A DNA stretch of 63,646 bases, the filler included, from Octopus bimaculoides (Eukaryota): the NCBI RefSeq assembly GCF_001194135.2. It is 4 parts of 3 records of this genome, joined end to end, with 100 filler letters (N's around TTAATTAATTAA, not from the genome) between each part and the next. Parts side by side here need not be neighbours in the genome. Positions count along the whole stretch, not along the records: positions 1 to 28,549 come from NC_068985.1; 3 more parts are not named here. One strand, given 5' to 3'. The notes under the pieces are model-generated. The model was given only the letters and a program-made list of their open reading frames with translations. It was not told the origin of the DNA and did not search any database. Position numbers and translations under genes: made by a program. Shown here in pieces: positions 1 through 63,646 of this stretch. Within the stretch, counting starts at the first letter, position 1, and each line of letters opens with the position of its first letter.

Positions 1-32
<32 letters not shown>

Positions 33-329
33 ATTATATATAAAAGGTGGAAGAACTCTTAAGAGTCAACGACCATCCAATTATTACATGTACACATGTA
101 TATAGTTGGCCGAATTGTGGTTGTGTGTGCCAGGTGCGTGTTTGCTGTGGTGAACTGTGGGTGAGTGTTGGGCGTCTGTATGTGTGTGTATATATATTTA
201 TTTACATTTTAATTCTTGAATATATGTGCGGATATTGCGTGTACGTGTATTCTTTTTTCTTTTTAATATTTTATATATATATATTTGTATTTTTACTTCT
301 TTTATTTTATTTGATTTGTGTGTTTTTGT

Positions 330-3300
330 GGATGTAGTTAAAGGGGTAGATGGAGCTCCTAAGTTTAATAAAGCCGTGGAGAAGGCGATCTGTCTAGGAG
401 AAGGTAACTCCGAATTCAAATCCTTTACTCCTGTCTTGCAGTTAGCCTTTAGTTGGGCAAAGACTGGGAGAAGGACACTCTGATATAAAACCACTGGAGA
501 GGTTAAACTCCGGGATAATAAAACATGCGACCTCCATAATGAGCCAGTCATCTTGCCTTGGTTTGTCACTGGATATCATATTTTGGGGGGAGGAGTGGAT
601 GCTGTACGTGTCATACAAGCGTGTGGCATTGATATTTAAATGTACAGATATCTCTTCAAGTCCCACGGCGATGGAATAGTGGTGACATGTGCAGGCTTAA
701 CGGGAGCGCATAGTTACGAATCGGCACGTGGGCGGCTCAAGGCCCATATAACGTCGCTGCATTGTTGAAAGAACAGCAGCATGCTTCGGTGAGGTCGAGA
801 GCGTCTGAGCAGCCCTCTCCAGGGTAGCACTGCTCACTCAGAAATCCGGAAAAGGTCTAGGAAATGTTACTCAAACAAATGCCTGTTCTACCATCAAGCT
901 GGTTAGCAACCTGAAGCTGACGGTTCTTCACTACAGCAGGAGGAATGCAAATAGAAAACATACAAACAAGAAATATAGATTATGGGTAGGTGTATGGAAT
1001 GTCAGGACATTTCTTGATCATAAAGGACATTTCTTGATCATAAAGGGTCAAGTAACCCTGAACGGCGAACTGGAATAATAGCCATGGAGTTGGCTCGGTA
1101 TAACATTGACACTGCTACACTCTCTGAAAGTGATGAAGACCAATTGACAGAAACAGGTGCTGGATACACTTTCTATTGAAAGGGTAAACCAAAGGGTGAA
1201 AAACGAGTAGGGGGTGTTGGATTTGCCATTCGTACCGAGCTAACCCACAAAATAGAACAGCCTAATGGTTTCAGTGATAGGATTATGTATCTTCGAGCTC
1301 CTCTATCATGCAATCGTTTTAGGACTCATTTCTGTTTATGTTCCTACTCTTGATAGCAGCAGTAAATCTATTATGGCTTTCTATGATGATTTCAGATTGG
1401 TTATTATTTCGATTCCAAACGCAGATAAGATCCTCCTTCTTGGCGATTTCAACGCCCGGGTTGGATGCGATTATGGGACCTGGGATGCACTAGGGAGACA
1501 TGGTTTGGGAAAAAAGGAACGTTAATGGTCTCCGTCTTCTTCAGCTCTACACTGAACTTGATCTTATCATCTGCAACACTGTTTTCATCAGGATATCCAT
1601 AAATCTACCTGGACGTACCCAAGATCCAAACACAGGCATATTCTCGATTACCTTATCACTAGGAAACGAGACCGTCCAGATGTTTGCACTGTCTGAGTCA
1701 TGTGTAGTGCAGAATGTGGGACTGACCATATGCTCAAACGCGATAAATTGAAACTCCGCATCATGCGTAGAATAAGATCTGGAGGAATAAAAGTCCCTAA
1801 ACGTATTGATGTGTTGACATTAAGAGACTCTAAGGTGCAGGCGAATCTTAGAAATGCTATTGGAGAAGCGGAATTTGATGGAACTTAGGCTCAGTTTAAG
1901 ACCACTATTTACAATGTTGGAGTTGAGGTTCTTGGTCTCAGAAACAGAAAACATCGGGACTGGTATGATGAAAATGATCTACAGATCAATAAACTTCTTG
2001 AAGATAAAAATAAGTTGCATAAAAAATGCCTCGGTGCCCCAGATGAGGATAGAAAGCCCTTACTGCAGTCTCTCAAAAGGATAAAATCATCACTCCAAAG
2101 AAAGATACGACAAATGAAAAACAAATGGTGGTCGGATATTTCTGAAAAAAATCCAGAAAGCGTATAATAGTAAAGACTTGAAAACAGTATATCACTTGAT
2201 CGAACATGTGTTTGGTCCTCAGTCTTCATTTGTGGTACCACTCAAGTCTAAAGACAGCTGCTTTCTCTTCAAGGATCATGAGGGTATCATGAAACGTTGT
2301 ATTGAGCACTTCACTGATCTCTTTTATAATCCTTCAGTTATTGATGAAGATGTCATCAGTAATCTACCCCAAAAGGATATCATTCATGAGATGATGGAAC
2401 ATCCAACTATAGATGAGATCAAAAAGACAATCAAAGGATTAAATACTGGGAGGGCACCAGGTTTTGACGGTATTCCTGTTGAAATTCTCCTCCACAGGGA
2501 TAATAGTTAAACAAGGTGATATTGCTGCTCCAACACTTTTTTCCATATATTTTGCTGTAACCATCTTGTACGCTTTCCAAGACTGTGACATCGGCGTCTA
2601 TATTCGCTTCAGAACCACAGCTAAGGTCTTTGATGTTAAACGCTTTAATGCAAAGTCGAAATCATTCCAGTCTCTTGTTCAAGAGCTCCTTTAAGCTGAT
2701 GATGTAGTTCTCGTTGCTCACACCGAGGAGGACATGCAGGCTATACTGGATCTCTTCTCTAGAGCTTGTATTGCTTTTGGACTTACCATCAGTCTAAAGA
2801 AAACAAAGATCACGTCCTCTCAGCTACCAAGCCAACCTTATTTGGAACCTAATATCTTCGTTCAGAGTAAAATTAGATGTGGCTGATTTGTTCATCTACC
2901 TTGGCAGGACTCTCTCTAGAGAAATAAATCTGAGATAATTCTGAAATAAATCTGAGAACTGAAAAGCCAGCAGAGCATTTGGAAGGCTTTGACATCGTGT
3001 GTGGTCTTATAGAAGTATCACCTTCAAAACCAAGCTTAGTATCTATGAATCCTGCATTTTAACGGTCCTCCTATACTCTTCTGAGACCTAGACGACATAT
3101 CGGCGCCACATCAAGGCTTTAGAAAGGCTCCATCAGACTTGCCTAAGGAGGATACTAAACATCAAATGGAAGTTTTTAACACCAGATACCGTTGTTCTTC
3201 AGCAAGCTAACTCATCCGGTATTGAAATGATCCTCATACGCAATCAAATGTGTTGAGTTAGGCATCTTGCTAGAATGCAGGATGACAGGTTGCCAAAGCA

Positions 3301-3512
3301 GTTGTTTTACGGGGAGTTGCAGCGTGGCAAACGTCCGAGACATAAACCCAAGAAACGTTTTAGGAATGCTGTCAGAAGCAACCTTAAGGCTCTTAATGTG
3401 AAAGTTGAAGACTGGGAGCATATGACGCAAGATCGATCGGTTTGGAAACAAATGATCTACAACAGATGTGAAGCATTTGAAGTTCGAAGAATTGACTATC
3501 ACGCGGTAAATT
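330..3512 (+). mobile_element. Decayed RTE-clade LINE (5'UTR, APE endonuclease, RT), internally deleted and 3'-truncated
   Basis: Fragments WNVRT..PERRTGIIAMELARYNID, GVGFAIRT, LLLGDFNARVG, GRAPGFDGIPVE, KQGDIAAPTLFSIYF, ADDVVL, MQDDRLPKQLFYGELQRGKR. Many stops and frameshifts. RT middle is missing at ~2504 (GIPVEILLH joins directly to VKQG). The 5'UTR has a duplicated CTRGGAGAAGG..ACTCYGA motif. Confidence 0.9.
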
Positions 3513-3725
3513 GAAATTAGTTTCCCGGTTGATTCGTATAGTTGAAATCTTGAATAATAAAAGAAACTTAAAATCACGGTTTTATAAAAATATAATAAAT
3601 TGGAATTTCTAAGAATTTTATAGATAGTATAGAGTCTAATAATTGCCTTCTTTTAGTAACAGTTACGTACCCTTAACTGATTAATAATCAGCTTTCTTTA
3701 ATATAATATATCTATCTTGAAAAGA

Positions 3726-3960
3726 AACTTTCATTGGATAATGTTCCGTTCATCTTCAATACATCTGTGAAGTGTGCAGTTTGAGTGATCTATCCTTAAA
3801 CCCTGATGAAGGGACTTTTAGGTCCCGAAATATTGGACAGATAAAAGAACAGTAACAACAATAAAAAAAAATACCAGGTAACTTACTTTTAATTTTCATT
3901 ACCTCATCTTAAAGTCTATTTTGCATTGTTTAGTCTTCTATCTCTTTCAACGTCACGTAG
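3726..3960 (+). mobile_element. Penelope-like pseudo-LTR fragment (copy B) with hammerhead motif and intron-like segment
   Basis: Hammerhead core followed by an A-rich stretch, then CAG|GTAACT...pyrimidine tract...TAG (3878-3960). Direct partial copy at 4703-4863. Confidence 0.55.
3801..3836 (+). ncRNA. Minimal type I hammerhead ribozyme motif (intact core)
   Basis: cc CTGATGA a GGGAC-ttttag-GTCCC GAAA TAT T gg: perfect 5-bp stem II, palindromic loopless stem III (AATATT), predicted AUU site at 3834. Stem I is only ~2 bp. Confidence 0.65.
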
Positions 3961-4702
3961 CTATATATTTGTGTGCATGTACGTATGTACATACTCGTAT
4001 AAACATTCAATTTTTTAATTTACATATGTGAAATTCATGACAGCAATGAAATAGATTGCATTAGTAATTTAATAGAGCAATATGATTATTAGGATTAACA
4101 GAATATCATGACTCAGAGAAAAATAAAATTCGGGACAACAGTGCGTATCTCACATTGTCTGGTTTCACAAAATCACTAACAAAGTTTATAAGAAAGAAAT
4201 AAAAAATTCCCCTACACTATTGCGGGCAGATTTAGGCTGGAAAACGTACACATTTTAAAAGGACTGCAATCAGTTGCATAGATTGGGTTAAGGTTAGGCG
4301 AGGGCACGGTTCGACCCAGGTGACATTTTTTAAGGGTGGCACTTTTGGGTGTAGTGTGTAAGCCTGTATAGTCTTGGGGGCTCAGGGAGCGACAAATTCA
4401 AGGGCTTCCACAGGCGGCACACACTCCAGCTATGACATTGCTTTTGAGCATCTTTTCAAGATAGATATATTATATTAAAGAAAGCTGATTATTAATCAGT
4501 TAAAGGTACGTAACTGTTACTAAAAGAAAGCAATTATTAGACTCTATACTATCTATAAAATTCTTAGAAATTCCAATTTATTATATTTTTATAAAACCGT
4601 GATTTTAAGTTTCTTTTATTATTCAAGATTTCAACTACACGAATCAATCGGGAAACTAATTTCAATTTACAGCGTGATAGTCAATTCTTCGAACTTCAAA
4701 CG

Positions 4703-4736
4703 CTGATGAAGGGACTTTTAGGTCCCGAAATATTGG
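4703..4736 (+). ncRNA. Second copy of the same hammerhead motif, 900 nt downstream
   Basis: Core identical to 3803-3836. The 5' strand of stem I is replaced by the inverted segment. Confidence 0.6.
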
Positions 4737-5201
4737 ACAAATAAAAGAACAACAGCAACAACAATAAAAAAAAACAAAGATTACCAGGTAACTTACTTTT
4801 AATTTTCGTTACCTCATGTTACCGTCCGTTTTGCATTGTTTAGCCTTCTATCTCTCTCAACGTTAGATATCATATACAATGCTTCAAGGAAACTATAACA
4901 TTCTATTATGTAGCTACATATTTATATGTTTTAACCAGATCTTCATACTTTTCCCATTGCTTTTCCAAATTTGGCAGTGTTCTTGTTATGTCGTCAATCT
5001 ATCAGTTGCTCTCTTACTAATACTTTCTTGCCCTTGTTGCCTTCCGCTCTCTTTCTTTATTATTCACTGTTTTTCTCCCTTTTTTTTTCACAAGTCCGGT
5101 TATTTATTAATACCAGTAAACATGAATCATCGCTCTGTTGGAGAGCCACCACTAGATTTCTCTTTCTGATGGTAAACTATTTTAATCCTTTTTGTAAACT
5201 G

Positions 5202-5206
<5 letters not shown>

Positions 5207-5251
<45 letters not shown>

Positions 5252-5352
5252 NNNNNNNNNNTGTGTGTGTGTGTGTGTGTGTGTATGTGTGTGTGTGTGT
5301 GCGTGCGCGTGCGTGTGTGCGTGCGTGTGTGTGTGTATGTGTGTGTGTGTGT
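5207..5352. repeat. (GT)n microsatellite, one of dozens of simple repeats ((TATG)n 7950-8090, (ATT)n 10685-10800, (GA)n 11047-11180, (ATCT)(GTCT)n 13381-13480, (CA)n 31910-32000, (CAY)n 39845-40035, CT-rich 53090-53880, (AT)n 57700-58085, (GAAA)n 62010-62450)
   Basis: Directly visible; these account for most ORFs in the track. Confidence 0.95.
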
Positions 5353-8300
5353 AAGAGATGGCAATGTGGAAGCGTACCAGGGCAAATGGCAAGTACATAA
5401 GAACCAGAGGTGGTGTATCTATACCGAGAAAAATAATGAATCTTCAATTTTACGAATTGATAAGTATGCACGCGATTACAGGAAGTAGCATTCATTAAAA
5501 TGTTATAATGCATTACTTCACACGAGATTTATAAATGTGTTGAAATACCAAAGACACCGTAGAGTATAATGTTTCAAATTTAATGAGACATGTTACCGTG
5601 TGACGTAAGAAATTTGGTTTTACTTTATTTCATTGTGTTCGAAGAAGAGATTGATGATGTGTAAGTCTTAATTTGCAAGATTTTATTCGTAAAGCTAACC
5701 AGTAAATGTTCTTGGCGATATACGTATAACACAAAGCTTTCAATGAGTAATTTCTCAAAAAGTGGATCTCTTTTATTATCGACATAGGATTTAAGGAATT
5801 CTAAAATAGATAAATTATAAAATTTGAATATCAAAGTATTATCTGATTGTAAATAAATTCAAAAGACAAGGATTTGAAGCTTCATGTGGTGTCAATTCAA
5901 AAGAAGTTTTGCATTGCCAGGACTGGCTTTCTCAATCATTAGCGCCATCAACATGGAGAAACAATTCAATCGGGAAATTGAAATTCTTGAACACTAGAAA
6001 CAACAGATGACGGGTTTTTTTCGAGTTCATAATCTTTAAATCTCGATACTTCTTTTTAAGACTGAATGTAAAGATCGAATCAGTCTGTAGAATACTCCAA
6101 TGTTAAGTATCTGTAACATGCTCGGGTTTTTCAGGGTTGGAAAATGTGCCGTGTTATGTTTTTCCCAGTTGACTTAAGAACAATTGCAGCATTGGGAAAG
6201 GAGTTAATTACCCAAAATTATTAAAACAGGATTAGTCAGTTTCCCCTCTCCAAATAAGAAATTTGAATTACATATTTAAGGCTCGCTACATTAAATATGT
6301 TAACACTAATTTATCTATTGGTATTCAACTGGATGGAGGCACTGAGTAATTAATCTCAAAGAGCCGGGTAGATATCTGCCAAACACAATCTGTCCTGGTG
6401 ATGACACTTGGAAGTAATTTTTGTTTAAAGTATCGGCTTCTTTGGTTATTGAATGATATGCAATGCATAGTTGTCACTAGCATCACACATATTCATATAC
6501 GGGTAGCTTCAGCATAGACTGGAAAAGAAGCAATTTCACGTTATCCAGTCATGTCTGAATCTTCGATGATGATCGCATTGACAATTTCAATATCTTCTGC
6601 TTGTGTGTTGTGCGCGCGCGCGCGCGCGTGTGTGTGTGTGTGTATGTGTGCTGAGAGAGAGGGGGAATAAAACAAAACATGATTATTAATTACATGATAT
6701 TAATTGCTTAATAAAAGTATTGTATATTGTCAAATCCTCAGAGATTTGCAACTTTTGTACGGAACACTACTGTCTTATAGAAATGTTTGCAGAGGCAACA
6801 GTCGTGTGTATAGCGAGCATCGTTGTCAACATGTTTTACTTTGAAGTAGTTGTATACTGTCAACTTAATGTGACAGCCCCATGAAGGGAATAATACTACT
6901 ATTGGTTACACCTAGGAAGCTGCACCGCTTCCTGTCGGCCTTGACACATTTACTGTGTCCTTATGTTTACATAGGCTAGTTAAGATACATTTGGGACATA
7001 TATCAACTACTAATGGCAAATCCACTGCAGTTACAGCGGAGAAAACATTCTTCCTTATGGTTAAAATTGTAAAAACACCATATCTGCCAGTATCACCACT
7101 GTCGGATCCCTAGACGCAACGTTTCTTACTTTTCAACCGTTTTCAGTGGGAAACATCGGAGAGAGGTAACTGGGAAGATTTAAAGCCGTAGCTTTATCTA
7201 AAGCACAGTTAACAACATTGACTGAGATGCACTATTAGACCGCCAGCTCGGAAGAAATTCAGCAGTATCAGTGCCATACATTACCACACATATATATATA
7301 CATATATGCATATTCATAAATATATATTAATGTATATACAAATATATGTGTAAATATATGTACATACAAATATATACATAAATATATACGCACAAACATA
7401 CAAATATATGCATATATGCGTAGTACATACATACACACACACTCATATGTGTACAGAAATGGTTATATTTACATATATACAGTTAAGATGTAAACGAAAT
7501 ACATTTTTCAATGGATTGTTGTTTGATGAAATAAAAATAAAAACGATGAAATAAAACGAATACGTCTCCAGAATAATCCAGTTTATTAAAATGAAGCGAT
7601 TCTGTTAATCTGATAACTAAATAAAAAACAAACAAAAAATAAAGGAGATAAGTTTATTTACTTTAAAAGTTTTGCGTCGATGTGTCTGCTCTTTTGACAT
7701 TATACGTAACTGAAAATGGTTAATAGTTTATTAAACGCGTTCACACTTGTTATTTACGTCGATTTCTAATGCGCCAAATGTTTTAAGTTAAAACACGTTC
7801 ACATTGGATAATTTTCTTTCTTTTCAAAATTTTTAAAGAGACTCTATAGACATACACATACACACCTGCACACCCACATAAGTGAGTGTGTATATATGTG
7901 CATGTATATACATGCAAATAAATCCACAAAAATCATACACACACACACACATGTATGTATGTATGTATGTATGTATGTGCGTATGTATGTATGTATGTAT
8001 GTATGTATGTATGTATGCATGCATGCATGTATGTATGTATGTATGCATGTATGTATGCATGTATGTGCATATGTATGTATGTATGTATATGCACATATAT
8101 ATTTAAACTCACACACGCTCTATTTTCTGGCACCCTGGTGTTTGGATAGCTTAAAATTATATATGAATTTTGTCAACGTTATTTCAAAATTTGAGGTTGC
8201 CAGATCTAAAAGCCTAAGTGAAACACAGTAGCCTCTCTAAAAATAAAACCCCAAAGAATGGAAACGGTGGTTGGAGGAAATAAAAGAAATAAAAATTATT

Positions 8301-8663
8301 CTAATTGGTTACTGAACCAACTCTTGTCCAAAATCTTATGCACTTTTCAAAGTTTGTTACACAATACAAAAATATAGACGTTTTATTTTGTCATTTTTCA
8401 CCAAAGGCAATCTTTCAAATATTTATTTTGGTTCGGTTCATATAAATATATATATGTTTTTTTTTTCAAGTTCTCAACTTTTTTCTACAATTTTAGCTTT
8501 CTTCTTACAGGTGTTAGATTTAAATGTAAATGTAAATGTAACAATGAAGAATGCGAAGTTCTTGAATTCCAGCACTAGCAATCATTTCCCTTTTGAAAAC
8601 GGTATTTTAACAAGTACGAAAAGCGAAAAGAATCTATATCGCAATCTCCAATTCAAGTCCGTA

Positions 8664-8707
<44 letters not shown>

Positions 8708-8915
8708 CGTGTGTATTTATATATATNNNNNNNNNNNNNNNNNNNNNNNNNNNNNNNNNNNNNNNNNNNNNNNNNNNNNNNNNNNNNNNNNNNNNNNNNN
8801 NNNNNNNNNNNNNNNNNNNNNNNNNNNNNNNNNNNNNNNNNNNNNNNNNNNNNNNNNNNNNNNNNNNNNNNNNNNNNNNNNNNNNNNNNNNNNNNNNNNN
8901 NNNNNNNNNNNNNNN

Positions 8916-8958
<43 letters not shown>

Positions 8959-10721
8959 ATATATATATGTATATATATATGTATATATATACATACACAC
9001 GGACATAAATCGAAAGAAAGCTTAACATAAATAGTAGATTATAAAAATTAATTCTACATACCAAATATAGAATATATTTTTATCGAAATTAGTTTTTTAC
9101 CCTTGTCTTTAGTTTTAAGGGTTCGAAAATACCATCAAAAGAGAAGCGTTGCTACGTATTGGAATTCCAACGCAATGAGAGTTGTGATGTCGCAATTCTC
9201 TGAACTCTTAAAGTAACGATGGGGAAAATATTACATATCAATTATTTGGATAAACAAAATTGGATAAGCGGCATTATTGTACCTATATTACAAAATTACA
9301 CAGTTTATATACATTGGTATTTGTGTTCCAGCAATGATAACATGGTGATAGTAATAATAAGAAGAACAAGAACAATGATAATGAAAACAATGTTGATAAT
9401 AACAATGATAAACATTATTAATTTTAATTGTAACTTCGACACAATTGACCCCCATACTTGTCTACGGAAAGATGGAAAGCAAAGTTGATGTTACTTATTA
9501 TAAAGTTTTCTAACATTGAAATAAGAACAGATTTCATTGATGTGTGCGGTCGATTTAAACGCTCTCCTTTACATAACTGGTATCATCTCCAGAAAAATAA
9601 AGAGCAAGGTCGATCTCAGCAAAATTTGTAATCAGAATATAAATAGATCCACCTAAATATCCTAGAATATGTTGTCGGAAGTTCTAACGTTAGCGCTAAT
9701 CCATTGTCTAAATAACAATGCAAAATAATGGGGTTTTTTTTTAACATAGGTAAATTGATTCGAATTCCGTCGGAGGAGTAGATTCGATTTGATCGAACCC
9801 AATTCTTGTCTATTTCTTATTTTATCGATCATTGCAAGGATGAAAGCAGAAGTAGAGCTCCATGAAATTTAATAATAATGACTATTATACAATATTTATA
9901 AAGATAGAGCACCCGAACTATGGATCACATTGATAAATACACACATACACACACACACATCGAGATAGAATGATACATTGATATTCATGCTTATCTTAGA
10001 TATTTGAAATGCGCACGTGTGTGTGTGTGTATGTGTGTATACACACCACAGCACATACATACACTCACTCATGCTTCTGCGATTTCTCTTCCGAGCAACA
10101 AATCATACTAATTGATGTTTTAATCGACCCAACATCAAGGAAAATATAACAGAGACTCGACGGACTAACATATCTGTATGCGTAAATCATTTCATTAATA
10201 AAATGAAAGCATGGCAGTTTGAAAAGCTAATTCAGCAATAAACCACTCGTGACGGTCTTTATCGATGCTAATTATTATTTCTTTTTAAATTGCTATGATG
10301 AAAGTAACTGAAAGAACAACAGTATAAAAAAAGTCAAATTGAAAAAATCGCTATATTACTTATTTAAATAACAAAAATATGAATTTATTAATAACCATAC
10401 CTAGCAATACCTAGCAATATACCTGTTAAAATTAAACCTGTTATTTAGCAATATATATATTTGATAATTATGAAGGTACTAAAACATGCGAATAATAACG
10501 AAATCACCAGCTGGATAATTTCTACATGCTGTTGTTCAGAAAGTTTGCTTAAATATGGGAAATAACTTATTGTTGAAGAAGCGATCATTATTATTATAAT
10601 TACTTGCTCTGGTTAATTCTGTGATAGCGGACAGCAACCTGTTGTCAAAGGTCTCACAGGGTCTCTCAAAATCGCAAGGTCTCATTATTATCATCATCAT
10701 CATCATTATTAATATTATTAC

Positions 10722-10761
<40 letters not shown>

Positions 10762-11045
10762 GTTATTGTTATTATTATTATTATTATTATTAGTATTATC
10801 GTGGTTATTGTACAAAAACTAATGGCTTTATAGATAAAGTTCTTAATATAATTACCATTTTAATTGTTATAATTATTTTAATAATAGTCATTATTATGAT
10901 TATATATGTTATTTTAATTATATTATTGGGGTAATTATTTACTAATAACACTATTCGTGAAGGGTAATGGTGGTATCTTAATTGTAATTATCTTGTATAC
11001 TCGTATATATCTTGGTATTTATTGCTAATTATCCTATATATATAC

Positions 11046-11120
<75 letters not shown>

Positions 11121-13381
11121 AGGAGGGGACAGAAAGTGAGTGAGTGAAAGAGGAGACAGAGAGTGAGAAAGAGAGAGAGAAAGCTGTTCTCGAAATTTTA
11201 TAAATATGTGCGAGAGAGAGTGTGCATATATATACAAGCATGTATACACGCGTACACACACACACATATATAACTATATATGCTTGTATGTATGCCTGTT
11301 TGTATGTATGCATGTATGTATGTGTGTATGTATGCATGTATGTATGATGTATGTATATAAATAAATGTATCCACACGCATATATATATATAGTTTCGAGA
11401 ACAAAGAAAATGTCTGAACGTGTATTTCCATTTATTATTAGACGAAGAAAATGCTTCACATTTCAGCAGAAATTATCTAAGATACTAATATTGCTTATAT
11501 TTTCATATCTATTTGCTAGTCGGTTTTTTTCTTCAAACTTTTCTGGGAATATAGGATGGACGGAAGGTAACTCAAAACTTTGTCTTCATATAATAAGATT
11601 ACTATTTGTTTCAACTCTATTTTAGTTTGACTTGTCATTAAGACAAAGTAAATAAAATATAACTAGTTAAAAAGAAATCTGGCATGTTGTTTGGTTCATA
11701 GGATATACTTTAAAAAGAAAAAGAAACTCCAAAACAACTAAAATAATGCAACAGTAAATAAAAGATAAAATTCGACTGTCAGGTTTGTCGTCAGAAATAA
11801 TTATGTTAATTAAACTGTTTTGGAAGTTATTTGAGATTTTATCTGATGATGCACTTAATGACAATTAATTGGAAAAAAAATCTTGCAATTTCGCTTAGTT
11901 AACTGCAGAAAATAGAACAAGACTTGACTATACATATCTTTACAGAGGAAATTAGAAAAGTCAACAGCAAGAACCAAACGGGACTAAACTGAGTCATAGA
12001 GTTACACAAACACTTGCGCGCGTACACACACACATACACAATTTATATATATAAATATATATATAATATACATATGTAATTTGTGTATGTGTGTGTGTAT
12101 GTGTGTGTGTCTGTGTGTGTGCATTAGAACTGAGGTTTATACCATTGTTCGAGTTTCACATTCTGTGATCTTTCGTGCAGACTGAGACTCGGATAGAGGA
12201 CAGAACGTTCCAGATTTTACTTAAGTTCTAAATAATAAATAAGTCAAATAATCAAGTAATTTTTTCTTGGCCCCTTATTCAGTCATGGTTGATTTTATTT
12301 CTATTTAATTAGAAAATCCCACAGGGCTTTTGGCTTGTAGCTAAAATAAAAGAATCTTGTTCCAGATTATAACTGTCTCTCAAATAAAACGTTTCAAGTT
12401 CGTAAACATTTAACCGTTGCTCAAAAGATAATTATTGTGCCTACAATGTTATTAACCAAATCTACCAATGTTAAAGCTACCCTCGTGTTTAGTTGTTAAA
12501 AATAACAGTGAGATTAATAGGTAACCATTATTATAAAGCTGGTGAACACAAAATATTTTTAAAAAACAAAGGAGTGCACTATGATTATATGATGTATATT
12601 CACAATGATAAAGGGAAAGAGTGTGTGAAAGGTGTATAAGTTATTACTTTCATTTTTAAGTTAACATTCTGTTCGATAAAATATGATAATTTCCTTTGAA
12701 TTTTAATTTACATTCGACTCTTGCTCCGTATAAAAGGAAACAAAACCAATTAGTTTGTTTTGTTATATTCGTATCTTTCTCAGTCATATTCTGTATACTG
12801 ATGGTCTTTTTTTTTTCATTTTAAAACAAAGGCGTTAAAGCTCTGTAAATCACAACTCTACGTTCGGTGTTGGATCAAACTTCTTTTGTTTTGTTTTTAA
12901 TCAGTGCGTAATCAATTTTTTCATTGTATTCGCAACTAAATGTCAAAGCTTGTAAATATTTATGAAGTCGCTTTCTCGAAGTCATGGTTATTACATATCA
13001 TACTACTTACCATAGATTCATGCAGAGTTAGTTATTTCACCCAAGTCAGTAATCAAAATGATAATATACTCAACATACAGAAAAATAGTTATTAAACGTG
13101 TATATAAAAAGAATAGAAATATAACAAATAAAACAACAGTTTTTTCTTTTCCTCTTTTTGTGTTTCGTTTTTGAATTTTTTTTTTATTATTTCAACGTGA
13201 GCGGCGTCGGACACCAACCTCATATCTTAACTTGCCAGCTTCAAGTCAACTCTCTTCTTTCTTTGCTGTTGTGTTGAATGGTACCTTCCTCAGAAAGCTG
13301 CGATCATATGAAAAATCTTCTTTACTGCTGGGGGATTATAACCTGAAAAGATATCCAACCATTTTAGCAGTATGAATTCTA

Positions 13382-13478
<97 letters not shown>

Positions 13479-13611
13479 GACTATTTATATAAGAGAGAGA
13501 GAGAGAAAGAGAGGCAGAGAGAAAAGGAGGAGAGGCTACTATCGACCAGCACAGATACGCGCGCACACACTCAAATATAGCCAGTAAGTGTTCAGTTTAT
13601 GCAAAAAATAT

Positions 13612-13764
13612 CAAAATTTGGCTTCAAATTCCGTCGAGGCCGACTTTGCCTTTCACTCTTTTGAGGTCGGTGACATAAGTACCAGTTGAGCACTGGGATC
13701 GATGTAATCGATTAGTTGTCTCCTACAATATGTCAGGCCTTCTGACTATAGTGGAAATGATTAT
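13612..13764 (+). mobile_element. SINE family B fragment (core GGTCGACTTTGCCTTTCATCC...ATAAGTACCAG...TCGATGTAATCGA)
   Basis: Matches the other family-B copies in this window (22141, 39190, 40903, 58560). Confidence 0.75.
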
Positions 13765-14022
13765 GACTTGGTATAAAAGCATTCAGTTTCATTGACAAGA
13801 CAAAATAAGGCATTTGAAAAAATTTTTATATTAATTTTTACATTATGTTTTTTATTTTCAATATTTTTTATTTATGTGTTTCAGCCAAGTGGCTGCGGTC
13901 ATGCTGGTGCACCACCGTGAGAATATGTATATTTATCTATTATTCTGTTTACGAAAAATTCTAAATAACAATATAAAATTTTAAGACAAGCGTGTTTGTT
14001 ATCAAAAGTAATGTTCGACCCG

Positions 14023-14243
14023 TTTGAGTGTAGTCGGACGTGATAAGACCTATCGCTGTAGAAATGGTTCCACCTCGACTTGTGTGAATGCACATTTTGC
14101 TTTGAGCTCTGAGTGGCGTCATTAGATCTTAGAACACATTTGTTTTCGCATCGTGAATCTATTTTGTCAACTGTCAAAACTAACTCAGTCACTCGGGACT
14201 ATTTCTGGAGCAATAGGTCTTATCACACCCGATTTCACTCGAA
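14023..14243. mobile_element. Old MITE-like element with 49-bp imperfect terminal inverted repeats
   Basis: 14023-14071 vs reverse complement of 14195-14243 match at 39 of 49 positions, with a shared GTGATAAGACCTAT core. Confidence 0.65.
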
Positions 14244-15563
14244 TATCTTAAAAAGGAATTTATACGAATATATATATATTTTATCTAACTCTTCTTCTTG
14301 CGACATTATAATTTTTTTTTTAATGTATAAATTATTGTTACAAAGTTAAAATCTTTGTCCTTCTCTTAACACAGCATTCTGCCTATGGCGAAACTGATGA
14401 CCTTCAATAGCTAAGGGAAAGACAAATTTTTTTATGTTACAGAAAAAAATTGATAATATTCACCACCTATTACATTATATTACACTATATTCACCACTTA
14501 TTACAGAATACTTTCCTCAAACAGAAACGATGTTATTTCAAACGGCTTTTCCGAATTCTTTCTAATGTACTTTAAAACAGACACTTGCTCAAGAGGCCAC
14601 GCTGATAAATAGATAGATAGATAGATAGATGGATAGATAGATAGATAGATAGATAGATGGATGGATGGCAAGAAAGTAGGAGGAAGGGATTTGGATGGAT
14701 GGATGGCAAGAAAGTAGGAGGAAGGGATTTGGATGGATGGATGGATGGATGGAACGATTTGGTTGAACGAACACTGAACAATTTGGTTGGGAAGCAAGCG
14801 TCTTATAACACAGCCACTCCTGTGCATATNNNNNNNNNNNNNNNNNNNNNNNNNNNNNNNNNNNNNNNNNNNNNNNNNNNNNNNNNNNNNNNNNNNNNNN
14901 NNNNNNNNNNNNNNNNNNNNNNNNNNNNNNNNNNNNNNNNNNNNNNNNNNNNNNNNNNNNNNNNNNNNNNNNNNNNNNNNNNNNNNNNNNNNNNNNNNNN
15001 NNNNNNNNNNNNNNNNNNNNNNNNNNNNNNNNNNNNNNNNNNNNNNNNNNNNNNNNNNNNNNNNNNNNNNNNNNNNNNNNNNNNNNNNNNNNNNNNNNNN
15101 NNNNNNNNNNNNNNNNNNNNNNNNNNNNNNNNNNNNNNNNNNNNNNNNNNNNNNNNNNNNNNNNNNNNNNNNNNNNNNNNNNNNNNNNNNNNNNNNNNNN
15201 NNNNNNNNNNNNNNNNNNNNNNNNNNNNNNNNNNNNNNNNNNNNNNNNNNNNNNNNNNNNNNNNNNNNNNNNNNNNNNNNNNNNNNNNNNNNNNNNNNNN
15301 NNNNNNNNNNNNNNNNNNNNNNNNNNNNNNNNNNNNNNNNNNNNNNNNNNNNNNNNNNNNNNNNNNNNNNNNNNNNNNNNNNNNNNNNNNNNNNNNNNNN
15401 NNNNNNNNNNNNNNNNNNNNNNNNNNNNNNNNNNNNNNNNNNNNNNNNNNNNNNNNNNNNNNNNNNNNNNNNNNNNNNNNNNNNNNNNNNNNNNNNNNNN
15501 NNNNNNNNNNNNNNNNNNNNNNNNNNNNNNNNNNNNNNNNNNNNNNNNNNNNNNNNNNNNNNN

Positions 15564-15597
<34 letters not shown>

Positions 15598-16104
15598 GTA
15601 GAGTGAGAGGGGGGAGAAAGTAAATGAGGAAGAGTGACTATGTGTATATGTAAATGTATGCTTGTATACATACATACGCGCGCGCGTATGGTTTGTTGTT
15701 TCCTGTTTCCGACTCATTTAATTCATAGAACAGGCAGCTGCTTGCTATTTTCTACAAAACTTTCCAACTTACAACCGCATCTCCGTCCATTATTAATCAC
15801 TGCCAGGTTCTTTGAACATTCAGGTATATACATTTCACGACTGGTTTTCACACAATTGGCTATTGATCGGCGTTCTGTCTCTGTATATTGTTGCATCATT
15901 GGCAAAGTAGCTCTCTTACAAGCTATTATGATGACCTGTTCGCTTATATTGCAAATTATCTACAAAACCGTACTACATTATTACCAATCGTATGTCATTA
16001 TCCGACTTTTCAGAGATTACTTTTATCGATCGATCGATCGTTCGATCCATCCATCCATCCATCCATCCATCCATCCATCCAAATCTCTTCCTCCTACTTT
16101 CCTA

Positions 16105-16175
<71 letters not shown>

Positions 16176-16574
16176 GCTGGCTGGCTGTCTGTCTGTCTGT
16201 TTATGTATCTGTTCACACTCACACACACATATACATATATATAGAAAGTGTTAACATAATAAAGTAAATAATGCGAAACGAGAAAGCATTGCCTGTGCTG
16301 AGAGATGTGAAAAAGAAGCAGTCTTATAGAGACGAATTAGATAAATAGTTACGTGTGAGATTGACTGAGTGCGAGATAGAAAAAGAAATGGACAGTAACC
16401 AGCCAGCATATGAGACAGGAAGTAAGACGAGAGGGTAGTTAACTATAGTGATAGACTCAATAAAGAGTGAAAGAGGAAACTATACCATCAGACAGGGTGC
16501 AGAAGAAAAATGAAGCTTTACAATAGAGAGGAAGGAGTTAGGGAGGAAAGGTCATAAAACTGTGAGTGAATAAG

Positions 16575-16605
<31 letters not shown>

Positions 16606-16839
16606 GGGAGAAAGAGAGAGAGTGAGAGAGAGAGAGAGGGGGGCGAGAGGAACAGACCAAGAAATTTAACATTCATGATATCAAAGCGCGTGCGTATGTG
16701 TGCAGGAGGAAGGAGAAAGATGGAAGCGGAGATAGATTTTAACGAGAAGAAAAAAAAAATTCAAAGGGAACTACATACATACTGATCTATCTATTTGTCT
16801 CTCTCTCTCTCTCTCTATATATATACATATATTTGTATA

Positions 16840-16895
<56 letters not shown>

Positions 16896-17771
16896 ATATG
16901 GTATAATTATAAATAGGGCTAATTTTAGCCATTTTTTGCAGACTGAAAAAAACGATTTTCGAGCTTTATTGGGTTCTCATCAGAGGCGTCCATATTATTC
17001 TGACAGTCTCCAGAGAAACGATCAACCAAACTGTTTATATATTCAACAAATGCAACAGTTACTCTATGAAGGGGTTCCTAATTTGCATACCGAAAGTGTT
17101 TAACTCTCTAGAAATACCAGCGATATATGTGTGTACACACTATATGTATATATACAGACATGCATACACACATACCAGCATAATACACACATGCATACAT
17201 GCATGTAAGCAGACAGACAAACAAACATACAAATAGAGACAAATAAAAGAAATGCTAAAGTATGTAAATCAGTGAGAATTGGGAAGGTGTGCGAATGAGA
17301 GCGAAAATGTAAAGAAGTGAAGTGATGGTTTTTAAATCTAGAACAGTTAAATGAAGTCAATGTGACGAAGTTCTTGATCACAGAGTAACTGCAAGACTTT
17401 GAATTGTAGAAATATCATGAAGATTATCACAAGAAATTAATTGTCGATGCAAAATAGGAAACAGAATAGTTGTAAAGCGACAAGAAACAAGTCAGATTCT
17501 AGGCAAAAAGAATACGAATAACTTAAAAGAGAGAAATAACAGAAAATGAAGCGATCAAAGGGCAGAAATAAGCCGTCTTGGCACCATTTCTGTCTTCTTT
17601 GTTTCACCAACCAAGCTTGGGCAGATCCGAGGTTATCGTAGAAAACACACGCTCACATACACACGCGCGCACGCAAAGCACTTGATGAATGTGTTAGGTA
17701 GCGAAATCGGGCTTCTTAATCATTTGGTCACGTCTGTGTTCGTGACACTACCTGTACTTACATTGACATAT

Positions 17772-17813
<42 letters not shown>

Positions 17814-19160
17814 GTAACTTTCTCTTATGTAGACATGTATTTATGCTACATTTGGCATAATGAAACCTTTACGAAGATAAATAAAGGATTAATACTATAG
17901 AATTGATTTACAATGAGCTGTCACATTTTTGGCGCCAATTATAAAGTTATTGCGCGTGTATGGTCATACACATATATAAAGACTTCTTATCTATCACTGT
18001 TTTTTTTTATCTCTTATAACAACTCTTTTAACATACTTTCTTGCAATCTTTCGGAGAAAGTACATGAGAAATGAAAGCATTTGTTCGGCAATTTGCGTAA
18101 TTTTTTTTTCGTTTTTCTGTTAAATCGTTTAATTAATTTTTTGCGTATATCTGTGTTTATGTGTGTGTATGTATGCATAGTTGTGTATGTATGCATAGTT
18201 GTGTATGTATGCATAGTTGTGTATGTATATGTGTTTGTGTATATGTATGTATATTTATTTCTTTATTTTCTTTTCCGGCTGAATCGCTGCTTATGTATGT
18301 TTTGTGTATGTATGTATGTATGTATGTATGTATGTATGTATGTGTTTATGTATGTGTATATATATATATATCTGTGTAGGTATACATACGTGTTTATGTG
18401 CATGTATGGATACATACACATGCACATACAAACGTACATATACATACATACGCAAGTATACATACATACACACGTAAACAAATAATATATACGCAAAAAG
18501 ATACATAAATACAAGTGATTCAATTGAAAAAAAAAACATTTTTTAATAAAAGAAATTTTACGGAAATTGCCGAACAAGTACTTTCACTTATCAAATGCTT
18601 TTTCCATAAGATTACCCACCTTCTCCATATGTTATTCTCATTAAGCAGAATTTCTTTCTCTCACACGTTCCTCTCCTATCTTAATTTTCTCACCCTGCTT
18701 TCTCGTAAGTACACACAAACTATTTCTCTCTTTGCACTCTTCTCCGTATTTCTCACATTCACACACGCTTTATCTGTCTCTCCCACACACGCACGCTGCT
18801 CACACACAGATATTCTCACTATTTCAGTTTTGCCCTCTTATTCAAAACCAATGTATTTTGCATATTAATTTCTTGATTCTAAACTCAGGGTCCGATGTAC
18901 CTAGGGAAAGCTTGAAATAAAATTCTTAACTACCCTGCACGCTGATCACAATGACTCTCTATTTGTGCCGCCACCAGAAAGTGCCTACGCGGCCGCTCGA
19001 CTTGCTAATATAACAGCCAAATACAACTCAACCAGGCCTGTCGCCAGACTTTGATGCCTGGGCGTGCTTCACAATATTCTGGGTGGGCACTAATTTGTAA
19101 TAATGTTAAAGTGGAGTTTCGAAATAAGTTCATCACTGTAAATCTGAGTGTGCACTATCG

Positions 19161-19324
19161 CAGTGCTCCGCAACCCTTTTTCACTTGCGGTAGACTTATA
19201 TTCTTCTCAAAATTCGGCGGCACACCTGAACTAAAAATATAACTAAAAGTATAGGGGAAAAAATTATATTCAGGTTACCCTGCGGCACACCAGTGTGCTG
19301 CAGCATACTGGCTGCGGAGTATTG
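19161..19324. mobile_element. hAT-type non-autonomous element (164 bp)
   Basis: Ends CAGTGCTCCGCAACC / GGCTGCGGAGTATTG are imperfect TIRs. 8-bp flanks CACTATCG / TACTATTG match 6 of 8, consistent with a decayed 8-bp TSD. Confidence 0.65.
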
Positions 19325-20135
19325 TACTATTGAATAGTGAGGGGACAGCGCCATCCAGTGTACTCCCTTAGCAACGGGCATGACCTCAACTCGTACTCAA
19401 ACGTCTTAAACAACGAAGGACACATTCAATAACATAGACTCAGGATATCCCAGCATGATGTACATTGAAAGAATCCTTTTGATTCCGGGTCTACTCGGCA
19501 AATGTTGATCTAGGACTATGTAACTACAAAACAACAATATTCTTATTTCACATAAAATAAGTGTACAGGGGTCTTCATCGTAACTCGTCAGAAATATTCT
19601 GCGAAATTTCCTAACGCTATTTTCAGTCTTTCAAGATGTTCTTTTAGTTTTTGCTAACAACAATCCTAGACTCCTAAACAATTTCCTCTTTGAAGGAATT
19701 GAGAAATTATGGAAATGTTTATATTAGGCACAAAAAAATTATATATGAGAGAGAGAGAGAGAAGGAGAGAGAAGGAGAGAGAGAGAGAGATGGAAACGAA
19801 GACAGATTTTGACAAGAAGAAAAAAATGAAAGGGAACTGTCTCCGTTTCCATATTTCTCCCCACTCTTTCTTCTCTCACTCTCACTCTTCTATACATTTT
19901 ATTTTGTGCCTAATATATATATAGAGAGAAAGGCATACGCATTGTCTTGTTTTGGTATTCTAAAACAGAGATGTTCATCAATGGGTGATTACTGTCACTA
20001 ACGTTGATAATATTGTAATGAAAGTTCAGAACAAGAAGGGATGCTTTCGTGAGGGTATTCTATCACTGGTGGAAAGAAGTCCAGTTTCAAAACAGAGGAC
20101 ACCGCTAAAGAGATATCTATCTATCTATCTATCTG

Positions 20136-20206
<71 letters not shown>

Positions 20207-20419
20207 GTCTGTCTGTCTGTCTGTATGTATGTATGTATGTATGTACGTATGTATGTATGTATGTATGTATGTATGTATGTATGTATGTATGTATGTATGT
20301 ATATACAGGGGTGGGGGTCACCAGAAAGTTCCTGACCCTCATGTATTTTCTTTTACTCAAAGCAAGGAAATTTTCAGCACTCAACCCACTCGTGTGTGTG
20401 TGTGTGTGCGCCCTTATAT

Positions 20420-21028
20420 TCTTTTCATCTGTTTCAGTCATTTGACTGCAGCCATGCTGGAGCACCGCCTTTAGTCGAACAAACCAGCCAAGACTTATTC
20501 CTTGTAAGCTTAGTACTTATCTTATCGGTCTCTTTTGCTGAACCGCTAAGTTACGGGGACGTAAACANNNNNNNNNNNNNNNNNNNNNNNNNNNNNNNNN
20601 NNNNNNNNNNNNNNNNNNNNNNNNNNNNNNNNNNNNNNNNNNNNNNNNNNNNNNNNNNNNNNNNNNNNNNNNNNNNNNNNNNNNNNNNNNNNNNNNNNNN
20701 NNNNNNNNNNNNNNNNNNNNNNNNNNNNNNNNNNNNNNNNNNNNNNNNNNNNNNNNNNNNNNNNNNNNNNNNNNNNNNNNNNNNNNNNNNNNNNNNNNNN
20801 NNNNNNNNNNNNNNNNNNNNNNNNNNNNNNNNNNNNNNNNNNNNNNNNNNNNNNNNNNATATATATACATACGACGGGCTTCTTTCAGTTTCCGTCTACA
20901 AAATCCATTCACAAGACTTTGCTCAGCCCGAGGCTATAGTGGAAGACACTTACCCAAGGTGCCACGCAGTGGGACTGAACCCAGAACCATGTGGTTGATA
21001 AGCAAGCTACTCACCACACAGCCATGCC
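20420..21028 (-). mobile_element. SINE family A, full form: tRNA-like head (20871-21028), internal microsatellite/gap, conserved tail (20420-20567)
   Basis: Head GGCATGGCTGTGTGG (A box)...GGTTCAGTCCC (B box). Tail GACTAAAGGCGGTGCTCCAGCATGGCTGCAGTCAAATGACTGAAAC is shared with other copies. Confidence 0.8.
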
Positions 21029-22140
21029 TATACCTGTATATATATGTATATATGCACATACATACACACAAAGACACGCACACATACACACGAACACATA
21101 CACGCATGTCAGAAATTATAATAAACACTAGTTTATATAAATCGTTCCCGATATACGTTTCACCGTTGTGGTTGTTTGGAAACTTTGCATTTCTGCATTG
21201 AATATTTCAAGTGCAATCGTAACTTTCAACACGGCCGTAGCAGCCATGCACGTAACTGAACAGATAAGATATACTAGACTAAACTAAACTACATACATAC
21301 ATTTGTAATATGTATATATTTAGTCATATAAATGCAAATATATATATACACACCTATGTTCATAAAATATATATACACACATACATATATATCTGTGTGT
21401 GTATAAATCTATTACATATATTTATATATGTGGATATATAAATATATATATATACCCAAATATAATATACTATATATTTATACATACATATATATATATA
21501 TGTACTTGTGTGTGTGTGTGTATATATATATATATGTATGTATATATGTATATATGTATATATGTATCTATGTATGTATGAATGTATACACATAGATACA
21601 TACATACATACATACATACAAATATATATANNNNNNNNNNNNNNNNNNNNNNNNNNNNNNNNNNNNNNNNATATATATATATATGCGTATATGTGTGTTT
21701 ATGCTGTATTTCTGTAATATGCGATTAGAATATTTTCCCACATTCTCATATGTAGTTTGTGGTCAAGTGTAAATAATAATCTTTTCCGTGTAAAAATCGA
21801 TATTGAAATATTCGAAAATTGGTGCCGGTGTATATGTGATCTACATAAATGTTTCTGGTATAGCTTGTGATCTACATTAATTCAAATGGCATAGTTTGTG
21901 ATCTACACCGACTTCTTGATCTACATTTAAAATTCATCTATCTGTTCGAAATGCAAGCATTTCAACCTCATTAAGATTTCATTTGTTGGGAGATTTTAAG
22001 ACCAAATGAGTAAAATTTCTTTATTGCATTTTTAAATGATATCCGTGTTGTATACAAATAGTCATAGTATTCATAGTACTCTCGTAATCTGTTTGCATCA
22101 CCATAATTAAATATATGTGTGTGTGTACCAGTATTATTGG

Positions 22141-22348
22141 TTTCAAATTTGGTACAAGGCCTGCAATTTTAGGGTAGGAGTAAGTCTATTGCATTGACCT
22201 CAGTGTTCAATTGCTACTTATTTTATCGAGTCCGAAAGGACGAAATGCAAAATCGACCTCGGCAGAATTTGAACTCAGAACATAAGGACGGACGAAAGCC
22301 GCTAAGCATTTCCCCCGGCGTGCTAACGGCTCTGCCTGCTTGCCGCCT
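22141..22348 (-). mobile_element. SINE family B, near full length
   Basis: tRNA-like head (GGCAGAGCCG...GAGTTCAAATTC) plus the family-B core. Confidence 0.75.
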
Positions 22349-22389
22349 TAAAGGGAACCACATTATTATATGCCTGTTATGGTGTATGT

Positions 22390-22625
22390 GTGTGTGTGTG
22401 TCATTGTGTTTATGTTTGTGTTTGCCACCACCACCACCCACCACTACAGCTTGCCAACTTGTATTGGATTGCTTACACTGTTGTAATCCAGCAATTCCGC
22501 AAAAGAGAATCGATAGAATAAGTACCAGGCTTTAAAATAAAACTGTACTGGTGGTCGATAGGATCGACTAAAAAAAAAACGTCTCGAGCAAGGCCGCAGT
22601 CCAATGACTAAAAAGCAAAAGATAA
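22390..22625 (+). mobile_element. SINE family A tail, degenerate
   Basis: GATAGAATAAGTACCAGGC...GGTCGAT...TCGACTAAA...GGCCGCAGTCCAATGACT. Confidence 0.6.
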
Positions 22626-24134
22626 AAGGCATATATCTTACGTTTGTAAAGTTGTCAAGCATTTCCTGCTACTATGATGGTCATAACATATATAGCTATT
22701 CATTATGAAACATTTCTAACATGTGAGTTCTTGAACTGAACTATGAACTTTTAAATATTTTGATATCGACTTTTGTAAAGAAAACATTTAGCAAATACGG
22801 TCAGCGCTGAACCAGCAACGGCTGAGGAGAATTCGGAGTTGATGTTTAGAAATACCATACTATGGAATGTACGGTTTATGACATATTGCTCACACACGCA
22901 CGCACGCACACACACACACACACACACACTCACACACACACACACACATACACATCAGTGTGTGTATATACATACATGCGTATACATACATACAGAGAGA
23001 GAGAGAGAGAGACAAACAGAGAGAAAGAGAGAGACAGACAAACAGAAATTAATTTTTGCAAGGAAAATAATAACATGCCTTCGAAGTTTCAGCTAGCCGC
23101 CTGTCATCTAGAAGCTACTTATGTATTTAGTTTATTGTCATTCTTCAGGTTAATGTCAGATTGTTTTTATATATAAATTCTCGTTACAACAAACCTATAT
23201 ANNNNNNNNNNNNNNNNNNNNNNNNNNNNNNNNNNNNNNNNNNNNNNNNNNNNNNNNNNNNNNNNNNNNNNNNNNNNNNNNNNNNNNNNNNNNNNNNNNN
23301 NNNNNNNNNNNNNNNNNNNNNNNNNNNNNNNNNNNNNNNNNNNNNNNNNNNNNNNNNNNNNNNNNNNNNNNNNNNNNNNNNNNNNNNNNNNNNNNNNNNN
23401 NNNNNNNNNNNNNNNNNNNNNNNNNNNNNNNNNNNNNNNNNNNNNNNNNNNNNNNNNNNNNNNNNNNNNNNNNNNNNNNNNNNNNNNNNNNNNNNNNNNN
23501 NNNNNNNNNNNNNNNNNNNNNNNNNNNNNNNNNNNNNNNNNNNNNNNNNNNNNNNNNNNNNNNNNNNNNNNNNNNNNNNNNNNNNNNNNNNNNNNNNNNN
23601 NNNNNNNNNNNNNNNNNNNNNNNNNNNNNNNNNNNNNNNNNNNNNNNNNNNNNNNNNNNNNNNNNNNNNNNNNNNNNNNNNNNNNNNNNNNNNNNNNNNN
23701 NNNNNNNNNNNNNNNNNNNNNNNNNNNNNNNNNNNNNNNNNNNNNNNNNNNNNNNNNNNNNNNNNNNNNNNNNNNNNNNNNNNNNNNNNNNNNNNNNNNN
23801 NNNNNNNNNNNNNNNNNNNNNNNNNNNNNNNNNNNNNNNNNNNNNNNNNNNNNNNNNNNNNNNNNNNNNNNNNNNNNNNNNNNNNNNNNNNNNNNNNNNN
23901 TATATATATATATATATATATTGTTGTACTTGGGGATGGTTATATTGCCAGTTTAGCCAATAAAAACACACGCACTGTATATTTGGTGTTAATTTGCTTC
24001 AGCTTTATATTACATTAGTCTTAATATATATACGTATGTATGTATGTTATGTATGTATGTATGGTTTTATTCATAAACTGGTACATATACATATGCGTGC
24101 ATATATATATGCATATTGAAATAGAATAACGTGT

Positions 24135-24143
24135 ACTTACGTT
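24135..24143 (-). promoter_or_regulatory. Consensus 5' splice site 3 nt after the stop codon (3'UTR intron)
   Basis: Minus strand: CTT TAA AAC|GTAAGTAC, followed by intron-like AT-rich and microsatellite sequence. Confidence 0.5.
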
Positions 24144-27100
24144 TTAAAGAGGAAGAACCAATATGCTGGAATCTTTCTGTGTCATAATAATTGTGTTTTG
24201 TCGAAGTGTTATAGCCAGTGGACCTTTGATTCCATCCTTGGCAGTGAATAATTCACAATCAAGTTTACCATCTTTAGTTAGTCGATATATTTTATTTGTT
24301 TCAGTATCAGCAATGTATATGTATCCATCTGGGCTATATTCTATATCACGCGGTGTTATGAATTTATTACTTTGAATCGGTCTAAATTCGAAGTTAATTT
24401 CGCCTTCTTTGGGTATACCAAGTAGGTATGTGCCACAACTGTCGGATACGTAAATCACATCGTTGTCACCGATTGTAATGTACTGTGGGAAGATGAAAAA
24501 ATCGAGTCCCACTTTGTTGTATTGGAGAGTGCGCAAAGGTTGTCCTGTATTCGAGAGAAGATCTATGCCTAGAATGCACGAACAGACCAGGTTTTGATCC
24601 CGTGTCACAGCAATACCCCAGTAACACTGTTCGGTTGAGACTAAACCGACAACGACAAGTCGAGCGCCATGAGACAAAAATGCTAGTTGCCTAGCATTGG
24701 GGATAGTGCAAGCCACCACATTTGCATCCATCAAAGCCAAACTCCATGGGCCAGATTTAAATGTTACTCGATCGCCAGGAAGGCCAACGGTCGAGAACAT
24801 TTGAACACAGCAATTGCTCCAGTCGCTAACGATATATTGTCCATTATCATTGCATTTTATGTCTGCAAGCCAGCTACGGAAATGTTGGTCAGCTTGGAAA
24901 GGACCTCCAGCATAAAGTGTTCCTTTTTTATGGGTGGTATGTAAATAATCCAACTCGCCTTCAACAAAGGTGCCAACACTCGTATCACGTTTCTTATTCC
25001 TTTTAACTGTCTCAATCGATGGTAATTTGGGTGGAGATTCTTTTGGTGCCATCCCTATTTGAACTTGACTATTTTCCGCTGAACTTTCTTCTTTGATTTC
25101 CACATGTCGATTACGCTTGCTTTTAGAATCATTGTCCAATTTTAAAGCACCTTTTAATATTTTCCCGGCTTTATTTGATACAAGGGTTGCTTTATCTCGT
25201 GTAGGGCGTTCTGGAAGTGGAGATGATGATATTTCTGACGTCACATAGCGATCTGTATTTGCCTGCCATTCCTTCGTGCTATTACCTTCGTCTAAATCCA
25301 CTGATGATGTTGCCTGGTCGGAATAGATGTCAAAGTCAAATCTCTTGGCTACAGAGCTAAGTGTGCCATATGAATCATCTGTATTGGATATATCCGTAGC
25401 TTCACTGGTTTCACTTAAAGACGTATTGAGATTATCTGCAGTTGATAACTGTTCCTTAATATCAATTTCCCATTCTGTCATTTCAGATTCAGGACTCATT
25501 GGAGCAACTCGGCTTGATATTGGAGAAGCATTGATTTGGGATCTGTTTTGGTGTTCAATGACGGGTTTCTCTACTTCTTCAAGAGAATTTGAAGTTTTCT
25601 TCAATGACACACTTCTTGCAGGGCTGATGTCCCCATTCATTTGCCGAAATTTCCTTTCATGGGCATAGGACTGCAAATCGGGATCAGATTTCTGATTTTC
25701 ATTCTGGTCAGTTGATCGACGAAATTTCCCTTTCTTTGGAGATTTGATTTTTGAATTATTATTTTCTCTCGGGGATATGACTTGATCACTCTGGTCATAA
25801 TCATCGTCGTTAACCTTTACTTTTGAACTGGTGTTGCGGGTTTCTGTAGAATAACTTTGGTGTATATTTCCCACTTTTGTTCGTTTTCTGTTTCTAGGGT
25901 TCAATTCGGTTTCATATTGGTCACTATCATCTGACTTGTCGGTTTCAGGTTTCGGATATTTAAATCCATACTCGGAACTGATGTTATGAGAGTTGTATCG
26001 AAAAGACTTTGAATCTGACTCATGTTTTCGTTGCTGCCAGGCACTAGGACTTTGGAGAATTCTTGGGCTAGGACTGAAGAATCCACTGTCATTTCCTGGG
26101 GTTTGAACTGTTTGCTCATCCTCTGTCGGACTTGGTATTTCTTGGTGGTCTTGATACTGGTACTGTTGGCTGCGACGATCATTTTTCAAGTTTATTTTTT
26201 GCAGATGTGGGCAATATGTTTTAGTGTCAGTTGAATTTAAAGGATGCACTCTAGATTCCTTAGAATGACTGTTTGTCTGAATAGGTGTTGATGAATTTTG
26301 AAGTGATATAGTTTCTGTTAAGGAAATTTGGCTCGAGTCGTTTTTTTTACAGTTTAGTTTCATAGGAGGTGGTGTATCAGCTTTGCTGTATGAAATTCTG
26401 TGCTCTGTGCTCGATAATTTTCTTTTGGATCCATAACTTGGAACCCAATATTTTAGAGTTTCTTCAATTAAATTTGCTATGGTAGCTTTTAAAGATTCGA
26501 TCTCTTCTTCCAAACGTTCTCTAGAATACAATTCATCTTCTCCGCATTTAAGCACTTCCTCAAACTTGGAGTCCATTTTATTCTGGAGCAATTCTCCAAC
26601 ACCTTCGCCGAGGAGCGATTCATCTTGGTATCTTGCAAAAGAATTCCGATGACAAGAAACATTAGAATTAAATCGTGTATTATTATTGGCATGTTTCACT
26701 TTATGGTAAGATTTACATAACCAAGGATTCGAATATTCCGGTGAGTGGCATACGTGGTTCGGAATATACCGAGATTGACTATAGCATATGTGATTGTTGG
26801 TATTGTTTCGGTGGTTTTCTGTAGTTTCATCCAGAATTTTTGCTGATTTCCTTTGACAATATCCATTTGATGTTCTGTGTTTATATTTAACGTTTTTTCC
26901 TGTGTGATTAGATTGAAAAAAACTGTCATTACCTTCAAAGCTCTTGTTGTCGCTTGGTTGGTCACTCTTTTCACTGTATCTATTTGTTAGCAATGAATTG
27001 TCTTCCAGTGAGGTGGACAATTGTTCAACATCTGATGAAGCTGGTGAGGAGGTTTCGGCGCGAGTACTGTCACAAGATGGTGGTTTATTGGAAACGGAGT

Positions 27101-27512
27101 TCGCTTCGTTACAGTGCCGGCAATACTCAGCTCCGAAATGGGACGAGTTAGGAATGGTATAAAGTGGTGGCCGTCCATCGAGACTATCACCATTTCCAAT
27201 AACATTGTATCTCTCTAACACGTTCACCAAGAAGATACTCTCACAGCGATTGTTTCCTTTTCTTAATCCATCGGATTTTAGAAGCAAAGTTTCAAAGGCG
27301 CCCACTTCAAGTCTACAATGAGGACAAGGTATATATTTTCTACCGGATCCCAAAACAGAAAACATGGTGCCTTCGAAGGAAAAATCCTCGCTACCGCTGC
27401 TGCTGCTGCCGCCATCACCACATCCGCCATAGTAAGGTGGTGGTGGAGAGTCCATTAAAGTCCCATATCTTTGGTGTGAATTACTATAACAACAGTGCAG
27501 ACCAGCCTCCAT
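24144..27512 (-). CDS. 1122-aa TRIM-NHL-like protein: N-terminal CxxC remnants, coiled coil (~aa 307-354), long Ser/Thr/Asp/Glu/Lys-rich disordered region, C-terminal six-bladed NHL/beta-propeller (~aa 882-1122)
   Basis: Uninterrupted 3.37-kb ORF in otherwise stop-rich DNA. ATG in good context (aaagtATGG) with an in-frame TAA two codons upstream. Six NHL-like blades: LADIKCNDNGQYIVSDWSNCCVQMF, PWSLALMDANVVACT, YWGIAVTRDQNLVCS, PQYITIGDNDVIYVSD, PRDIEYSPDGYIYIADTETNKIYRLTKDG, PLAITLRQNTIIMT. Family assignment is by pattern recognition only. Confidence 0.85.
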   Translation of the reverse strand: MEAGLHCCYSNSHQRYGTLMDSPPPPYYGGCGDGGSSSSGSEDFSFEGTMFSVLGSGRKYIPCPHCRLEVGAFETLLLKSDGLRKGNNRCESIFLVNVLERYNVIGNGDSLDGRPPLYTIPNSSHFGAEYCRHCNEANSVSNKPPSCDSTRAETSSPASSDVEQLSTSLEDNSLLTNRYSEKSDQPSDNKSFEGNDSFFQSNHTGKNVKYKHRTSNGYCQRKSAKILDETTENHRNNTNNHICYSQSRYIPNHVCHSPEYSNPWLCKSYHKVKHANNNTRFNSNVSCHRNSFARYQDESLLGEGVGELLQNKMDSKFEEVLKCGEDELYSRERLEEEIESLKATIANLIEETLKYWVPSYGSKRKLSSTEHRISYSKADTPPPMKLNCKKNDSSQISLTETISLQNSSTPIQTNSHSKESRVHPLNSTDTKTYCPHLQKINLKNDRRSQQYQYQDHQEIPSPTEDEQTVQTPGNDSGFFSPSPRILQSPSAWQQRKHESDSKSFRYNSHNISSEYGFKYPKPETDKSDDSDQYETELNPRNRKRTKVGNIHQSYSTETRNTSSKVKVNDDDYDQSDQVISPRENNNSKIKSPKKGKFRRSTDQNENQKSDPDLQSYAHERKFRQMNGDISPARSVSLKKTSNSLEEVEKPVIEHQNRSQINASPISSRVAPMSPESEMTEWEIDIKEQLSTADNLNTSLSETSEATDISNTDDSYGTLSSVAKRFDFDIYSDQATSSVDLDEGNSTKEWQANTDRYVTSEISSSPLPERPTRDKATLVSNKAGKILKGALKLDNDSKSKRNRHVEIKEESSAENSQVQIGMAPKESPPKLPSIETVKRNKKRDTSVGTFVEGELDYLHTTHKKGTLYAGGPFQADQHFRSWLADIKCNDNGQYIVSDWSNCCVQMFSTVGLPGDRVTFKSGPWSLALMDANVVACTIPNARQLAFLSHGARLVVVGLVSTEQCYWGIAVTRDQNLVCSCILGIDLLSNTGQPLRTLQYNKVGLDFFIFPQYITIGDNDVIYVSDSCGTYLLGIPKEGEINFEFRPIQSNKFITPRDIEYSPDGYIYIADTETNKIYRLTKDGKLDCELFTAKDGIKGPLAITLRQNTIIMTQKDSSILVLPL

Positions 27513-27756
27513 ACTTTAGCGCCGGCCTGGTGGATATGTTACCGTTGCAAATGTTATTGTTGTGAATGTTGGTTACTGTTGATGTTGTAGTGGTCGTCGT
27601 ATTGATGTGAACAGCAGTAGCAGTTATTGACAGCAATGATGTGTTTTGTTGTTTTTCGTTTTTGTTTTACATTTGTTCTGCCTGTTGCTGGTGTTATACC
27701 TGCTGTTCTACTTGCTGTTATGTTTCAGCCTGTTATAGCAGTAGCAGCCGTTTCAC

Positions 27757-27840
27757 CTGTCGAATGGAAAGACAGAATATGAAATAGAGCTAGAGGCACA
27801 GGTACAGGTAGAAAGAGAGAGAGAGAGGAGGGGGGATAAA
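27757..27840 (-). promoter_or_regulatory. 3' splice site (polypyrimidine tract + CAG) opening the large coding exon at 27756
   Basis: Minus strand reads ...ctctctttctacctgtacctgtgcctctagctctatttcatattctgtctttccattcgacag|GTGAAAC, 244 nt upstream of the ATG. Confidence 0.6.
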
Positions 27841-27993
27841 TAGAAACAGAAATAGAGACACGGATAGAGAGGTGGGAAAGAAGGAGTTCAAAGCGGTTGT
27901 AAGTGAACACAATGATAATATGGTGGTTGGCGGTTGGTAGTAGTGAGAGTAGGCATAAAAGTATGGCAACAAGTGGCAAAAGTAGAAGTGGTA

Positions 27994-28427
27994 GTTGTTG
28001 TTGTTGTTTACCCCTATCTCCATGCCACCCCAGGGTCTATCCTGATCGAGCATCCCTATGATAAGAGGCTATCCAGCCATGACTATTCCGCCTTTTTTAA
28101 GTCTATGTAATAAAAACATTATTTAATGGGTCTTTCCTTTCCCGAGTGAAGGCGTGTTATGATAGAGATGTGGCTGCTATTTCTAACCGGTCGATTGGCA
28201 ACTTAAACACCCTCGCTTCTTTTGGCTCGTAAATTATTGTTGTTGTAGCTAAACTCTAAGACAGCCCTGAACGAATAAACCAATACTCAAAGACAGTCCA
28301 GTAGTGACAACTCCGTCAAGGACTATATTAACTTTCGTGTTCTTTCCTTAATAAAAACAGTAGAATGTGATTCTAGAGGGATTTAACTCTTATTTCTAGC
28401 AGGTAAAACGACTAAGTAGAGACTCCC
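27994..28427 (-). mobile_element. Two tandem degenerate copies of repeat family C, each with an (AAC)n tail
   Basis: Each starts on + with (TTG)n and shares CCAGCCATGAC and GCTATTTCTA motifs with the copy at 52675-52915. Confidence 0.45.
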
Positions 28428-28549
28428 TTGTTTGTACCGGTAATGGTATTCACGTTGTTATTAGTGGTGGCGGTGGTGGTGGTGTTGGTGCTACAGTTGA
28501 TGGTGTCATGATGATAGTGATGGCGGCGGTGTTGTTGTTGTTGTTGGTG

Positions 28550-28649
28550 NNNNNNNNNNNNNNNNNNNNNNNNNNNNNNNNNNNNNNNNNNNNTTAATTA
28601 ATTAANNNNNNNNNNNNNNNNNNNNNNNNNNNNNNNNNNNNNNNNNNNN
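28550..28649. other. Artificial 100-bp scaffold spacer N44-TTAATTAATTAA-N44 (same 12-mer also at 59417-59428 and 61730-61741)
   Basis: Identical all-frame-stop 12-mer centred in N runs at three places. Confidence 0.95.
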
Positions 28650-29098
28650 TATATATATATGCATGTATGTATATAAATATAAATACGCACGAGGAATACA
28701 GCAAGTATATTTCTCCGAATAGGTCCTCCCACATACAAAATACAAATAGTAAAATGCAAAGAGGAGCCTAGACATCCTTGTATCAATTGATTTCGCATTC
28801 TGCGTTGAACCAAAAAGTGTGCAAGTGCGTGTAGATGCGATCTTTTATTTAATTTTTCGAAGCCCCAATATGAAATTATTTGTTATCTAGAGTTGTCACT
28901 GTTCATTGATGCATTACACTTTTATATGTGAATTTTAAAGGGGAATGTTATTAGTTATTGCAGTGTTATTTTGTAAGATTCTGTTATGAGATGTATTATT
29001 AACAGAGCAATTCAAATTAAAAGAATGTGTACTGAGTACAGAGGGTTTAAAGTAATTATTTTTATTATTATCATTATTATTATTATTATAATTGTGAT

Positions 29099-29140
<42 letters not shown>

Positions 29141-29539
29141 TCCATCAGAAATCCTAACAGAAATGTTATGATTTATAGAGAAGGTGGAACATGTAAAGAT
29201 TCCCATTTGGTGTATGCGACAGAATGCACGAAACACAACTTAATTCATGTTGGTTGTACAACAGAACAATTAAACAAAAGGTTTAATGGGCACAGATTCG
29301 ACGTCATTCACAATAACAGTAGTTCGACAGAACTTGCCGAACATTTCGTTTCAAGCGGCTGCAATTTGGAAGAAGACTTGAAAGTGCATATTCTCAGGAA
29401 ATATTCTGAATCTGCTTCACTTTCGCTTTTCAGATTGTATGAGGAGAAATATGTTTGCGGGTTATTAACATCACACCCTGGAGGAATGAATAAAATGACA
29501 GGAGAATATCATCAAATTTATACAAAACTGTTTGATTAA
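29141..29539 (+). mobile_element. Penelope-like (Neptune-type) GIY-YIG endonuclease fragment
   Basis: TCKDSHLVYATECTKHNLIHVGCT..LNKRFNGHR..LAEHF..LKVHIL..YEEKY..LLTSHPGGMN matches the PLE EN pattern C.S.N.VY.I.C..C...YVG.T...L..R...H...VA.HF...E..WI..L.T..P.GLN. The frame is open from the upstream (AAT)n tract. No RT is visible. Confidence 0.8.
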
Positions 29540-29599
29540 ATATTCTTCCTTTTCTCTTTTTTCTGTGGTCTTCTTTTTTCTACTCTTTTTCTGTTTTCT

Positions 29600-30061
29600 A
29601 CAAGTGCTCCACTATTATTGCAGCCCTTATTTGTTCCACGTACTTCTCTAGATTTTTGCTCATTGTTCCCAAGGGCTCCGACAATTATTCCTACTACTAC
29701 CACCTTTTTCATCGACCACAACTACTTAACTTCCCAAGCTAACCTGTCATATATATCGACTTTTCTTTCTTCCTTATCGCATACCTTATTGTCAGCTGGG
29801 CATGCTATGTCTATGATCCAGCATCGTTTGTTTTCCTTCTCAATTAAGACTATGTCCTGCTTCCTATTCTCTATCTCATGGTTGCACTGAATCATAAAAT
29901 CCCATAGGATCTTTGCATTTCTATTTTCGACGATGCTTTCAGGTTTGTGGTCGTACCAATTTTTACTCTGTCAAATCCATACTTGTTGCAAAGTGTCCAA
30001 TGGACAAGCCTGGCTATATTGTCATGGCCTCATTTATGTTCCTTATGGGATAGTGGCGTAC
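29600..30061 (-). mobile_element. R4/Dong-clade non-LTR retrotransposon fragment (restriction-like endonuclease domain)
   Basis: GHDNIARLVHWTLCNKYG, WYDHKPESIVEN, KILWDFMIQ, RKQDIVLIEK, CWIIDIACPAD, LWSMKKV..IIVGALG. Contains stops and frameshifts. The 5' end abuts (AAT)n at 30062-30082. Confidence 0.85.
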
Positions 30062-30647
30062 ATTATTATTATTATTATTATTATGCATAACATTTTTAGT
30101 ATTAGTTATAGTTAACATATCATAATAATAATAATTATTATTGTTTTTATTATTCATTACATGTTTATATGTTTCTATTATACTTTGTGACTTTATCTTT
30201 ATTATTTGTAGCTTTTTCTTATTATTATAGGGATTATGTAAATTCTCATTTTTTTATTACAATTATATTTGTGATGTTATTGATATTATTAATATTTTGT
30301 ATATAATGTCTTTGTAACCAGCATTACATAAAGCAATATTATATTGGTTCATATGTTTATAAAATATATCCTCCTTAGAATATATTATATCACTCAAAGT
30401 TTTATGAACATATTGACCCCTTTATTAATTTGATACTTAAATATACGGTTAATTACAATATATTACTTTTCTTTATATCTTTTCATGTTCACCCACCGTA
30501 TATTATGTTATATTTTATATTAACATTTCTAAATATACTTCCTTCCCCGCCCTTTATAATTTTCTATAAAACAAAACTCAGTTTGCTGGAATGCTCTTTA
30601 CATTTGACATATAAATACATAAGAATGTAATGGTATATCTTTTTTCT

Positions 30648-30727
30648 ACCTCCGACGGGATTCAATTTTATAATGATTTAATTATTTTAATTAACTTTTA
30701 AAGTCTGAAGCGAAACAGCTGTCAGGG
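30648..30727 (+). ncRNA. Degenerate hammerhead-like motif with long stem II in the putative PLE 3' pseudo-LTR
   Basis: cct CCGACGG gattcaa...ctgaagc GAAA CAGCTGT C agg: palindromic stem III and GUC site, but two core substitutions. Confidence 0.4.
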
Positions 30728-30793
30728 ATTATATCTGTTTTTGTAATCAACAAATATAATTACTAATTGATTTATCTCTTTTATCCTATTTTT

Positions 30794-30851
<58 letters not shown>

Positions 30852-31905
30852 AGTGTGCATACATATATCTATCTGTCTGTCTATGTATGTATGTATCTAT
30901 CTACACACACACACACACACACATATATATATGTACAGAGAGGGGGAAACAGAGAGAGAGACAAGCAAACAAGTAGATAGATAGATAAATCGACAGATAG
31001 GTAGATAGGTAGGTATAGATAGATAGATAGATAGATAGATACAAAAGTTTGAGAATTGTGTCCTGAAAAGTTGTTAAAATATCAAGTAGTTAGTGCGAAA
31101 TGGAATAAGAATTAAAAAATAGAAAGCGCATTTTATAGGAAAGGTATATGTTTTCTGTAGGATTTTTAAAAAAGGTGTAACGTGGTAAAATTAAAACATA
31201 ACAATTTAACAAACACAGACGTGATTTCCATAATTTCATATAAAATGTAATAAACTAAAGCGAATAGTTACTTCAGAAAATTAAAATTAAAATAAAATAA
31301 GAGATATTAGAAATGTGAGATATTTATAGGCAGAGTTAATATATGAAATTGTTTTAGAAATTTTAAAATGAAAAACGAGGGAAATATGTATATAGTACGC
31401 CATATTTGAATTCAAGCTTATAGCTTTTTCTATGTGTTCGTATATTTTCTCCATTTCAAATACGTGAGTGTTTGTGTTTGTGTGTGTGTGTCAAAAAGAA
31501 ATATCACTTTTAAGGCCACATATGTATATATATATATATAGAGAGAGAGAGATAGATATATGTGTGTGTGTGTGTTTTTATGTATATATATTTACTAATG
31601 TAAATTTATGACATACAGACATACATACACGCGCGCGCACACACATACACACGCTCACATATGCACCCATACACACATATATATATTTGGAAGGATGAGA
31701 TGTTGAGTATGTTAGCTGATTAACACAATGAACAGACAAGTGATGCAAATAGAAATAAAAACGTTAGTTAAAATATATTTGCATTAGAACATGATATCAA
31801 AAATTATTTGAAAGAATACATAATGCAACTCTACATGAAATATTAAAATAGTAACATCACGTAATGTAAATTATTCCGATATTAGCAGAATTATATTCAA
31901 ACGCA

Positions 31906-32034
<129 letters not shown>

Positions 32035-32327
32035 TAATAAATCTCAGAGCGAGTTATAAAGAGTACCTGCACGACATCGTGAAGTATATTTGCCACCTAA
32101 ATGCGGCTAACCCTTAAGGGTCGATGCTACTGTACCTTGTAGCCCCAGGAAGATATCTCCTCCAGCTGGCTATTGACATTATCTGTGTCCTATCAGTATC
32201 TGCAAAGGGAAATCATCGTTCCCATCTCCAGCCTGACGTGATACACACAGACCCGGCTTTCTGGGTATTGAAATATACTTCACGATGTCGTACAGCTACT
32301 GTTTATAACTCGCTCAGAGATTTATTA
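32035..32327. mobile_element. MITE/fold-back element, 293 bp, with 57-bp TIRs
   Basis: 32035-32091 vs reverse complement of 32271-32327 differ at only 4 positions. Confidence 0.8.
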
Positions 32328-32339
32328 TTGCTTGTTTCC

Positions 32340-32424
32340 TTAGGCAAGTGTCTTCTACTATAGCCTCGGGCCAAGCAACACCTTGAGAGTGGATTTGGTA
32401 GACGAAAACTGAAAGAATCCCGTC

Positions 32425-32427
<3 letters not shown>
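32340..32427 (+). mobile_element. SINE family A, 5'-truncated head
   Basis: GGCAAGTGTCTTCTACTATAGCCTCGGGCC...GAAAACTGAAAGAATCCCGTCG followed by (AT)n. Confidence 0.8.
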
Positions 32428-32465
<38 letters not shown>

Positions 32466-33995
32466 AGGAAATACGTGCAAACATGTGCACAAAGACATCC
32501 ATACGCACAATATTTTGACTAAATGAAGACCGTTGATATAGAATGAATATATAGCTAATTTATATAAGGTAACTATATAGAATGTTTCATTTTATTCATA
32601 GTTTCAAACAGATGCACACACACGCACACACACACACGCACACACACACACACACCCATGCTCCCACGGGAACACAAAGGTATAGCCAGAAAAATAGAAA
32701 GGGAGGATGAGGGTTGTGAGGTGTTGCAATTTATTAATGAATCGGGATTGAGATGAATTCTGTATCTCATAAACGTAAGAGGTATACTCTCAAACATAAA
32801 CAAGGAGCGAGAGAGGGAGAGAGAGAGAGGGAGAAAGAGAGGGAGAGAGAGAGGGAGAGACAGACAGACAGACAGACAGAGATTGAGAGAACAGAGTCAG
32901 AGAAGAAGTGAGACTGAGAAAGATAATCTTTAAAACGAGAGAAACATTGAAATGTCTGATATCACAAACGCCGACGTCGAATCAGCGATTCCAAACAGGT
33001 GGCCCCACTACAGCGGTGCCAAAGCTGTTGTGCTAATACGTTTCACACTCCCTCTATCTTCCGTTAAGCAGTATAATTTTATGGACCCCAAAATTAGGAA
33101 AAGTAAAGTCGACCTCGGCGTGAACAGAGAATTAAAGAAATCGGAACCAATATTGCGAGGCACTCTCTTCAACATTCTAAGGATCTCCTTGATTCACCAC
33201 TATCTGTTTCAGTGCATCAGTGAATAACTTCGCTGTTAATCTATTGTGTGAACTTTTGTGTGTTGCCTGTAATGTCCATTTGTGTAGCACCAATAACAGA
33301 ATCCTGTATCCTAAAACACGATCGCTCTGCGGAGCATACTTCAGCGTTATACATGTCAGCAATTGTTGATGGTCAGTGAATTTTCTGCGTAATAAACATA
33401 TATTTCAAGCTTTGTGTTACAATTCGGAGGTTGAGAGGTGAGAGAAGCGCTCCCTAAACTAGTTACAGAAAGACAAAATTAGTCGATTCTTGCTCCCAAA
33501 CTGTCAGCATTCCTGTGATTTATTTATACGTTATGCAATTATATTTTCAAGACACTGAATATATATATATATTTCTAACATATTCGTTACGTGCAAGGAT
33601 ATTTATTCATAACCATGTTATGTTGGTATTTCTTTCAAAATATCTCGGTCGTCAACCTTTCAGCATTATGAAAAGATCTTCCTGTCATTTCGAGGTTGTT
33701 GACATTCATAAGAAGATATAAATTCTACGAAATTTCAGGAAGTGGAGAGGTGAGGTAATTAGTTCGTGACAAGTCCCAAAGAAAGATTAAACTAGTCGGA
33801 AGATTCTTCATAATCGATTCCTGAAATCTTAGTGATTTATTCACAGATTATATATCTTTTCAAAACGAGACTAAATATATGTTTATGAAGCATATAATTT
33901 TCTTGCATACGTATATACAAAATCCAGATATATTCATAACCACGTATTAATGTAACACACATAGAAAATGTGTGTGTGTGTGTGTGTGTGTGTGC

Positions 33996-34049
<54 letters not shown>

Positions 34050-35737
34050 GTGGTGATAGGGTGTGATAATGATGATGGTGACAGTGATGATAATAGTGAT
34101 GATGATGATGATAATGACGAAGACGATGATGATGGCAAAAAATTGTGAGCGTATCTGATGGATGTGTATGGACTTAATCTCCTTCCCAAGCTACAAGCGA
34201 ACAAAAAACTTCATGAAATTGTAAGAAGGATCTAAAAGAAATTGTTTTACGGCCACAACCTAGCAGAATATTAGCAGACAGTTTGATGTAATCTATTCTG
34301 TTTTACGTTTCTATCAAGAAAAAGCAAATTTAATTCTAATGCAGTCAGGTTCTCCTTAGCCCATCTTGAAGTATAAAAGAAAATTACGGAAATATAATAT
34401 ACGGCGGCATAAAATTGAAAAATAAGCAGGGATAATATATTTTCTTTGCAAAATTGGAAAGAAAGGATACAGAAAGACTCTGAATGATTTAAAATGCATA
34501 ATATAAGAGGACATACTGAAAGCAAAATAATGTAGCTTAAATAAATAAATGTTAGCGATTCTTCTAGAATAAAATATTTGAAGAAAATACAAAAATATTT
34601 ACAGGGATCTTAAAAAAAAAACAATAAAGGCATGATAATGGAGGTTACAACATAGTTTACGGATATGGAGTAATATTGAGATTTCATGTGGAACAAAAAC
34701 ATATCTAACCACGGACAATTTCGAGTTGTTTATCATGACTGACAAGTTTATCACGAAAGCTGTCCGGATTTAGGAATCAGACATTGGAACGAAAATACAT
34801 TTGCATTACTAGGGAACTCTGTGCCTTCCAACCAGAGCAGCTCTGTTTGTCATTTCAATTACAAAACATAAAATTATGAAATTGAAATGACAAGAATGGA
34901 AGAAAAAATGCGAAAACTGTACCAACAATAAATGGAGGACAATGTATAGTGTATAAAAATAAAAAATAGAATCAAAACGTACACAAATCTCCACCAGGAT
35001 CGTATATTGGTAGGCTCATGATAGTTCTGGATAGCGTAAAAAAAGGATAATAACGGGAAACATAAAAGAGGAGGGGTTAACAGTAATTTGATTAGAGAAA
35101 AATAGTCGGCCAATATAAACAACATGGATAATACCATCGAAATAAATAGCATATTTATTATTTGTGGGCGTTGTGAGTGATAAAGAGCTCCCTGATATGA
35201 ATCAGTTGAAGGTAAAAGAAAAAGTATCCTCAACTCTTGTCGATAAATTGAGTATCACTCTGATGAAGTTGGCTTATTCCTGTTCTTGAATTAACGAGGT
35301 TGGTGTTTATAGTACTTTGAAAGAAGACTTAGACGGTGTCCTAACCGATGTGAGACAGGCTGTGTGTCTGCTTAACGTGACAGGATATATATTAATGCTC
35401 ACCAGGTGTTTAATATGGTGAATCAAGAGGAGACACAGGCAGAGCTACTGCCTCATACCTATACTCACTGGTCGGTGCCGCAGTACATGGGTCTAAAGAA
35501 ACGAGGATCATCAACAAATGTTTTTGTGGATTTTGACCGTTGGCTCGTCATTTGTTTGCTATTATTATAGCTTATAGCATGTTCTGATTATGACATGAGC
35601 GTAACCTCATGTGGCCTTGTGCCTCTTAACAGAACTCCATGTTTTCGGGACTCAGCTGAATTTTAGTGACAGCGGTAATATTCCGGAGTTGTACACAACT
35701 GAGAGAGCGGAGGACGTGTCTACCAGTATGGTGGTTA

Positions 35738-38342
35738 CACGGGGCAACAAAACATTTTTGTCATTCTATTTAAACTTTCTCAGCTGATTTAGGGCAATTA
35801 TAGGGTGCTGAATCCGTATCCGTCATCAATTTTCAGATAGCGCGCGTAGCTTTTTAGTTATTCACAGCATCAGATTTCCCAACGACTTGATATTGACAAA
35901 GTAGTAGGCTATTTGCTTTCAACTTTCATTCAAATACTCATCATTAAAAGAAAAATAAGTGCTGATAGAGGGAAATGTAAGCTACCTGTTAAATTTCCAT
36001 ACAACATGATTTATTTTACTTTGTTATCGCTGTAAATAAAGTAATGTTCTCCTCACTGTAGCCTGCTGATATTAGGTTATAGTAAGCCACTCAGACTCAC
36101 TTTTCTTTGATAACTGCTAGTGCTATTAAAACAAAGTACATTAAATAAGAGAGCCAGGTTATATGAAAAGTAGTTTAATAGTAAGTTTAGTTATTTATTA
36201 AAGTGATCAATATTTGAAATTTAGGGATGGAAAATTTTTTTAGTGATAGCCATAGCTTCAGTACATTCTACAATAATTTCAATGATTTTATTTAGAAATA
36301 TATTTTGATGTTTTACGGTAACATTTACTGTTGATTAATTTCATATTTTAGTTTACTGATAGGCTTCCTTGAGTGTTAGATTATTACTGTATGTATTTAT
36401 GATGAGCAGAAACGTTTGTGTTAATCACCTGGACAGCTTTTGTTATGTGTGAAGCAAATTTACACTATAAGATCACAGAAATAAGCTTACAAAGAAATTT
36501 TAAAATGCTTACAAGCTTTTTACTTTGGGTGAAAAGTTGGGGACCAAGATAAAATGTGGGCGCCTCATGTTTGTTGCAAAATATGCTACATAGCACTAAC
36601 CCAATGGCTGAATGGTAAACAGAAAAGTATACCATTTGCAGTACCAATGATATAGCGCAAACCAATACACCACTAAACTGATTGTTATTTCTTCTTAACT
36701 AACATCACATGTCCCTCTAAGAAGAACAAATCCAAGATTGTTTATCCAGATTGCCCTTCAGTTTTAAAACCATTTGCTCATGCGGCTGAAAATATTCCAA
36801 TTCCAGAACCTCCTTTATCTTTTGACAAAGATAGTTTAAGTGAAGAAAGTATTGCATCTACTTCAATTGAAGGCATGCCGAGTGATACAGCAGATTACTG
36901 TGATGAGCCAGGATCTTCAAAAAGTTCCTCATTTATTAAGTCAACTTGAATTAAATGATTTAGTGAGATACTTGGTTTTAACAAAAGAAAAATCAGAACT
37001 ACTGGGATCCATGTTGAAACAATGGAATCTTTTACACGATGGTGTAAAATGCTCATATTTTCGAAAACAGCGCATAGACGAATTTTTTAATGGAGAAATT
37101 CGGTATTTGTTCTTGTGGTGTTGAAGGACTCCTGCGTGAGATGAGGTACAGCCATAATCCTGAAGAATGGAGACTCTTCATAGATTCCAGCAAAACAAGC
37201 CTAAAAGCTGTTTTGCTGCATAATGGCAATAAAAAAACCTTCAATATCACTAGCTGTAGGATTAAAGGAAGCTTTAATCCTAAAGTGGAATATATGCAAG
37301 AACTTGGAAGTTATTGGTTTGCTTCTTGGGTTGCAAATGGAGTATACAAAGCACCAGCGCTTTTTGTGTCTTTGGAACAGCAGAGATGACAAGCATCACT
37401 ATGATCAAAAACAGTGGCCAAAGCGAAGTGATTTCACTCCAGGGAGATACAATGTTAAATATATCCCTTTAGTTGACCCTCAGAAAATTTACTTCCCTCC
37501 CTTACACATTAAACTAGGTTTGTTTATGAATTTTGTTAAGGGCATGAATGAAAACGGTGAAGGATTCAAATATCTCAGTGAAAAACTTGTTTCTAGGAAG
37601 AGTGAGGCTTAGATCAAAGCTGGTGTGTTTAATGGACCAGAAATTCGCACCCTAATTTGTGGTGAGCTTTTTCAAGAAAAATTAAGCCCAGTAGAAATAA
37701 CTGCTTGGGAAAAGTTTGTTTCTCTTGAAAAATATTTTTGGGGAAAAGAAAAATCACCTAACTATGTTGCAGATGTGAATGATTTTTTTAAAGCTTATAA
37801 AGAACTTGTGGCAAGAATGTCTATAAAAATTCATTTTCTTCACTCTCATTTTGACTTTTTTCCCACCCAATATGGGTGATGTAAGCGATGAGCATGGTGA
37901 ACGATGTCATCAAGAAATCAAAGAGCTAGAAAGCCGCTACAGTGGCAGACTTACACCAAATATGCTAACGGGCTATTGCTGGTTTTTAAAACGAGAAACG
38001 GACATGCAACATAAGCTTAAAGGAAGACGCCAGCGCTATTTTTGAAAAGCATAGGATTAATAATATTCACTTTTTGTTTTGTGCTTTATTGGTTTTAGAA
38101 CTACTTGTCCACTTAGTTGCTATTGTTCTTTTACCAAATAACGGTAATTTACGCTTAACATAACATTCCTTTTATTTGTCATGAATTTTCCCATTATTAA
38201 TATTTTGAGAGTAGTATAATAATGATAGCGCAAAAACATGACGTATTAGAGCAAAAATGATTGCAGATTCGGAATCAGCGACCCCCAAATTACCTATGAG
38301 CACCATTTCGTCTAATAGTAGGAAAACTTTTGTTGCCTAGTG
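35738..38342 (+). mobile_element. Full-length decayed Chapaev3-type DNA transposon (2605 bp)
   Basis: TIRs CACGGGGCAACAAAA / TTTTGTTGCCTAGTG (13 of 15 match), a perfect 3-bp TTA TSD (35735-35737, 38343-38345), subterminal inverted GGTGCTGAATCCG-like motifs, and an internal transposase. Confidence 0.85.
36402..38045 (+). pseudogene. Chapaev3-type transposase pseudogene
   Basis: MSRNVCVNHLDSFCYV, VGDQDKMWAPHVCC, PFAVPMI, TDCYF, EEWRLFIDSSKTSLKAVLLHNGN, PPLHIKLGL, GPEIR, MSIKIHFLHSH, VSDEHGERCHQ, YCWFL. Multiple stops and frameshifts. Confidence 0.9.
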
Positions 38343-38548
38343 TTATAGGAAGAAGCCAAAGTAATATGCAGATGTCAATAAAGGCTATTTGATAAGGTTT
38401 ATCCAGAAGAAGGGAAACAACAAAAAAAGAAGAAGAAACAACAGAAAACAGCAGCTGCATAAACAGAGGCAACAACATGTTTGTTAGGTGTAGAATGACG
38501 GTGGCTGCTGCTACCGCTGCTGGTGTCATTGTTTCCCCTAGATCAGTG

Positions 38549-38665
38549 GTCTTAGTTCTGATGATACAACGATTTGCAAAGGGGAAAAAGATTGCAAATC
38601 GTTGTATNNNNNNNNNNGTCTTAGTTCTGATGATACAACGATTTGCAAAGGGGAAAAAGATTGCA
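38549..38665. repeat. 48-bp direct duplication with an intervening inverted piece (perfect 16-bp hairpin 38564-38607) next to a 10-N gap
   Basis: ATACAACGATTTGCAA-12 nt-TTGCAAATCGTTGTAT, then GTCTTAGTT...GATTGCA repeated after the gap. Confidence 0.7.
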
Positions 38666-39189
38666 CTTCAGTTTCAGAGGCACCAGCAGCCGTCAAATTA
38701 TTTATCAAGAAGCCGCGGTGAATCCGCCTTCAGCACAGTGTCGGCCACCGGATTCGATCATTAGTTTCACTCTATTATATTGCGGCTTCTAAAATACAGG
38801 AATCCCGGAGACTGTATGCAGCATTAACACAATAAGAAAGTAGAAAAAAGAAAAGTATAGCAGAGTTATATATAAATAAATGATTAGAAGTGTTTCGTGA
38901 AAACGACCTGTTTGTGCTGATGATGAACTGTACAAGTCAATTGTACGAATTAGTTTCTGGTACAACTGATGAATGGCCTGAAAGAAAATGCGGGAAATAT
39001 TGAGTTGATTGAGGAGGAGAAGTGAGGCTAATTTATTGATCATATATTTGATGAACTGTTGCTAGAATCCCACACATATCCACAAGCTAAATACGGCTGG
39101 ATGCTTATGAAGTTCGCTTTGCAAGGCGTCGTTTCGGTTTCAGTCCCACTGCTCAGCACTGAGTCAACCGGTGAGTGAATTTGAGCAAT

Positions 39190-39360
39190 TGCCTAGTGGC
39201 ATTTTGTCCGTTCTGGATTCACATTTTGCTAACGACGACTTTGCCTTTCATCCTTTTGGGGTGGATAAATTAAGTACCAGTTGCTTACTGGTATCGATAT
39301 AATCGACTGACCTCCTCCCCAAAAGTTTCGGGCCTTGTGCCTAGAGCAGATATGATTATT
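39190..39360 (+). mobile_element. SINE family B
   Basis: GACTTTGCCTTTCATCC...AATTAAGTACCAGTTG...TTTCGGGCCTTGTGCCTAGAG. Confidence 0.75.
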
Positions 39361-40902
39361 CACGGTCCCTGGCATACCAATAATTAAATGCGCAGCTTTT
39401 ACAATTTCCATACTCAAAATTCTCACAATTTTAAATTTTAAGAGATTCCATTTTTTTATTTTCCACCTTTTTTTTTTTTACAACTCAGAAATCAAACGGA
39501 CATGGTACTTCAATTAATAAGTAACTTCGCTTTTCCTTGTCCGGTATATTATTTTTTAGCATCTTATCCGTTTGAATTTCCTAACTTCTCCATCTCCTGT
39601 TCGGGATTAGAGATACACATGTCGTCGGCCACTAAGGGACATGCTCAGCTGGTTAAAGTCAAGCCACTGACATGCAAATTTGTGGTGTCGAACGGAATAT
39701 GTGTTGTAGTTCATCTTTTGCGAATCATGTACAAGTAAACCCTCTGAATCAGTTAAGACCAGAAGTCATGGCAGTCACTGCCTGGTATTGCAGCAGGGCT
39801 CCTGATATTGGACCAAGGTATCCTGGCATTGCATCAGAGCATTTATTATTATTATTATCATCATCATCGTTACAACCAAGAAAACCACCACGACCTTCAT
39901 CATCATCATCACCCCACCACCACAACCACCATCATCATCATGACTACCATCGCCACCACCACCACCACCACCACCATTATCATCATCACCATCGCCGCCA
40001 CTATCATCATCATCACCACCACCACCACTGCCACGGATTTTGTATTACATTATTGTTGAAAGAGAAATTTTTTAAATGGTTCAGCAATCACTTTATCATT
40101 TCTCATATAATTTAGGTATCTTTTTCCTTTTTTTTTTTTTGCAATTTTAATTTTTTTTTTTTATGAACATTTTTCATCTTGACAGATTCCGAGTTGCAAC
40201 AATTGGTCATATTACCTTTGATCTTATCCCTTCCCCCGGAAATGTGAGAGTAGATCATGTGAGAATGAATAATAATAATAATAAAATGGTGATAATAATA
40301 ATAAAAACGTGGGATGTGAGATTGTCGCTAGATGTCATTAGTGTAAATATTCAGAATTAACAGATTCATTCTCATATGAAAATTATTTTCTGTTTTCTGT
40401 TTTTCTTGCTCTTTTTATTTTATTCCTCTTTTCTTTTTCATTTATATTTTATTTCGTTTATTTTGTTTATTTCATGGCCTAATTCTTTGTAGAAATAAAA
40501 ATCCCGGAAACGCTGTTTGTTCTGTCATATTCCACTCATTTTTTTTTTCTTTCTATGTAAAGAACTGAGTTATAGAGCAAAACCTTCGAGCGGTGGCCTG
40601 GATCTGAGCTTCCAAGGTTCGCTTTGAAACAACAAGAATTCAAGATGTTACCTCACCGTTTAGAACCTTGGACAAATGTAATCTAAAATAACCATGGGGT
40701 AACCAAACAACTTATTCAAATTCAGTAACCGGTGACGCATTGGCAGATTCGATTGTGCATTTCTTTGAAGGTCATGCGGTATTATTTCGAATTCCTACTC
40801 CTCGAGTTCAAATACTGTTGAAGTCAACTTTACCTTTCATCATTTCGGAGTCGATGAAATATACCAACAGGGGGCGGTTGGTTCACGGAACTATAATAAT
40901 TC

Positions 40903-41113
40903 TTTCTACTGAAAGCACAAGGTCTTGAAATTTTAGAAGGGGACAAGTCGATCACATCGACCCCAGTATTTCATTGGTATTTAATTTATCGACCCCGAAA
41001 GGATGAAAGGAAAAGTCGATTTCGGCGGAATTTGAACTCAGAACTTAGCGGCAGACGAAATACCACTAAGCATTTTGTCCGGCGTGCTAACAATTCTGCC
41101 AGCTCACCACCTT
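40903..41113 (-). mobile_element. SINE family B, near full length
   Basis: tRNA-like head with GAGTTCAAATTCC B box plus the family core. Confidence 0.8.
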
Positions 41114-41580
41114 TGACGAAACTATGATAATCTCGTACCATATGGTTTGTAGTGTTTGTTCTGTGTTCAGTACAAATATTTGAATATTTCATCTAGTCGT
41201 ACTTGTATTCTAAATTTAATCCACCACCTGGCAATTTGAGTGCCTTTAGTAGAGTTCATAGCGATGTAGGGAACTTCTTTCCTCATCTTGCCTTTCTCAG
41301 CCACCATAAAAGGTTCATTGGCACTGCTTCCTCACCAGAATGCAAAATAATATTTTGATAATATCGTCCAAAGTACCGTCTCTTTTGTTTAGCGGTATGT
41401 TTAATCCGTCCTCCCGTTGAATAATACTATCACATGACTCTTAGTGTCTTTGTCGGATTCTCTTCTGTTGAAAGCCTTTAAATCTGGTCTCCATAAATCT
41501 CGTGAATATAACAGAATATCATGGTAGATGCGTTCATCATCTTGCGACACTTTAAGTAAGAAAAACTTTAATAATTCTTC

Positions 41581-41755
41581 ATAAAGTCGACCACGGTGGA
41601 ATTTGATCTCAGAACCTAGCAGCAGATGAAATACCGCTGAGCATTTCGCTCGGCGTGCTAACGATTCTTTTCTACTCTAGGCACAAGGCCCGAAATTTTG
41701 GGGGAGAGGCCAATCGATTAGATCGCATACAGTATACAACTGGTACGTAATTCGT
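41581..41755 (-). mobile_element. SINE family B fragments in tandem (head of one, tail of another)
   Basis: Matches the head and tail of 40903-41113. Confidence 0.65.
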
Positions 41756-42099
41756 TTTGAGTTAGCATTCTGACAATCTTGCTCAACGTGGATATATGGT
41801 CGAAATGCGCAAAACCGAAATATTCACCCTTTGAAAGTTTATGTAGACGTATAAAGTTAAAAAAAGCAAAGAAGTGTATAAGGAGCAGATAAACATCGTA
41901 TTTTTTAAATACGCTTTTTTGTGTCTTTGAACGACAAATGTCTACTGTGAACCGCATACAAGTTTAGTCTTTACTGATATAGAAAATAACAGTGATTGAT
42001 AACACAATGGTGTCGCAAATACTACTGCCGTCACTTATAAGCTATTATTATAAAGTATTTCTCATATACCATAGTAACTATCTGGTATTCCATGGGTTA

Positions 42100-42390
42100 C
42101 TACAACGAGCGTCGCAGTTGGTCCGATCAACGGAACAACCGTTCTGTGAAATTAACGTTCAGTTGACTGAACACTCCACAAACATGCGTATCTTTATCAA
42201 TTTGATTCAGCAACTTATAGAATGTGACAAGGCTGTCCCTTTGAATTATATGTAGAACTAATATTTGCCAGCTGAGTGGACTGGAACAACATGAAATAAA
42301 GTGTCTTGCTCAAGGACAAAATGTGCCGTCGTGAATCGAACTGACGACCTTACTATCATGAGCCTAATACCCTAACCACTAAACCGCGAT
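42100..42390 (-). mobile_element. SINE family D (tRNA head + TCCTTGAGCAAGACACTTTATTTCA...ACTCAGCTGGCAAA)
   Basis: Similar along its length to the + copy at 51811-52106. Confidence 0.7.
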
Positions 42391-42554
42391 CCCCCAATTT
42401 ATCATAGTAGTAATTATTGTAAAGTGGATAATTCATTACGTGTTGATTGATAACTTTTTATGAACAGATGTTTGGATGTCAGACAAATTGGAGACTACAA
42501 AACTGGAGCGTATGATAACATGGTCAAAGAATTTAGGTTAGAGTAGAAGTTTCT

Positions 42555-42632
42555 AGGCTTTGAGCGGACGCCCTTCATGGCGCAGATTTAACCCTCTGGT
42601 ATTAATGTTCTGTCATGCGCACTGGAACGACA
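42555..42632 (-). repeat. Highly degenerate hammerhead-family remnant (family c)
   Basis: CCATGAAG GGC GTCC GCTC AAAG. The upstream TGTCGTTCCAGTGCGCATG matches 59170-59188 at the same spacing. Confidence 0.35.
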
Positions 42633-42847
42633 TGGGAAATGCCGGCTCTCTCGATCATGAACCCTCAAATCTTGACAACTTTCAGTCTAATGGCATACGT
42701 TATTAAGCGTTTCCTTAACAAGGAACACTTAGTAAAATATTACGTTGGATCGGTTCCCTTTTTTTCTCTTTTTTTTATTAATGCAGGGAGACCGCAGTGA
42801 CTGATATTTCGCAGGGTCTCCATCATTTGAGAGAAGGGAACAAATAA

Positions 42848-43008
42848 GCGTGGCTGTGAAGTTGAGAAGCTTGCTTCCCAATCATGTGTTCTTCGGTTCA
42901 ATCCTGCTGCTCGGTTTCTTTGGCAAGCTTCTTTTGTCAAAGCGCCGAACCAGTCAAAGTGCTGTGAGCGGATTTTTTGAACGGAAACTGGAAAGAATCC
43001 CTTCGAAT
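42848..43008 (+). mobile_element. SINE family A head, degenerate
   Basis: GCGTGGCTGTG...AAGCTTGCTTCCCAA...GGTTCAATCC...GGAAACTGGAAAGAATCCC. Confidence 0.6.
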
Positions 43009-43234
43009 ATATTTGTATGCGTGTGTGTGTTTGTTTGTGTGCGTTTCTGTGTGTGTGCGCGCGTGCATTATGTTTGATGAAATCTAAGCGGGTCAAAACT
43101 TCGAAGTCACTCTCAATACTAGACTGGTTAAAGTATAATAAATAAGAACTCTACAATGTGTATTGAGTAATCCTTCAGTCTAATGTAAAATTATACTTTT
43201 TTTATAATTATATATAATAAAAAAAGATTCTTAT

Positions 43235-43448
43235 ATGTGTGTGTTATAATCTCCCCACCACTGCTTGACAATCAACGTCGGTTTGTTTACGTCCCCATAA
43301 ATTAATGGTTCGGCGAAAGAAACCGGTAAGATAAGTACCAGGCTAAAGAAATGTGTACTAGTGTCGATCTGCTCGACTAAGCCCTTCAAAGCAGTGCTCC
43401 AACATGACCACAATCAAATTACTGAAATAATTAAAGGGTAAAAGATAA
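43235..43448 (+). mobile_element. SINE family A tail
   Basis: GCTTGACAA...GTTTACGTCCCC...GGTTCGGC...ATAAGTACCAGGC...GCTCGACTAA...GTGCTCCAACATGACC. Confidence 0.7.
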
Positions 43449-45994
43449 ACCGGAGTGCTGGCCAGAATATTAGACTACTTACATCGGAGGGGACGCTGCT
43501 AAAGTCACCAAAATTGGTCAAGTGGTTGTGTTAAACCAGGTTAGTGTTGAAGTCAACCCATCATATAGGCCATGCTGTGATATGAACTCCGAACGCAAAG
43601 AGGCTGAACAAATATCGCTGGGCATTTACTCCGACATCCTTACATTTCCGCAAATCCAACGTACAGTACTATTTTTATCAACCTCGAAATGATGACAGTG
43701 AAAGCTGATATCAGCGAGATACGAACTCTATGCACCGAACGCCTCAACAAAGCCTGTGAGACATTCCATCTGGCGGTCTGTCACCTTTGATAAATTTGCC
43801 ACTTTCTTTTGCATCATTTAAATAAAATTGTTTGATGGTTATTTTAACTCAAGTCTGATTATAATTAAAACTTTGTTAGAAGAACTAACTCGACTTATTT
43901 CAGTGATACAAGTAGTAAGTTCTTGGTGCTTAAATTTGCAATAATTAATATTTCAAGTTAACTTCAAACCTAAGAACACGATGACGTATCGATTATTCAC
44001 TAGCTTCTGTCAACAAGAATGTGACTGGATAAGTTATATAGATATATGTCGGGAGAGGGGGGGGGGACGTTTATTTGAAAAATCCAGTTTAGCGTACCTA
44101 ATGCGAATGGTGTCTTTTACTATTGTGTTCATTTAGNNNNNNNNNNNNNNNNNNNNNNNNNNNNNNNNNNNNNNNNNNNNNNNNNNNNNNNNNNNNNNNN
44201 NNNNNNNNNNNNNNNNNNNNNNNNNNNNNNNNNNNNNNNNNNNNNNTATATATATATATATATATATATATATGAAGAATAATAATAAATGGAGCAAAAC
44301 GGGTATGATCAATAAGTTACGTTTTGCTCCATTTATTTTTATTCTTCATATCTACTCAAAATACATCACTTTAACATGGAATTTATACCCATTAACCGGG
44401 TATGATATCCCAGTTCTTGTGTGGTCTTTGCTACCCTGGTAGCTATTAACATATTTACAATATCGAAGTTTTTTCAACTAAGATAATATTAATATATATA
44501 TAAAATATATACATCTGATTGGATGCGCTCGATGCATGATAAAGCATTCAGATTTCGGTTCTAATGATAATCACTTTAAACTGCCACCGTCACGTGTACA
44601 CACGGGTCCTTCGTAGTCGAAGTGAGGCTATGACGTAAAAGAAAAAGCCCAGCAATAATAAGAGAAAAGAACTTGGGCATTGACTTGGTATTCCTTTATT
44701 CTATCTGTTACATAGGTCTCAGTATTCTGCAACACATGCACACTAAAGATGTAATCAATAGATGCATTGTATATGGCCAACATGGTATGCAAACACATCG
44801 TCAGATAATTGGAAAAGAAAGCATTTCTTTGTCCAATTTCAGAATACTGAAATACGTCATAAATTGAACAAAGGAGCACAAGTCAATGCCCAGGTTCTGT
44901 TTATACGTGTTATATGTTGTTTTCTCTGTGTGTGTGCCTGTGTGAAAAAGAGAGTGTATCTGTGTGTGCGTATAACATCTAAATCCACATCCATCCGATA
45001 CCGCTTGCATTATAGCTTCTGTCTCACTCTAAAGGCTGTTACACCTTACACTATGAAAACTTGCCGATCCTTGTGTAAGGAACACAACTGCACAGGGACC
45101 CTCTTCTATTCCCGTTTATCACAACATCCACAGCCCAAATGTGACGCTTCCTTAACGCCTGCAGCAGAGAACTATCATCATATTTTTTATACCGGCCCTT
45201 CTCTGGTAGAGTGAGAAACCTTTTCGCAAAATCAACCACTCTATTTACAAAAATATATGAGTGCGTGTTTTTTGCTGACTTATGGCTTCTTAGATTAGAA
45301 CGTGTGTGCGTACGTGTGTGTGTTTCATATGTGTGTGGGAGAAATATGAAGCATCAGTCGTAAAATTGTATTAAGAAAACTTTGTTGGAAATTTATTCCT
45401 TTCAAATATTTCCAACATATTTTGACACTAAATTTTAAGCCATAAGCAGCCTTGCTTTCTTTTTGCAAATGAAAATTAAGCGCTCTTGTCTCTTTTTAGT
45501 GGAAAGTTATCATTAACCATATCTCTTTCATAATATCGTTCTTCCGTTTAAATATTTAAAATACTTTTAAATAAAAGCAACAAAATTTTAAACTATAACT
45601 ATTTTCCCATTGTCTTTTCAATGAACCATTTTATCGCTAAACTTTTCAAATGAGATCTCTATTTAAATAATAATATTCATCCCCCAAATAAATTGCACAA
45701 AATCCTACAAAATCTTGCTTTTCCTTTCATTCAATAATCAATTAATACAAATAATATCCCAGTATTGTCTTCTTTGTCAGTAAGGTTTTATACTATCAGG
45801 GCGTGTGAAAATACTAGTTTAATGTATGATAACGACAGACGATATGAACGTGAAACACAGCATCTTTTTCCCTACGTTAAATCCACGCTGGTATGTTGGT
45901 AGTATTAAGGTTAATTGAATACATGTAGTTGAGGCATAAAAGATATACATCATCTAAATTTTGACTGAATTGGCAAGTTCTCTTTTATGACAAT

Positions 45995-46025
<31 letters not shown>

Positions 46026-46124
46026 GTATACATATGGTGAGAATTTACAAAAACACAAAAGACGAAGACGGGTGTGTAAACAACAAACAGATATATTAGT
46101 TTAACGCTCGGGAAGTGAGAAAAT

Positions 46125-46160
46125 CTTCTATGTTTCGAGCGTACGCTCTTCAACAGAAAG
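46125..46160 (-). ncRNA. Degenerate hammerhead motif (family c)
   Basis: ccttt CTGTTGA a GAGC-gtac-GCTC GAAA cat a gaag: perfect 4-bp stem II, A6 mutated. Shares the downstream TTCCCGAGCGT with the 59.2-kb copy. Confidence 0.45.
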
Positions 46161-46470
46161 GAACACAGAAATAAATGGGGAGAGAAAATAGAAAAGGTTT
46201 AGTGACTAGCGATCAATCATGGCGAATGCCGGACAGCGGGGGGGGGAGTCACACAGGAGAGCTAGGATGAAGGGGAGATAATAAAGTAGCTGTGATCCCA
46301 AAATGGTGTGCGTGCGTATGTGAGAGTGTGCATGTGCGTGTTGAAGGAGGTTAGTAACCTTGACGTGTGCGTGTGTAGGTGTGTGGATGATGGTGTAGGT
46401 GTTGAGAAGTGGTCAGTGATATGGTGTGGTGTAGTATGGTGGTGTGATGGTGTGTGATGTGGTGGTGTGG

Positions 46471-46509
<39 letters not shown>

Positions 46510-46519
46510 NNNNNNNNNN

Positions 46520-47075
46520 ATTACCAACACAGGAATATGTATCATACATCAAAATGAAGCTGGTCCTCTGTGGATCACATCCTTACTTCTCAACATAGTC
46601 ACTGTTTCTCTCAATAGCAAGGTTCCACCTTCGAAAGAGAGCATGTATCCATGCCTCGTAAAATTCTGTTGACTGTTCTTTGAGCCACTTCTTCACTACA
46701 GTTTTCACTTCCTCGTCACTGGACTATCATCGTCACTGGACTATCATCGTCACTGGACTATCATCGTCACTGGACTATCATCTCTTCGGCCTCATGAAAG
46801 AGGGTTTGAGGGGCAAACATTATTCCAGTGACGAGGAAGTGAAAAGTGTAGTGAAGAATTAGCTCAAAGAACAGTCAATAGAATTTTGCGGGGCAGGTAT
46901 ACATGCTTTCATTCGAAAGTGGAACATTGCTATTGAGAGAAACGGTAACTATGTTGAGGAGTAGGGATGTGATCCACAGAGGACCAGCTTCATTTTGATG
47001 TATGATACATATTCCTGTGTTGGTAATTATACCTGTCCTAAACAAAATGGCATTACTTTTTGACTCACCCTCGTA
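46520..47075 (+). mobile_element. Mariner 3' end converted into a fold-back: 204-bp inverted arms (46520-46723 / 46824-47027) and four exact 17-bp repeats at the junction
   Basis: DYHLFGLMKEGLRGKHYSSDEEVKSVVKN*LKEQS...KWNIAIERNGNYVE is a mariner C-terminus. Right TIR TTTTTGACTCACCCTCG+TA. (CGTCACTGGACTATCAT)x4 at 46714-46781. Confidence 0.9.
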
Positions 47076-47898
47076 GATAAATAGATAGATAGATAAATAG
47101 ATAGATTGATAATTTTTTTTTTTTTACATAGTGTATTAAATTGAAATAACTTACCGATTGTTTAACCACATTTATATTTTGGCTTGTTTAACTAAATAGG
47201 CGGTGTCAGTTGAAACTTGTCATCTTTCTAAATCTCCAGAATAGGCATTTTTATTTTTGTCTTTCATTTTAAAGATTCTAGTATATTTTCTAAAAGCCAA
47301 ACGAATCTAGTGATCACGGTAAACAATGCTGCTTGTTTCCGGCATACAACCCAAATTTTCAGACCATAATTTAAAGCCCAAAACAGTAGACCGAATTATC
47401 TACCAAAATGAATTTGGAGGACCACAAATTTCATGTGAAATGCAGCGAGATTTGAAAAGACAGTGACAAAGTTTGAATGCTTCCACTATATGTTCACATT
47501 ATAGGCAATTCCTTGACTTGTATGTATGCAAAAACATGCTGTATATGTTTATAAATATTAAATTCCATTTCATTTCCGTTTTGTCAATTAAAAGCAGATG
47601 CTAATTAATTTTAGAAATATATGGTACAAAAATAATTTCTATTATCCATATTGTTTTCATTGTACTGAATTTTTAATTTTTCTGTTCAGCGATGTTTTAA
47701 TTGCATTATTGATAAACTTATTGATTTAAAATATGCCCCGAATAACTATGCGGATAATTGATGATATATTCATCAATTGATGTAATCACATGACCTCTGA
47801 AGATAATGTGATAAGTGATAACACATAGCAACAGTCAGTGTGCTGTAAGGTCAACCATCCAAATATCTGTATACATATATACATACATACATACATAA

Positions 47899-47962
<64 letters not shown>

Positions 47963-48068
47963 CATTAAAAAATTTCAAAACGTATTCAGAATTTTGTTCA
48001 CTTAAGGCCTTAATTTAGTATATGTGCACGTGAGTGTGTATACATACACATAAACATATGTATTATAT

Positions 48069-48100
<32 letters not shown>

Positions 48101-48255
48101 NNNNNNNNNNNNNNNNNNNNNNNNNNNNNNNNNNNNNNNNNNNNNNNNNNNNNNNNNNNNNNNNNNNNNNNNNNNNNNNNNNNNNNNNNNNNNNNNNNNN
48201 NNNNNNNNNNNNNNNNNNNNNNNNNNNNNNNNNNNNNNNNNNNNNNNNNNNNNNN

Positions 48256-48317
<62 letters not shown>

Positions 48318-48507
48318 GAGAGAGAGAGAGAAATAGGAGGAGCGAGAGAGTGAGGCACATAACCTAATACAGGTACACCTTTAAAAGGGAAAAGTTGAAA
48401 TATCTTATCACAAAGAGGATATCACGAGTCAACAAGTCGTCGGTGTTATCACATTCTATCTCTGAGAATCAAACAGCCGGTCAAAAAGACCATCATAAAA
48501 GAATATA

Positions 48508-48869
48508 CAGGCTGATTCAAAAGTCATCATACATAGGAACAATTTAACTTTTTATAAGAGACAGTGTATAAGAACAGTTTTTAATTTATTTATCAGGCTC
48601 TATATGATTAGCCTTGTTTTGAATACACATTGCAATACGTTTACCCCACTCATTGTGAACTCGTAATAGCACATCTGGTGATACGTGTGCAAATGAGTTG
48701 GTGATGCATTCCTTCAAATAATTTGTCTTTTATCTTTCCGAGATAAACCATGCCTTTCAAATGCCCCCAAAGATAGAGGGATAAGATCAGGGGATCTAGG
48801 GGATTTTATAAACTGTCCCTTATAAAAAAAAAAAATTTTCCTATGTATGGAAAATTTTGAATCACCCTG
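48508..48869 (-). mobile_element. Internally deleted Tc1/mariner element (362 bp)
   Basis: ~30-bp TIRs CAGGCTGATTCAAAA..CATACATAGG / CCTATGTATG..TTTTGAATCACCCTG, TA on both sides, residual SPDLIPL..GHLKGMVY motif on the minus strand. Confidence 0.8.
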
Positions 48870-49547
48870 TACAATATAGAGAAAATATTCTAAAAGTTAC
48901 TTCTCGGTTCCGCAAGATTTTGAGGTAACTATGTACGGCGCTAGCTGTATTGAAATACAGTCATTCGTTTAACCACACAGGTTTTGAATTGACATGTTGT
49001 CAGTATATAAACTGCCCTGAGCCGGACAGAAGAATGGTACAATCACTTTACATGTCACTGGGAAACAATAAATGCCACAGAAAGATAGTGAAAATAATCT
49101 TCAAAGTGCTCTTGTAGCCATGTTTAACATGTCAGGGCGCTTTAATGATTAGCAAAATTTATATAGTAATAGATAGGTGTAGATATACCCAGTACAGCTG
49201 TTCAGTTCCTTGAGATATTAAATCCTCAAAAAGCGCAGGTGAATCAACATGCTGTTATTACCCTGTGACTGTCTGTCCGTATGAGTTCATCAAATACACC
49301 GTAGAAATAAGTAAAATTAAAAATTATCTAGGTACATATGTGTAATCTATGTGAATAAATGTGCATGTGTAGTGTGTGAATAGATTTATGTATGTGTGAA
49401 TATGTGTGGTGGGATGGAATATAATCATCAGAAATGCTTTGCCCAATCAGAAATTGCAAGACTGAGTTGAAAATATTGCAACGGTGTACTCAATTTTTTT
49501 ACATTATTTACATTCGACGGATATTTGTCATCATCTTGTTTGTTGTT

Positions 49548-49595
49548 AACACAACGTTTCGGCTGATATACCCTCCAGCCTTCATCACGTGTCTT
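49548..49595 (-). ncRNA. Minimal hammerhead (family b) with a C3-to-G core mutation
   Basis: gacac GTGATGA a GGCTGG-agggtata-TCAGCC GAAA CGT T gtgtt: stems I and II are intact, first core C is mutated. Confidence 0.6.
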
Positions 49596-49639
49596 AGGGA
49601 AATTTCTAACCTGGGTTCTCATTCCTAAGGTATTTTTCG

Positions 49640-49688
<49 letters not shown>

Positions 49689-49690
<2 letters not shown>

Positions 49691-49760
49691 TCACTGGCCG
49701 GAATCGAACTCGAAATCTTGGGTTTTGTAGCCCGCGCTCTTAGCCACTACGCCATATGCC
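49689..49760 (-). promoter_or_regulatory. tRNA-derived 72-nt segment with Pol III A box (TGGCGTAGTGG) and B box (AGTTCGATTCC); not a functional tRNA
   Basis: A box at 49744-49754, B box at 49700-49710, correct spacing. Acceptor and T stems do not pair. Confidence 0.75.
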
Positions 49761-49935
49761 TTTGGGCATTTATGGGGTGAATTTTAGGGCTTATAAATCT
49801 CATAATTCTCCTGTCATTCCTTAATACCGGTTCCCATATGCTGCTCATATCTGCACTTGGTCTGCTTAGGAGGTTGTTCTGTCCTAGCATATGTGCTGCT
49901 TCTCTTAGTTTTCGCATTTTCCAGTGGTGTTTTCT

Positions 49936-50461
49936 TAAGTTGGTGAATGCTACCATAATCTTTGCCTTCAGTTCAACTTTGGTGTTACAAGGAGTTTTGT
50001 TGGTCTCTCGCTCAAATGCGCTCTACACATAATAATCAAGGGGGGTTGCAGTCTGGGGAGTGAGGTGGCCAGATGGCTGGGGAGTGAGGTGGCCAGATGG
50101 CAGGGGAGTGAGGTGGCCAGATGGCTTGTGTGGCATGGTGTAGAGTCCTGTTGCCAAAGGCCTGTTGTCTTCCAGGAGGAGCCACTTTTTGCCCCAGACA
50201 CTTGATGTAGGCCTCCGTGTTGAATCTGAGGCCGTGTGGGAAGATGAATGGAGTCATAACGTCGCCATCACTAGTGATCACTTCAACCTTCATGATGTTG
50301 ACCGGATGTTTTATTTCTATCATTCTGGGTACATGTCCGCAGATTGCACTGTTCTCAGTTTGACATCCAAACAATAAAATGTTCCTATTGGAGCTTCCGG
50401 CGCGAATGCCAAGCAGTACAGCATGTCGTTTCCAAATTTCTGGCAGAGTGAATGGCGTCAT
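49936..50461 (-). mobile_element. Internally deleted maT/DD37D-like mariner transposase fragment with a 24-bp triplication (50053-50124)
   Basis: KRHAVLLGIRAGSS, KHPVNIMKV..SDGDVM, WQQDSTPCHTS, (IWPPHSPA)x3 DCNPPDY, ERETNK. Fused at its 3' side to the PLE fragment. Confidence 0.8.
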
Positions 50462-50659
50462 GGTGGTGTTTTTCGCATGGACAGTGCCCAGCTGACCCCA
50501 CTATATTATATAGTCAACAAAATCAAAATCGAACAACGCGCATGCGGGAAATAATGTGAAATGGCAACAATTTACCCATCGCATATATATATATGTGTAT
50601 ATATAGAAGTATATATGCATACGTATATATGTATGCATGCATGTATATATATGTATGCA

Positions 50660-50707
<48 letters not shown>

Positions 50708-50777
50708 TATATATATGGGTATATATGTATGTATGCATGTATGTGTGTATATATATATATATATATATTTATACACA

Positions 50778-50831
<54 letters not shown>

Positions 50832-51375
50832 AACATACCGCACTGTCGAAAAGAAATGTTAAATTTTCAGATGATTGTAAACATATGATAAATTTCTGTT
50901 GGTGAATTGGAAAATGCTGTGTTATGACGTTACGGTCAAAGGTGACATAACTTTAATTCTCCATGTTTTTTCTATTTCTTGTTTCATTATTTTCCCTTTT
51001 TCCTTTCGTTTTCCAATTATTTCATCATTCCAACTTTTACATCTACCTTCTTCTCAACCTTTTCCTGCATTTACTCTTTGTTGTCCTGATTGATCTTATG
51101 CCATGTGAGCATGAGGATAACACAAATGCACCAGAAGTGTTATAAAATGCTCTTTGTGCCCTTTCATTGCGTAAATCTATTAGTAACTCGAAAATATATA
51201 TATATTGTGTTCCTTAAATAATATTTATCTCTCACCTGGTGGAGTTCTCTTTTTCTTTTTTTTTTTGTTCATATCTTTAATGAGACATTACAAATACAAG
51301 CTGTCAGCAGAACAATAAAACTACGCAAAACTTTGCTCAGGTTTGAAATGTGACATTGATTATGTTATCTACATT

Positions 51376-51720
51376 CAAGTGTCTGCTACTATAGCCTCGG
51401 GCCGATAAAAGCCTTCTGAGTAGATTTGGCAGACGGAAACTGAAAGAAGCCCATCGTATATATATATATATATGTGCGTGTGCGTGTGTGTGTGTATGTA
51501 TGTATGTATAAGTGTATATGTGTGTTTGTGTGTCTGTGTTTGTCTCTCTAACATTGCTTGACAACCAATGTTGGTGTGCTTATGTCACCGTAAGTTAGCG
51601 GTTCGGCAAGACAGACCGATAGAATAAATACTAGGCGTACCAAGAATAAGTCCTAGGCTGGAGATGCTCGACTAAAGGTGGTTCTCCAGCATGGTCGCAG
51701 TCATGAAACAGATAAAAGAA
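51376..51720 (+). mobile_element. SINE family A (truncated head, internal microsatellite, tail)
   Basis: Matches 20420-21028 and 60733-61286. Confidence 0.8.
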
Positions 51721-51810
51721 TAGCGACAAAAGGATTCCCAGCATGGCGCTTACTATATTCGTTAGAAACCTGCTCCAAGAAGAAATGATTAAATAGAGAT
51801 GAGGCATACA

Positions 51811-52106
51811 CATGCGGCTTAGTGTTTAGTGCATTGAGCTCTTGATCGTACGATCGTGAGTTCGATTCGCAGCATTTCGATATGACCTTGAGCAAGATGC
51901 TTCATTTCACGTTGCACCTGTTTACTTAGCTGGCAAAAATGAGTAGTATCTGTATTTCAAAGGGCCAGACTCCTCACACTGAATCTTCCGGAGAACTACG
52001 TTCAGAGTATGCGTGTCTGTGGAGTGTTCAGCCACTTGAATGTTAATTTGACGAGCTGGCTCTTCCATTGATTGGATCAACAGGAAGCCTCGTCGTCGGA
52101 ACTGAC
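51811..52106 (+). mobile_element. SINE family D
   Basis: GGCTTAGTG..A box, GAGTTCGATTC B box, CCTTGAGCAAGA...TTAGCTGGCAAAAATGAGT. Confidence 0.75.
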
Positions 52107-52674
52107 ATATTGTTAGCATATATGCGAATTACTTTCAGGTGTTTTAACACCAGGCTTATTGGGAATATATTCTCTTACGCCTAAAAACACAGCCAGCCGA
52201 TCCACAAACAACATACACTTTGTGTGTGTGTGTTCGATTTTGTTTTTTTAGATCTCGAGCTGCCTCTAATCAATATTTGCATACGACCTCGAACCCACAA
52301 GAGTCAACAAGTGAGACAGAGACAGGCAGAAACAACAAAAATGTCCCTGGTATTTGGATACTACATAAATATGTTTTTAAAAAGATTTTTCATTTAAATT
52401 TGCCAAAATTTAATTTTTGCAAAACTTATTATCCATATTTACTGTTGAAAATATCTCAAGGATCGAAACCGGTACTGAAATGTTTTTTATAAAAGTATTT
52501 TAGCATTTTCTGCTTTGTCTTTTTTCCACACACACACATATATATATGTGTGTATGTGAGTGTGTGTGTGTGGAAAAAAGACTGAAAGTAACCACGCCAT
52601 AGAGGAAACACGTTTTGTTTGTCACAAAAATGACATGCTTTCAGATGCGACAGTTTTGTTGATGTTATTTTAAC

Positions 52675-52915
52675 CACAGGTCTTCCCTATACAGTCCATC
52701 TTTGATCAGAGGCATTCCAGCCAAGACCACTTGTTTTCTTTTCTTTTCCTTCCTTTTTCTTTCTCCTTTTTGACGGTGGTAACTAGACCAACATCAAACA
52801 TCATCGAACTACTGGCTTTGTTTTTTTTTTCTTTATCTGAAAACGGTAAAGCTCTGCTGTTGATTTAAGTGCTATTTCAAGCAAGTCGTTCGACCACATA
52901 GAGGCTGAGTCGTTG
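52675..52915 (-). mobile_element. Repeat family C, degenerate
   Basis: GATCAGAGGCATTCCAGCCAAGACC and GCTATTTCAAGCAAGTCG..GACCACATAGAGGC resemble 27994-28427. Confidence 0.4.
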
Positions 52916-54988
52916 TTGGTTAAAGCAGGTTCTTTAAATAACTAAGGTCGTTTGTTGCCTTGGCAACGTATTTGTCAGTTGGGGCAGAAAATACCAGATT
53001 GACGTATTGATAGAAAGCAAATAAGAAATGCTTTTATTTTCTGCTCGGAAATTTTCTTGCATGCATTTTGTATTTTACTTCGTTCCCCCTCTCTTACCTC
53101 CACCACCTCTCTCTTTCTCCCTCTGTTTCTCTCTCTGTCTTCCTCTCTCTCTCTCTCTTGCTATATTCCCTATCTCTTCCCTTTCTCTCTTTTGCTCTTT
53201 TCCTTCCCTTCTCTCTCTCTTTAATAAATTTCCGATCTTTCACCTTTCTCTCCCCCTCTCTCTCTCTCTTCCTCTATCTCCCTCTTTCTACTACATTCCC
53301 TATCTCTTCCCTCTTTGTCTCTCATTCATATTTCAATCTGTTTGGTTCTCTTTCTCTTTCTCTCTCTCTCACCCTTTCTCTCCTTGCCTCTCTCTCTCTC
53401 TCCCTTTCTACCTTCCTCTCCCTCTTTCTCTCTCTCCCTCCCTCTCTCTGTATGATACTGTCTCTTCACCTCTTTTGTTTTCATCGCTGTCTCACTACCC
53501 ATATTCTCTCTCTCTCACTCTCTTTGTCTCATTCCATCTTTACATGTTCATCCTTTCCACTTTTCTCTCCAACTACTTTTTCAGATGCACTCCTCTCTTT
53601 CCATCTCTCTCCCTTTTTCTTCTTCATTCTCTCTCTCTCTATATATATATATGTCTGTCTCTCTTCGTCTGACCATCCTATCTTTCTCTCATTCGCTTTA
53701 TTTTTCTCATACTTCCAACAACTGTCTCCGTTGCTGTCTCCATTTTTCTCTTTGATCTGCTTCGCACATTTCTACTTCCCCCGCTTTGTCTCTCCCACTC
53801 ACTCTATTCCCCACTCTCTCTCTCTCTCACTCTCTCATCTATCCCATCCTTATCTCTCTCCTTCTCCTCCCTCTCCAACCTTTTATCTTTATTTCATCTA
53901 TTTTTTTCGTTTGAGTAAGTTTTTGCTGTTTTAGTTTTCGTTATTTTACGAAATCACTTTAAAATCACCACTGATATTTGTCAGAGCATATTGCAGTCAA
54001 ATATTTGAACTTAAGAGAATCTGCTGTAATGGCTGAATGTTCTTCAGTTCTTGTGCCAATGCCAAGACTAAATGGAAGGCCCAAAATAAATTACAGCAAC
54101 TGACATGAGGAACCAATAACAGACGGAACCCCAATATAGCTCCAGCTGCTAGAAGTAGAAACCATATTTACTTCCACACATACCATGTTATCATAAATAG
54201 GGCAATAACACATTAGTTACTGTGTCCTTCCCATAACAGATTGAATGGTAACCACTAGAATGTTCGCAGACTCATGGTTACTTGACCCAGATTAACCTAG
54301 GGTTAAATAACAAACGCTATTTTCAATAACATCGGAAATAATAGTTTGGGTGGACTCTCTCATCGCTTGAATGGATAACACTTCAATGAGACACATCGAA
54401 GTATATTCTCAGTTAAGAAAGTGTGGTGATGATGGCGCCGATGTATTGCATTATTGAGGAAACTTCTCGAAGAATATTATAATAACAGGAATTGTTTGTG
54501 CAGCGCAAGTCCCACTCTCTCGTCCTTCAAACTTTTATTGGTCTGGTGTAATAAGTACAACAAGCCCAGTAATTACTAGAATGCCGGATCTGTACAGAGT
54601 TACTATCTCTTGGATGAGCTCTTCAATAGCTAAAGGGCCTCGTCTGACTTGGGTCCGCTGGGGTGTCTGTGTGTGAGCTGATACAGTTTATGACTTTGTA
54701 ACTTAAAGCTAGCAGCAATGTTCTCTAAAGATTCAATCACAAGTCTCCTCAAATCTCCAGAATATATTATTATCATTACAACTCAGAACAGTGAATTGTC
54801 GGATTTGTTAGAGCACCGGGCAGACAGAACTGCTTGCGGTAACTGTCGCGTTTCTGTGCATGCTGAGGAGAATTCTAAACACTTGAAGGACAGCTGAAAA
54901 CTTGTAGATACCTAAGGTTATAAGCTTTACCCACATAAATCCTATCATGAATAAGACAGGACCTGAAGCAAACCAAAATAAAAATAAA

Positions 54989-55040
<52 letters not shown>

Positions 55041-55041
<1 letters not shown>

Positions 55042-55234
55042 GATTTCAAATTTTAAAACAAACATAATTTTCTTATGGTTTCTTAAACATTCTCTAGAAC
55101 AACACTATGTACAAATCCAAATATATGGTACCCTGGGTATAACATCTACATGAACTTCTAACTTGTTGTCTCTTGAGGTCTCTGGATGAGACTTGGATCC
55201 AACTTGTACAAATGCAAAGCAAAAGTCAAACATA
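55041..55234 (+). mobile_element. Probable 3'-UTR-only retroelement insertion embedded in an (AAT)n tract (R4/Dong-like by context)
   Basis: Unique 194-nt segment flanked on both sides by (AAT)n (54989-55040; 55235-55249). No coding remnant, so the clade is inferred only. Confidence 0.4.
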
Positions 55235-55252
55235 AAATAATAATAATAACAT

Positions 55253-55440
55253 CGAAAAATACCTTAGGAATGAGAATCCAGGTTCGAAATTTCCCCAAGA
55301 CACCTGATGAAGGTTGGAGGGTATATCAGCCGAAACGTTGTATTAAACACAAACAAGATGAAGACAAATATCTGTCAAATGTTAATAATGTAAATAAAGT
55401 AAATAGTGTACATAATTCCTCATCTCTTAAATATAGAACT
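55253..55440 (+). mobile_element. PLE pseudo-LTR (family b), second copy
   Basis: About 90% identical to 49494-49639 and also directly preceded by (AAT)n. Confidence 0.75.
55299..55344 (+). ncRNA. Minimal type I hammerhead (family b), intact core
   Basis: gacac CTGATGA a GGTTGG-agggtata-TCAGCC GAAA CGT T gtatt: palindromic AACGTT stem III, predicted GUU site at 55339, one stem I mismatch. Confidence 0.7.
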
Positions 55441-55871
55441 GTAATATATATATTGTGCACCGTGTTGGACTCCCTCGCCGCTTCGAAGAACGAGGGTTCA
55501 GAAAGAAACAGCTTTATAACGACTGTCACCCTATGGCAGCCATTGTGCGGGGTCAAAGCTGAAGACTTCCTGTAGCATTCTTCTCTGCTTATCTCCGTCA
55601 TTTTACCTATCGCCACTTATGAGGAGCATGATGGTGTTGCTATTGGTGTCCTGATTAGCTGGTACGTTTTATGATAAATTCAAGAAGTGATATCTCACGT
55701 CAATCGCACCCATGAATAAATAATATTCACATACACAATGAATATAAGCATATTGGACAAACAAAGACGAGTGACTAAAGTACCCTGCTTTCGCTTACGC
55801 GCGCAGGGAAGGGAGATATTATGCGGAGGCAACACATTACAATAACATAACTAAAACTAAAATATAGTTTC

Positions 55872-56312
55872 AAATCGTGGTGCAAAGCCAGAAATTTCGG
55901 AGGAGGTGGGAAATTGAATTACATCTATCCCAGAGTTCAACTGGTATTTATTCTGTCAACCACGAATGGTTGAATGGCGAAGTCACCCTCGGTGGCATTT
56001 GACCTTAGAACGTAAATTTGGAAGAAATGCCGCTAAGCATTTGGTCCGGTGCGGTATACGATTCTGCCAGCGCGCTGCCTTGCTGCTAGACCAAAATATT
56101 CGTTTCTGCTATAGGTGCAAGGTTTGATATTTTGGGTAAAGGTGACAGTCGATTATATCGACCACAATGCTTGACTGTTTATCTTATCGATCTAGAAACG
56201 ACGAACGGCAAAGTCGATCTCGGTGGAATTTGAACTCAGATCGTAAAAAGGGAATAAATGCCACACTAAGCATTTTGCTCGGCGTGCTAACGATTCTGTT
56301 AGCTTGCCGCCA
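55872..56312 (-). mobile_element. Two tandem SINE family B copies
   Basis: 55872-56080 and 56102-56312, each followed on + by CTAGACC-AAATATT. Confidence 0.7.
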
Positions 56313-56995
56313 TACTAGACCTAAATATTGTAAATATATTTCATAGAATACATTCAACATGATTTTTAATAAAAGAATCTAAACAAAACCAATCGAGAGA
56401 ACTTAGGCCATGTACACGGAGAGCTGCGTTCAGCTGTGCGCTAAAAGCAGGCAGAGAAAGCAAGGAATTGGAATAAAAGTACTGAAATAAAAGCAAAATA
56501 TAAGCAAATCCACAGAAGGTAGAAGCTAGTTTATAACAATAACCTGGCTGCGTATATCTATCTACTATTTGTAATTTACCTGTCGGTATGGGAGATGAAT
56601 ATTGGAAATTAATAGAGAGCTACAAGGTATAAAGATTTTCTTTGTGAGGTTTCGATATTTTCGTATAGCTTTACTTTATCGCTATCTATATGAGTGTACG
56701 TGCGTTGTGTTATGCGATTCTGCTCTCTTTCCCCCGCAACTTCAAAAGTTACTGACGCACGAAACCCCCCCCCCCGCAAGTTTAGGAAACGCTATCCATA
56801 TTATATATGATAAGTGTTTGTCTATCTATCTATATCTCGCTGTCTGTCTATCTATCTATCTGTCCGTCTACATATGTATATATGTACCTGTCTGTCTCTA
56901 TGTATGTAAATAAATACATATCTACGTAATCAATACACAAATATACAATCAAATAACTTCATACTTACATAGCTTCAGATATGGGTGCATGTTTT

Positions 56996-57048
<53 letters not shown>

Positions 57049-57809
57049 ATTTATATGTATACATGTGTGTGTATGTCACTTGAGGGATGGTGGGGTGTAC
57101 AAAGGTATGACGGGTAAACTATTCTTAGGATTTGCTGCATCAATGAGTTCTTGGTAATGTAAGAAAGAGCAGAAGGAATGGATTGCTGTAACAATAGACA
57201 CGCACACGCACATACGCGTACACACACATGCTCATTCTCACATACATACACAAACAATGAGAAAGTAAACAACATGGAAATAATGAAATAAAAGGAAACC
57301 TCACAGAAAAGGAAAAAAAAAAGCGTTCATAATTTGTAGCTTTCTATTAATTCCCAATATTTCCAATATGTCCGACCGAGGAATCGTGTTAAAGGCAAAA
57401 GAAGAAATATTGATAATGGATTCAGTTGAATTATTTCAATTCTTGAGACACGACTTCTGGTGTTGTGCTGTGGACGACTCCATCAGCGCAAACACCATGA
57501 ATAGATTTAAGTTTGTATGTATGTATGTATGTATGAATGAATGTATGGATGTATGAATGAATGTATGGATGTAAGGATGCAGGCGCGTACGTATGCATGT
57601 AGGCGGGTAGGTATGTAGTTATCTAACTATCGATTGAGTTGTCTATCGATCCATTGATCCACATAACTGTCTATCTACTAATCTATCTACATTTATATAT
57701 GTGCAAATTGTACATTATATATATATATATATATACATACATACATACACACACACACACATATATATACATATATAATTCTACATATATATATATCTAC
57801 ATATATACC

Positions 57810-57893
<84 letters not shown>

Positions 57894-58294
57894 CATACAT
57901 ATATATGTACTCATATATATATACATATATATATATACATATATATGTACTCATATATATACATATACACACACATATATATATACATACATATATATAT
58001 ACACATACACACACACACATATATATACATACATATATATATATGATATATATATATATATACATATTTATATATATATATATACTTAAAGTATGTACAT
58101 CCGTATCTACATACACCTATATTCATTATAATGTTTTGCATTGTTTTGTTGTTTTTCCGTCACTGGGAGTTTGGTCAACAGACTTTCTCCACCTAATGTA
58201 CAGATGTTAACAGGTCAGATGCGCTGCAGTTGAACATTCTGATGTATGTGGGAGAAAAAAGAAATACCGAATGAACAAGGCTGCATTTACAAGT

Positions 58295-58555
58295 AAAGGA
58301 ATTTTACATAGAATATGTGTGATACCTATAAAGTTGGTCTTTTGGAAATCACATATATTAGGGCAGTCAGGTATTTGTTCTACATACTTGTTTGCTCCTC
58401 TTGGTATAACTCCAAGAGCCGCAATAATAACAGTGATGTTGTTTTAGAAATGTCACATTCTTCCGATTTCAGTCTCCCGGTCCTTATATTTACTCGGTTT
58501 CTCAAAGGTACACTTTTCTCGGCTGGGTCTGCAATATCACCACACATAATTATTG
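58295..58555 (-). mobile_element. R4/Dong-clade RLE C-terminal fragment, decayed
   Basis: EKPSKYKDRETEIGRM*..VIIAALGVIPRGANKYVEQIP..FQKT..GITHILCK resembles EK..KY.DL..E...MW....PV..GALG.....LQK....GTAHILRK. Confidence 0.7.
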
Positions 58556-58559
58556 CGAT

Positions 58560-58755
58560 GAACAGGCAGAATCTTTAGCACGCCGGTCGAAATGTCTAGC
58601 GATATTTCATCTGTCATTATGTTCTGAGTCCAAATTCTGCCGGGGTCGACTTTGCCTTTCATCTTTTCGGTGTCGACCAGTGAAATACTACGGTCGATGT
58701 AATCGACTAGTTCCCTCCTCCAAAATTTCAGGCTTTGTGGCAAAATTTGAAGCCA
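58560..58755 (+). mobile_element. SINE family B
   Basis: TTAGCACGCCGG...GAGTCCAAATTCTGCCGGGGTCGACTTTGCCTTTCATC...GGTCGATGTAATCGACTAG. Confidence 0.8.
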
Positions 58756-59214
58756 CTAATTTTATTGTTATTCTTAAGGTCGCAAGACAAAATGCTTTCC
58801 TATTAGCCTCCAAACGCCTCGTCACATAATTTGAATAACAACTCTGTGTCGTTTATTATATTTTTGTTTACTTTCTTAACTTCTTCGTTTCGTTCCATTT
58901 ATGTATTTTCCCGTTTTTCTCATAAATATCCTATCTACCATTTTCCTTAGAGTCTTGTCTTTTCTTGTGTTTCTATTTTCTCACTTTTCTCTGCTCGTGT
59001 ATATCTATGATATGTAGTCATTCAGAACCCAACAGCTGATATAGTTGCCACCAACATAGTGAAGAATCATATCAGAAAGTAGCGAAATTGTGATGGTATT
59101 TGGTCGATAACTTATGTGGGATGAGCATGTCCATCATTGTATAGTTTCTCGTTTTACCCTATGCTACTTTGTCGTTCCAGTGTGCATCCGTTTTTCCATT
59201 CTCCGAACTTTCTG

Positions 59215-59250
59215 TCTTTCCGACGAAGGGCTCCGCTCGAAACGTCATAC
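59215..59250 (+). ncRNA. Degenerate hammerhead motif (family c)
   Basis: CCGACGA a GGGC-tcc-GCTC GAAA CGT C: U4-to-C change, GUC site, poor stem I. Confidence 0.45.
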
Positions 59251-59989
59251 TCTCTCTCCTTCCTTTCCCGAGCGTCCAATATCACTATCCGTATCACGTC
59301 CTCACTTTGTTGTTTTTTCGTTATTGTTTTTTGGTGTTTTTTTAACTTTATATATATATATATATATATATANNNNNNNNNNNNNNNNNNNNNNNNNNNN
59401 NNNNNNNNNNNNNNNNTTAATTAATTAANNNNNNNNNNNNNNNNNNNNNNNNNNNNNNNNNNNNNNNNNNNNAAGTGTTAACAAGAACAGGACAGTGAGG
59501 ACAAGACAGTAAAAACAAACAGCGAGCGCTGTTAAGCAAAGACGGTAGAAAAATTATGAACGCTAAGATAGATGTGCACGAGAGAAGAGACAGAAAAAAT
59601 ACGTCTTTTCTATAGGAAGGCAGTGAGCAGAAAGAAAGATCCCTTTTCGTGTCAGCGACGAGAGGGTCAAGGAGGAAGAGTGAGAGAGAGCGATGCATAT
59701 GTACATATGAGTAAAAGTTCAAGGCGGTGCCCCAGCATGGCCGCAGTCTAGTGACAGAACCAAGTAAGAAATAAAAGATAATACAATTGCTGATGGTGAT
59801 GGTGATTTGTAGATAATATTATTTGAACAAAATGACAGGAAAAAAGAGAACCATGAGTTTTGGAAATGGAGGATTCTCTGGATTCTGTGAAATCCTTCTT
59901 CAATGTCAAGTTGAGAGAATGGAAAGAGAAGAAAGCCAGATGGATTCTACAACCTGTGTGTTTGAGGAGACTGGCTGAAGCCCACACAC

Positions 59990-60365
59990 ACGCGCACGTG
60001 TACACACATATATGCAAAAGCACACATAGACACATATGCATAAAAGCACACATACACACATATGCATAAAAGCACACATACACACATATGCATAAAAGCA
60101 CACATACACATACATACACGCATGCATAAAAGCACACATACACACTTTTGCACACATTCACACACACACAAAGTTTCACCCACGCACACAGACACACATT
60201 CACACACATACATACATACACACACACACACACGTGCACATTCACACACTACACACACATAAACATACACACTTTTACACACATTCACACACACACAAAG
60301 TTTCACCTATGCACACAGACACACAGACACACATTCACACACACACATACACACACACACACACA
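59990..60365. repeat. CA-derived minisatellite: ~26-bp units (CACACATATGCATAAAAGCACACATA) then a ~125-bp duplication
   Basis: Units directly visible. Confidence 0.85.
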
Positions 60366-60732
60366 TTTGGTATCAAGAGTTTACCAGAGCGGTGCCTGTT
60401 GTTCGTGTATCCATTTACTCCTAACCACTCGACAATCATTTCCTCTTTGCTTCTCGTGTCTCTGCTGTCATCACTGTCACACTTTGAAATATTTCAATAT
60501 ATTTCCTTGGAACGTTTTTATCTGTTCTTTACCAGAAGAGAATCCTTATCAAGATTCTTACATTCTTGGTATTGACTGAGGTCAAGTAAAGGATTCTTAA
60601 TGCCAAAATTTCTGCATTCTTTAGTCTGAGGACTTAACAAAAATATTCATCTATTGGTTCATCACCATTGGTGTTCACAATTTTGTACACTTGTACATCT
60701 ACACACACACACATGCACACACACATCTGTAT

Positions 60733-61286
60733 GTGTGGTGTAGTAAAAAGCTTGTTTCCCAACCACATGGTTCTGGGTTCAGTCCCACTGCTTGGCACCT
60801 TGGGCAAGTGTCTTCTGCTATAGCCTCGGGCCGACCAAAGCCTTGTGAGTGGATTTGGTGGATGGAAACTGAAAGAAGCCCGTTGTCGTTGTCGTCGTCG
60901 TTTAACGTCCGCTTTCCATGCTAGCATGGGTTGGACGATTTGACTGAGGACTGGTGAAACCAGATGGCTACACCAGGCTCCAATCTGATTTGGCAGAGTT
61001 TCTACAGCTGGATGCCCTTCCTAACGCCAACCACTCCGAGAGTGTAATGGGTGCTTTTACGTGTCACATATATATATATATATATATGCACATACATACA
61101 TGTGTGTGTTTGTGCCTGTGTTTGTCACCTCAACATCGCTTGACAACCGATGCTGGTAACTTAGCAGTTCGGCAATAGAGCCAGAATAAGTCCTAGGCTT
61201 ACAAAGACTAAGTCCTGTGGTCGATTTGCTCGACTAAAGGCGGTGCTCCAGCATGGCCACAGGCAAATGACTAAAACAAGTAAGAG
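60733..61286 (+). mobile_element. SINE family A with a nested antisense element (60884-61067) in its microsatellite linker
   Basis: Head 60733-60885 and tail ~61100-61286. The insert carries CTGGATGCCCTTCCTAACGCCAACC and a (GTC)n end, i.e. a 5'-truncated SINE/LINE tail on the minus strand. Confidence 0.8.
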
Positions 61287-61639
61287 TCAAAGAGCATGTA
61301 TATACACTCCCCCCCCCCACACACATATATCAACATTGTCAACATTATGAATATATGTACATATACATGTGTGCATGTGTTTGCATGTATGTGTGTGTGT
61401 GTGTGTGTGCGCTTAAAGAGAAATACATTTTGAAAAATTGCTATTTCTAATGAGATGAAATTCCTTAGAAGTTCTTGTAAATCCTTTTATATCCAAAATC
61501 CAATCAAGGATTAAGCATAATTTATCTTTGGAATTTTCATGTTACATTATATAACGTCTGAATAATTTGGCCAAAGTAAATCTGTGAAACCATACAACAT
61601 TAAAACATTATTATTCTGAATAAAGCAGAATGAAACAGA

Positions 61640-61685
61640 GGAGGCGCAATGGCCCAGTGGTTAGGGCAGCGGACTCGCGGTCATA
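61640..61685 (+). mobile_element. tRNA-like head (SINE or tRNA), cut by an assembly gap
   Basis: GGCGCAATGGCCCAGTGGTTAGGGCAGCGGACTCGCGG has an A box; the rest is lost in Ns. Confidence 0.5.
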
Positions 61686-62007
61686 NNNNNNNNNNNNNNN
61701 NNNNNNNNNNNNNNNNNNNNNNNNNNNNNTTAATTAATTAANNNNNNNNNNNNNNNNNNNNNNNNNNNNNNNNNNNNNNNNNNNNGTGGTGGTGGTAGTG
61801 GTGGTGGTGGTGGTGGTGGTGGTATTAGGAGGAGTATTAGAAAGAGCCAACAGGAAGGAAAAAGGAGAAAAGAGAAGAGAAATGAAGGAGAAAAAAACAA
61901 CGACGGGGAAAACGTGTGTATGAGAGATTCGGTAAAGGAATTGAATGAGTGAGTGAATGTGTTAGAGAGGCAAAGAAGGAAATGAAGCGCGCGAAACAGG
62001 CACAGAG

Positions 62008-62046
<39 letters not shown>

Positions 62047-62414
62047 AACGAAGTAATAGACAAGGTAAAAATGAGACAGCTAAAGGAAAGGAAAAGAAAG
62101 AAATAAAGAAAGAAAGAAAGAAACGAAGTAATAATAAACAGAGTAAAAGAAATGAAACAAACAAGGAAGNNNNNNNNNNNNNNNNNNNNNNNNNNNNNNN
62201 NNNNNNNNNNNNNNNNNNNNNNNNNNNNNNNNNNNNNNNNNNNNNNNNNNNNNNNNNNNNNNNNNNNNNNNNNNNNNNNNNNNNAAAGAAAGAAAGAAAC
62301 GAAGTAATAATAAACAGAGTAAAAGAAATGAAACAAACAAGGAAGAAAATGAAACCGCTGAAGGAAAGGAAAAGAAAGAAAGAAAGAAAGAAAGAAAGAA
62401 GGAAAGAAAGAAAT

Positions 62415-62449
<35 letters not shown>

Positions 62450-62663
62450 AATAGATAGATAGACAGAAAGGCAGCTAGATAGATAGACAGGTAGACACAC
62501 AGGTAGACAGACAGACGGATAGCTAGCTAGCTAGCTAGATAGATAGATAGATAGATAGATAGNNNNNNNNNNGTATGTATGTATGTATGTATTATGAAGA
62601 TATGGAGTGTATTATATATTATATTTTTTTTTTAATTTAAAAGAAAATATTCTTGGAACTTAC

Positions 62664-62920
62664 CTGTGTGAAGTGTCATCATAAGTTGTAGTTCACAATT
62701 TGTGTATATATATCCTTTCAATATTTTATTTGGTATATATGGTCCCTTAGGGGTAAAATATACTCTTCCTTCCTTGGTATTGGTACAAAAGTTGTTTTTT
62801 CTTTTATATATTTATTGTTTGCCTTGTTTTTTTTTCTGTATTTCTTTTTTGAGGCATTGATATATTTTAAATCATCTCATATGTCAAAATGTATGAATGA
62901 ATATGTACACATGTAAATCT
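62664..62920 (-). other. Candidate non-coding 5' exon of the NHL gene (5' boundary uncertain)
   Basis: A-rich, repeat-free segment ending in a perfect donor CACACAG|GTAAGT (62664/62663), same strand as the gene. Confidence 0.3.
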
Positions 62921-63032
62921 GTACGCATAAATGTATATCTCTATATATGTGTGTAAATGTTTGTATTGTATTATGTATATAAAATGGATAGGAGAGAGAC
63001 GAGAGGGGTGGGGGTTAGTGACACAGATGGAA

Positions 63033-63067
<35 letters not shown>

Positions 63068-63199
63068 TGAGGAATGAGAGAGGAAAAATCGCTGGCAGAG
63101 AGTAAGAAAGTCCCATAGACAAGCACACACTCACACACATACACACACAAAGACAGACACGCGGTCAGGCAGACAGACACACGTACACACACAGGGTAA

Positions 63200-63247
63200 C
63201 TGACGGGCTGACGGGCTGGCGGGCTGGCGAGCTGACGGGCTGACGGG
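63200..63247. repeat. Six tandem GC-rich 8-mers (CTGACGGG / CTGGCGRG)
   Basis: Directly visible; four units contain TGACG. Confidence 0.9.
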
Positions 63248-63588
63248 CCTGTGGGATGGTGAAGCTGGCAGTCGGGCGAGCGGAAAGATAGTAAGATGGA
63301 AAGATAGATAGACCGATATTTAGATTAAATAGATAGATTAGATCTGAAGACAGATGCACTCATCTTGTTAGTTAATCTCACCTAAAACATAAAAGGCACA
63401 TACATACACACATACACAAATCCACAGTAGCACACACACACACACACATACACATACATATATAAACACATACACACAGCTATTTCGAATGTATATCAAT
63501 GCTGTTGTATCTCCAATAATGGTTCTAATTTCATGACAAAAGTTCCGTTTCAAAGTTTTGGTGAGAAATAATATGAAGGAAACATTAA

Positions 63589-63646
<58 letters not shown>

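What the first reader, a model, noticed from the sequence alone, without database searches (positions are those of the whole stretch)
24144..27512. TRIM-NHL-like protein with a dismantled RING/B-box and a ~500-aa disordered insert
Seen: a six-bladed NHL-like propeller at the C-terminus and a coiled coil at aa ~307-354. The N-terminus has only YIPCPHCR (C63/C66, resembling the last RING knuckle plus the ..FLVNVLE helix that follows TRIM RINGs) and EYCRHC (C131/C134, resembling a B-box start). An in-frame stop 2 codons before the ATG means no upstream coding exon supplies the missing RING half in this frame. Established: TRIM-NHL proteins (Brat, LIN-41/TRIM71, TRIM2/3) use NHL for RNA or protein binding; Brat lacks a RING. 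Inference: a lineage-specific, E3-dead scaffold or RNA regulator in which the two CxxC pairs may form a new single zinc site.
Basis: partly seen in the sequence, partly recalled or inferred. Interest (0 to 1): 0.7.

Follow-up and report, generated by a model that had tools for sequence, protein, structure and literature searches.

The report
Cephalopod-only NHL propeller protein without RING
This is a real, selectively constrained octopus gene found only in cephalopods that joins a TRIM-type NHL beta-propeller to a long disordered linker and an orphan four-cysteine N-terminal module, but nothing shows that this module is the remains of a RING or B-box.

Summary
The 1122-aa ORF (24144-27512, minus strand, Octopus bimaculoides chr CM046605.1) is real. 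Orthologues exist in O. sinensis, O. vulgaris, Argonauta hians and two more divergent, presumably cephalopod, assemblies. It is under purifying selection: dN/dS is 0.26 overall, 0.09 in the NHL domain and 0.07 in aa 1-43.

The C-terminus (aa ~865-1122) models as a six-bladed propeller. Its 23 best PDB matches are all TRIM-NHL domains (Thin, Mei-P26, TRIM71, Brat, TRIM2/3), with TM 0.70-0.77.

The start codon is secure. An in-frame TAA sits exactly two codons upstream in all three species with DNA. No RING- or B-box-like coding piece lies within 10 kb upstream in the two orthologous loci with unmasked upstream DNA.

The "dismantled RING/B-box" reading is not supported. Pfam, PDB profile searches and a profile search of 1.84 billion proteins find no RING, B-box or any non-cephalopod relative of aa 1-386. 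The "coiled coil" is short and poorly conserved.

The conserved features are C63, C66, C131, C134 and C147, two PY motifs (PPPY, PPLY/LPQY), and a DSGxxS island in the linker.

My best reading is a non-catalytic adaptor whose propeller binds a partner. The PY and degron motifs would connect it to ubiquitin ligases in trans; this step is inferred, not shown.

The parts
24144..27512 (-). Complete coding sequence, 1122 aa plus stop, in a single coding exon
   Evidence: ORF list. Identical to the gene called on O. bimaculoides CM046605.1. Orthologues are 1106-1123 aa. dN/dS against Argonauta is 0.26.
27516..27518 (-). In-frame TAA two codons upstream of the ATG; it fixes the start codon
   Evidence: The same position holds in Argonauta (L003) and the distant orthologue (L002).
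27757..27920 (-). Polypyrimidine tract ending in ...cgacAG. Predicted 3' splice acceptor of a 5'-UTR intron about 245 nt upstream of the ATG, followed by a CA-rich, G-poor leader
   Evidence: Sequence. A C+T tract of about 82-88% at -300 to -500 is found in all three species. This is a prediction only; no transcript data were available.
27432..27446 (-). PY motif 1, PPPPY (aa 23-27), within the invariant MDSPPPPY
   Evidence: Invariant in Octopus, Argonauta and P0010. aa 1-43 have dN/dS 0.07. Two PP.Y motifs are reached in 0.6% of shuffles.
27072..27383 (-). Orphan conserved N-terminal module (aa 44-147) with invariant C63, H65, C66, C131, H133, C134 and C147; putative single Zn(Cys)4 site
   Evidence: Alignments. 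dN/dS 0.23. No hit in Pfam, PDB or outside cephalopods. The AF2 model is unusable, pLDDT 45.
27315..27326 (-). First CxxC knuckle, CPHC (C63/C66)
   Evidence: The only outside similarity is to a zinc-ribbon repeat of a Reticulomyxa protein.
27159..27170 (-). PY motif 2, PPLY (aa 115-118); LPQY in Argonauta
27111..27122 (-). Second CxxC knuckle, CRHC (C131/C134), within the invariant FGAEYCRHCN
26997..27068 (-). Conserved Ser/acidic stretch STRAETSS..SDVEQ.S.SL.DN (aa 149-172)
   Evidence: Invariant columns in the three-clade alignment.
26442..26594 (-).
   Evidence: It carries the highest 3.5-periodic hydrophobic moment in the protein, but only z about 2.6. It is poorly conserved and is interrupted by P/G in the distant orthologue.
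24933..26987 (-). Polar, low-complexity, presumably disordered linker (aa 176-860) with short conserved islands
   Evidence: Composition and sliding identity. dN/dS 0.41 for aa 361-860. Three-clade alignment.
26070..26105 (-). Conserved island QTPGNDSGFFSP (aa 470-481) containing a DSGxxS phosphodegron-like motif
   Evidence: QTPxNDSG[FI][FL]SP is conserved in Octopus, Argonauta and L002 within an otherwise weakly conserved linker. aa 464-560 have dN/dS 0.18.
24147..24920 (-). Six-bladed NHL beta-propeller (aa 865-1122)
   Evidence: Pfam NHL. AF2 pTM 0.78. Foldseek top 23 hits are TRIM-NHL domains. Profile against PDB: TRIM3/TRIM2 1e-8, Thin 1e-7, TRIM71 1e-6. dN/dS 0.087.
24066..24071 (-). 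AATAAA candidate polyadenylation signal 75 nt after the stop codon
   Evidence: sequence only.

Best explanation
This is a cephalopod-restricted gene with a single coding exon. It encodes a non-catalytic adaptor or scaffold built from four parts:
1. An N-terminal tail with two PY motifs.
2. An orphan module of about 100 aa whose four invariant cysteines (C63, C66, C131, C134) probably hold one structural zinc ion.
3. A polar, disordered linker of about 690 aa carrying a few conserved short motifs, including a DSGxxS phosphodegron-like site.
4. A six-bladed NHL propeller of the TRIM-NHL structural type.

Shown: the gene is real, its start is fixed, its architecture is conserved and under purifying selection, the propeller fold holds, and no RING or B-box is present.

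Inferred: the propeller is the partner-binding platform, more likely for protein than RNA given its acidic composition. The protein has no RING of its own. It would connect to the ubiquitin system in trans through WW-domain (NEDD4-type HECT) ligases that bind the PY motifs, and through SCF-betaTrCP-type recognition of the phosphorylated DSGxxS site. It would act either as an adaptor delivering propeller-bound cargo or as a regulated target itself. The N-terminal module is treated as a lineage-specific zinc module, not as a RING or B-box remnant.
For: - Real gene with conserved architecture: orthologues of 1104-1123 aa in O. sinensis, O. vulgaris and Argonauta. The same layout (N-terminal module, linker, NHL) is on one stretch of DNA in a distant assembly, L002.
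- Purifying selection in every region: 0.07 for aa 1-43, 0.23 for the Cys module, 0.41 for the linker, 0.087 for the NHL domain.
- Start fixed by a TAA at -6 in three species. No RING- or B-box-like coding piece lies in 10 kb upstream of L002 or L003.
- Propeller.
- No RING, B-box or other known domain in aa 1-184. No relative of aa 1-386 outside cephalopods among 1.84e9 representative proteins.
- Invariant C63/C66/C131/C134/C147, MDSPPPPY and PPLY/LPQY. The conserved QTPxNDSGxxSP island.
- Motif counts against shuffles.
- Propeller pI is 5.0-5.5 in four orthologues.
Against: - No binding, zinc or expression data exist.
- PY and DSGxxS are short motifs. Their function is inferred only from conservation and from established knowledge of WW-domain and beta-TrCP recognition.
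- The N-terminal structure could not be predicted (pLDDT 45), so a zinc site is unproven.
- The alignment is shallow (Neff about 1.3), so a very remote relationship to a known zinc domain cannot be excluded.
- The best structural matches of the propeller include RNA-binding NHL domains (Brat, Mei-P26, TRIM71). Overall pI does not rule out a basic RNA-binding pocket.
- The published record says NHL surfaces evolve fast and cannot be read from family membership (PMC5908797).
Confidence: 0.5

Rival explanations
1. Eroded TRIM-NHL. The protein descends from a RING/B-box/coiled-coil/NHL ancestor whose zinc fingers decayed to two CxxC knuckles. It now acts like RING-less Brat, as an RNA-binding translational regulator through the NHL top surface.
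For: - The propeller's 23 best PDB matches are all TRIM-NHL domains.
- Among eukaryotic solved structures, the best profile matches are TRIM3/TRIM2, Thin and TRIM71.
- A short amphipathic helical segment lies between the N-terminal module and the linker.
- CPHCR followed by ...IFLVNVLE loosely recalls, from memory, the end of TRIM RINGs.
Against: - No RING or B-box hit at E<=10 in Pfam for the full protein or for four N-termini.
- No PDB hit at E<=10 with the N-terminal profile or with aa 50-110. The only RING chain listed, at E 6.5, is not significant.
- Only C63, H65, C66, C131, H133, C134 and C147 are conserved. The 64-residue gap fits neither a RING nor a B-box.
- The helical segment is no longer than about 33-58 aa, poorly conserved and broken by P/G in the distant orthologue.
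- No filamin domain was found.
- The propeller is acidic, pI about 5.
Confidence: 0.2
2. The N-terminal module is a very divergent beta-tent-type zinc domain (Yippee/Mis18/cereblon-CULT-like). In those domains two CxxC knuckles about 50-65 residues apart clamp one zinc between two beta-sheets. The protein would then be a ligand- or partner-binding domain fused to an NHL propeller.
For: - The spacing C63-x2-C66-x64-C131-x2-C134 matches the layout recalled from memory for that fold.
- The low-confidence AF2 model predicts only beta-strands for aa 50-98.
- YPEL5 itself detects no other beta-tent family in the PDB by phmmer, so sequence searches are weak tests here.
Against: - hhalign of the cephalopod N-terminal profile against human YPEL5 gives probability 0.4%, E 0.14, and only a knuckle-to-knuckle local match.
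- No Yippee, Mis18, CULT or MsrB hit in Pfam or the PDB.
- Foldseek of the poor model finds nothing.
- The sequence after the second knuckle is polar and low-complexity, where beta-tent domains have further strands.
Confidence: 0.1
3. Artefact: a chance or decaying ORF, or a mis-annotated start that hides upstream coding exons.
For: - The gene sits in repeat-rich, gap-ridden sequence.
- The two distant orthologous contigs each carry one frameshift.
- No transcript data could be consulted.
Against: - A 1122-aa open frame is conserved in length and order in at least four species.
- dN/dS is 0.07-0.41 in all regions.
- The ATG is conserved, the TAA at -6 is conserved, and protein conservation starts at M1.
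- O. sinensis RefSeq lists four accessions with the same 1123-aa protein.
- The frameshifts in L001 and L002 lie at different places. Whether they are real or assembly errors is undecided.
Confidence: 0.03

Closest known systems
Drosophila Brat (RING-less TRIM-NHL) and other TRIM-NHL proteins (TRIM2, TRIM3, TRIM71/LIN-41, Mei-P26, Thin)
   Same: A C-terminal six-bladed NHL propeller, with TM 0.70-0.77 to these structures. Like Brat, it has no RING.
   Different: Brat keeps two B-boxes and a long coiled coil; this protein has neither. NHL sequence identity is only 16-20%. A linker of about 690 aa replaces the compact RBCC-(filamin) region. The propeller is acidic, whereas LIN41 uses a strongly basic pocket (PMC5908797).
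NHLRC1/malin and TRIM32 (RING plus NHL E3 ligases encoded by a single coding exon; from general knowledge)
   Same: An NHL propeller at the C-terminus and a coding sequence in one exon.
   Different: Both have a canonical RING and are E3 ligases in their own right. No sequence relationship to the N-terminus here was detected.
PY-motif adaptors of NEDD4-family ligases (Ndfip1/2, alpha-arrestins/ARRDCs, LITAF; from general knowledge)
   Same: Two conserved (P/L)PxY motifs next to a partner-binding domain. LITAF also combines PY motifs with two separated CxxC knuckles.
   Different: No homology was found, including no zf-LITAF-like hit at E<=10. There is no hydrophobic membrane anchor between the knuckles. 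WW-domain binding is untested.
Beta-tent zinc domains (Yippee/Mis18, cereblon CULT)
   Same: Two CxxC pairs separated by about 50-65 residues, presumably binding one zinc (spacing recalled from memory).
   Different: No profile similarity to YPEL5. No Pfam or PDB hit. The strands after the second knuckle appear to be missing.

Membership tests
TRIM / RBCC (including TRIM-NHL, class VII) | N-terminal RING finger (eight Cys/His ligands in a cross-brace); dispensable in RING-less members such as Brat | tested here: not met
   No RING family at E<=10 in Pfam. No PDB hit with the N-terminal profile. Only 7 conserved Cys/His, in a pattern unlike a RING. No RING-like piece in 10 kb upstream of the orthologues.
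TRIM / RBCC (including TRIM-NHL, class VII) | At least one B-box zinc finger | tested here: not met
   No zf-B_box hit at E<=10. After C131-x2-C134-x12-C147 there are no further conserved Cys or His. PDB phmmer with aa 114-173 gave only non-significant hits.
TRIM / RBCC (including TRIM-NHL, class VII) | Long coiled coil (on the order of 100 residues) after the B-box | tested here: inconclusive
   Only a heptad-like segment of 17+33 aa in Octopus, z about 2.6. It is weakly conserved and broken by P/G in the distant orthologue. No dedicated coiled-coil predictor or confident structure was available.
NHL-repeat six-bladed beta-propeller (Pfam PF01436) | NHL repeats forming a six-bladed propeller | tested here: met
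   PF01436 scores 28.6 bits against a cutoff of 20. AF2 gives 6 blades of 4 strands, pTM 0.78. Foldseek E about 1e-12 to TRIM-NHL propellers over about 260 columns. Profile against PDB gives TRIM3/TRIM2 at 1e-8.
RNA-binding NHL domains (Brat, LIN41/TRIM71 type) | Basic RNA-binding top surface or pocket with the family's contact residues | tested here: inconclusive
   Whole-domain pI is 5.0-5.5, with K+R 21-24 against D+E 26-27 in four orthologues. This argues against a basic domain but not against a local pocket. Contact residues are not conserved even between known subfamilies (PMC5908797).
Beta-tent zinc domains (Yippee/Mis18/CULT) | Profile similarity to the family plus two CxxC knuckles about 50-65 residues apart | tested here: not met
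   The spacing fits, but hhalign against YPEL5 gives probability 0.4%. No Pfam or PDB hit. The test is weak because the alignment has Neff 1.3.
LITAF/SIMPLE-like domain | CxxC, a hydrophobic membrane-inserted stretch, then HxCxxC, preceded by PY motifs | tested here: not met
   No zf-LITAF-like hit at E<=10. The inter-knuckle sequence is not a hydrophobic anchor.
PY-motif clients or adaptors of NEDD4-type HECT ligases | Accessible (P/L)PxY motif(s) that bind WW domains | not testable with these tools
   The motifs are present and conserved: PPPY aa 24-27 is invariant, and PPLY/LPQY lies at aa 115-118. Binding is untested.
SCF-betaTrCP substrates | A DSGxxS degron that is phosphorylated and bound by beta-TrCP | not testable with these tools
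   DSGFFS in Octopus and DSGILS in L002, inside a conserved island. Phosphorylation and binding are untested.

The most novel reading that the evidence does not exclude
Coleoid cephalopods evolved a new ubiquitin-system adaptor. A TRIM-type NHL propeller has lost or never had its own RING. It instead carries a new one-zinc Cys4 fold (or a hyper-divergent Yippee/CULT-like beta-tent) plus PY motifs that borrow HECT ligases in trans. This would be an 'outsourced-E3' version of the TRIM-NHL design, specific to cephalopods.
Probability: 0.12. Interest if true: 0.55.

Novelty: new variant of a known kind. Interest (0 to 1): 0.3.

Why it matters
NHL propellers are well known, and this one is annotated only as 'hypothetical' or, misleadingly, 'GATA zinc finger domain-containing protein 14-like'. 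Its value is modest. It is a strongly constrained, apparently cephalopod-specific gene that joins a TRIM-type propeller to an N-terminal module with no detectable relatives anywhere else. If the module proves to be a new zinc fold, or if the PY motifs really recruit HECT ligases, it would show how a TRIM-NHL-like function can be rebuilt without a RING. It would also add a candidate to the short list of lineage-specific cephalopod regulators. If not, it is one more uncharacterised NHL-repeat protein.

Tried and rejected
1. Pfam on the whole protein and on four N-termini at E<=10 gave only NHL plus sub-threshold propeller families and generic zinc-knuckle noise (DUF7577, Fin, C2H2). There was no RING, B-box, LITAF or Yippee hit.
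2. PDB sequence and profile searches with the N-terminus (aa 1-184, 50-110, 114-173) gave nothing significant. The best hit was an archaeal RNA polymerase E'' zinc ribbon at E 0.41.
3. A profile search of 1.84e9 representative proteins with aa 1-386 found only cephalopod orthologues. The one exception was a Reticulomyxa protein with five zinc-ribbon repeats matching aa 48-77, judged a knuckle-level, non-homologous match.
4. AF2 of aa 1-184 gave pLDDT 45, and its Foldseek search gave no hit below E 0.68. Both are unusable.
5. The Yippee/beta-tent lead was tested by hhalign against YPEL5 and gave probability 0.4%.
6. A search for upstream RING or B-box exons by regex and by Cys/His-rich ORF pieces, in 10 kb upstream of L002 and L003, found only microsatellite translations. 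The O. bimaculoides upstream beyond the window is masked with N in L004.
7. Word-indexed homologue searches with the NHL domain or profile found only bacterial-type NHL proteins and a few filamin-NHL fragments, at weak E-values. No close paralogue and no non-cephalopod orthologue turned up.
8. Literature searches found nothing on this gene.
9. Nuclear-localisation-like basic runs (RNRKRTK, KKGKFRR) are conserved in octopods but not in L002, so they were not used.


Full report
**What is there.**
The window carries a 1122-aa ORF on the minus strand, 24144..27512. Its DNA is identical to a gene called on Octopus bimaculoides chromosome CM046605.1, assembly GCA_001194135.2. The rest of the window is AT-rich and full of microsatellites. 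It has five assembly gaps and a decayed LINE-like element, and no other convincing gene.

**Is the gene real, and where does it start?**
Near-identical proteins are annotated in two other octopuses:
- O. sinensis, 1123 aa, with four RefSeq accessions sharing one protein.
- O. vulgaris, 1104 aa, modelled from M20.

A 68%-identical, 1106-aa protein is annotated in Argonauta hians. All carry the uninformative name 'GATA zinc finger domain-containing protein 14-like' or 'hypothetical'.

A profile of aa 1-386 was searched against 1.84 billion representative proteins. It found one further relative, P0010 (E 1.7e-61). Its 36.7-kb ENA contig (L002) carries the whole architecture on one stretch of DNA. 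That stretch is split by a single frameshift into 397-aa and 833-aa ORFs. A Logan contig (L001) holds the C-terminal half of a related species. I presume, but cannot show, that both come from cephalopods.

In O. bimaculoides, Argonauta and L002, an in-frame TAA lies exactly two codons upstream of the ATG. Protein conservation begins at M1. About 245 nt upstream of the ATG there is a long pyrimidine tract ending in cgacAG. All three species have a comparable tract. So the coding exon probably starts there, preceded by 5'-UTR intron(s). Any upstream exon read in the CDS frame would hit the TAA.

No RING- or B-box-like coding piece exists in the 10 kb upstream of L002 or L003. The only Cys-rich pieces there are translated TG/CA microsatellites.

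Nei-Gojobori dN/dS between O. bimaculoides and Argonauta:

| Region | dN/dS |
|---|---|
| Whole CDS | 0.26 |
| aa 1-43 | 0.07 |
| aa 44-175 | 0.23 |
| aa 301-360 | 0.34 |
| aa 361-860 | 0.41 |
| aa 464-560 | 0.18 |
| Propeller (aa 861-1122) | 0.087 |

The ORF is therefore a functional protein-coding gene with a secure start. The first two were checked and not met; transcription could not be tested, though purifying selection argues for a functional gene.

**The C-terminus.**
- Pfam finds NHL at 28.6 bits against a cutoff of 20.
- An AF2 model of aa 845-1122 has pLDDT 73 and pTM 0.78. It shows 24 strands in six four-stranded blades, with an N-terminal strand closing the last blade.
- Foldseek against the PDB puts 23 TRIM-NHL propellers first: Thin, Mei-P26, TRIM71/LIN41, Brat, TRIM2 and TRIM3. 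E-values are about 1e-12 to 4e-11, TM 0.70-0.77, over about 260 aligned columns at 16-20% identity. Virginiamycin B lyase and designer propellers follow.
- A four-species profile scores TRIM3/TRIM2 at 1e-8, Thin at 1e-7 and TRIM71 at 1e-6.
- Searches of 5.8 billion proteins find no closer relative than the cephalopod orthologues.

The propeller claim is confirmed, and 'TRIM-NHL-type' is a fair structural description. The domain is acidic in all four orthologues, pI 5.0-5.5. Published work shows that LIN41 binds RNA through a strongly basic pocket. The same work shows that NHL surfaces differ sharply even between related subfamilies (PMC5908797). RNA binding can therefore be neither assumed nor excluded.

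**The N-terminus.**
The sequence facts are right: CPHC lies at C63/C66 and CRHC at C131/C134. Across Octopus, Argonauta and P0010 the invariant potential zinc ligands are C63, H65, C66, C131, H133, C134 and C147. C7, C8, C31 and C90 are not conserved.

Nothing links this module to a RING or B-box:
- Pfam gives no RING or B-box family at E<=10, either for the full protein or for four N-termini.
- The N-terminal profile has no PDB hit at E<=10.
- aa 50-110 has none either.
- aa 114-173 gives only an archaeal zinc ribbon at E 0.41 and one RING chain at E 6.5. Both are noise.
- The only non-cephalopod hit in the 1.84-billion-protein search is a Reticulomyxa protein. Its five CPKC-x13-CWEC zinc-ribbon repeats match aa 48-77. 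That is knuckle-level similarity only.
- AF2 could not fold aa 1-184 (pLDDT 45), and its Foldseek search was empty.

I also followed a lead from memory. The C-x2-C-x64-C-x2-C layout recalls beta-tent domains (Yippee/Mis18/CULT). hhalign against human YPEL5, whose sequence was verified against PDB 8qbn, gave probability 0.4%. The module is therefore an orphan with four invariant cysteines. One Zn(Cys)4 site is plausible and untested.

**The 'coiled coil'.**
aa 311-345 carry the highest 3.5-residue hydrophobic periodicity in the protein, but only z about 2.6 against shuffles. P/G-free runs are 17+33 aa in Octopus, 58 aa in Argonauta and 16+17 aa in the distant orthologue. Argonauta has a 4-residue indel there, and identity is 42-55%. 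This is a short amphipathic helical segment. It is not demonstrably a TRIM-type coiled coil.

- The N-terminal tail contains an invariant MDSPPPPY. aa 1-43 have dN/dS 0.07.
- A second PY motif lies at aa 115-118: PPLY in Octopus and P0010, LPQY in Argonauta.
- Two PPxY motifs arise in 0.6% of shuffles.
- The linker is otherwise weakly conserved across the three clades, but it holds the island QTPxNDSG[FI][FL]SP. This contains a DSGxxS motif. A second island, SFR[YH]NS, follows shortly after.

From established knowledge, (P/L)PxY motifs bind WW domains of NEDD4-type HECT ligases. Phosphorylated DSGxxS is the beta-TrCP degron.

**Most likely mechanism.**
The protein is a non-catalytic adaptor or scaffold. 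The propeller binds a partner. The disordered linker carries regulatory short motifs. The N-terminus combines a small zinc-stabilised module with PY motifs that would recruit HECT ligases in trans. The architecture, its conservation and the absence of a RING or B-box are shown. The zinc site, WW-domain and beta-TrCP binding, and the nature of the propeller's ligand are inferred.

The rivals are erosion from a true TRIM-NHL with Brat-like RNA regulation (0.2), a hyper-divergent beta-tent module (0.1) and artefact (0.03).

**Comparison with known families, and verdict.**
It works like a RING-less TRIM-NHL protein only in having the same kind of propeller. It fails the membership tests for TRIM: RING and B-box are not met, and the coiled coil is inconclusive. 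It is a member of the NHL-repeat propeller superfamily with a new, apparently cephalopod-restricted N-terminal module. I rate it a new variant of a known kind, of modest interest (0.3). The finding's headline, a dismantled RING/B-box, is not supported.

Noticed in passing
window 27513-27920 (-); L003 and L002 9500-10000: The 5' flank has a conserved layout in three species. A pyrimidine tract of about 82-88% C+T lies 300-500 nt upstream of the ATG. It is followed by an A/C-rich, G-poor leader and a TAA exactly at -6. This looks like a 5'-UTR intron acceptor plus an unstructured leader.
   Followed up: partly
window 1256-3511 (+): A decayed LINE-like retroelement. ORF pieces carry ...LLLGDFNARVG... 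(Exo_endo_phos E 0.009 and Endonuclease-reverse transcriptase E 0.026, both below Pfam cutoffs), ...GRAPGFDGIPVEILL..., and a basic C-terminal piece. All are interrupted by stops.
   Followed up: partly
window 8727-8915, 14830-15563, 20568-20858, 21631-21670, 23202-23900: Five runs of N (assembly gaps). The gaps inspected are flanked by TA/TG/CA microsatellites. The last gap begins about 245 bp after the gene's stop codon, so the 3' UTR may be incomplete in the assembly.
   Followed up: no
L002 about 11100-11194; L001 about 700-936: Each of the two distant orthologous contigs has one frameshift inside the gene, at different positions. No homopolymer is visible at the L002 site. Whether these are assembly errors or real changes is undecided.
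   Followed up: partly
P0011 (Reticulomyxa filosa ETO35544.1): A foraminiferan protein with five tandem repeats of about 60 aa, each holding a CP[Kx]C-x13-C[WQ]xC zinc ribbon. It was the only non-cephalopod hit to aa 48-77 (E 3.3e-5, summed over the repeats).
   Followed up: partly
P0003/P0002 names; P0004: The RefSeq and GenBank name 'GATA zinc finger domain-containing protein 14-like' is a low-complexity artefact; no GATA finger was found by Pfam. The O. vulgaris model starts at M20 instead of the conserved M1.
   Followed up: yes
window 26997-27068 (-), aa 149-172: The Ser/acidic stretch STRAETSS..SDVEQ.S.SL.DN directly after the Cys module is almost invariant across all clades. It could be a phosphorylation cluster or a binding motif. 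No known motif was assigned.
   Followed up: no
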